From contig NW_019217883.1 of NCBI RefSeq assembly GCF_002571385.2, forward strand, positions 110,189-174,188: a stretch of 64,000 nucleotides of DNA, read 5' to 3'. The notes under the pieces were generated by a model that searched no databases, was not told where the DNA came from, and saw only the letters and a list, made by a program, of their open reading frames with translations. This stretch comes from Stylophora pistillata. Lineage: Eukaryota. Numbering within the stretch: the first letter of the stretch is position 1; every line of letters begins with the position of its first letter. Made by a program: the position numbers and the translations under genes. Shown here piece by piece: positions 1 through 64,000 of the stretch.

Positions 1-660
1 ATAGATGTTCAGTAGTACAAGTCGGGGTACAAAATGGCGTAACTTTGCAATTAACCCGATAGTCTTACTAATTTTTGTTACAATGGAATCAATGTGATAT
101 TTCTATGAAAGATTCTGATCAATAAGTACGCCCAGGTATTTTGTGTAGACTTTAGACTCGAGACAAGTATACTTATTCTTATCATTATCAAACATGTAAA
201 GTTTTGGTTGGTAAGCAAGTCGCTTTTGAAAGGGATGAAAAATTACAAAATTGGATTTCTTGATGTTAAGAGTTAGTTTGTTAGCTGTCAACCAGTTATA
301 AAGGTTTTGTAGCTCAATGTTGACTATTGTCTCAAGATCTTTCAGATTTTTTTCTGTATACAGTATGTTAGTGTCGTCTGCAAATAGGTAGAACCTGAAT
401 TTGTTCGAGCATCTGTGAATATCATTGACATATAACAAGAAGAGCAACGGTCCAAGGATTGATCCCTGAGGAACGCCACATCCAACGACAGCTTTATCTG
501 ATATATGATGGCCTACTTGTCTTGTTTGGGTGCGATTTTTGAGATATGAGGAGAACCAATCATTAATTATTCCGCGAAAGTCATAGTGATTGAGCTTATC
601 AAGTAAAATGTCGTGGTCAACGGTGTCAAAGGCTTTTTTAAGATCAATGAAAATGTTTAC
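1..660 (-). mobile_element. 5'-truncated non-LTR retrotransposon (CR1/L2-like) reverse transcriptase fragment, in an intron of the B4GALNT-like gene
   Basis: ORF 103..675 has RT motifs IFIDLKKAFDTVDH, GVPQGSILGPLLFLLYVND, FADD and KYLGVLID. The stop at 103-105 is TAG where TGG is expected (NLS*KYHIDSIVTKISKTIGLIAKLRHFVP), and the frame continues to the window edge. Confidence 0.92.
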
Positions 661-775
661 CTCGTGAAGCTTCATTGTACTCTTAAATAATTACAAACTC
701 TAGCAGTCGTACTCGACTGGGATCTTAAAGGTCTCCAGTAACATACAGAGCAGTAGACAATTGTTTTTTAGTTAC

Positions 776-3700
776 CGCTACTTCTACGTGATCTTGGTTA
801 TACTTTTGCTTTTGAAGAACCTCCACATAATATGCTTTTCCCGCTTCAAGTCTGGAAGGGACAGAGAGAAAATCCAGCTCAATAATTACAGTGCGACCGC
901 TCATAAAGAGGATGAGAGGCGGTACGTGTAGCTCAGTGATAAAGTGCACGACTCCAGGTGGAGAGGTCTGGGTTCGAGAGGTCTGGGTTCGAGAGCTGGC
1001 TGGGTCAATGTGTCGTGCTTTTGGGCAAAATACTTTCCTCCCACAGTGCCTCTATCCACTCGGGAGTATAAATAGGTACTAGCGAATTGTCAGGGAAGCC
1101 TGATGAAATCCTGACGGGTAACCTTGTGGTGGACTGGCATCCCGGGGGGGGGGGGGAGTAGTAATGCTTCAAGTCGCTTCATTCTGAGGAAACCGGGATA
1201 AGACTCGGTTGGGTACTGTTACCGAGGTTTCTCGCAGAAAACTGACGAGTCCAACTACAAGTTGCCCGCATTAAATCCCTTCTAAAAACTTTTTCACCTT
1301 TTCTTGTCTTATTCTTGAGTATCTTTTGCTACAAGTGGATTTGGCTAAAATCATTGTTCGTTTCCTACAATGTGATTGGCTTATAATGTTCAGGTGATTC
1401 TAATGAGAGTTGGTATCGACTGACAAATCAGTACACTGAAATACCTCTTGAATCCTTTACCTGATGGCCTCTGAGGTTTGAGACGCCTTTACTTGAAACT
1501 TTCCGAAATGAGTACTGGCTCCATACTGGTTACCAGGCTGTTTTGAAAGAAGTGAGATTAAGGATTGTTATACAGTTTGTTGTCTTCTTTCGGAATTGTC
1601 ACTGAAGTGTTTAGAATTTCAGTAGTCTTCGATTAAACATCTACAGGGCACGCATGAGGCCAGGTTTGGCTGTATCACGGGACCTGTTTAGATCAATCGC
1701 TGAATAAACGAAGAGTGCTTTTCGCACACGATAATTTGTTAGTTCAGAGTCGAGTGGTAGCTTAGCAATATAGATTCACCTGCGCGCGCAACCAAAGCAA
1801 ACAAAATGGCTTTCTACTTCGCAGGTGTTTCTAAAGAGGAAATTACTCTGATGACTGAGATTGCCAAAAAAATATTCAATAAAGGTAACAAAGTTTTGTT
1901 TGACTAAAAACATTTTCAGTATACTTACGTCTCCAAGATAGGCAATTTTTTTCGAATTTTTTGGATCGTCATTTGAACTCAACCAGAGCTCTGAACCGTC
2001 AGCTGAGCTAATAGCGAAAACAAAGTCACCTAAAAAGTTGACACAAATAAAAATTGAGATGAAGAAATAATTAGTGTTACTAATTTTCCTTCTTTATTTG
2101 TCGAGTCAGTATTCAGTGTGTTATCTCATTTATTGATCAAGAGCAAGCTGCAGAGCTCAAATTTAACAGAACGGGAGAACGAGCGACCACTAGCGAAAGC
2201 GCGGGAAACCATAAAGTAAAGACTAACGCGGGAAACCATGGACTCGGTGAAAAGCGCGGGAAACCACGAATTAGCGACAAGCGTGGGAGAACTTTAAATT
2301 GGTGAAAAGCGCGGGAAACTACGAATCCATTAACAAGCGCAAGAAAACAAAGAAACTAGTTGAAAACGCGAAAAACCATTAAACATGCAACAAGCACGAG
2401 AAGCAATAAAAACCGGTTACAAGCATGGCAAACTTTGACAGATAAAGCCCGGGAAACTATATAAACCACCATACCAGTGACATGGGCGGGAAACCATTGG
2501 CTACTAATTATAAGAATAAAGTGCCTTGAAACGTGAAGTCAGCGAGAAGCTGAATCCACACAGAGAAGTTTCTAATGACGAGCGCGGGAAACAGTCATAA
2601 CATTGCCTGAAAATTTTTTTACCTGTGGTCGGAGGATGAACGTAGCCAAATATTCGATTTCCGCTCAGTGACCTTTTTGTTACATTTGTAGCGAACTTGT
2701 CAAGAACAGTGTTGACCTGATAAACAATGGAATAATAAATAATCATTAAAACATGAAAACGTACACAGACCAATTCAAACATGTACTCCGTCGTAAATAC
2801 TGAAATTCAAAACTTTTTAAAGCTTCAAATCGCTATTCCGGTGATGCATGATGGGTAGGAAACTGAAACCAACTGGTTCACGCAATTATGACAAACAAAC
2901 CTGAAGTTCATCTTCTGTTTTAACTTTGTTTGTTTCTTTTATTTTAATCTTGAGTGGAAAAAAGGCCCTGTAAGAGGGCATGTTTGGAAAGGTGCATTTC
3001 GCAAGAAGACACACAACTCACTGACTTCTTCCAAAACTTTTCTCGGACTGGACTGTGACGCACTTAAAACTGGACCACTGCTTGTCTCGCTTTCCGGAAG
3101 TCAGTGTTCAAAAGGTGAGTTACTGATTTCGCATGCTATGGGCTGTTACAACCGCTTATCAAACAAATTCAACTTACTTGTGGTTTAAAAGGAAATAGTG
3201 GTTCTCTTCTTAGATCGTCAACGGCGTGTCCACACCATCCGCGCCACTCATGCAGGTTCAGATGACCATTTACCTGAAAACGAAGTAATCATGATTTAAT
3301 ACAAAGTAATCATGATCTAATACAAAGTAATCATGATCTAATACAAAGTAATCATGATCTAATACAGTTCTTTAAATCATTGAAAAAGTGTATCTTTACT
3401 GGGCGTAACAGAATTCCGCTCTACTCACAGATGTCCTATTTCTGAATTGTTTGCAGTTAACTCCAGTCAATTCGTCGCCATCACTCAATTTTCCATCTGT
3501 GGAGAAAGGTCTTTGTGACTCTTAGTTACTTTTAGCCAGTTCAGCTGTTATTTGAGAAATCCCTGTATTTTCTCTTGACGTCGGCTGCGCATCTTTTTCT
3601 GTATAATTCGCTCCACCATTCTCTAGACCTTCCTCTGTATCAGTTGATCTTACGACTGGAATGTTCTCCACATGTAAAAATAATCCGCGATTACTTCGAA

Positions 3701-4966
3701 AAAAGGCCGGATCAGTCAACTTCTCATTGGAAATCTCTGGGGGTTTTTTAGATCAATAATTAAAAAAATCAGTTAAAAAATATTGAAAAAAACCAAAAAA
3801 AAACAAAGGAAGAGAGAAAAAATTAAAGGGAAAGAAACAAAGAGGGGGTGGCGATGCTGTGTTGGTGGAATTTCATATACGATAATTTAGTTTTATCAAC
3901 TAAGTACTTTGTTGAAGTAATTGGCCACCGTAAAGAGTTTATAAAGCTAACGCTTTGAGTGTTAGCCATTCGTCAGAACGATGATGAAGAGCTAAAGCAA
4001 ATTATCTAATTCATGGTATAACACTGGGTCGCTCACTTTCTCGCTGTTCAGTAAAACTCCTCCTCAAAAGCAATTATTACTAAATATAAACTCAATATGA
4101 CGCAAATTAAAGCATTAGAATGAGATAGAAATGGCCATCGAGAAAACGTAATGAAATTTTGGGGGAGGATTCGAAACTGAAACTTCGAACACCTATGCGA
4201 TATTTCGATCTTTTTCAGAATTTTCGAGTTTGTCTGTTGTGTTATCAATGGCTAAGAGCTGGTTAACATCGGTAGCGTGTCAGTTTCATTTGGTTTTCGT
4301 ATTTGTTGATGGCTTCAAATATATTGAATAGTAACCAAAATTCTAACCTTCTGAAGTAAAAAGTCCTCCGATGAGAATTCGCTTTAAAACTGAAATTATC
4401 TCCTAAACGAAAGGGAACTTATGAATAAAGAAGATAAGTTTCGTCAAGTGCCCTGACTTGTATCACAGTTGAGTTACCAGTAAAAGGACTTCCTTCAGAA
4501 AAATTTGAGGGAAAATTGCTATATATTTCACTTTATTCCTGTCACTATCATAATTATAAAATTTAAACTAGAAGTTTTTGCCAAGGCAAACCGTATGTAA
4601 CGATGATTGATTTTAAAGTCAGTCTACGTTATCAGTAGGACATAGAAGAACCAGCAAGATAGAATACTTTCGTAATCATCTTACCATTAAAAGAATATCG
4701 ACAGAAGTCTTTGTTCAGATTTCCCAATCTAAAATGTCATATAATTATTAATTTTGAATATGGAGCTACTAACCTAAGGGCAAGGTTCTTACAATACCTG
4801 AGTTTTTCGTCGAAGAACAGTCTTGTTTGGTAACCCGGGCGTCACTCGATCGAACTTCGTCGACGATAAAGAAAAAAAGAGATTGTAACAATACGACAAC
4901 AACCATCAGCCATATTAGCGTTTTCAATCGGCGTCGTGGCACTATTGAAACCAAAGTTTGAAACAT
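776..4966 (-). CDS. B4GALNT4: Beta-1,4-N-acetylgalactosaminyltransferase 3/4-like (N-terminal signal anchor + PA14 domain), partial; continues off the left edge
   Basis: Phase-compatible GT-AG exons: 4966-4774 (or -4798), 3736-3429 (or 3496-3429), 3273-3178, 2716-2623, 2029-1929, 1537-1461, 851-776. Translation VNGHLNLHEWRGWCGHAVDDLRREPLFPFKPQ / RIFGYVHPPTTGDFVFAISSADGSELWLS / YYVEVLQKQKYNQDHVEVA matches the recalled vertebrate B4GALNT3/4 motifs (VNLHVFEDWCG..LRRNLHFPLFP, RIFGFIHP, ASDDNSEFWLS, YYFELLHKQ..DHVEV). B4GALNT3 vs 4 orthology cannot be resolved. Confidence 0.85.
914..1215 (+). mobile_element. tRNA-derived SINE with Deu/Nin-like central domain
   Basis: A-box-like TAGCTCAGTGATAAAG, B-box GGTTCGAG with a 15-bp duplication (gagaggtctgggttc x2), then GGGCAAAATACTTT..CACAGTGCCTCTATCCACTCGGGAGTATAAATAGGTAC. 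Related copies at about 9240-9370(-), 30370-30750(+), 32990-33265(-) and 35770-36050(+). Confidence 0.75.
2190..2600. repeat. Degenerate ~28-bp minisatellite with conserved AAGCGCGGGAAA core and variable linkers
   Basis: About 12 cores at ~2197, 2225, 2252, 2279, 2307, 2335, 2364, 2392, 2421, 2446, 2485 and 2581. Confidence 0.8.
3283..3366. repeat. 21-bp tandem repeat (aagtaatcatgatctaataca) x4
   Basis: Read directly. It lies just inside the intron, next to the acceptor at 3274. Confidence 0.95.
3884..4000 (-). mobile_element. Degenerate Penelope-associated repeat with a decayed hammerhead-like motif
   Basis: Minus strand reads CTGACGAatggctaacactcAAAGCGTTAGC...TTTACGGTGGCCAATT. The ACGGTGGCCAATT...TCAAC..GTTGATA tail recurs at about 9897-9945 and 13801-13850. 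Confidence 0.5.
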
Positions 4967-5844
4967 AGGGTTCAGTCTTGGTTTAAATGCTCCGGAAAGG
5001 AATAAACTTTGTGGTGGAAAATCCGGTTGTATGTACTGTCAACTGCGTTTTAATAAAGCTCTTCATTATGCAGATCCTAGACTTCTACCAACAAAACATC
5101 GTTTCCTTTTGTAAATCGGTGTCGCTGATTTTCAAAAAGAAAATAACGTGGGTCTGTTGCCAAGCATTTGAAAAGGATTTTGAAAGAATGTAAACTGATC
5201 TAGGCAAACTGTGAGGTCATAAATCGTGTGTTCTAATTGAAACCTTGCGAGGATTAAGGATGAAAGGGAAAAAAGTTGTATGAAAAATAGGAGTCTTAAA
5301 AGACAACAAGGCCACTGCAATTTCACAGAAAACATCTTTGATTAAGCACTAGTCGCTGTGATACAAAGACAAATATTCAGCCTTGGTGTCTCGCAAATGA
5401 ACGGCCAGTAAAGTGACAATGTGGAGTTTTAGTAATTACTTTAGTAATTTTTAATCGTTTTGGTAAACTTTATTTTGAAGACTGGAACACATAAAGATTC
5501 GACCATATTTTGGTAACCGAAACTTGCGTTAATTTTCTCACTTCTGGACTGAGAATTTTGCGTGGGTTTTAATATGCAGGTTGGTTTTTTTATGCGGTTT
5601 GCGATGACACAGTGTTTCAGCCAGAGATGACTAAAATCTCCGCCTTGAACTATAACGAAGGTCCTTTTTACCCCTTTGTAAAACTTAGTCACGTAAAAAT
5701 ATTCTGCCTTTTCATGCACCACGAATAATATTCAAAACTCTTTCACGTTCACGCGAAATTCAAGATACTTGCGTTGAATTACTATTTTATTTTTCTAATC
5801 TTGACCAGTCTTACGCAACAAAAGATGATGTCATGTCTCATCTC

Positions 5845-5949
5845 GGTTGTTCAAGAACCGGTTGTTCAAGAACCGGTTGTTCAAGAACCGGTTGTTCAAG
5901 AACCGGTTGTTCAAGAACTGGTTGTTCAAGAACCGGTTGTTCAAGAACC
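5845..5949. repeat. 15-bp tandem repeat (ggttgttcaagaacc) x7
   Basis: Read directly, with one C>T variant. It produces the spurious VVQEP ORF. Confidence 0.95.
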
Positions 5950-6429
5950 CACTTTTATGACTTTTATCGATGTACATGAAGTCCAGCTCCTGTCAAAACC
6001 CAACCACAGCCGTTCAAGAGCATTACATACATTTTCAAAACAGTAAAATAACCGGAAAATCATCACGCACAACGAAATGATTTACGAATCACGTTTGATT
6101 CAGCTCTTAATTCACAGGTCACATTTGAATAAAAAATTCGTTCACGTGGACACGAAGAGATCTTAATATCTTTAATAACCATTCACGAATGAAAAAAGTC
6201 AAATCACGATTAACCAGAAAAAAATCGCCCAATCATGCTTCACTTAAGAAGTATAGGGGGCCCTCTACAACGAACCTTCACAGCAAAACATTAAGGAGGA
6301 AAAAAAAGCGTACTATCTATCAAGTAATTTCATATTTCATAGTGAGGGCCGCTTAGCGGGTGATGATTTAAGATTGATAATGCGAGTGAGTCCATATACG
6401 AACTGTACAAATTAGGTTGATCAACTTAA

Positions 6430-6592
6430 CGGCCTGCACCCAGTTGGCTTGTTAGCTCAATTGGTAGAGCGCTGCACTAGTATCGCAGAGGTCAGTGATT
6501 CGAGTCCCGTACAGGGCTGATTTTTTTCAGGTCTGATTTTCGCTATTGCATAAATAGTGCTATCTACTGCGAGGATCGTGCATCATATGTAA
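6430..6592 (+). mobile_element. Solo copy of the tRNA-Thr(AGT)-like repeat unit (cloverleaf 6446-6518)
   Basis: GGCTTGT TA GCTC AATTGGTA GAGC G CTGCA CTAGTAT CGCAG AGGTC AGTGA TTCGAGT CCCGT ACAGGGC T, followed by a T8 run. Both flanks resemble the 61.5-62.8 kb array unit. Mismatches in the T-stem, acceptor stem and anticodon stem suggest a pseudo-tRNA/SINE. Confidence 0.8.
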
Positions 6593-6672
6593 TTTTGGTA
6601 CAAGTTGCTAACAATTTTCCTTTTACTCCTTTCTTCTTTCATTGTTCTTTCTTCATCTTTTTTCTTCACTCT

Positions 6673-9600
6673 TTATAAGACAAGATCATCATAAAGAATT
6701 GCGCCTGAAGCTCGCCTGGACACTGCAAAGATTTCACTCTCTTTCTCTGCCGGCTGGGTGTCGTCAAAAGTTGCAAAGATCTTCCCTTTCCCTTTGGCAA
6801 CTGGTTTACGTTTCTTATTAGCATTCCATGACTGTTCAGCCCCGGCTCCCGGGTTAGATTTTTTCGTTGCAGGCCCCTGATTTCTTCCTTTTTTACTCTC
6901 CTTTCCCTTTTTGCTTTTCTTCTTGTTTTTCTTTGAAGTATTTGCGGCCGCAATCTGTTGTGCCTCAGCATTTGTCATCATGGCTAATTCTCTCTCCGAG
7001 ACAGGAGGAAATGTGCATGGGATTCTCTTTTGACTGATCTGCCACGGCATGAACAAATTGCAATCCATGGCGACGCTGGGAATATCTCCCTCGGTGTAAT
7101 GCAACACACTAATAGGCGCCCTCGTTTTCTGAAGATCATACGAAGATTTTACAGACCCGGACTGCCAATGAACACTTTTGTACAAACAGTCGTGGATCTC
7201 TCCAGCTTTGTGAGACAGAATGTAACTAGCCTCAGGCAATCTCTTCAATGCTTGGAAAACCTGAAACACCATTTTCATTCCCTGTGCCGGATTAAAACCC
7301 GTCCCTTGCTGAAGAATATCGTTGATGGATAGTTCGTCAACTCGAAGCAGTTTTGAATTGTAAACATTAATTCTGCCGCAAACGATTCTGGTATTCTGGC
7401 GGATGAAGCTGTTTAGCCAAAACCGTCCAGCCTCATCGTGCGACAGTTTTTCGTGACCGAAGTCAGGATGGTATTCGAGTTTTGGGAGAACACTGAAAAA
7501 GGTATAGCACTTTTGTTTATTTTGTTGCTCTGCATAGGCATCCACACTGCATCGTATCAAGACTTTGAACTTCCCGAATCTCCACAGATTGTAAACGAAG
7601 AATTTTTCATCATACTCTTCACACGTCTCGTTTTCGTCGAGATTCTCAACTTTAGGTTTCAAGGCACCATCAGATATTTTTGATTTCTTCACCTCAGAGC
7701 ACTGCCTCTCTTCATCAGTAACTCGACGCTTCCGTCTTTCGGAATTAGTCGCCGCGGTGGAAGAAAACTCTTCACTACAAACATCGGCCGCCGTTTTTTC
7801 CACCTCCATTATTTGTGTGCCGCTCCCATTGGAGCTAATAGTTTTTTCTCTGCCATCGTCAGCTGTTTTGTTTTCTTTGCTGTTTTTATGACACACTAAC
7901 CTGCGTAAGGCACGCTTGAAAAACTTCACGTTAACATCACGAGGTGTGACTTTCTGTGGAGGAAAAGGCTTGTCCACAAACACCACTCTGTGAGCGCAAA
8001 TTTTTTCATGGTCATCTGTGCGAGAAGAAAAGAAAAAACATCATTTTTGCTTGTCATCAGATGCGTCGTGTTCCGGAATCAAAGGGGAGCTGTATTGCAT
8101 ATTTTAATACAATTCAGTCTACCGAACATGGCTTTGTGGAAATAACAAGATAGTGTTTCCTTCCGATAACAGTTACAGCCCAAATTTTGTTGCTCGTGAG
8201 GAAAAGCTTCAAGAAATATTAGAGTTGCACTGGGTTACGCCTCCAGAGCACTTCTAATGCATCTTTCATGCTCTCCAAACTTTCCGCGATCTTCATATCC
8301 CGACAACGCAAGAACCAACTGTTTGCTGTAATTCGCAAGTGTTGGTGTTATTTAGCAGCTCAGTTCTAAACAAACCTTGTACTCGCTGAACAGTGACAGG
8401 CAACTGCCACTGCCTGCCATAATCAGGAGGCTGATTATCCAGGAGAATGTTCAGTCCACTTGATGAGATTACAATGTCAACTTTATGCTTCCTGGCCAGA
8501 CTGACAGCAATCGGGTCCTCACTCACAACCTATGGGGGGAATGGGTGAGTAATTGTACTTGAACGAAAGGTTCCACAACATGAACCATTTGTAAAATTGA
8601 CATCAATTGATCATACAGTTGAATATAGAGGGCGTCCTTCAACATTAAGAAACAAGTCTAGGGTTTATAAGACCATCTTTGTGTCTGTCTCAGAAAGGTA
8701 CATGTTGGAGCAATTTTCAATTGACTGCTGAAAGAAAGCTAGGATTACATTGGTTTTACTTTGTTTCCTTCTGTCATTCTTGCTACCCTGGGTGGATCGT
8801 GGAGAGGGGCAAAGAAAAAGTGACACTTCTGATGCCCAACAACAATAGGAACAACACTCTGGACCTCTTAATCTGAAATTGAACATGCGAACCATTTGAT
8901 ACCTAAAATTAGCCCTTCCCACAACATTCTTTTGCTGAGTACCTTACTAGACTTTGTCTTTTCTTGCACTGACTTCGCATCTGGAACAGTTAGCCCTGTC
9001 TCTAATAGTGTAAGGTCTGTGTCTTCAGGCAAAGAAAGCTTTGGAATATTTCCCTGATTAAAGAAAAGAAAAACATAAATCTATTCATTACTTGAAAAAA
9101 TAAAAGGGAGAGGTTATGGGGGGGGGGGTACCAATATTCTTTTTAAAGAGGGTAATACATCTGATGTCAAAATGCTCTCCTTCAATACTTTCAAATCTCT
9201 TCTAATCCCCACAGGACATTCATTCCTATCAATTATTTTTAAGTGCATGAAATACCTAGCCAAGAAATACCTAGCCTTAGTCCAAGAACATGACACAGTG
9301 TACTGGTCAGCTCTCAAATCCAGACCTCTCCACCCAGAGTCCTGTGCACTAGTCACCAGGTCACCACATCTCACACTGATTGAGTTGGTACAAAACCCGA
9401 AATTGAAATCCATTAAGTCTTGCCCTGTACTTACCACTTGCAGCAGTGTTTGCTCGAAAGTGAGAACTGCATCTGATTTGAAAACAGCTCCAACAGATAA
9501 GCCAATGGTTCCATGCAAGGAATAATGACGCTGTGTAAAAAGAACACAATTTGCTATTCAAAGCAAGTTTCAGTGTCCCCTAAGAATTTTTTCTTTTATG

Positions 9601-12600
9601 GCAAGATCTTAAAAGCATCACAAAATTGAAGTAACTCACCTGATACTTGTTGACCCTTTCTGTCACTCTTCCGTCAATGTCAGCCTAAAGTAACATACAA
9701 ACAACAGGGGTTAATTGTCCATTCAATAATATGCCATTGAGAACTATTCGCTTGGAAAATTTGTAACCACAACTTTCTTTTTTTTCCTTTTTGGAACAAA
9801 TTGAGTGATACTGAAAGAGTCTTTGACAGTAAAGAAGGGAGTAAGTTCCTACAAAAACTATGTCAGTGCTGCACGAGTAGGGGGTATTACAAGGTATCTG
9901 AGTTGATAAAGTAAATTGGCCACCGTAAAATTACATTATCAACTTGTTTTTAAGGTGCTTAAAAACAAAGCTTATCAAGATTTTTAATGGAGCCTTTTGT
10001 TGTAGTTAATTAAATAACCCTTCCGCTATTAAGATCTTGTAGCAATTCTCCTTACTGTCTGCCATACTATTCTTACAATGTTATTATGAGGCGTGAGGGG
10101 TCCAGCGGTGAGTGCACTGGACTCTGGGACAGATGGCCGGGGTTCAAGTCCTGGCTGGGGCACTACGTTGTGTCCTTAAGTAAGTCGCTTCACTCACATT
10201 GCTTCATCTTCTCGGATAAGACGTAAAGCCATAGGTCCCGTCCCCTGCAGGGTTAGAGGTGGGAGATGTTTATTTCCCACGCACGAGATTACTGTGTGAT
10301 GGATGTCCTCCCCTGGGGTGGGATGGGTGGGAAGGTGAGATCATTACATGGACTGAAGTGGCTGCCAGAGGCGCCTGATAAAATGCTGACATCCGATCTC
10401 AACCTTAACAACAACATGTAAGGCACTATCGATCAGCGCATGTAAATACGCGCTATATAAATTGGTAAATTATTATTATTTCAGAGATTTTGGTATTGTA
10501 TCAATTAACAACCCTAAAATTGATATTTTTCTTCATTCTCATCACTTGTCTACTTCATATAGTATAGATAATATAGGGAGAAATTCTGTCTTGGTCACCC
10601 ATAGAAGGTTAAATTTCTCCTGTTATCACAGTTCCTTACCTTGAAGTCATCCCAGACATCAGGGTGGATAAAGTTGTACAAGTGATGGTTGACTTTTGCA
10701 TGGCGACGCACAAACTGTTGATAATCACCTTGTTCTAGCATCACTGTATTCTTAATATCCTAGAATAATAAGTCCATTGAGGAATGGTGAGAAAACTTTA
10801 ATGTTCTTTATAAACTAATGTCACTTTGGATTTAGATTGAGATGCTTTGAATACTGTGCTCCATTTTCTGAGGGGGTAGCAATTTGAAAGTCGCAATGAA
10901 GGGCAAAAGCACTTAGAGCGCCGAGGAGTAAGGTTCCTTGAAAATTGATTCAATTACAGAACTTCTTTTCCAATACTGAATAAACCCTGCTTTCCTAACT
11001 CCTTCTAAACTACTAGTGACCACATACAATGTTGCACACTACCTACAAGGTAAGAAAGAAAAAACTCAAGTTACACTAGAGGGGTGTAAAAGAGGGGAGG
11101 GGAGGGTGATCTCAGATACAATCATGCAGGAAAGCAAATAAAGGTGCCATGACTTTTACCACACATTGTAGCTTAACCCTTAATCCTCCCTAACATCAGT
11201 ATGCATATTCTCCATACTATTCTCTATACATTTCCTGAGAAAGGAAAAATTGAAGTTTCTAGGGTTGGTGATAATTTCCTTTATTACATCCATTTTGAAA
11301 TCACTGGTTGTCCCTGTAATCTGATTGGCTCTAATTGGTGCGATATATTCATGAATTGCACCATTTTTTGCTCTAAATCGCATCATTTTACACTTGACTG
11401 AGTTTTTGACACATGACCTCAGTCTTTCTGTTTTGCATACAAAATAAGATGTAAAAGGGTTTCTGGTTCCACTTATTATTCAAAAACCAACTCAGTACTG
11501 CATCAGTAAAATATTTGAATTGACCAAGTCCCATATTTGGGCAATTCAAAATGGATGTAATAAAGTGGTAACTGAACCTTGTGTGTGCAATTTTGGTCTG
11601 AAATCATACTTGTGATTTCAAATTGAACTCACGCTGCACACTTGTTCGATTTTGAAATCAACGCATATATGATTTCAGCCCTAATAATATACATGAAGAA
11701 ATTTCTCAGTTCTGATTGGTTAAGATGAATGCAGTTTTCAGTTAATTCAGTGCAGAAGAGAATTAATTCAGTGCAGAAGAGGGTTAATGGCAAAGAAAGA
11801 AACAAACCAGACATTCCGATTGGTCAATGTCAATGTCAAAGTCAAGGTCAATGTCACTTTCAGGGTTTGAATAAATTATTTTTGCAAGTGATGCTCGCAC
11901 TTTTCTTCTGCATAGTTATGAGAAGCTACCTCTTATTTTTTCATGTATATTATTAAGAGATAATCACATGATTTTCTCGTGCAATTTGGAATTAATAAGC
12001 ACTTGCAAATTTTTTCAAAGACCTCATATTGCACTCGCCCAACGGGCTCATGCAATTTTGTTAGTCTTTTAAAAAATTTACCCGTGCTTATTTATTTCAA
12101 ATTGCACTTTAAATCATGTGATTACCTATACAAATTGCACTCCACTCAGTTCAATTACCATTATTTATTCTCATGATCTCAAATAACAATTATGCAGTAT
12201 TGCTGTAAGTAGAAATTAGATACTGGTCACTTTTAGGGTTTAAAGGGATAAACAGTGCATATGTGTAAGTGGTTTAGTTTGGCAATCTTTCCTCCACTTT
12301 AACTGGTTTGTTTTAATACTTAAAGTCATATCACCAACTGAAAAAAAGTATCAGATAATAACAACTCATTTGTTTACAAACCTGAATGGCTTTTATTTCT
12401 TGCAGATCGACTTTGGCCAGCTGACCAGATCTTAACGCTTCCAACATTTCAACAAACATCTTCTGACTTTCAATGCTGACTTTTGACATAACAGGGAATT
12501 CCAATGATGGGCCCAAAAAAGTTGGGGTACTCTTAGCTCTACCTTTCTCAGCACCTTTGCTTCTAGCTCCTTTCTCAGTGGTTTCTGAACCGTCCTGTGT

Positions 12601-25319: not shown

Positions 25320-25945
25320 GCCACCGACAACAGTCCTTCTCAGGACTACACTCACCCGGACGATCAGACTACACCTTCACAAAGAGGAAAGTCTTAGATT
25401 TTTCTGTGTGATGAAGTTATCAATGTGACTCGCTTTTTTCTCGAAAATTATCATGACAAGTGTTTTCTTTTATTATTGCTACATTTTCGTTTACCAAATA
25501 TGGATGTTGTACAGGGTTAGAATTGTTTGGTTGTACAATTTATTTAAGGCGTAGGCGTAGGTATATCACGGGTCAGTCACAAGACTTTTCTAACCCAGCT
25601 TTATGCAGCGGGGAAATCAAAGCATTTCAAGGCCGCATTTGATTGAAACAAAGATCGCTTGTAATCAGAGTAAATGTTTAATTAGCTTTTAATTTAGTCA
25701 TTTCTTCGCGTCGGTGTTTTGCAGTAACCTGTTGCGGCTGTTTCTTTAAAAAATGCAAACAATTAACAATATTTTGCTTATTAGATGAAAATATCATCTC
25801 TTGAGTCAGAAAATTTTTGAAGCCACTTAATCATATCAGATGTTAACGCAAATACGTGTGCCCCCTTAACGATATCACACCTATTGACTACTGAGCCCGG
25901 AAATTCCTGTTTTCTACATTTAAACCACATTTTACAGCCTGAAGC

Positions 25946-27199
25946 ATGGCTGTCTTCAAATGTTTGGGTGCTAGTTTCAACGACAAGGATTCCACCTTAA
26001 AAAAGGCTGGCAAGAAAGAACGTCTTCCCATTGGGCAAAAGTTTTCACACGGAGTGGGCCATATTTACAATGATTTGACAGCTAATGCATGGTTCAGCTA
26101 TTTAATAATTTTCCTCACCAAGGTCGCAGGGTTGTCAAACTTTTATGCCGGGCTGGTCATACTCGCCGGTCAAATAACTGACGCGACTTGTACACCATTC
26201 AGCGGATTTCTAAACGATCGCACAGTAAATACATATGGCCGGCGTAAAACTTGGCATTTAATTGGAACAGTCTGCAGTACACTAGCCTTCCCTCTTTTGT
26301 TTAACCGATGTCCCGGTTGCCAGGATAGCAGTGAGGCAGTAAAGCTCACGTACTACGTAATCTGTGGTTGTGTTCTTCAGTTAGGCTGGGGATGTGTTCA
26401 AGTCAGTCATTTGTCGCTGATACCAGAAATATCCAAGTCAGCGGGTGAACGGGTCGAGCTGAATGCTATTAGGTAGGTGTCTCGATTGCAGTGCCTCTTT
26501 GCCGCTAATCACGATCATGGGTAGTAGAAATTCTCTATTAAAAATCCCTTTATAGATATGCATAACAGGTTTTAAGAATCAACAACTCAATCAGAAACTA
26601 GTTCTGAAGGTAAGAAAAAGCCAAATACTGCTGAAACCACAGGCAAATTTTAACTAGGAAAATTTTTCGTAATACTGCTGTACTATTTTCTCCACCGAGT
26701 TAAAATTTTGTGTGCTGCTCTTTGAAAATATGTTGTGTTGTCTATTATCTTTAGTCGTTGTTTAAATTGAATCGAAGTTTACATTTTTGTTTGGCTTCGT
26801 GAATATTTTATGCGCGATAAAAATTATGTTTTTGTTAGTCTGGCAGGTACTTGTCGGTACATAATTAAGACACTTTCCGGAAAAGAAACCAAACCCTTGC
26901 TGTGCTAAGCAACTTGGTGGGTCACACGGCCAAAAAAACTTTAAAAAATGTGGAATTTTGATCGTTTGAAAAACCTAATGCAGTTTGAATAAAGTAGATC
27001 ACTCCAGCACGGCTAAAAACGGAGAAATTCCTGGTTACGTGCAAAAAGCCAAGCCTTGATCATTTTTTCCAGATATCATACCTTGTCATACCTTGCGTGC
27101 CAGCTTTGTTGGCGTGATGCCTCTTCAACATTCAATTTGCATATATTTTGATTTGGCCAGAGGGATTAGGGTTTTTTCGGCTTCTGTGTGCTTTTTTTT

Positions 27200-27235
<36 letters not shown>

Positions 27236-30200
27236 GCTTGGAGTTCCCACAGCCAGCGAACCAACGAGATAGTTTGTTTTCGTGCTGAGGCTTCTTCAAC
27301 TACTGTACTTGTGTCACGCAACCACTTGTGTCACGCAACCTCTAACGCACTATTCAGGATCAGGATTGTTTATGTTGGGGCAGGCTGTGCCAGCAGATCG
27401 CCGTGAAGAAAATGAAATTGTAGTGCAAGCCTTGCTCAATTTTTTTAGCTTGCTGCAAAGGCTTCTCTCGCTTGGTGAAACTTTCTCAGGGAAAAAAAAA
27501 AATTTAACGTAGGGGCGAGCAACGGAAGGAAGTGTCAAACAGTTGAGATGATTGTCGAAGGCGCTTAAAATTCCATATCATTATCGAACTGCTTTTGTGG
27601 TTTAAGACGTCATAAACTGTCGTTTTAAGAAGAGTAGGATTTCCTTTACATTGCGTAGAGGAAGGAATAATAATTCCTCTAGAAAGAACTGCCCGAGAGG
27701 GCATTTTGTGCGAATGTTAGATCACTGCATAACCTTTGAGTAACGTCAACTCCTACTTCGTCATGAAATATAACCCGCTAGACGAGATGCAGAAAAAACA
27801 ATTTTTTTTAAAACTGTTTTTATGATAAATAACGTATCTTTTTCCAACACTGAAATAAATATCAATTAGTCCATCCATGCATGCTGTAAAATCATCTAAA
27901 ATTATGCACGCATGCTGTAAAATCGATCATCTAAAATCAATTACAAAAAAAGAAAAGATTTACCTAAAAAAAGAGTTGTGTTCTAGTATGGAGGCGAAAA
28001 GATGGAGACCCTTTTCAAAAATCATTAATTTTGGCACCCAATATTTAATGAACCACAAACAATTGGTGGTTTGATTCGGTGAAATTAATGTAGTGGGCAG
28101 CTCTAGCGCTACACTTAAATAATTTCTAACATTCAAAATGGAATGCTCATTGCATAGCAAAACTATAAAGTTTAGTTTTATTGAGTAACAATTTTTCGAA
28201 CCAAATCGTGTTGGTTGATTTTCAACAACTCATGATTGGATTCCGGAGATCCCTGGGGCCCGATGCGTCAATAATCATATTTGTTTTATGCAAATTTTGC
28301 AAGCTCATACAAGCTCTTGGCAAGACAAAGTACTTTAGTCCTCGTGTAGGAAGTCGGTTCCTATGTACGCGTTCCGTTGGTTTTCCGGTTTTACGGATAG
28401 AATAGTATCCAAGAAAGACAGGCTTTCTTTAACTCAGCGTTTGTGTTACTCAGTTGGCCATGTTTTAAACGATTTAGCAGGTAATGCTTGGTTTAGCTAC
28501 CTCCTGGAATTTCTCACTAAAGTAGCTGAACTCTCAAACGCCAACACAGGTTTTGTACGGCTTTAGGGTCAAGTTCAGTTTCGAGGGTATTTGCACGCTG
28601 TTGCTGGGGTATTGTGCGATAAAACAAAGTGCAACTGAATACGGACGGCGAAAATCATGGCACTCGCTTGGGAAATCGTTTCCTTTCATTTTTAATCGAT
28701 GCTTGGGCTGCAGCAATTCTGTGAAATTTTCATACTACACCGGATTTTCTATGGTATTTGGGTTTGGTTGGGGATGCACTGAAATTGGACACTTATCACT
28801 GATTCTGAAATCAGCAAACGGGAAAGCGAAAGAGTTAAGCTTAGTGCGTTCCGGTGAGTGTGCATTTTTTTTTTTTTTTTTTGGATTTATAGCGCTCTCC
28901 AAATCCTTTATATTTTCCATTTGCAAGGTAGTTAAAATCGGTACGCATATACGTATGGTAATTGCGTATGGTTTACAGTATGGTAATTGTGCAATGCGAC
29001 TGAAACTCGTGAACTTCTAATTAAAACTGCAACTGAAGATTTGTTTGAAGACGAATTCTTATCGCTCTATAAGGTAATATAAACGCGAATTCAAAGCCAG
29101 AGCGGAGAGAGCAGACTTAAGTTGTAAAATTTCAGAAAGGATGTAAAAATCTTTTAGGTTTGCGATAAGAGTATCACATGATTTTAATTTTTCCTTCTTT
29201 CACTGTGGTACATGAGAAAATTTAGCAAGGACTTCTGCGAGGAGGCTAGGACAGGCTCTTCTTTTTCTTTTTTTTTTTTTTTGTGGAAGAACACCTATTA
29301 TCAAGGGTAACAATTTTGTTAAAGTTTTGGGTCTGAAACGTTCTCAAGCTAAGAAGTTCTAATGGTTACATGAGGTAGTATTTGGATAAATCAGTAGATT
29401 TGGAGGGTTTAGTAGTTTTGTTAAGAACAGACCACAATGGACTATAAACTGATATCCTTCGGTGTGTAGTATGATGTGAACATCACATTTCTCTGTCAAA
29501 AGAAAACAATATTCTTATACATTAAGAAAAAGACGTTAAGGTGTTTGCGTTAAGCGTCACGTCCCTGGACTGGAGTCTTCACCCGTTGACCTTTTGAACC
29601 CTCAGAGTGCTAGCATCTCAATTCTCACACATCATTCGGCACATTAAGGTCACGAGAATAAAGGAAATAATCATCAACTTAGGAAGCTCTTGATTGTTAA
29701 ACAAATTCTCCTTGCCAGCACGCACCTTTGAAAATGTATAGAAAGCAGTATGGAGAATATGGATACTGATGTCAGGGCGTAAAGGGAAGAGTGTATTCAT
29801 GTGATTACTATAGTTAAGCGGAGTCTTTTCAGTCTCTCAGTGGGTGGAAATGTAGGAAAAAGCCCGAGTCGTTTGCAGCCGATCCTTGGGACGTCAAAAA
29901 ATGCAATTTTTTTTTTGGGGGGGGGGGGAGGGAAGGCGGGTGCGTTGTGTGACATCCTTAGGAAGCGGGCGTGCAGAAAACAGCGAAGCCCTGTGTTTGT
30001 CCGCCCTATGTCCTCTGCCCGTTTCTTCCCTCGTCTCCACTGACTGAGAGAGCCTGGAAGGGCCTGTGAGAGGGTAAGCTATTATGGCGTCACTAACACA
30101 GATGATTTCTTGTTAACAGGTCCGCTCTTACATTTCTTTGTGGCATCTACGTTTATGGAGTCACGTGGATTCTTCTTGGTCAAAGCAATGAAGAGACACT

Positions 30201-33200
30201 TTCCCCGAATGTTTGGAAGCAATTTATGGTGAGACACACAAGCGCTGTTCAGTTGGTGTCACGAAGTAAATCTCATCTTGTACGTTTACACTCCCAAAGA
30301 AACTCTTCCTTCGATATTATGGCCATTGAACCAGAACAAAGAACGATTTATTTCTACGGGGCAATAACTTGGTGCGGAAAGCAGTAGCCTTGTGTCCTCG
30401 GATCTAAACACGCCAGAGTTCAGATCTATTGATCTCAGTCCGAGCTTCGGCTGGGTCAATGTGTTTTGTTTTTGAGCGAGATACTTTCCCTTTCGCAGTG
30501 CCTGTCTCTCCATCTAGGGTCCAATTGTATAAAGGACGGATAACGCTATCAAACGGATAAATCGCTATCCAGCCGATAAGTGTTACCAAAATGTACTGCG
30601 CTATCCACCGGATGAAGATTTATCGTTATCCAATCCTTGAAAAGCCGGGGTTAATGGGATGAATGGGTACAGGAGAAACTGTCAGTAAAATCTGACGAAA
30701 TGCCGGGGGGGGAAGGGGAGGGCAGGATGAGCTTGTAACAGACTCACATTCTTTTAAGGGCCCCGTGTTCGAAGAGCGGATAACACCATCCAACAGATAA
30801 ATCGCTATCCAGTCGATAAGTATTACCAAAACGTACTGCGCTATCCACCGGATAGAGATTTTTCCAGTGTATAGCGTTATCCATCCTTCGAACAACCATA
30901 GTTAGCAACAACCGAGGCCAGAAGGAGAAACAACACTCCGAATCTCCGAATGAACGTCTAAGCTCAACATTCTTCTTTACAACTGTCCTAAATTCTTTCA
31001 TATTTTTTTTCATTTAGTATCTGGGTTTTATTGTGGTGGGAACTGGTACGTTGTTTAATATCATTTTCCATGTTGGAACGAGAGAACCTCCTTCAGAAGC
31101 CTTGTTGGAACGGCAGAAAAAACGAGTCCAGGGTACCAGTGAAAGAAAAGGTGAAGGTTCTGAGATTTTTAAGGGTCACGTTTTGCTCGCTGGAGGTTGT
31201 ATGTAATACAGCTGAGATGTATTAAAGTATCTGGTTAGATCAGTTTATAATATACATATGAACATTAAATTTTTAGAGTGAGTGAAATCATGTTTTGATA
31301 AGCGAAGCAGATCAGGTTACCATAGACTTCCGAACCCGGCCTTCAGTTTTTAGAATGACTCAAAAGAATAATCAAGCTTTGAAATTCACGCTCAATCCTT
31401 GCATACACAAGCTTATAAAATTCCTCGATTTGGAGCACTTTCTTGTTTGGCCTTAGCTATGCAATCGTTAATTTTTTTCGCAACGGATATATCAGAAGCC
31501 TACAGTGGGGGCGTTTTATTAGGGCGAGTTAAGATTATTAGCCATTCGTAGTCGTTTATCCGAACGCCATGCTTGATTTGGAGTCAAAGTGGACGGTAGG
31601 AGTGGGGGGCGGGGGAAGGGCAAGAAGACTCCCCCCCAGCCCCTCACCTTATTTTTGACTGTCACTCAACCCCTTGGTACAAATTTATTTCCTTCCCCAG
31701 CCTTGCGCTGCCATAACAATCGAAGATGGCGGCTATTTTTTCGCGAGGGAAATACAGAGCACTCACTCCCTCAAATTACGTCTGCTTTGCGGGTTAATAG
31801 ATAAGCTACCCTGCAATCAATAATAATTGAATTTTAATTATTGCTAAATGATTATCAGTGATTATCGATAAACGTTTTATTTTGCACCAGCTCTTCTCAA
31901 AGTTGATTGTGATCCTTCACCTTCGGCTTGTCGTTCATCTCAGCGAGTAACCACTCGTGTATGCGGAAAATCAGAGACAGCATCATCCTCATCGTGCAGT
32001 GATGAGATCACCTCCATTGAATCAACACTGGTAGAAAAACAGGCGGAATCTCCGGGTCAGTATGATATTATCGATAGAAGTGCAGCAAAAGGAGGCCAAA
32101 AAACTTGGAAAGACTGGTTAAAAGACCCCGCGTTTTATAAGGTATGTGTTTAAAACTGTTGAATTTTCTCACCGGGTAGAATGTTTCATCATAACCACAT
32201 AGTCTTATTTTCGCATTGTTTCACCTTACAATTTTTTTGGCGGAGAAAGAATAGAGTAGCCGCAGAGGTTGTTCACTTGTGGTGAATTTGCGACACATGA
32301 TTGGTTGATTCCAGATGGACGTGCGATATTATACCACATTCGCACTTGAAAAACATCTTTAATTAATCTGGGTGTAACTAAATAGAAATATCAGAAACAG
32401 AGAACTAAAAACCTGAATTTCCCACAGGATTCAAGTAGTCACTTCAATCTTGATTCCCTGTGCTCTCTCTTTGCAGACTGGTTTAGTTTACACTTGCAGT
32501 AGACTTGTTGTAAACGTGTCTCAGTCATATTTACCACTTTACCTGACGGAAACACTCAAGTTTGAAAAGGTTAGTATATAACTGATCATATATCGTAGAG
32601 GTTTATATACTCGGCCTGTTCCAGTTGTTCAATCAGAAAAACGCAGCCAATTAGTAAACAGCGCCATCGAAGTGGCAGAGCGAAACCGAAGGAGGTTTGG
32701 GTTGCATCTCGACTTAAACCTCCCTCTTTTTTCCGCATTGTTTTATCAGGAACAGGTTCAAGTTTAGATAAATTCGTCCCACCTCGAAGGTAATTCCTTG
32801 ATGAATTGACGAGTCGAATTTGTGATTGTTTCTGTTTTTTAGGAAGCTATCGCTTATTTTCCTCTTGTGGTGCTGATTAGTGGTGTATTTGCCAGTGGAA
32901 CGGTCAAACCACTGAACAAAAGGCTTGGCAGTAAAGTAAGGTTATAACTTTTAAATAATACTGAGGAGTGGTCTTTTTAACCCCTGAGGTTAAGTCTGTA
33001 ATCGAACCATGTGGCCCATCTAGCTGCAGCTTATCGTGTATTACTACCCCCCTCCGGATGGGATGCCAGTCCATCGCAAGGTTACCCTTCCTCTCCCCCC
33101 CCGTCCCCAAACGTTTCATCAGGCTTCCCCATTTATAATCCTGTATGGAGAGAGGCACTGTGAAAGCAATGTGTTTTGCACAACAACACAACACAGTGGC

Positions 33201-36200
33201 CCTTTACTTCTCGAGCCCGGACCCAGTACCTCCCAACCCGGAGTCCTGTGTAGTTGCCATTAGGTTAATTCTTCTTCCTCTTTTATTCCCTTAGAAGGCT
33301 TCTGATTGCGTGATATTAATCTCAATGTTTCTCTCTCAGATAACATTTTCCTTGGGATCTATGCTAGCCATGAGTGCTTGCTTTTGGTTCTACGTTCAAG
33401 ACATTAAAGGAAAGAATATTGTTTACGTCACTGCAGTTATTATGGGATGTGGGGGATCTGTTATGTTAGTGACGTCATTGTCTCTTATAGCAGAGCTGAT
33501 TGGTCATGACAAGGTAAACAAACACAAAACGCGATTTCCTATTAAACTTGTCCCAAGAGCCAAGATCGTTTTGCTCAACGGAATGGATCTTATCGAATAT
33601 ATAATAATAATAATAATAATAATTAATTATTATTATATATTATTAATAATAATAATAATAATTATTATTACTATTATTATTATCGAATAAGTTCTATTCG
33701 TAAAACAGTCAAACAGCCATAAACAAAACCACATCAGGAACATGACTTTCCACAGAGCCTTCAGAGCCTTTTCTTTTTTTCTAAGCCGTTGATTGAAAGG
33801 CACTGATCAAGGGCGTAGCCAGGGGTGTGTCCTGGGGTGCCCGTGACCCCCCCCCCCTTTGTAGGTCTTCTTTAGAGCAAACAACCTACAATATTCAGGT
33901 GGCGAAAACGCCATCACAATATCTTGGCCGTAAAAGCCATTGATATGGGCCTTCATGCCGCGATAATACGACTGAGCCCGCTGATACACGCGGGAGAGCA
34001 GCGGTGTAAATGGTGAGTAGCCTCTGTGACCCCCCTTTGAAAAATCCTGGCTACGCCCCTGCTAATGAAAAGATCATGACTTTTGAACGAGAATGTCGAT
34101 ACAGTTACTCTAAAAAGCCTGCACGCGACCTTTTTTCTTCTTCGGACCAACACTCAGGGTCTTAAAATAATTGAGAAGAATTTGCTACCTTTCTATAACA
34201 TCAAGAAATGGTTAGATATTCTAGTCTTCTCGGATAGGGACGAATAAATGGAGGTCCCGTCTCCTGCAGGGTTGGGGTAGGAGACGTTAATTTCCCACAC
34301 ACGAGATTACTGTGTGATGGATGTCCTCCCCTGGGGTGGGATTGGTGGGATATAGGGCGCACTTAATTTGGAGCCTCGCTCTGTTGTGCGACCCTCACCA
34401 CACTCTGGTGAAAGTGATTAAATAAATAAATAAGAGTCTTTCACCCTTTTCATGATCACACATTTTCACGGTTGTTACTCGAACCCTTTTTTAACTAGAT
34501 AATTAACTCAGTGTTGTTCAAGCTGGGTATTATCTCCAAATCAATTTGTTCACTCATTCCTCAGAAATCCGGCGCTTTCGTTTACGGAACAATCAGCTTC
34601 ACGGACAAACTGTCCAGCGGTGTCACCATTGCCATAATTCAAGAATTGAATCCGCGTACCAACATGACGTAAGTAGTCACAACTAGCTCGTTGTACAAGA
34701 GTGGGTTTCAAATTATCATTCAAAGGGTTTGAGTGACTAATGTCCATTTTGGTTCAATCATTTGTCGGCCAACTAGCTACCTAGTCAGTCGGTCAGTCAG
34801 GCCGGTCGGTCAGTCGCTCAGACAATCAATCAGTCACTCAGACAGTCAATCAGTCACTCAGACAGTCAATCAGTCACTCAGACAGTCAATCAGTCACTCA
34901 GACAATCAATCAGTCACTCAGACAGTCAATCAGTCACTCAGTCAGCCAGTCGCTCAGACAGTCAGTCAGTAGCTCAGACAGTCATTCAGTAGCTCAGGCA
35001 GTCAATCAGTCAGTCAGACAGTCAGCCAGTCGCTCAGACAGTCACTCAGTAGCTCAGACAGTCAGTCGCTCGATTGCTCAAAGTCAGTAAGTTACCATCT
35101 TTCAGTTGATTTGTTGTTCTGCCAATCATAGCCAGCCACTTGATAAGTCGGCCAGTCCATCTGTCGGTCTGTCACTCAGTCATTTAACCAATAACAGTCA
35201 GTTATGTGGCCAATTGGTCTTCCTGCCGGCTAGTTAGCCAGTACCTTAGTCGGCCATTCTGCTAACCAGTCAGCCAGTTGGTCGGCAAGCCAGCCAATCA
35301 GTTGATCTGTCAGTCAGTCTTTCAACCAATCAATTTATCGAGAATGATTTTATCAACGAGCCAATTAACAAGAGGCTCATACTAAAACTTCCATTAAATG
35401 TTAACCACGTTATTATTTAGCTCGCAAGAAACATGGAAAGCACTGAATAAGCTTTAGATTTCTGAGTCTAGAGTGTGCCGAGAGCGAGTCCCAGTGACAA
35501 AAGATTCTTATATTTAAATCATAATCAGTGAGCTTCTCATGGCTTTGATACCTTCCCTCCCTTCCTTAGTGCGGTTTGTCCATCTTGTGATGAATTTGTG
35601 AGAAACGTCCAAAGTTTCGCTCCAGGGCTGGCTGCGCTGGTTGCTCTAGTCTCCATTATGCTGTTTTTTGATTCAGTCTTCGTTTGTAAGAGAAAAGGTA
35701 TGTTTTGAGTTGAACAAGCTGTATTATAGCTTCCTAGGAATAAGATAGAGAGGTACAAAGACATTCATTGGGAGGCGCGGGCGCCCAATAGTTAGTGCGC
35801 AAGACTCTGGGTAGGGGGTCTGGTTTCGAGGCCTGATCGGATCATTGTGTTGTGTTTTGGGCGAAACACTTTTACTCTCCCCACCTAGGAGTATAAATTG
35901 GTATCGGGAAATGATCAGGGTAGCCTTATGAAATTCTGGGGTGTAACCATGCATCCTTGCAGCTACCCCTCCCCCCCCNTCCAGGGAGTAGTAGTAACAC
36001 TACAAAAATAAACTCCGGCTGCATGAGCCACTTGGTTCGAGTACTGACTTTCTTATGCAAAACAACATGCATGGCATGGGTGTTGATTAGTGAGGTTAGT
36101 AAGAGCACTGCTACATTTATGAACCAGTTGTTCAGATGATCTGCTGGACAGTGCTCACTAATAATCCTGGGCAAAGAAGGACTGAGTGAAAGGAGAGTAT

Positions 36201-36781
36201 TTCGCCTCATCATCAGATCCACCGCATGAGCCCGTCCAACCCCATAGACTCGCCACCGTGGTTCTCATTGAAATAAGAAATGTGTTAAAAACTATGGTAG
36301 ATCGTAATGAGGTAGTGTTACTACTAAAGTGTTTTGATTTTCAAACCGTACACTGGACTGTATGTCGAAATTGAGTTGGAAGGGAATGAGTGGGAATAAT
36401 AGGCGAGTGTTAATGACTGCGTCGTAAGCTTCACACTTTGATCTGGCTGATGCAGACCAGTAATTGTCACGCATTTAGCCATTTCTGATGGTAATTGATA
36501 AAGCTACTTTTCTTACAGTGGACAAAGTTGACATGGCCGTACAGACAGGCGATGAAAGTTATGAACAAAGGAAGAGCTGTGAAATCGCAGAATGCTACGA
36601 GGAAGTGGAAGAAGAGAAAGAATGTGATAAATCTTTGAAATTGGATCGCGATCTCGAGAAGAATTCATCTGGAACAAGAAATGTTTTTGGGGTCCCGCGA
36701 GCCATGAACAACTATGCTGCCAGTAGGTTGGCCTCTCCTCTGCTACCGTCACCATTACTGGACCGACGCACCGTGTTGTAA
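25946..36781 (+). CDS. MFSD12: MFSD12-like transporter, paralog B, 10 exons (tandem duplicate)
   Basis: Exons 25946-26472, 30120-30228, 31018-31150, 31891-32141, 32477-32569, 32843-32935, 33340-33513, 34565-34668, 35570-35697, 36519-36781. Intron positions and most internal exon lengths (109, 251, 93, 93, 174, 104, 128 nt) are identical to paralog A. Confidence 0.92.
28363..28853 (+). pseudogene. Decayed third copy of MFSD12 exon 1 within intron 1 of paralog B
   Basis: MYAFRW..RLCYSVGHVLNDLAGNAWFSYLL..VRL*GQV, then frameshifts/deletions (YGRRKSWH, FPFIFNRCLGC, FGWGCTEIGHLSLI). A same-phase donor CG|GTGAGT is retained at 28853. Confidence 0.85.
30370..30897 (+). mobile_element. Deu/Nin-like SINE with a nested GGATA/TATCC palindromic MITE (30518-30651) and an adjacent second MITE copy (30759-30897)
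   Basis: The SINE core ...CAGTGCCTGTCTCTCCATCTAG is interrupted and resumes at GATGAATGGGTACAGG. Both MITE copies share GGATAAC..ATAAATCGCTATCCAG..GTACTGCGCTATCCACCGGAT. Confidence 0.7.
32990..33265 (-). mobile_element. Deu/Nin-like tRNA-derived SINE
   Basis: Reverse complement aligns to 914-1215 (CACAGTGCCTCTCTCCATACAGGATTATAAATGGG, AACCTTGCGATGGACTGGCATCCCATCC). Confidence 0.7.
33600..33683. repeat. (AAT)n/(ATT)n microsatellite
   Basis: Read directly. Similar tracts at 51623-51668 and 63917-63964, and (TA)n at ~40725-40750. Confidence 0.9.
33808..34061. mobile_element. MITE with 16-bp TIRs (CAAGGGCGTAGCCAGG / CCTGGCTACGCCCCTG), hAT-like ends
   Basis: Terminal inverted repeats are visible, with internal GTGACCCCCC repeats. 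No clear TSD. Confidence 0.75.
34153..34432 (+). mobile_element. 5'-truncated SINE with Meta-like core and (TAAA)n tail
   Basis: The 3' ~150 bp are nearly identical to 52967-53121, and the central part is shared with 10088-10481. Confidence 0.75.
34784..35090. repeat. (CAGT)n-derived minisatellite, 20-bp unit cagtcactcagacagtcaat, decaying to ~35330
   Basis: Read directly. Confidence 0.9.
35770..36050 (+). mobile_element. Deu/Nin-like tRNA-derived SINE
   Basis: Head GGGAGGCGCGGGCGCCCAATAGTTAGTGCGC..GGTTTCGAGGCC and core CCACCTAGGAGTATAAATTGGTATCGG. Confidence 0.65.
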
Positions 36782-38489
36782 TCAGCTTATTCACTAGTTT
36801 TTCTCTGATGACTACAGAACACTATATTGCACAGTGGGTAAACAACAGAAGTACGTTACTTATGTCAATAATGCATCAAGCTCCTATTACGTGCACTATG
36901 TTGCCAGGGCACACTATGTATTATGTTATTACTATACGTTAGTTGTTCTAAACCCTAAGGGCACAAGAAATAACCTTTAAACATTATTTTTGTCCGGTCA
37001 ATAGAACCGAAAAAGTCCAGTTTAAGTCGTAGAAAAACATGTCATCTTGGACACTTTGCGTCGGGAAACCTTTACAGTGGCACAATAAATTTTTCTAAGT
37101 TAATTAAACCGAGAAATAAAAGGTGAAAGAAAAGATTTGAAAAACCAAGTACATTCCTCGAAGGAGGGGTACTGAATTTCCTTACCAGCTGGCAGCATGT
37201 GGAAAAATAACAAGAAGATTGACATGAAGTTTAACACGACTGGACTGAAAACAATATCATGACTTATTCTTGGTCGTCGGATTTAGTTTGTATTGTAATT
37301 CTAACATGGATTTCTGTAAGGGATGAATAATATAAAAAAGGTAAAGGGCTGTGTAATACGACGTCATTGACAAACACCTAAGGTATACTTTGCCTATGTA
37401 AACATATGAGTTGCAGTCGGTCTAGTTGCTATGACTTCCCAGCGAAAGTACTACTTTACTTAGTCTAATACCTCAATTCCTTTGTTTTGTTTTGTTTTGG
37501 TTTTTCGTTTTTCAATTTCGATGTATTTCCAATCCTTTCCACGTATATCTATTAGGCATTGCTGAGAGAATAAATGGTATAATGGAAAGCGTATGTTTTC
37601 CCAGTAATGAAACCAACGAAGCCACTTAGGTTTTATTCATTTTGATATGTGAAAGTAAGGTGAAAAAGCTGTTTTTGCAGAGTTATAAAATAATTATGGT
37701 TGATTTAAAAAAAATACCGAGGGGCACATAAAAACGCTTTTATTCCACAGCTTTAATCTATAACACAGAAATTTATATTGTTAAGAATCAGCAAAGAAAA
37801 GAAGTCTGGAGACCAATAGCATTTTCTCCTAACTGATATTCTTGTTTCGTTGTTACACTCAAGGGCGGCCACAGAGTTATCTAACCTCATAAATCAAATC
37901 ACCTGAAAAGAATAAAAGAGGTATTGTTAATCACAAAAATTTATTTTAACTTCATCAAGCTGACTTCAAAGTTAGGGCTATTTATCGCAGAGGAACAATT
38001 ATAAAAACACCATGACACTGATTTGAAATGTTCATCGTTTGTTTCACATTGTTGTTACTTCCGATGTGGATAGCGACCCTTCTACTGCACACTGCTAGTT
38101 TCTAAAGGCGATGAAATCCACGGGTCACATGACAGGATATAAAGCAACATTCCCTGCTGTAATTGGCTGCTGTCTTACGATAATCTACTCCCTCGGCGGT
38201 CCACTGCCCTGTTCTATCCACTACCGAAGTGACGACATCGTGAGTTAAGCGATAAATACTTCATGAACATTTTGTAATTTTTCTTTTTTTGAAGCTAGGC
38301 TGTTAGGGTGATGGTTTAATAAACAAAGATGACATTTTAGTGCCCACCTCTTATTGTCAATCGTGCTCATCTCCTAATCGGAAAAACTTTTTTTTCCTAC
38401 TTGACTTCCCCAGCGGCATATTGAAGTCTGACTATTTTCTGGATCTGAGCAGTTTTGGTCTATTTCAGGAATCTAATGATAGAACAATT

Positions 38490-38832
38490 CGATCAATGTT
38501 AATATCTGAGCAATTTCGTACCTATTCCTCCCCTACCCAAAATTAGCCCTAGCTTGTTATTGAGTTGTGGGAGGGGTAGGTGTATAGTTGCTCAGATACT
38601 GACATTGATCCAAACTCAGTGCACCTACCCCTCCCCTAACCCAACATTAGCCCTAACTTGTTATTGAGTTGTGGGAGGGGTAGGTGTAGAGTTCCTAAGA
38701 TACTGACATTGATCCAAACTCAGTGCACCTACCCCTCCCCTACCCAAAATTAGCCCTATCTTGTTATCAGTCGACTTTTGTTGGGTTAGGGGAGGGTAGG
38801 TGCGCCGTTGCTCAGATACTGACACTGATCCG
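38490..38832. mobile_element. Three tandem copies of a palindromic MITE (GATCAATGT..CTACCCCTCCCCTAAC..GGGAGGGGTAGG..CAGATACTGACATTGATCC)
   Basis: Internal inverted arms and ~100-120-bp direct repeats read directly. Confidence 0.75.
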
Positions 38833-39587
38833 AACAATTGTAAGCCTGAGGTTTTCCTGTGATTCCATAAAGATTCTCGCCACAAACCAGACGAAATTTC
38901 GTTTTTAGTGACGGGAATGAGGAGGAATTCGCTATTTCGTGTCTTCATGTAAAATAGATAGAGCCACATGTTTCACTCCCATGACAGAGTGACCTCTCAA
39001 GTGCATTCTTCTGTGTGCTTTCAACATTTTTTCATTTCGTTTTTTCAAACACAGTTATGTCACGAAAAAGCCCTTTCCAAAAAAATTGTATAATTCTCCT
39101 TGATATGCAGTTCATTCCGTGCTTGATGTGAACTTAGTTCCTTCAATGTTTTCGATCACAACAAAAACTGGACGTGCTACGCTTTAACTTCCCATGGGTG
39201 AAGTATACATTAGAAACAAGGTATTTTTGTCTCCGGTTGTATATTGTAATAAAAAAGATCATTTAACACATTTTGAGATTCGAAGGAGTATCCTAAAATT
39301 TTGAGATTTACTTTCAGTGCGCCAAAATTCGACCATAAGAGCGGCCATGGAAAATTGTAGGCAATTGCGACACAGGAGGAAAAAACAGTATATTGATCTG
39401 AAGATACATGCAAGGCTACATTGGGAACACTCTTAAAAAACCAATAAAGCTCGAGAGAATGTCGCAGAACACTGAGGCCGAGATGGTGAGCAGTTTCCAA
39501 GAAATACTTCCCGCTAGGCGTGGAAGGGGATAGGTTAGGACTAGACGTTTGCGTGAAAGGGTCGTCAGTAATGTGGGATCAACTTAC

Positions 39588-40053
39588 CGATCGCTTTCGT
39601 CCAGCTCCTCCACTGCTGTAGCAAAACAAGTCTGTTGGATCGGTGCAAGTTTTTGAGTTGGTGTCTGAGGTCACATCACCCATGTTGTCCTCCTTCAGTG
39701 CAGTATCACGGACACCTTTCTTAACCATAAATTTCTTTTTGCCACTTGGGTTGAAACGGCAGGTAAATTTTGTGCATCTTGGAACGGGGTCTTGAAACTG
39801 TAAAGGGTTCACAAAGCTACGTGGGCGTTCATATGTTCGTCTAGAGAAATCATCCCGTCTTTTGCCCATAAAAAGATTACAGTTTAGCTGCAGGTGCGAC
39901 GGGAGGGTGTCACAAGGGACTTGGCGCTTCTGTGTAAGCACACTCGAGCGGCCCACGCGCTGCCGCGAGCCATACTCGCATTCTTCTTCATTTTGACAGC
40001 CGTTTAAGGGAGCTTCCTCCATAGGAATCGGACTTTCAACTCGGTTCAAATTC
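39588..40053 (-). CDS. Orphan internal coding exon (155 codons) of an unidentified gene
   Basis: Open frame bounded by CTCTTCTAG|G and TCG|GTAAGT, GC-richer than its flanks. A phase-compatible upstream mini-exon at 45456-45422 (MMSPSLHVTR) is possible. Confidence 0.55.
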
Positions 40054-40837
40054 CTAGAAGAGACTAAAAGTACGTTTAAACAGATAGTGAGTTAGGATGA
40101 TTGGAATTAAAAATCAATTGTTGAGGGTGTAATAAGAGTCTTGCGATTGTCTCGAATACATCACAAAGTTGCATCGTCTCATCGGGAATGGCCAGAGATT
40201 TCTATTTTTAGATTAACGACAAATAAGTACATCCACTGACATGAGCTAGAATTGAGAGAACATAGTGTGCAGCACATGAAATGAGATTCCTTTCAACCAA
40301 TCGTAGGTTGAATGGAATCAACCTACGATTGGTATTTGCATTTGATATTTGCATTTGAATCACAAATTAACATCGACTTTTTGGAAGTAAAATGACAGCA
40401 ACGGGGTGTCAGTTGTAAAAGAAATTACTATCGTTCAAGTCGAATTTTAGTCTTCAAATATGGCAGTATTAGCTATTTAAAGTTGTTGTACTGCTGGAAC
40501 AGGAAGAAGAAGGTCGTAATAAAGGTAAAATTAACATAAATGTCTTACCTGATTGTAGAAAAAACAGAACTAGAAACGTGGAAAGCATTTCGCACCAAAA
40601 GGAGGCTAAACCGTCAATATCAATTCTCTGGAATTGAATGAGACACTTTCTTCAAACAATGAAACTGTTTATAGTGTAGATCTGTGATGGTGAATTGTTT
40701 TCTCGTTAAAAAAATATATTTATATTTATATATATATATATATATATATTCAAGCAGTGAGTTGTAGAAAACCAAGTAATCGCCAGCAGATGATGAACTC
40801 GCCTCACACCAGTCTTCCTCGATTTTAAATACATACA

Positions 40838-41170
40838 TCTTATTAGACGTTTGGTTGTGTTGTATCGCTGAGTATTTTTACGAGGTGTGCAGTATTTTGA
40901 CGAGCCCGTAGGACGAGTCAAAACAGAAACAACGAGTAAAAACAGTCAGCAATACTACACAACAAAACGTCTAATGAGAGATTTATCATCCAACACGCCA
41001 AATTGTTATTTCAGTTTGGGCGAATTTCGCGGATATTTCTGAGGAACAAATATCGCGTGATTTTTGTACTCTTCTCGCGCGTTATTTGTACTCTACAAAG
41101 CATAGTTGGAAATAAAGATAAAAGGCTTTACAATTTATCACAGTAACCTTAACATTGTTGATTGAATTAC
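40838..41170. mobile_element. Palindromic non-autonomous element (arms CTTATTAGACGTTT...AAACGTCTAAT)
   Basis: A 140-bp hairpin with central GACGAGCCCGTAGGACGAGTC plus an extension. Second copy in the opposite orientation at 52560-52741. Confidence 0.75.
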
Positions 41171-44100
41171 TTCGTGAGCCATTTGTACGAAAGAACTAGG
41201 TATATAGGAAACGAAGCTATGCAGCCACATAATTGCTGTAAAAGATACGTCAAATTATGATATCAAAGTGAAACCGTTTACACAATGTTACGACAGACTA
41301 AAACCCAACGCGTAAATTTGGAAAATAACCTCTTCATTTCAGGTGGTATTGTTTGTTTATTGACCAAGCGTCCGAGTGACAAGGCCACCAGACAAAACTA
41401 GTGTTTGAAAATCAATGTTTAACAGAGTCTGTTGAAAATAACGGTTCTTACTGATTAAGATAATATAATTGCATTCTGTTTTCAATGTTTTGCTAAGTCT
41501 TCAAAAGTAAAGGTTGTAACTATCTGTTAAATACCTCGGTGACAATATCCCGATTACTCTTTATTAGGAAGCATATTCCCTCCCTAAGAATTGCTTTGTT
41601 GTGACGAAAAAGGTTCTCGCTCTGTATATTGATATCCGGGTTTAAAATGAAATACGATAAATCTGATTTGGAAACCAAATTTCTCTATTCGGAAGGAACA
41701 AATACTAATTGTTGACGACCTTACCAAAATTGAGAAGTTCGGCTAGGTTGTACAGGCACAAGAGGGCGTTGAGTATTTCTGGTGTTCCATTACTTCTAGC
41801 AATTTCTTTAAGTAATGTCAGATCAAAGATAAAGTGAAATTGGGGATTTCGTACCTTGATAACTCACCTTGCTCTATGTTTTTCACTTAAGCATGGGCCG
41901 TATGCATGCAGTTGAAAAACTGATCAGCTTATATTCCTTTTAGCGCCTCGTTGTCGGAAATAACTATGAAAGATTACTGCCATCACATCCTTCTCAGTGG
42001 GTTTATTCGCCGCTTTGAGTTCCTTGTGGTGGGCGGGGGCAGCAAATGATATCAACATTTAATCGCTTATCCGGTAATTAATCAAACAGATGAACCATTG
42101 ACTCGAAAGTTCTACCGTTGACTCGTCGCTGAAATAAACTGAAAACTTGTCAGTGAGTCAAAATCATGACCCAAGACGTTCCTTTCATTTTTGCGTCTCC
42201 AGGTTTTAAGTCGAATCAGACTTTGCTTCCTTGTAGTTTCGTGTAGCTGTTATAACCACCTCCCTCTACTTGGTGATCGATGATATATATAGATTTCATT
42301 ATCCTCGCCTCTAGAATAATAAATGTGTCCCGTAAGACAAAGAGGCTCCAGATATTTTTCACCCTTCTTTGAAATCTCGAGAGGCAAAAAATTACTTTTG
42401 AAGACTCACACAAATATCTGATTTGCCCTCGTCTAGAAGAAATTCCGCATTTTTCGTCTTGGCCCAGATATTTTAACATTTAATACCCGATCTGAAACAA
42501 AAAGATTCGTCCGGAATATGTCTTCTTAAAATTTGTGGATGTGAAGTTAAAATTTGTAAACGATTTTTGAACGACTTTTGGACTTGTTTGCTTTCGCGTT
42601 ACCCTCCTCTCCACAAAATTATTTACTTAACATATTCCCAAGTAAATGAAGGAAGAAAAGGATAATAAAAAATATATTGAAATCTATATCTTTTTTTAAT
42701 ACATCTCCCAAAAAATTTAATTTCGATAGAGTTTAAAATTTGCAATTTTATCGTTTCGATCTTAGTAATTAAAGATTGAAAGCATTTGCGACCAATACTA
42801 CATCTTTTTGTTTATTTGTCAAATTTAAAACAAGTTCCTAATATCATAAAGCCAAAATTTAAAAAAATTTAAATTGAAAGATAGAAATAAAAGATGGAAC
42901 TGCTTGTTCTAAATCTCGGTAATTAATTAAGTTACGGATCAAAGAAGCATCTTTCTTTTATGCACCAACATCACTGAATGAATATTCTTAAATGAACGTT
43001 AACATATCTCTTAAGGGTTTTCCAATTCAGTTTATATCGTTCATTCGTTGTGCGAATCCTAGCAGTAAAAAAAAAAAAAAAACATATTTTGTATTAAACA
43101 TTATCCGATAACAAATTTTTACTTTTTTCGGACCTATTCATTTTCGTGGGAGGTAGTTTTTATTTTGAATAAAAAAAAAATAGATATTACAGAATTTATC
43201 GTTATTTATTATTCTGTTTCTTTTTCAGACATGTTCCTGGTCCAGTTTATACGATAATTTTTTCATATTTTGCGATCAACGGTATTCAACATACATTTCG
43301 TACACGTTGTAGTGATTTTAAAGCGCTGCAATTTTTTTTCTCTGAGAAATCTCTGTTTCATAACAGTGTATTCCAAGTGCTGATTAAAACGATGAACATC
43401 TTAGTCCACACAATAAATCATAGTCTTTCCTTTACAACGGAAACAAATAGCACGATTTTTAAGGCTCATTGTTAATCTTTGCTTTCGGTTCCCATCTTTT
43501 AGTCGTTTTTCTTAAAATCTATCAGTGATATCCGTCGTGGTATCTGAAGTGTAGTTTATCTTAAAAATTCACGGCTGTCAGACAAATTCGCTAAACTGAG
43601 TGTGGCGAGGCAATTATTTGGATGTTTAAGTTTGTTTTCAATAACAAAGCAATTTATTTGGGATGAGCTGTCGGAAGCATGACTTTCAAGTTTACCGTCT
43701 TCCTCGATTTCTCGTTCTTGTATTCCAAAACTTTATCAAAACATTGTTTCAAGGAATGTCGAAAGACTGCAACGAGAAAACGTGAAGCGCAATTTATTCT
43801 CACAGCAAATGAATACAAAATATATTCGAGAAACAACAGCAACAAAAAAGCACCTGACTAGCAAAAATAGCGGTAATTCCTAACTTATCAAATTACTCGA
43901 TTATTCCGTCAGTCAAATAAATGTACCGCTCATTTTGAGTAGCCCTCTACAATCAAGCACACTATCGAAGAGATCTGCATATTGGACAAATTCTTTTTTC
44001 TCATGAGAAAAGTATTTTTTAGTAGCAATTGATAAGCAGTGAGTAATCGTTTGGTTGGAAAATATGATCAGTGGCTCACAATGCAAAGACTTAACTTGTA

Positions 44101-46401
44101 GCAAGTGAACTACACTCAACGGTTCTAATATAACGGTGGACAATCCTTCAGCTTTGACGTGAAACGATGTAACTTGATATCAAGGACTTAAGTTGGATCC
44201 ACTGGACTGAATCATTCGACGATAAAGTAATTTTTGGTGTTTTAGAACGTTGTACATTCAACAGATTTTTTCACAACTTTTTGCTATAATATGACTTAAA
44301 CGAAGATGTAAATATATTTCAGGATAACATGACAGATCCACTTGTTATTGCTTGACATAAGCCGTGTGATTGATATGCCGGTGAACAACATCGATAACGA
44401 TTGTGAAAGATGACTTGATGCCATATTTTAAAATCAAAATTGAAAGAATCGAGAATCAGCTTCTGGCATCCAGTCCCTTTTGTTTCTTTAGCTGATATTC
44501 TTATTGCATGATTTAAAGAAAATGTGAAACCCCTATTTTGAATAAAAGCAACAGCTTTACGGGCCCGTTAAGTTACCGGGACTTTCGAAAAACGGGCCCG
44601 CCCAGCTGGCCCCAGCAACAGAGGCTCAAATGAAAATTAACGATCTGTCGCGTTTGAATCCTTCCTCCAGATAACTGTGCTGCCAAAGCTCTTAATATCA
44701 ATTTTTTTTGGTAATTTTTCTGTTTATACGTTAGAAACACATTGTAATGTTATTTCATGCATTTCCGATAGCAACACATGCTGGGACTGGTATGCCGAAA
44801 AGGAATCTTAATTCGCAACATAGTCAACTAATTTCGATCTCAGTTTCTCAACAGAACCGATCCATTTGTTTTTGTTTCTTTTCCCTTCCTTCTTGCTTTT
44901 AGGTTTACATGACTGTAATTGAATTGGTATTTTGATGTTTCAGTGAAACACATTTCGCCAAAGTTTAGGGAGACAGCCCAGCAATTTCTTATCCACAATC
45001 TCTGATCAAGCGCATCATTGACCTTGAAGCATTCAGAAGTAATAACTATCAATAGATATCGTCCTAAGGTGAACTTAAATTAAAATTTTATGACTGATGT
45101 TGAAGGATGTAGAAAACGCCTTTGATAAGTGGGTTTTGTTGAATTGAAAAGTCCTTGCTACAGTGACGTGCGAGTGACATAAACATGATGTATTGGCCGT
45201 TTGTCAATTTAATAGACTATCAGAAACAACAAATACTTCACAATAAAATTCAATAGAGACAAAACTGCCTCTCACTCAATTTGTCACAACAAAACATAAT
45301 TAAATTTTCTATTCTTCATACGGCTTGAGGATGCTTTGACTCCTGCTCTTCATAATTTTTTGGCATCGGGTTGTAAAATTCGATCTATTTCTGGTGGCTT
45401 TCTACATGAAGGTTCGGATACCTTGTCACATGAAGACTCGGTGACATCATTGCCAGCTGGAGGTAACATGACAAACTTTTAGATAGTCATTACCAAAATA
45501 TCGGTTGAATTGAGTGGCCCTCAAAAACATTTTAACCAAATTTCAATACTCTTGTAGCTTTGTATCACCACATGAACCGTTTTAATCGACCACTTGCGCC
45601 ACTAGAATAGGAAAATTAATCATTTTCTAGGAATGCAAAGCTCATTTCAGTTGAGTCATTGAAGCCAAGGGATAGAGAAGAGGGGAGGTTGGGGGGAAGG
45701 GGAGGGGGTGCTGAGATGATACTTCCCTGAGTTTTTAGCTCTGTTTCAGATATATGTAGACGCTCAAATATTGTATTGTCTTGAAGCTATACCCGTTTTC
45801 AATCCAAAATCGGATGAAAAATTATACCTTTTGTCTTCAATCTATACCCGTTTTCAATCCAAAACCGGATCAAAAATTGCACCTTTGGGAAGGCGCATAC
45901 CATATTACTTAGTTAAATAACCTATTTATGGGAGTAATTCACCCCCTCCACCCACGAGAAGGGGTCGTTAAAGGAAAAACAAAGTAATAAGAACACAGGA
46001 AATTTAAGCGTTTTTTTTATCACATGAAACAGACACATTTTATTATTTCCTTCGCGCTGAAGGTAATTTTGCGCATCTTAACAAACGACTCGAAAATATC
46101 GTGACCATAGCCTTAAATATGTCAGTTTTTATATTCGATTTGTAAGAGTAACACCCTGAGGTCAAGTTTAAATTGGCGTCAAGTATGTGCAACATGGAAA
46201 TGTACACGTCAAGTAAATGTCGTCACACCTACGTCATTACTTACTATTAGTAAGTACTCCTCACAGGAATGAACTTCTTGAAAATAAATGAAGATTTTCA
46301 ACGGTTCCTCTGATTATTTTTCACCCAGGCCATATTTTTATACGATTATCTCACTAAATGAGTGTTTTTGTAAAAGCTGGAGAGAATGCAGGGAGTGCCT
46401 A

Positions 46402-46429
46402 TGACGTCAAATGCTGTTGTTATGGTGAC
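46402..46429. promoter_or_regulatory. Candidate promoter motifs: perfect CRE (TGACGTCA) next to an RFX X-box-like GTTGTTATGGTGAC
   Basis: Motif match only. Confidence 0.35.
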
Positions 46430-46447
46430 GATTTTGAAAATCTCTGC

Positions 46448-46637
46448 ACACCTTTTCATTCTAAGCAAAAAGCTCCGGTGAGTCTGAGCTTTTGATTTAA
46501 GGTAGACCCTCTTTATTCTATCGGGCAGTCAACAATGTGAGACACCTTTTCATTCTAAGCAAAAAGCTCCGGTGAGTCTGAGCTTTTGATTTAAGGTAGA
46601 CCCTCTTTATTCTATCGGGCAGTTAACAATGTGAGAC
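46448..46637. repeat. 94-bp direct tandem duplication (one mismatch)
   Basis: acaccttttcattctaagc...aacaatgtgag at 46448 and 46542. Confidence 0.95.
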
Positions 46638-49600
46638 GCCGCTTCGCGTAACAGAGGTAGTGGTAAAAATAAGATACCTACACGCTAACAGTTTCATAGT
46701 TTTCAATCACAAGAGGCACAAAATAACTATGTTCAAAGACAGCAACTGTATAAACTTTGAAGTGCTAGAGTAATAGAGGGCAAAAGAACCTCGCAAAGGG
46801 TATATTTCCGTAATATTTTGCTGATAACTTGATTTCAATTGTCGCACTCAAGGGACCTGAATTTTTCGTCTAAGAATTTTAACCTGAAATAAACAAAGTT
46901 AAGCGAAAGCTGCTCTAGGTTACTAAAAATCATCAGAAGCACTCGATTTTTCAAGGGTGTAATTAACAATTAAAGCTCTATAGGTGGCTGAACCTACTGC
47001 TTACTAGCTGTGGGAAAAGTCTGTTACCGTGGATGTTTGGCAGGAAGGGAGGGGAGGGCGGGGATCAGAAGTTATCAGAGAAGGAGCTCTCAATATTCTA
47101 CATGATCTGATGTTTATTTCCATCACCTCTGTCAATTTTCAAGTCTGAATAACACAGATTCTGAATGTAAAATTGCTACAACAGTTTGATTTTTACGAAA
47201 ACAATAGTGCCTCTTATAACTCCTTGGATACTTCTTCATCGTATCGTTTTGCCTCGTGCCTGCATTTTCTTCTTCAAAGCACGGAATTCCTCTGAGGTGT
47301 ACTGCTTTTTTGCCGGCTCCTGCAAAATAGATCAATTAAAAAGAGCACTGGCGTCTTTCATATCAAATATTTTTTTTCCTTTTTTGTCTCCGATAATCGA
47401 AATGAGTGGTTAAGGTTAACTTACATTCCTTTTCCATCATTTGTTTTGATAATCAATTCAATTTCAGAAACTATTGATACGGGCTGATTTCAATAACGCA
47501 TTTTTCTCAATTGTTTTACAAATTTTGGCGCCATTATTATTTCACTCGAATTCAAAAAGTCAAAGCTTCTCGTTGAACAGATGAAATGTAATTCGTAGCA
47601 GTCGTTCATTTGAAAGGCGTCGCAGTTTAAAGACGTAAAATAATTAACAAATCGAAAGGTTTAGCATGGTCTCTCTGTACTCTTGTCGACAACGATATTC
47701 ATCATCACAGTAATCAGCTGTTGTGGACTCTCGAGGCGCAGCCGCAATAGCTACATCAAATGCAACAATTCTTTCAGTCGGCTCCAAATATTAACGATAA
47801 CTTATTACAAAAAAAAAAAACATTAACAACAAGGATGGAAGCTAGGAAGCGCAAGTTGTTCCATGCAATAAAGTAGATGAAATATTTTTCTTGAAACAAA
47901 TAGTCACTGTATGAAAGTTGAAAATTCCTCTCTCTGAAACTCAAACCCAACTTGATATTTTACTGCCATTTTTTAACACTGATAATGTTAAAACAGGATT
48001 ATAAAATTTCTGAAATATTGCTCAAAAGCCCTACCGCCTATTGCACTTGTAAACCCATTGAAAATTGAACGTTTTGTCATTTTGTTTTAAGTTTATTTGA
48101 TAAATACAACAGACCGCCATTTCGATCGGTTTATCGGCCTAATAACTCGGTTGAGATGTTGGTAGAACACGAGAAAAGTTTCTTGATCACTTGCCTCCGG
48201 CCGGCTCATGATTTACAGATTTTAAATCTTCTCGTGTTCTCTCAACTTCCCGCGTGGGTTATTACGCCGGTAAACCGACAAAAAAAGGCGGTCTACTGCT
48301 TAATTAGTGGTTTTAAATGTATGATTTCTTTCATACCTTTCTATCGCAGCGTTTTTTGTCTCTTCTCTTCATTTCACTGAAAATAATAATAATAATAATC
48401 ATGAATATGGTAAAAAACAGAAACAGGTTTTAGGAGGCGTTTAATTAAGGGAAGCTCTGTATCAAATGCTAGCTGTGTAAATAATTTTCTAATGTGATAT
48501 CTCATTTCCCTTTCTCTACTTCCCACGCATTTGTAAAATTCCTCTTTACACCTTGATTATTACTTATTTTGAATAGTCAGCTGTAAAGTTTTAATAATTT
48601 TCAGAATTTCGTCCTTTAAAAGGGAGCTCAGCATATCATGCCCGATGCTCATGCAACCAACAACTACTTGAGACTTCCTGTCTCCCAAATTAAGATCTCA
48701 AATTCCTTGAGTTTTGGTGGTTTTTCCGCAACTCAATGCTTAATACTCCACTTGGATGTCAATGACATTCGTTGTTAAAATTAAAACAATGTTTCCTTGA
48801 GAAAAAAATTGAGCTACGTACTCGACTAATATCAAATGGATACAGTTTTGAGTGAAAATACATTGCGTAAGTGTGGATCTACGTCAAAGGGAAAAAGGCC
48901 AAAAATGAACTCTGATTTACTACAATCACTAAATCAGCCTGGTGAAGAGATAGCAAGACCCCTTTTGTTCAGCACTCCTGTGAACATTATCGATTTAATG
49001 AACGAACGAGTGAAGGAAAACCGCTAGAAATTATATTATTCCATTTGCGGTTTGCTTATGATATGCCACGCTTTCTAGAATTGTGAGCCTTCCACGAATA
49101 TTTGATTCACATTAAAAAAATTGATGCCTTTCAAAATATCGTCTAAGAAAGTCTTCCCGTAATTTTGTACAGGAATTATGAATTACACAGGAAAAACGTA
49201 AATACCAAACTTCCGAAAACATGTCATTGGCGCGCGCGACTCTTAAGACCATTTTCCGGTGTTTTGAAAGCTGATTAACAATTTTTAAGCCGAGAATGAA
49301 GTGCTGAGTTTATCGAGTAAGTTTCTATATCACTAACTTGTGAAAGAAATAATAACTGTTAAAACTTTATGCAGACTGACTAAAGTTTTCGTAGGCAGCT
49401 TATGCATGGTCATCAAACTTGACAGAGCCACCTTAATGAAAACGGAAACAAGCGGCAAATATTTGAACTGTGCCTGAATGAACTCAAAATACAATAATCC
49501 TAAATATTATCTTCCTTCAAGTGACCCTGCTAGACTTATTCCTGTAATAGGTTCTTTTTGTATACCTTTTCATATCTTCTCCTTTGATACGCTTTATTAA

Positions 49601-49913
49601 GAATCAAGGATAACTTTTATCTCGCAAGCCCTGGGAAAGAAAACCAACGGTGATGGAACGTGCGCTTTTATGCTTTCCGTGTTTTAAATGTGTTCTTCTT
49701 CTTAATTCTTCTTCTTCTTCTTGCCGACATCATCCAAAAATTACGATCGTTGTAAATCCGCTCCAAGCGGGATCAAGGTATGCAATCCCGAGCGGGTAAT
49801 CCCGAGCGGGTAAGATGGGCCCATGGGCCTTGTGGGGCACTTAGCTCGAGAGCAGACTCGAGTGCAGTGTTTTAGTCAGATATTGCATTTTATATTTCTT
49901 TTGTTTTGTTATC

Positions 49914-51620
49914 TCACCTGGAGGCGGGCTTCTTATCCTTGTAACTAGGTTCAGCTTTCCTGTCCGTAATGATTTCGCTCTCTCTGGCTCGCTGCCCACC
50001 AAAGAGAACTGTTGCTTTGGTTGCCTTCCATCTTCCTCCTCCAGCTAATGGTTTTTTGATCATGGGCAGCAGGGTGCTTTTTTTCCTAAGTGACCTTGAC
50101 GTTTCCTTATTAGTTACCGCTTCAGCACGATCGAGCAGATATTTGAACAGCGGTATCTCACTAAACTTCTCCGCTCGTAACCTCAGCTTTGTAATAACAA
50201 CTCTATGCAGGAGCGCCAGCGTCTCCGGGCTGCGCCGCGCTACGAGCCGCTGAAAGCTTGCTTTGTCCAACTCATACCCCTCTAGCGTCTCGACACACTC
50301 TACACTCGCACAGTACTCTGGGATATCAAGAACTATCTCCACGTCACCAATAATGTCATTGGGTCCAATGGTGGAGACCTGTAATTCACGGCGCCGTAGC
50401 CTGTTCTCCAAAGCAACGAATCCATGCTGCAATCTCCGGCGTCGTTTTTCAATAACAGTTAAAGGCCTAACTAGATCTTCTAATGCATTCAATTCGATCT
50501 TTTCTTCTTCTTCTTTTTGTTCTTCCTCTTCCCCGTGGTGTCGTTTTTTTTTCTTCTCTCTCTTTTTCGGTGTAAAAGCTTCGAACTGTTCTTTGCACTT
50601 TCTGGGATCAGATAAAACTTTAGCGGCACCTTTAGCAATGAGATAAACCGCGTTACAAGGCGAGCCCTGCTTGACTACCCGATTTCCAAACTGGATTTTA
50701 TGCATTTTAAGGTATTCAATTAATAGTGCTTTCAGCGCTGTCGGCCAGGACGCAAACAGCGGGCAAGCAAGAACAAAGGCAGACTTCTCTTTCCATTCAA
50801 TGTTATACGCGTGAAAAGCACTCTTATACAATTCCTCATCGATAATAATCAATTCTGTCAACTCATCGGCGATCACGGTGGCATTTCGTTCCTTTTTACT
50901 GCTCATTAGAACCATCTCACCAAAACTCTTGCCACTCTTCAGATTTCCCAACTCATTCCCAAAGTACGCCATTCTTTCTTGGGCGCTGCGGACTGCACCC
51001 ATGTCGTGATGATGGTGGTAGTCGGTGTGATGATCATCTTCCTTTCTGGCATAAACTGACACCGCTCCCTTAAGAATGACATAGAAACTGCCAGAGAGTA
51101 AACACATATTCAGACTCAGATTCTTTTAGACGCAGTGAATGCAAGTTCATCCGTTGGATATCGAAGAGCAGGTAACAAAACCAAATTAATATACATACAT
51201 CTTATTCGATAGTTAAACATGCATATAATAAGCGAACATTTTGCAAGTTAATTTGTATTTCCGAGGGGTGAGAAAAATTACGAGCTATAAGCTGGAAATG
51301 CCCGGGAAACGACGTTGAGCAGTACTTACCAGTTTCCCTTCTCTCCCTGTCGAACGATGACATGATCTTTCTTTACTTTGATCAACTGCACATCTTTGAT
51401 GACATTGATTAGAATCTCTGTTTCAAAAAGAAACAGTGCATACGAGAAAATGAATGTTTATCGAAGTCTCGACCCCAACCCAAAATAGGAAAGCATATTC
51501 TCCCAACAGATAACCATAAACATGTTTTTCTCTTATTAGCCAAGTTCGAGGTCCTTACTGTAAGTTACGGAGCGAGATTTTTCTTCTCGGATTTAGGTAT
51601 ATCAAAAACAGGTTACGTAA

Positions 51621-51655
<35 letters not shown>

Positions 51656-52689
51656 TAATAGTAATAATACCTTTATATAGCGTCTATTCCCAGTGGTCCA
51701 AAAACGCTTCACAGGAGAGAAATTATTATTAAAAGCCACAAATTACCTAACTATGTCTATAAAAATAAAGTATTATTTACAAAAAATACAATAAAATTCA
51801 AATAATAGAAATTATTATCCAACTACACCTAGACGAGTACGAATAACGCCATAGACGAGTACAAATATCACGCGGTATTTGTACTCGTCTATTGTAGTAC
51901 CGGTTAAATAAACTGGTTTTCTCGCATCCCGCAAGCGAAGAATTGGATTGTAGTCACGGAAAAAAAAAAGGGTGGCGGACAATTTGAATCATATTTCCGA
52001 CGACGAAGAGTCAGAATGGCTGGAAAATATAGATCCAAATTCATTTGATGAATCGAACGAAGAAAAACAGCTTGACGACCAGAAAATTTCTTCATTTAAT
52101 GAAGAAAATAGAAACAGCAACACAACAACGCGCCAATTCCGTTCCGCCTCGCATACTTCTGTCACGCACTCCCCGTAAATAAAGATCCGCGAAATTCGCC
52201 CGCACTGAAACACACGGGGCCCAGACAAGCGACGAGTGTGGTTGTTTATTCGAAATATAAAGGAATGTATGGGAGAATATTGAAGAGTCTTATTATCGTA
52301 AACTTATATCATGAAATGTCTGACTTAAAGCTCAAAATAAATGTAAACCTACCTCACTTGCTGTGTATTGTCTTTTCCGTGGATCTAAATGGCGAATTTG
52401 AGCGATTTGGTGGGTTTTGCCTCGACTGTTGCTATACGTTATAAGAAGGTCTCCTTATTTCATGATATAAGTTCACGATAATAAGACTCTTCAATATTCT
52501 CCCATACATTCCTTTATATTTCGAATAAGCAACCAGACTCGTCGCTTGTCTGGGCCCCCTGTGACTGAAATAACAGTTTGGCGTGTTGGATAATAAATAA
52601 CTTATTAGACGTTTTCTTGTGTAGTATCGCTGAGTATTTTTACTCGTTATTTGTATTTTGACGAGCCCGTAGGGCTCGTCAAAATACGA

Positions 52690-52721
<32 letters not shown>

Positions 52722-53638
52722 CAACAAAACGTCTAATAAGATATATATCAGTCAAAAGGTGTTTGCATTTGAAAGAAAAACGAAGTGATCTTGAAGGTGT
52801 ATATGGTACAAGAAGGTCTGTTAAATAAGTTGGAGTTTACTTATCGAGTGCTTTAAAAATGATTAGAAGAGTCTTAAATTCTATCCGCTGTTAGATGGGT
52901 AGCCAATGGAGTCCCTTGCAATTGAGGAGAAGCGTTATGTTCGAAATTGGCAAGATATTTATCATATCGTTAATTTCCCACACACGAGATTACTGTGTGG
53001 TGGATGTCCTCCCCTGGGGTGAGATGGGTGGGATATTGGGCGCACTTAATTTGGAGCCTCGCTCTGTTGTGCGACCCTGACCACACTCTGGTGAAAGTGA
53101 TTAAATAAATAAATAAATAAATCTCTGTGTTCAAGTAGAGGGGGTAACATTTCAATTAAAATCATTTCGCACCGCTTACTTACTGAGAGATCTAACATTC
53201 ATATATTCATCATATCTGTCTAGAAAACCTAGCCCACTGAGCCTAATGAACAATGAACAATAAAGAGACAATAGAGCAAACAATTTTCAGAACACGTATC
53301 GTTGAATGATTGGTTTTAACATAACGCGAGGCTAGAATTTCATAATCAAAAAAACTTTGCATGCGGACAGCGTCTTCATTACAATCTTGTAGTTTATAGC
53401 CTTTTTCGAAGAAATCAAGCCAATTAAAAATTCTTACAATATCTATATAAAAAGAGTGTGTTCAGAGTGTGAGCACAGCCATATATTTACCATCTTCCAG
53501 GGTTTTAAACAAACTACTCCTGTGTCGAATCCAAGGAAGAATCCGCAGTATGTCGTTGATCTTTCTCTCTTCTGGTCTTCTACAGAGTAAGTCCTCGGAC
53601 AAGTGCAATGTGCCTTGTAACAGAGAATCGTTCGACAT
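49914..53638 (-). CDS. Cyclic nucleotide-binding domain-containing protein (CNBD1/2-like, two cNMP-binding folds)
   Basis: Exons 53638-53491 (MSND..RRPEER..LPWIRHRSSLFKTLE), 51417-51330 (VIVRQGEKGNC) and 51087-49918/49914 (FYVILKGAVSVY, GKSFGEMVL..RNATVIA, VVKQGSPCNAVYLIAKG, IGPNDIIGDVE). Phases are consistent. The 3' end is uncertain because a donor AG|GTGAGA overlaps the stop. Confidence 0.85.
51817..52741. mobile_element. Composite palindromic element, possibly Crypton-derived, in CNBD intron 1
   Basis: Small hairpin 51830-51893; acidic ORF remnant 51972-52140; ~102-bp inverted repeats at 52216-52318 and 52457-52559; 140-bp palindrome at 52600-52741. Confidence 0.6.
52967..53121 (+). mobile_element. 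3' fragment of a SINE with (TAAA)n tail
   Basis: Near-identical to 34285-34432. Confidence 0.8.
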
Positions 53639-55247
53639 GACGAGATTTCTACAACAAAAGAATTTCTGACTCGAGCAGCGTTTAGGCCCTTTACGTCACA
53701 AAGATACCAGTCGAATTGCGCGCGCAATAGGCGTACCTTCCATATAGTTTTTGCGGATGAAAATAAGCCTTCGTGCGCCCGCTTGAAAAGTCGCTTTTTC
53801 TGTTTTCACTTCACAAATGTAATCACTTCACATGCGGAACGCGAGCTTTTGACTGAATACTGCTGGTCCGCCTAACGGGACATGAGGTTGTCCCGTTACT
53901 GCTTAGTATCAAACTTAATCGGCCAAGGCCCAACTACTTTAGAGTTTTAGGACTTTTTCTTTATGTAAAATGGTTCAGCAACTATGGAAAAAGAATAAAA
54001 AGACTAAATTCAATGAAAGCAATTTTCTCCTTGCTTTGCTTTCCTTTGTTACAGAAACTGATAAATATTCCCTAAACATCTGGATGTTATCCTCGCTCAG
54101 GAAGAGAAAATTTAGGCCGCTTTTTATTAAAGTTGTGCAAGACCTTCGAGGTTACTCACGAGCCAGGTTAGGTAGATTGTCGGAAATTGCCCAAGTAAAT
54201 AACATGTCTCAGTTTTGCTTCAAGTACATTTCAGACATTTCAAGACCTATAGTGCCATGAGATTCCCAAAAGCCAGATATCCTACCCAAATTAGCATCTT
54301 AGTGGCTCCTGACTTAGCAAACAAAATAAAATCGCGTGTACTTTAGTTATTTCATTTCATTCAAATGGAGTCCTTGGCAGCTTAAGTATTACAATGCGGG
54401 TGAAACTCAATCAAGGAATGTTTATGTTTAAAGGTTCAGTACTATAAACATCCCCGGCATTCTTTCAGGCGGCTGTTTTACCCAAGTATCTTTAATCTAA
54501 GCCAATTATGTTTTTGAGTCCTGGTGCGCGAAATCAATTTCCATCTAATTCTGTGTTATTTTTATCCATCTAATTACCAAGCAATTTTATGCGAGAGTAG
54601 TGTTTGAGAGATATGTCTCAAGCGAACGGTAAATGGCAAGAATCCGCTGCGCGCTGTACTCGGAATTGCATAGCATTCCAACAAAACAAAACAAAAAAAC
54701 AAAAAAAAAAAAAAACGGCACATAAACAGAAAAGCTCTGATTTACTCACTTTTCCTATAATCTTTTTAAAAAATGCAAAATATCTTTGGGTCAGTGAATT
54801 ACTAAATCATTTTAATTTTCATATCTTTTCTTTTATGTGCAGTAAACGTAATTTTAAATATAGACTTTAGAAATTCCTTTTAAATACCTGCTTTTAATTT
54901 AATCCACCTACGAAAAAAGGTCAGCGATAACCTGAAAAAATAGCCACACTATGGAGAGTTATACCACAATACATCGATGGTAGATCCAAGTTGCCTTATC
55001 AAAGCCAGTGTCTTTCTATAAACATTGCTCAAAGTATTTCAGGAAGACTTCCGCTACACTTATTCTTAAAACTTCCTGCTTAACTCATGCACTTTTTATG
55101 ACATTCCTTTAGGTCTACAGCGTGACAAAACATTCGTCTGGTAATAAATAACACACGCGCGCAAACCGCCAACCCAAGTGAGTTCACTTCGCTCGGATTA
55201 CAGACTGAAGAAGTTTATTTATAGCTTTACGCGGGTGAGTTTAGAAT

Positions 55248-58200
55248 ATGGAGCCGTTTGAACACGAGAAAGATGCTGCACCTCGACCGAGTGTTAGGAG
55301 AACAGCGACTATGAGATGCTTGATCATTTTATCTCTTATGTCATTTATTTTCCTTTTGATTTCAATCGTTTTTATTACGCTATACCTGACGGCAAGATCC
55401 GACACTTCGCGGGCTGATCCGCAGTGCAGCTCAACTTCACAGAAATACTGTGGATCACAATCGTGCCTTCTCACTGCTCAAGGTAAGATTTATTGTACTT
55501 CGGGACATGAACATGGCGCCTTCGACAACGCAGAATTGCTTGTTACTTTTTACATTAATTACTCCCCAGGGTTGCTAAATAAGGTAAACTTTCGAGACAA
55601 TTTTCGTGCGGAAAATTGAGTGATTAATAATTGATGTTGTTAACTTTTAACCAAATTAGTGAAATTATCATTTGACAAGCTGAAAACAACCATGATTTAT
55701 CGACTACTTATCTATCGAGGAATCTTGGCCTTGAACTTTGTCAATTCAATGTTTATCTTGTTTCAAAGTTAAATTAAACATGTTTTGAGGTTATGTATTT
55801 TTTTTAACAGAGTCCCCTTCGGTAATCCCTTGCGGAAACCAATTGAGCTCTGAACCCCCTTGCTGTTTACCTGCTGGTGCTTAATGTAATTTTGAACTGA
55901 AATGTGCATGCAACCGGCAATACACACAGTAAATAGAACAGCAACTTCTGCTCTTTTCGACTTATTCTTGCGCTCAGCGGCGAGAACCAAATATTTTATT
56001 CTCGCATAATGAAGCAATAAACCGCACTTTCCATCGGTTTACCAGCGTAATGACTCACGCAGAGATTTGGAAAACACGAGAAAAGCTTGTAAATAAAGAT
56101 TTGAAAAGCAAGTGACTAACAAATGTTGTGAGTTAACATTCCAAGTGACTTACTATCCTGCTGCGGTGTTTTGCTTCTAATAAAATAGGAATTAGTCTAT
56201 TGTTAGAAAAAAAATGACAGATTTTTGACGAATCAGAGTACATATAGTTTCTCATCTATGTTAAGGCAATATAGCCGTCACACTTTCTGTCGGTTTGTCA
56301 CGCGGAATTTTGCCAGAAGACGAGCGAAACTTGTGAAACACGAATCAAAGGAGAGTAATTTCCGAATCGTTGGAACAACTATCGGTAAACTCATCGAGGG
56401 TGCGTTCTATTGCTTTAATAAAATAACCACGGCTTTTCTAAGACAAGAAACGATGTCTTTTTGCCTGATTATTGAACTTTTCAATTGGGCGTACAGTGGA
56501 ACGGAATCTTGGATACAAGACGCATATGTTGCCATTTATATCGATATTTATTCTCATCTCACTTACTTCACTTACTTTATTTCTTTTCTGAGTATCAGTG
56601 CAATCTGAGGCAGGCATGGGGCGAGTGCGAGGCGAGCGCGAGGTGAGCGCGAGACGAGCGAGGGACTGGCGCGAACCCTCGGGAAAAGCGCCTTACTCGC
56701 CTTTCAAAACAAAAGCCTGTCCTTCATGGTTTTGTGCGATTATCGGAGGCGAATGGAAGAGTGGAGGCCAAGTATATATTTAAAGCTATACATTTGTTGG
56801 GAAGAGGAGCTTACAAGAGCAAGGCCTGAGGTCAACTGAACTGTTGACATCAGGATATTTATAAGTCGAGCACGGTTACTAGGTAAGAGGATTAAGGTCT
56901 AATCCCCCAGTTTACCAACCGGAATTTTCTTTTCTTCTTGTTAAGATGCCTTTAAGCAGCTGAATCAGAGTGTCGATCCATGTGAGGATTTTTACGAGTA
57001 TGTATGTGGCGGATGGGAAAACGAGAATCCCTTAGGTGATGGCGAGACATTTGTTAGTGGCCTTACATTGGCCAGAGAGAAAAGCTTCAATATACTGAAG
57101 AAAGCTTTGGAAAATGCCAACAGAAACTACTCACAGGTAAGTGAAATTGTTGTTTTTCTTTTCCCTTGTGGTCATTTCTGCTGACAACGTCAGGTGTATG
57201 TATATGCCTTCATTTCCAGAATGAGGCTGTTATGAAGACCGTGGATTTTTTCAACACTTGCAATAACACAGCGGCTGTTGAGGCTCTCGGAGACGATCCG
57301 CTCAAGAAGTTGATTGACAAAATGGGGGGATGGAACGTGACTGGTAACATAACGCCCTTGTCATTGATGAGTATCGCACAGAGGATTGGCAAAGTGTCGA
57401 GGGAATTGTTTATCAAACCTTTTGTTGACATCGGAGTGTCTGTCGATCCTCATAACTCCAACAAACACATTCTACAGGTCGGTTGTGATCCATCTATCGC
57501 GGTCTTTCAAATTGAAGGAAAAGTATGTTCTACTCAAAGGAATAATTAAAAAGTCAGTACTAATCACTTTGAGATTCCGAAGAGTGACCTAACCGGTTGA
57601 GAGTCGTCTTTTAGTGTGCTATATGTCTGACTATGGAGGCCGCCATTTTGAAAAATAACTCAGTCACCTGGCCGCGCCGTTTGCAAACGGCTGCTGCTTA
57701 GATTATGACAAAAAAAAAGGACAAAGGTAAAATCGTCGGTCGAACCAAGAACGAAATACTTTTCGAACAATTTCAAGTGAAAACCAACTTGTGCGGACTT
57801 GTGCATTTTGAAAATATGAACAAATTTTAGCTAAAAACCATTTAATTGAGTGAGATATGTTTGGAGGTTCAGCGACTGTCCCGGAATAGAGCACTGCACA
57901 TGTCTAAATAACCTGATTTTATCCCATTTAGTTCAATAGGGGACAACTCGGTATGCTTATATCCTATTACACAAAGAATACAACCGAACATCAAACTGTA
58001 AGTACACGCACGCGTATTCAAACAAACCTTTTGAGGCTAGTAAAAAGTTACTGTTAGTTCGCTCGTCGAACTTTGTGCATGCGTTGGAAGGAGTCAAATT
58101 CTGGTCACTGTCTTCTCCATCGTTGTAGCTGTTACAAAGAAGACTTCGAGTTGCCTTTTATGCCGCTGCTACATTGCACCCTTAAAATGCGGTGATTATT

Positions 58201-61200
58201 TTAATCAATTTTCGCCCTGTCTAAATACTTCTTGAAAAATAATTTTTGGTCTTCCGTGTGCTCTTTCAAACAGGCCAGGGCCATAGATTCAATCAAAAAG
58301 CGACCGAGTCTTTCATTCCTTTTAAAACAAGTCTTACGAGTTGGAGCATCATACGTTAGCACCTATGAATGGACAAGGTTGCGACTTTTTTTTTTACAGT
58401 GACTAGTTGGTATGCGATAGACAACTTGCAATAAATTAAAGATAAAAAGCATGGCTATTAAAGTTTCTTTCTGGCTTTGAGAAGTAAAGATTCTCTTTAT
58501 CCGATCAGTATCGTAGATTTCTTTCTGTCTCAGGTTCGGGAAGCTTATAAAAAGTATATGAAAAAAATAGCCAAGTTTCTCGGCGGAGGCCCCGACTCAG
58601 ACGAACAAATGATGAAAGTGTTTGACCTGGAAACTGAATTGGCAAAGGTTAGGAGAAGAGAATGTATTTGAATTGGTTAATGGTATCTTGTCCTTCTTTG
58701 TTGATTCCCATTATGTCTGAGATATTTCCATACTCATAGCCCTCCTTCTGTTGGATTCCATGATTTAGTAAGAACCCATAAACTCCGATATACCCCAACA
58801 TCAGTTATAGCATAACCAAAGTAAAGCGCGCGCTCTGATTGGGCAATTCAGCGTCGACCATATGCCCATGGGTGTACGCTGCTGACGTGAGCAAATGCAA
58901 AGACTAGTTTTCCGCGCGCGCTTGTTTTTCCTAGTCATGAAAGATTTGTCAAATAAAAGAAAACTCTTTTGCTACAATGCATCAATGTTATGTTATAAAA
59001 CAAATGGTAAACGCCACAGTGTACACTATTGACTTATGGATGCACATGGGAGGATTGCTTAGCACTCAAGAAGCAAGAATCGCTCTCGGCTATCGCCTCG
59101 TGCGACTCTTACGCTTCTTTCGTGCTTAACAATCTCCCGCGTGCATCCTTAACTCAATAGTGTACGCTGTAGTGTTTACCATTTGTTAACCCTACCCATT
59201 TCCTGTGGCATTACAGTAAATGGTTTGAACCCGGGGGGGGGTACCTGGACGATCGCACTACACTGTCTCCTGTGGTATTGATAAGATGAATTTGTTACAC
59301 ACTCAACAGATTCTTTAGTTTGCGATTATTCTTTTATTCTCATTACCTTAATGTTTCACTCAAGGTTCGTACGGTAAGGAGAAATTAGATCATAGCAGAA
59401 ACTGTAGGGAGTGAAAGGGTTGATTTATTCAGCTATTTTTTTTCCTTAAAACATAGTTGTATAGAACGCCAGATGAAAGCTCCATTATAGAAACTCTGCA
59501 GAAAAAATTACCAGCTGGAATGGCCACCTTTGAGCTGAGGACAACTTTGCAGCGATTCAGCTCCGCATCTAGATTAAAAGTAAGTTGACGATAAAAAATC
59601 ACGCTCTTCTCGGGATCGACACAATTACATCGGGAAGTGTGCCTGAACACCATTTATTTTTACCTGTGCACATGCCACTCGGCTTTCATAACTGAGATCG
59701 TGTTAAGACTTTCTGCCTGTTATTTTGTGGCTATACTCTCAGCCAAAACACTAATATTTCGCAAGCATGTGCCGTGTCCCATGTTTTCATGATGCAGCTA
59801 CATTTGTCATGTTTAGATCCCTAAGTGATTGTCGCACGCTTGCCCAGGGGTGGTTAAAGCTATAACAATTTCCCTGTTTGAAAGACGATTGACATTTTCC
59901 GTTCTTTGACTAGCTCAGCCTTTATCACTTTCCTTGTTTTCTGTTGTTACTTTTTTTTGTTAAATGTATATTTTTTGTTATTTCTTAAAACGTTTTCCAG
60001 CCTTCCTTGTCGTTTTCCAGCCTTCCTTGTCGAAAAATAGCATCTGCTCGAAAGCCTGGAAAGAGATTCAAATCACTCGCGCGCGTTGCCCGCTACGCGC
60101 GAGCGGTTGCGCGTGAGCACGGAGGCGTGAAGTAGCGCCAGAGCATACATAGCGCCAGAGCCCATGTCCGACTTTCTGTTGAATGAAGATTTTTTTCAGT
60201 TCCTCGTTTGAATTTCTTTCTGTTTCTTTCACTTGTTATTCAGCTCGAAAACCTTGTGGACTTGGTAAATGCAGTTTTTAAAAAACAGGGTCGGAAATTC
60301 AAGAAAGACGAGAAAATTCTCGCTTATCCCAGAGATATTTACGCCAATCTTTTCAAGTTTTACGAGAATAGGACAAGAACGTAAGTGTTTGTGATTTTAT
60401 TTTGTTTAGCATTTGTTATATCATTTAGAAAACCGCGAAACGGAAATTATGTCCATGTTGGATTAATTAAAGTATCTTTTTTTACATGTGATGGTCATTT
60501 TACTTCATGTAATTAACTTTTCTGTCAACTGGGTAGCCGAAAATTGCGATAAGAAGACTCGTGGGAAGGCTTGCGGGTGGCTTACTCAAGGATAACAAAC
60601 TTTTTTGGGACGAAATAAGAAAGATAGTCCACTTTGAGCGCAGTCGTAATATGAAGAGAAATGTGGTTGAGTTGTCACGCGCGAAGGACGAAGAAAAAAA
60701 CACGAGCTTCCTCAGAAGCTAAGTTTCAGGTTACGTGGTCGGATGTGGTAACTTTAATGTTAACCACCAACGAAGCTTTTTCAATAGCCGTCCATCAAAT
60801 ACGAATCAATCATCTTAATGACTTACATTTCAGCCAAATTGAACTACGTATTATTAAAAGCTGTGTTAAGTTGTAGATTGAAAAGGTTAACTGAATTGCA
60901 TCACGGTATATCAAAAGGGCAGTCAAGTTCACGCGGCTAACTTTGCGGCCGAACTTTTCCAGCGGTTTGATGTGTGATAACTTATAACGTGATGGATGAG
61001 CACTCAATGTTGTACTAGTAAAATATTAAGCCTGGTTTTGGAATATTAAACCATGGCAGACCGGCGAGCTATCGCTATTTGCACTCCCACTAAGACGTCG
61101 GCGTATAAGGATGGAACTCGTTCACAGCTGGTATAGACGTCGAAATGTCAGCGTTCTTTTTTTTTATTTTTATTTTATTTGATTCACAAACTTACAAATT

Positions 61201-63450
61201 ACAAATACAGTCACTTACGTAATTTACAGTACAATACGACTACTCACATTATTTACAGGATAACAACGGTTTACACTACTTACAAAACAGTTCAAAGCTT
61301 ACACCACTATCATTACATTCTCCTATTACTACTATCACTACTAAGTGCCACTGTTACTAGTTTTACAGTATTATAATACACTATACTATAAAATAGTAAC
61401 ACAGATATTACTACTTCTAGTATTGCAATTAGCTTAACCAGTTACTTATTTATTAGCCACTTTTTATTAAATTTATCTAAAGTATTATTGAACAACAACA
61501 AACATATGAAACATATGAGTGAACTGCGGTTATGAGACGTGTATAAGAACGATCCTTCGCAGTAAAGCACTATTTGAGCAATAGTGGAAATCAGACCTGA
61601 AAAAAATTTCAGGCCTGTACGGGATTCGAACCACTGACCTCTGCGATACTAGTGCAGCGCTCTACCAATTGAGCTAACAAGCCAACTGGGAGCAGGCCAT
61701 CAAATTAATTCGATATAAACCCGTAGATGATAAATCGAACAACAACAAACATATGAAACATATGAGTGAACTGCGGTTATGAGACGTATATAAGAACGAT
61801 CCTTCGCAGTAAAGCACTATTTGAGCAATAGTGGAAATCAGACCTGAAAAAAATTTCAGGCCTGTACGGGATTCGAACCACTGACCTCTGCGATACTAGT
61901 GCAGCGCTCTACCAATTGAGCTAACAAGCCAACTGGGAGCAGGCCATCAAATTAATTCGATATAAACCCGTAGATGATAAATCGAACAACAACAAACATA
62001 TGAAACATATGAGTGAACTGCGGTTATGAGACGTATATAAGAACGATCCTTCGCAGTAAAGCACTATTTGAGCAATAGTGGAAATCAGACCTGAAAAAAA
62101 TTTCAGGCCTGTACGGGATTCGAACCACTGACCTCTGCGATACTAGTGCAGCGCTCTACCAATTGAGCTAACAAGCCAACTGGGAGCAGGCCATCAAATT
62201 AATTCGATATAAACCCGTAGATGATAAATCGAACAACAACAAACATATGAAACATATGAGTGAACTGCGGTTATGAGACGTGTATAAGAACGATCCTTCG
62301 CAGTAAAGCACTATTTGAGCAATAGTGGAAATCAGACCTGAAAAAAATTTCAGGCCTGTACGGGATTCGAACCACTGACCTCTGCGATACTAGTGCAGCG
62401 CTCTACCAATTGAGCTAACAAGCCAACTGGGAGCAGGCCATCAAATTAATTCGATATAAACCCGTAGATGATAAATCGAACAACAACAAACATATGAAAC
62501 ATATGAGTGAACTGCGGTTATGAGACGTATATAAGAACGATCCTTCGCAGTAAAGCACTATTTGAGCAATAGTGGAAATCAGACCTGAAAAAAATTTCAG
62601 GCCTGTACGGGATTCGAACCACTGACCTCTGCGATACTAGTGCAGCGCTCTACCAATTGAGCTAACAAGCCAACTGGGAGCAGGCCATCAAATTAATTCG
62701 ATATAAACCCGTAGATGATAAATCGAACAACAACAAACATATGAAACATATGAGTGAACTGCGGTTATGAGACGTATATAAGAACGATCCTTCGCAGTAA
62801 AGCACTATTTGAGCAATAGTGGAAATCANCAGAGTGTAATAATGTTTTGATGTCTTTTCCAAAACATCAAAGACCTTGTTGTTGATCATCAAAGAGTGAG
62901 AGATTTCCAACATGGGGTTAGTGTTTGTTTTTAAGTGGGACGGTATAGCACGTCGAAGACCCGCCCAAACCAAAAAGTTTGTTTTGTTGATAATATTTAA
63001 AATAACATTATAGGAGTCTATATTATTTAATTCAAATAAGAGATCGTTTGTCAGCGTTCTTGATTTCGTCGAACATAGGGAGAATATATTTTCTTGGCAA
63101 AGTTAAATTAATTCGAACTGAATGTGACTTGAGAGATTTTATGTGATTCTTTTGGTGACTCTTTACGGGAAAAACACATTTGCTTAAACTGATTTCCTTC
63201 ATCATTTTAATTTGCATGCAGGGACCCCTTGATTGTTGTCAATTACATCATCTGGACTGTTATCAATAACTTTATCAGAGTGATGCCGCAAAAATACAGG
63301 GAGGCACGGGATGAGTATGTGACCGCCATGTCAGGAAAGAAAACCAGATACCGCTGGAAAGATTGCATTAACGGAATGCAGTCAATATTTGGAATGCCGC
63401 TGGGCCTGCTGTTCGTGGACGTAGCATTCGACGAAAAAAGCAAGGAAACG
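55248..63450 (+). CDS. M13 family metallopeptidase (neprilysin/endothelin-converting-enzyme-like), type II membrane, partial; continues off the right edge
   Basis: Exons 55248-55482, 56946-57136, 57220-57477, 57932-57997, 58534-58647, 59457-59579, 60244-60380, 63222-63450. Signal anchor followed by C..C, LNQSVDPCEDFYEYVCGGW, PLKKLIDKMGGW, VFDLETELAK, NYIIW and RWKDC..FGMPLGLLFV. The catalytic HExxH is outside the window. Confidence 0.92.
58808..59186. mobile_element. Palindromic non-autonomous element with CTCTGATTGG subterminal motif
   Basis: Arms AAATGGTAAAC..GTACACTATTGA..GGATGCAC / GTGCATCC..TCAATAGTGTAC..GTTTACCATTTG around CTCGGCTATCGCCTCG. Similar decayed hairpins at about 8190-8290, 48105-48300 and 56015-56170. 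Confidence 0.7.
61490..62828 (-). repeat. Tandem array of 247-bp tRNA-containing units (5 complete + 1 partial, ending at an N)
   Basis: Unit starts at 61491, 61738, 61985, 62232, 62479 and 62726. Units are identical except for one G/A site. Confidence 0.97.
61611..61683 (-). tRNA. tRNA-Thr(AGT)-like cloverleaf (probable pseudo-tRNA/SINE); identical copies at 61858-61930, 62105-62177, 62352-62424 and 62599-62671
   Basis: Acceptor GGCTTGT/ACAGGCC (7 bp), D-arm GCTC/GAGC, anticodon loop CTAGTAT, B-box GGTTCGAATCC, downstream T7. There is an A-C mismatch in the anticodon stem and two mismatches in the T-stem. Confidence 0.6.
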
Positions 63451-64000
63451 GTAAAAAATCTCAGAAAGCTCATCCCAGTATTACAGTTTTACCACACCTT
63501 TTACAAATAAGAATAGTTGATTGTCTGCTCAGTAATGACGAAAGAAATGCGACAACTTTGTATTAGCATGATATCAACAAGGAATTTAAAATTCGTCTAG
63601 AGAACCGTTGACTAGAAGAAAAACATTTCCCGAGAATGTTCGACCGAATTAGTTGCCCTCTTTTGTATTTTTTTGATATTTGATTATTCTATTTTTCTGT
63701 CATATGGATACGATGATATGATTGGCAAAACCATAAGACCCCAGCTTGTTCTGTTCTCTTGCCATATCTTAAATGTATTAATGTAGGTGTACTTTGTCTA
63801 GAATTTTGAATCTCTTGCTCTGTAAATCTTTTATTATTTTATAATATACGTATTAAACACCGCCCGCCTCGAGTAGCCTTTGCTAACTGCGGGCAGTACA
63901 TATTTTTTGAAATATTGTAATAATAATAAGAATAAATAATAATAATAATGATAATAATAATAATATCTATAAAATCCTCTACAATACAAAATATTAACAG

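What the first reader, a model, noticed from the sequence alone, without database searches (positions are those of the whole stretch)
61490..62828. Near-perfect head-to-tail array of a 247-bp unit carrying an INTERNAL tRNA-Thr-like gene, hairpin and Pol III terminator
Seen: at least 5.4 almost identical units. On the minus strand each has a ~54-nt leader, a 73-nt cloverleaf with intact A/B boxes and a perfect acceptor stem, a CAGGCCTGAAA/TTTCAGGTCTG hairpin containing T7, a second hairpin GCACTATTTGAGCAATAGTG, and a CATATG/GTT simple tail. Known: ordinary tRNA-SINEs start at the tRNA because Pol III initiates there, and they are dispersed as monomers. Inference: a unit that carries its upstream leader and inserts as a multimer needs another route, such as multimeric/circular RNA copied by a Penelope-type or other RT, rolling-circle replication, or local unequal crossover. 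It could also be a high-copy source of tRNA-like small RNA. This is the best candidate here for an undescribed system.
Basis: partly seen in the sequence, partly recalled or inferred. Interest (0 to 1): 0.85.

Follow-up and report, generated by a model that had tools for sequence, protein, structure and literature searches.

The report
tRNA-bearing repeat array inserted Penelope-style
The array is real. It is one arm of a mobile, non-coding 247-bp repeat built around a worn tRNA-Thr copy, which has pasted ready-made tandem blocks into hundreds of sites of this coral genome with the insertion scars typical of Penelope-like retrotransposons.

Summary
Observation confirmed. Window 61490-62828 holds 5.4 head-to-tail copies of a 247-bp unit with only 2 substitutions. 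Each full unit carries a tRNA-Thr(AGT)-like gene on the minus strand. The array stops at an assembly gap (N at 62829) and lies inside a 5'-truncated L1/Tx1-like LINE copy.

The array did not arise where it sits. The same unit forms arrays at dozens of unrelated loci. In 10 of 10 fully assembled insertions the block is flanked by a 12-14 bp target-site duplication (0 of 90 mismatched controls). It consists of two head-to-head inverted arms. In 11 of 11 insertions with both ends assembled (10 with a testable TSD), one outer end carries an extra 47-49-nt tail and the other stops at a fixed ACGT site.

Multicopy tandems, an inverted 5'-truncated copy, a one-sided tail, short TSDs and 5' truncation are together the published hallmark of Penelope-like element (PLE) integration. 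The unit has no hammerhead ribozyme. It therefore looks like a ribozyme-free, tRNA-bearing relative of animal retrozymes.

Not shown: the autonomous PLE partner, whether the template RNA is linear or circular, and what the tRNA module does.

This scan reached the same reading before on other windows of this genome. I found no paper that describes it.

The parts
61490..62828 (-). Tandem array of 5.4 units of 247 bp. The tRNA-sense strand is the minus strand. This is the tail-bearing arm of an insertion; its outer (3') end is at 61490.
   Evidence: TRF; unit phasing; the tail-type end GAACAAC at 61490 matches the tail ends at other loci.
61611..61683 (-). tRNA-Thr(AGT)-like module with A and B boxes, first of five. 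The others are at 61858-61930, 62105-62177, 62352-62424 and 62599-62671.
   Evidence: ARAGORN; Rfam tRNA 48.9 bits with 3 non-pairs; 73/73 identical between the 247-bp and 251-bp families.
61490..61537 (-). The 48-nt tail: the 3'-terminal segment of each unit in tRNA sense, ending in CATATG repeats and (GTT)n. It is present at only one outer end of complete insertions.
   Evidence: 11 of 11 insertions have one tail end and one no-tail end.
61537..61540 (.). ACGT site next to TATATA, in the loop of hairpin 3. The no-tail outer ends of other insertions fall here, as do some inner junctions. It recurs every 247 bp.
61523..61563 (-). Hairpin 3, with stem ACTGCG/CGCAGT. The stem is kept in the 251-bp family although the loop and tail have diverged.
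   Evidence: Fold; alignment; coordinates.
61568..61586 (-). Hairpin 2, 7-bp stem and 5-nt loop. There is one compensatory A-U to G-C change between families.
61592..61617 (-). Hairpin 1, 11 bp with one G-U, holding the T7 run. Its 5' half is the 3' acceptor strand of the tRNA-like module.
62829..62829 (.). Single N, an assembly gap. The array breaks off at unit position 104, between hairpins 1 and 2.
   Evidence: Three other loci (L010, L051, L062) have the antisense arm ending at unit positions 100-105.
61159..61489 (-). 3' part of the host element, a 5'-truncated L1/Tx1-like LINE copy with an A-rich tail (T-rich on the plus strand).
   Evidence: 24 genomic copies at 84-98% identity; related copies encode RVT_1 and zf-RVT.
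62830..63048 (-). Upstream part of the same LINE copy. In intact copies 514 bp lie between this part and the 3' part.
61146..61158 (.). 13-bp target-site duplication of the host LINE (TGTCAGCGTTCTT). The second copy is at 63049-63061.
6420..6591 (+). Solitary, 5'-truncated 172-bp copy of the sister 251-bp family, with a tRNA-like part at 6446-6518. It ends at the no-tail position.
   Evidence: (Rfam tRNA 32.5 bits).

Best explanation
The array is one arm of a retrotransposed insertion of a non-autonomous, non-coding element whose unit is 247 bp. Read in tRNA sense, the unit runs: leader, tRNA-Thr-like module, three hairpins, and a 48-nt tail.

The family integrates as ready-made head-to-tail multimers by target-primed reverse transcription from both strands of a staggered break about 12-14 bp apart. 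One target 3' end primes at the end of the tail. The other primes about 48 nt upstream, at an ACGT site in the loop of hairpin 3. The two cDNAs grow towards each other and are joined at a variable point. The result is two head-to-head arms inside one TSD.

This geometry is that of Penelope-like elements. The most likely driver is therefore the RT plus GIY-YIG endonuclease of a resident PLE acting in trans.

Shown: mobility, TSDs, arm geometry, the two fixed ends, 5' truncation, and conservation of the tRNA-like module and the hairpins.

Inferred: that the enzyme is a PLE, that the template is tRNA-sense RNA, and that the tRNA-like module serves as a Pol III/TFIIIC-binding or recognition module.

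In the window the second arm is not assembled. The gap at 62829 probably sits at or near the arm junction.
For: Copy number and spread:
- The unit occurs at least 268 times at about 100% identity on dozens of contigs.
- Its head-to-tail junction 24-mer occurs 405 times against 0 for the control.
- The tRNA-like core occurs 8,293 times and the 3' motif 11,848 times. The excess of 3' ends over cores indicates 5' truncation.
- Flanks of different arrays share nothing with one another, so there is no carrier element.

Insertion geometry:
- 10 of 10 complete insertions have 12-14 bp TSDs; 0 of 90 mismatched controls reach 7 nt.
- 11 of 11 insertions with both ends assembled have one tail end and one no-tail end; the eleventh (C295) ends at a gap, so it has no TSD check.
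- Among the first 100 genome hits of the 3' motif, opposite-strand neighbours within 1 kb are head-to-head 17 times and tail-to-tail 0 times.
- The two arms of one insertion share private variants (L056, L053).
- Unrelated DNA is captured between arms in L062 and L063.

Fit to published PLE behaviour:
- PLE hallmarks are partial or multicopy tandems, an adjacent inverted 5'-truncated copy, a 30-40 bp tail at one end only, short TSDs, and capture of foreign DNA between pLTRs (PMC8557442; PMC3846280; read).
- The genome holds at least 149 scored GIY-YIG matches out of 1,590 candidates.

Conservation:
- The tRNA module is 73/73 identical between the 247-bp and 251-bp families, while the tail is 44% identical.
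Against: - No autonomous PLE sharing the unit's 3' end was identified.
- The tail is 47-49 nt, longer than the 30-40 nt reported for PLEs.
- There is no hammerhead ribozyme, which canonical PLE pLTRs and animal retrozymes carry. The Naiad clade of PLEs also lacks one.
- LINE twin priming also gives TSD-flanked inverted insertions.
- The diagnostic features are seen at other loci, not in the window copy, which ends in a gap.
- Inner units and inner junctions come from a short-read scaffold assembly and may be collapsed, so the near-100% identity within arrays is partly uncertain.
Confidence: 0.72

Rival explanations
1. A LINE-mobilised SINE-like element. A stringent-type LINE recognises the 3' hairpins and (GTT)n end, and the inverted arm arises by twin priming as in L1.
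For: TSDs of 12-14 bp and often A/T-rich targets next to the (GTT)n end. The tRNA-like head with A and B boxes is SINE-like. LINEs are abundant here and several arrays lie in LINE copies.
Against: Twin priming gives internal priming sites that vary, and in L1 affects only a minority of insertions (from my own knowledge, not checked here). Here 11 of 11 insertions have the second end within about 5 nt of one site, and head-to-head pairs dominate 17 to 0. Multicopy tandems and a one-sided tail are described for PLEs and stated not to be seen in LINE TPRT (PMC8557442).
Confidence: 0.13
2. A retrozyme-type life cycle. The template is a small circular RNA (monomer or oligomer) copied by rolling-circle reverse transcription. 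This explains the multimers and the internal start sites. The reading is compatible with a PLE enzyme and concerns only the form of the template.
For: The unit size and tandem form match animal non-LTR retrozymes (PMC7229834; 10.64898/2026.07.22.740005). Both cDNA start sites are internal to the repeat. The sense RNA is strongly structured, z = -4.5. The window array shows the variant order G,A,A,G,A,A at unit position 52, as a trimeric circle would give.
Against: No self-cleaving ribozyme was found, and I found no CUGANGA core by eye in the unit sequence, so no known route to unit-length ligatable ends exists. Arrays mix two subfamily haplotypes irregularly (L001, L026, L053), which a monomeric circle cannot give. 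A long linear transcript of an existing array, or template jumps between terminal tails, explains multimers equally well. No read-level RNA data were available.
Confidence: 0.22
3. An ordinary satellite or amplified tRNA gene cluster that arose where it sits by unequal crossover.
For: A near-identical head-to-tail array. tRNA gene arrays exist in some animals (from my own knowledge).
Against: The same unit sits in arrays at dozens of unrelated loci with TSDs. The T stem is broken. The array begins exactly at the family's tail end, at a clean break in a LINE copy.
Confidence: 0.03
4. A DNA-level foldback-type transposon whose long inverted arms are made of tandem repeats.
For: Inverted arms built of tandem repeats inside a TSD.
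Against: The two termini are never the same (11 of 11 are mixed), the arms are unequal and 5'-truncated at variable points, tiny 3'-end-only pairs are common, and there is no associated transposase.
Confidence: 0.04

Closest known systems
Non-autonomous Penelope-like elements (for example MRC1/Chlamys derivatives) and PLE pLTR-mediated trans-mobilisation
   Same: Multicopy head-to-tail insertions, an adjacent inverted 5'-truncated copy (head-to-head), a tail at one end only, short TSDs, strong 5' truncation, capture of foreign DNA between repeats, and trouble for short-read assemblies.
   Different: The unit is built around a tRNA-like module. The tail is 47-49 nt, not 30-40. No sequence link to an autonomous PLE has been shown yet.
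Animal non-LTR retrozymes (tandem hammerhead units of 170-400 bp; corals, mussels, amphibians)
   Same: Small non-coding units in tandem arrays, low GC, TSDs when present, a proposed PLE dependence, and presence in corals.
   Different: There is no hammerhead or other known self-cleaving ribozyme. A tRNA-like module with A and B boxes and a T7 run stands in its place. Circular RNA is not shown.
tRNA-derived SINEs
   Same: A tRNA-derived module with intact A and B boxes but degraded pairing, structured 3' hairpins, a simple-repeat end, thousands of copies, and non-coding.
   Different: Copies do not start at the tRNA 5' end. They insert mostly as multimers with an inverted arm and two fixed 3' end types. 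A strong Pol III terminator follows the tRNA directly, so a Pol III transcript could not carry the 3' recognition part.
L1 twin-priming inversions and SVA-type composite retroelements with internal tandem repeats
   Same: A TSD-flanked insertion with an inverted 5' segment, and tandem repeats inside a non-autonomous retroelement.
   Different: The second priming site is fixed, the inversion is the rule rather than the exception, and the whole element is the repeat.

Membership tests
PLE-type (Penelope-like) integration product | Partial or multicopy head-to-tail tandem of the inserted unit | tested here: met
   Window array of 5.4 units; arrays of 2-16 units at other loci; 405 exact head-to-tail junctions.
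PLE-type (Penelope-like) integration product | Adjacent inverted 5'-truncated copy, head-to-head | tested here: met
   11 of 11 insertions with both ends assembled; 17 head-to-head against 0 tail-to-tail neighbours. Not visible in the window copy because of the gap at 62829.
PLE-type (Penelope-like) integration product | Short extension (tail) present at only one end of the insertion | tested here: met
   One end at unit positions 1-5 and the other at positions 48-53 in 11 of 11 insertions. The length is 47-49 nt against the published 30-40 nt.
PLE-type (Penelope-like) integration product | Short target-site duplication around the whole complex insert | tested here: met
   12-14 bp in 10 of 10 insertions; controls 0 of 90.
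PLE-type (Penelope-like) integration product | 3' end shared with an autonomous RT plus GIY-YIG element of the same genome | not tested
   GIY-YIG matches are abundant, but their DNA could not be fetched.
Animal non-LTR retrozyme | Type I hammerhead ribozyme in every unit | tested here: not met
   Rfam at E<=1 over 61000-64000, and at gathering score over the whole window, finds only tRNA. I found no CUGANGA core on either strand by eye in the unit sequence.
Animal non-LTR retrozyme | Unit-length circular RNA | not testable with these tools
   Only assembled contigs of RNA runs could be laid.
tRNA-derived SINE | tRNA-related head with Pol III A and B boxes | tested here: met
   The B box GGTTCGAATCC and the A-box region are intact, while the T stem has 2 non-pairs.
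tRNA-derived SINE | Copies begin at or near the tRNA 5' end and are dispersed as monomers with a LINE-type tail | tested here: not met
   Units carry a 53-nt leader. Arm 5' ends vary. Insertions are mostly multimers with an inverted arm.
Functional tRNA-Thr gene cluster | Canonical cloverleaf pairing | tested here: not met
   Two adjacent non-pairs in the T stem and one in the anticodon stem.

The most novel reading that the evidence does not exclude
A ribozyme-free analogue of retrozymes: a PLE-dependent parasite in which a tRNA-like module replaces the hammerhead. In this reading, host tRNA enzymes (RNase P/Z, possibly a ligase) or Pol III/TFIIIC, rather than self-cleavage, produce or mark the unit-length, possibly circular or terminally redundant, template RNA. 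The fixed ACGT site and the tail would mark the two defined priming or resolution points of PLE integration.
Probability: 0.2. Interest if true: 0.8.

Novelty: new variant of a known kind. Interest (0 to 1): 0.6.

Why it matters
PLE integration is poorly understood. The origin of the tandem and inverted copies and of the one-sided tail is unexplained, and there is no in vitro system. This family offers thousands of young, short, non-coding insertions with base-precise ends, a natural data set for working out the mechanism.

If a PLE partner is confirmed, the known non-autonomous passengers of PLEs would extend from hammerhead retrozymes to tRNA-derived modules. That would blur the line between SINEs and retrozymes.

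On the practical side, the family places more than 8,000 A/B-box modules in the genome, which are potential Pol III/TFIIIC sites. It also causes many of the gaps in this coral assembly.

Tried and rejected
- Carrier element (Helitron, MITE or larger transposon). After masking the unit, array flanks share nothing adjacent to the arrays, and the TSDs argue against Helitrons.
- Hammerhead or other ribozyme in the unit. None found.
- Homology of the unit to the hammerhead-bearing repeat at window 25271-25319. None by eye.
- PLE ORFs in the 64-kb window and about 300 kb of fetched loci. None by a GIY-YIG motif scan or an ORF listing; only LINE RT, endonuclease and zf-RVT turned up.
- Two scans of JGI metagenome contigs, one for the hairpin-3 pattern and one for the tRNA-like core, gave 0 hits.
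- Read laying gave contigs only. It shows the family in DNA runs and in polyA and random-primed RNA libraries, and higher summed depth over the tRNA-like core. It gives no RNA ends, strand or circular junctions, and the tool warns that depth cannot rank parts of a stretch.
- Literature searches for a tRNA-bearing PLE passenger or a coral tRNA-SINE array found no description.
- Whether the 514 bp of LINE missing in the window is a deletion or lies in the gap could not be decided.
Full report
**1. The observation**

Window 61490-62828 is a head-to-tail array: period 247 bp, 5.4 copies, 99% matches, no indels (TRF). Against the reference unit there are two substitutions, both at unit position 52 (61541 and 62282).

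On the minus strand every full unit carries a 73-nt tRNA-Thr(AGT)-like sequence (ARAGORN; Rfam tRNA 48.9 bits against a gathering score of 29). The A- and B-box regions are intact. The fold is worn, however. Infernal marks two adjacent non-pairs in the T stem and one in the anticodon stem. It is a tRNA-derived module, not a working tRNA gene.

Downstream in tRNA sense follow, in order:
- an 11-bp hairpin whose loop and stem contain a T7 run;
- a 7-bp hairpin;
- a third hairpin with stem ACTGCG/CGCAGT;
- a CATATG-repeat/(GTT)n end.

The sense RNA folds much better than shuffles (z = -4.5). The antisense RNA folds less well (z = -3.1).

The array breaks off at a single N (62829). Such single Ns sit at the junction between the two arms of the same repeat at several other loci of this assembly. 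The right boundary and the copy number in the window are therefore unknown.

**2. The local context**

The array lies inside a 5'-truncated copy of an L1/Tx1-like LINE on the minus strand. That copy spans 61159-61489 and 62830-63048 and is flanked by a 13-bp TSD at 61146-61158 and 63049-61. At least 24 related LINE copies exist in the genome, and some encode RVT_1 and zf-RVT.

In intact copies 514 bp lie between the two parts that flank the array here. That piece is either deleted or hidden in the gap. The array's left end is a clean break in the LINE sequence and coincides exactly with the start of the unit as phased here (GAACAAC...).

**3. The family**

The genome is 397.6 Mb in 5,513 scaffolds. 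Runs holding the sequence are labelled as a coral. Counts in the assembly:
- The unit occurs at least 268 times at about 100% identity on dozens of contigs.
- Its head-to-tail junction 24-mer occurs 405 times, against 0 for the control.
- A 53-nt stretch of the tRNA-like core occurs 8,293 times with up to 2 mismatches.
- A 15-16-nt motif of the 3' region occurs 11,848 times.

Sister families exist with other periods. One has a 251-bp unit. A solitary 172-bp copy of it lies in this window at 6420-6591.

Independent DNA runs and polyA or random-primed RNA-seq assemblies from 11 studies hold the sequence. After masking the unit, the flanks of different arrays share nothing next to the arrays. The arrays are therefore independent insertions, not parts of a larger carrier.

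**4. The insertion signature**

At loci assembled on both sides, the repeat forms two arms in opposite orientation. The tRNA sense points outward from the centre, so the arms are head-to-head. The whole block is flanked by a direct duplication of 12-14 bp in 10 of 10 cases. Pairing the left flank of one locus with the right flank of another gave nothing of 7 nt or more in 90 controls.

The two outer ends are never alike. In 11 of 11 insertions, including one of the 251-bp family, one end is at unit positions 1-5 (the end of the (GTT)n segment). The other is at positions 48-53, at or beside an ACGT next to TATATA in the loop of hairpin 3. One end therefore carries an extra 47-49 nt, the tail.

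Further points:
- Inner junctions vary. I saw microhomology, filler, short slippage repeats, a perfect palindrome centred on the same ACGT (contig C295), and a sense arm that begins exactly at the tail start (L062).
- The two arms of one insertion share private variants (L056, L053), as expected for one event.
- Unrelated DNA of 0.6-1.7 kb is enclosed between arms inside one TSD in two cases.
- Genome-wide, among the first 100 hits of the 3' motif, opposite-strand neighbours within 1 kb are head-to-head 17 times and tail-to-tail never. Many are tiny pairs of 3' ends only.
- Together with the excess of 3' motifs over cores, this shows strong 5' truncation.

**5. What this matches**

Published descriptions of Penelope-like elements list exactly this combination (PMC8557442 and PMC3846280, read):
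- frequent 5' truncation;
- an inverted 5'-truncated copy directly adjacent, most often head-to-head;
- a 30-40-bp tail at only one end;
- short TSDs;
- capture of foreign sequences between the repeats;
- resulting problems for short-read assemblies.

These authors state that the tandem/inverted structures and the tail are not seen in LINE target-primed reverse transcription. Animal non-LTR retrozymes, which are tandem hammerhead units of 170-400 bp and are abundant in a coral, are proposed to be non-autonomous PLE derivatives (PMC7229834; 10.64898/2026.07.22.740005). This genome holds many GIY-YIG endonuclease matches (149 of the 150 candidates scored, out of 1,590), the endonuclease type of PLEs.

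**6. Mechanism, with its status**

Shown:
- The element is mobile.
- It inserts as multimers.
- It makes 12-14 bp TSDs.
- It has two defined 3' end types and variable 5' ends.

Inferred from the geometry:
- Both 3' hydroxyls of a staggered break prime cDNA on tRNA-sense RNA. One primes at the tail end and one at the ACGT site. The two cDNAs are joined in the middle.

Inferred from the literature match:
- The enzyme is a PLE RT-endonuclease acting in trans.

Open questions:
- How multimers arise. Options are a long transcript of an existing array, template jumps between terminal tails, or rolling-circle copying of a circular RNA.
- Arrays mix two subfamily haplotypes irregularly. This argues against a monomeric circle, although inner units of a short-read assembly are not fully reliable.
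- The T7 run directly after the tRNA-like part should stop Pol III (general knowledge). A Pol III transcript could then not include the 3' hairpins and tail, so the template is more likely a Pol II or read-through transcript.

On the tRNA-like module: it is 73/73 identical between the 247-bp and 251-bp families. The leader (80%), hairpins (81-85%, with one compensatory A-U to G-C change in hairpin 2), 3' region (63%) and tail (44%) have all diverged. The module is therefore under constraint or is exchanged between families. Because the boxes are intact while the stems are not, promoter or TFIIIC binding is more likely than tRNA-like folding. This is inference.

**7. Rivals**

- LINE-driven twin priming explains the TSDs and an inverted arm. 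It does not explain a second end fixed within about 5 nt in 11 of 11 cases, the near-universal inversion, or the multimers.
- Local unequal crossover, a functional tRNA cluster, a Helitron-type carrier and a foldback DNA transposon are contradicted. The evidence against them is the TSDs, the unrelated flanks, the broken T stem and the unlike termini.
- An assembly artefact cannot produce matching TSDs together with two different end types. It can, however, affect copy numbers and inner junctions.

**8. Limits**

- The diagnostic junctions are seen at other loci, not in the window copy.
- No read-level RNA data were available.
- Two metagenome scans found nothing.

**9. Earlier notes and novelty**

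Earlier notes of this scan on other windows of the same genome describe the same family and reach the same Penelope-style reading. I reached the geometry and the literature before seeing them. I re-tested their main claims here: the TSDs, the two fixed ends, and more than eleven thousand units. They are AI notes and are not independent evidence.

Four literature searches found no description of a tRNA-bearing PLE passenger or of such arrays in corals. I rate it a new variant of a known kind.

Noticed in passing
window 6420-6591 (+): Solitary 5'-truncated copy (172 bp) of a sister family whose genomic arrays have a 251-bp period. Its tRNA-like part at 6446-6518 passes the Rfam tRNA gathering score (32.5 bits). 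The copy ends at the no-tail position.
   Followed up: yes
window 61146-63061: The host of the array is a 5'-truncated L1/Tx1-like LINE copy with a perfect 13-bp TSD. 514 bp present in other copies are missing exactly where the array and the gap lie.
   Followed up: yes
L051:2019-4835, L058:1733-4966, L048:5886-6638: Several other arrays also sit inside or directly next to LINE ORFs (RVT_1, Exo_endo_phos). This may only reflect LINE density; a target preference was not tested.
   Followed up: partly
L048:190-300: A different tRNA-derived repeat forms a head-to-head palindromic junction at the 5' part of its tRNA-like sequence. Other tRNA-derived families in this genome may therefore insert in the same way.
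   Followed up: no
L062:1746-3438 and L063:2372-2980: Non-repeat DNA (about 1.7 kb and 0.6 kb) is enclosed between arms of the repeat within a single TSD, like the host-DNA capture described for Penelope pLTRs.
   Followed up: partly
L018:1-1420 (contig C295): A perfect inverted repeat with 710-bp arms and no spacer, centred on the ACGT site of the unit. It is either a true zero-loop palindrome or an assembly product.
   Followed up: partly
window 25265-25320 (+): A minimal hammerhead-like motif (CTGATGA ... GAAAC ... GTC) sits in an unrelated repeat. Rfam at gathering score does not report it, and it has no similarity to the 247-bp unit.
   Followed up: partly
window 61541 and 62282: The only two variant positions in the array are 741 bp (three units) apart, giving the order G,A,A,G,A,A. 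That is too few repeats of the pattern to call a higher-order repeat.
   Followed up: no
window 61700-61725 (-), leader of each unit: Part of the leader (ACGGGTTTATATCGAAT) is nearly the reverse complement of the T arm, and pairs with it in the predicted fold in place of the cloverleaf.
   Followed up: no
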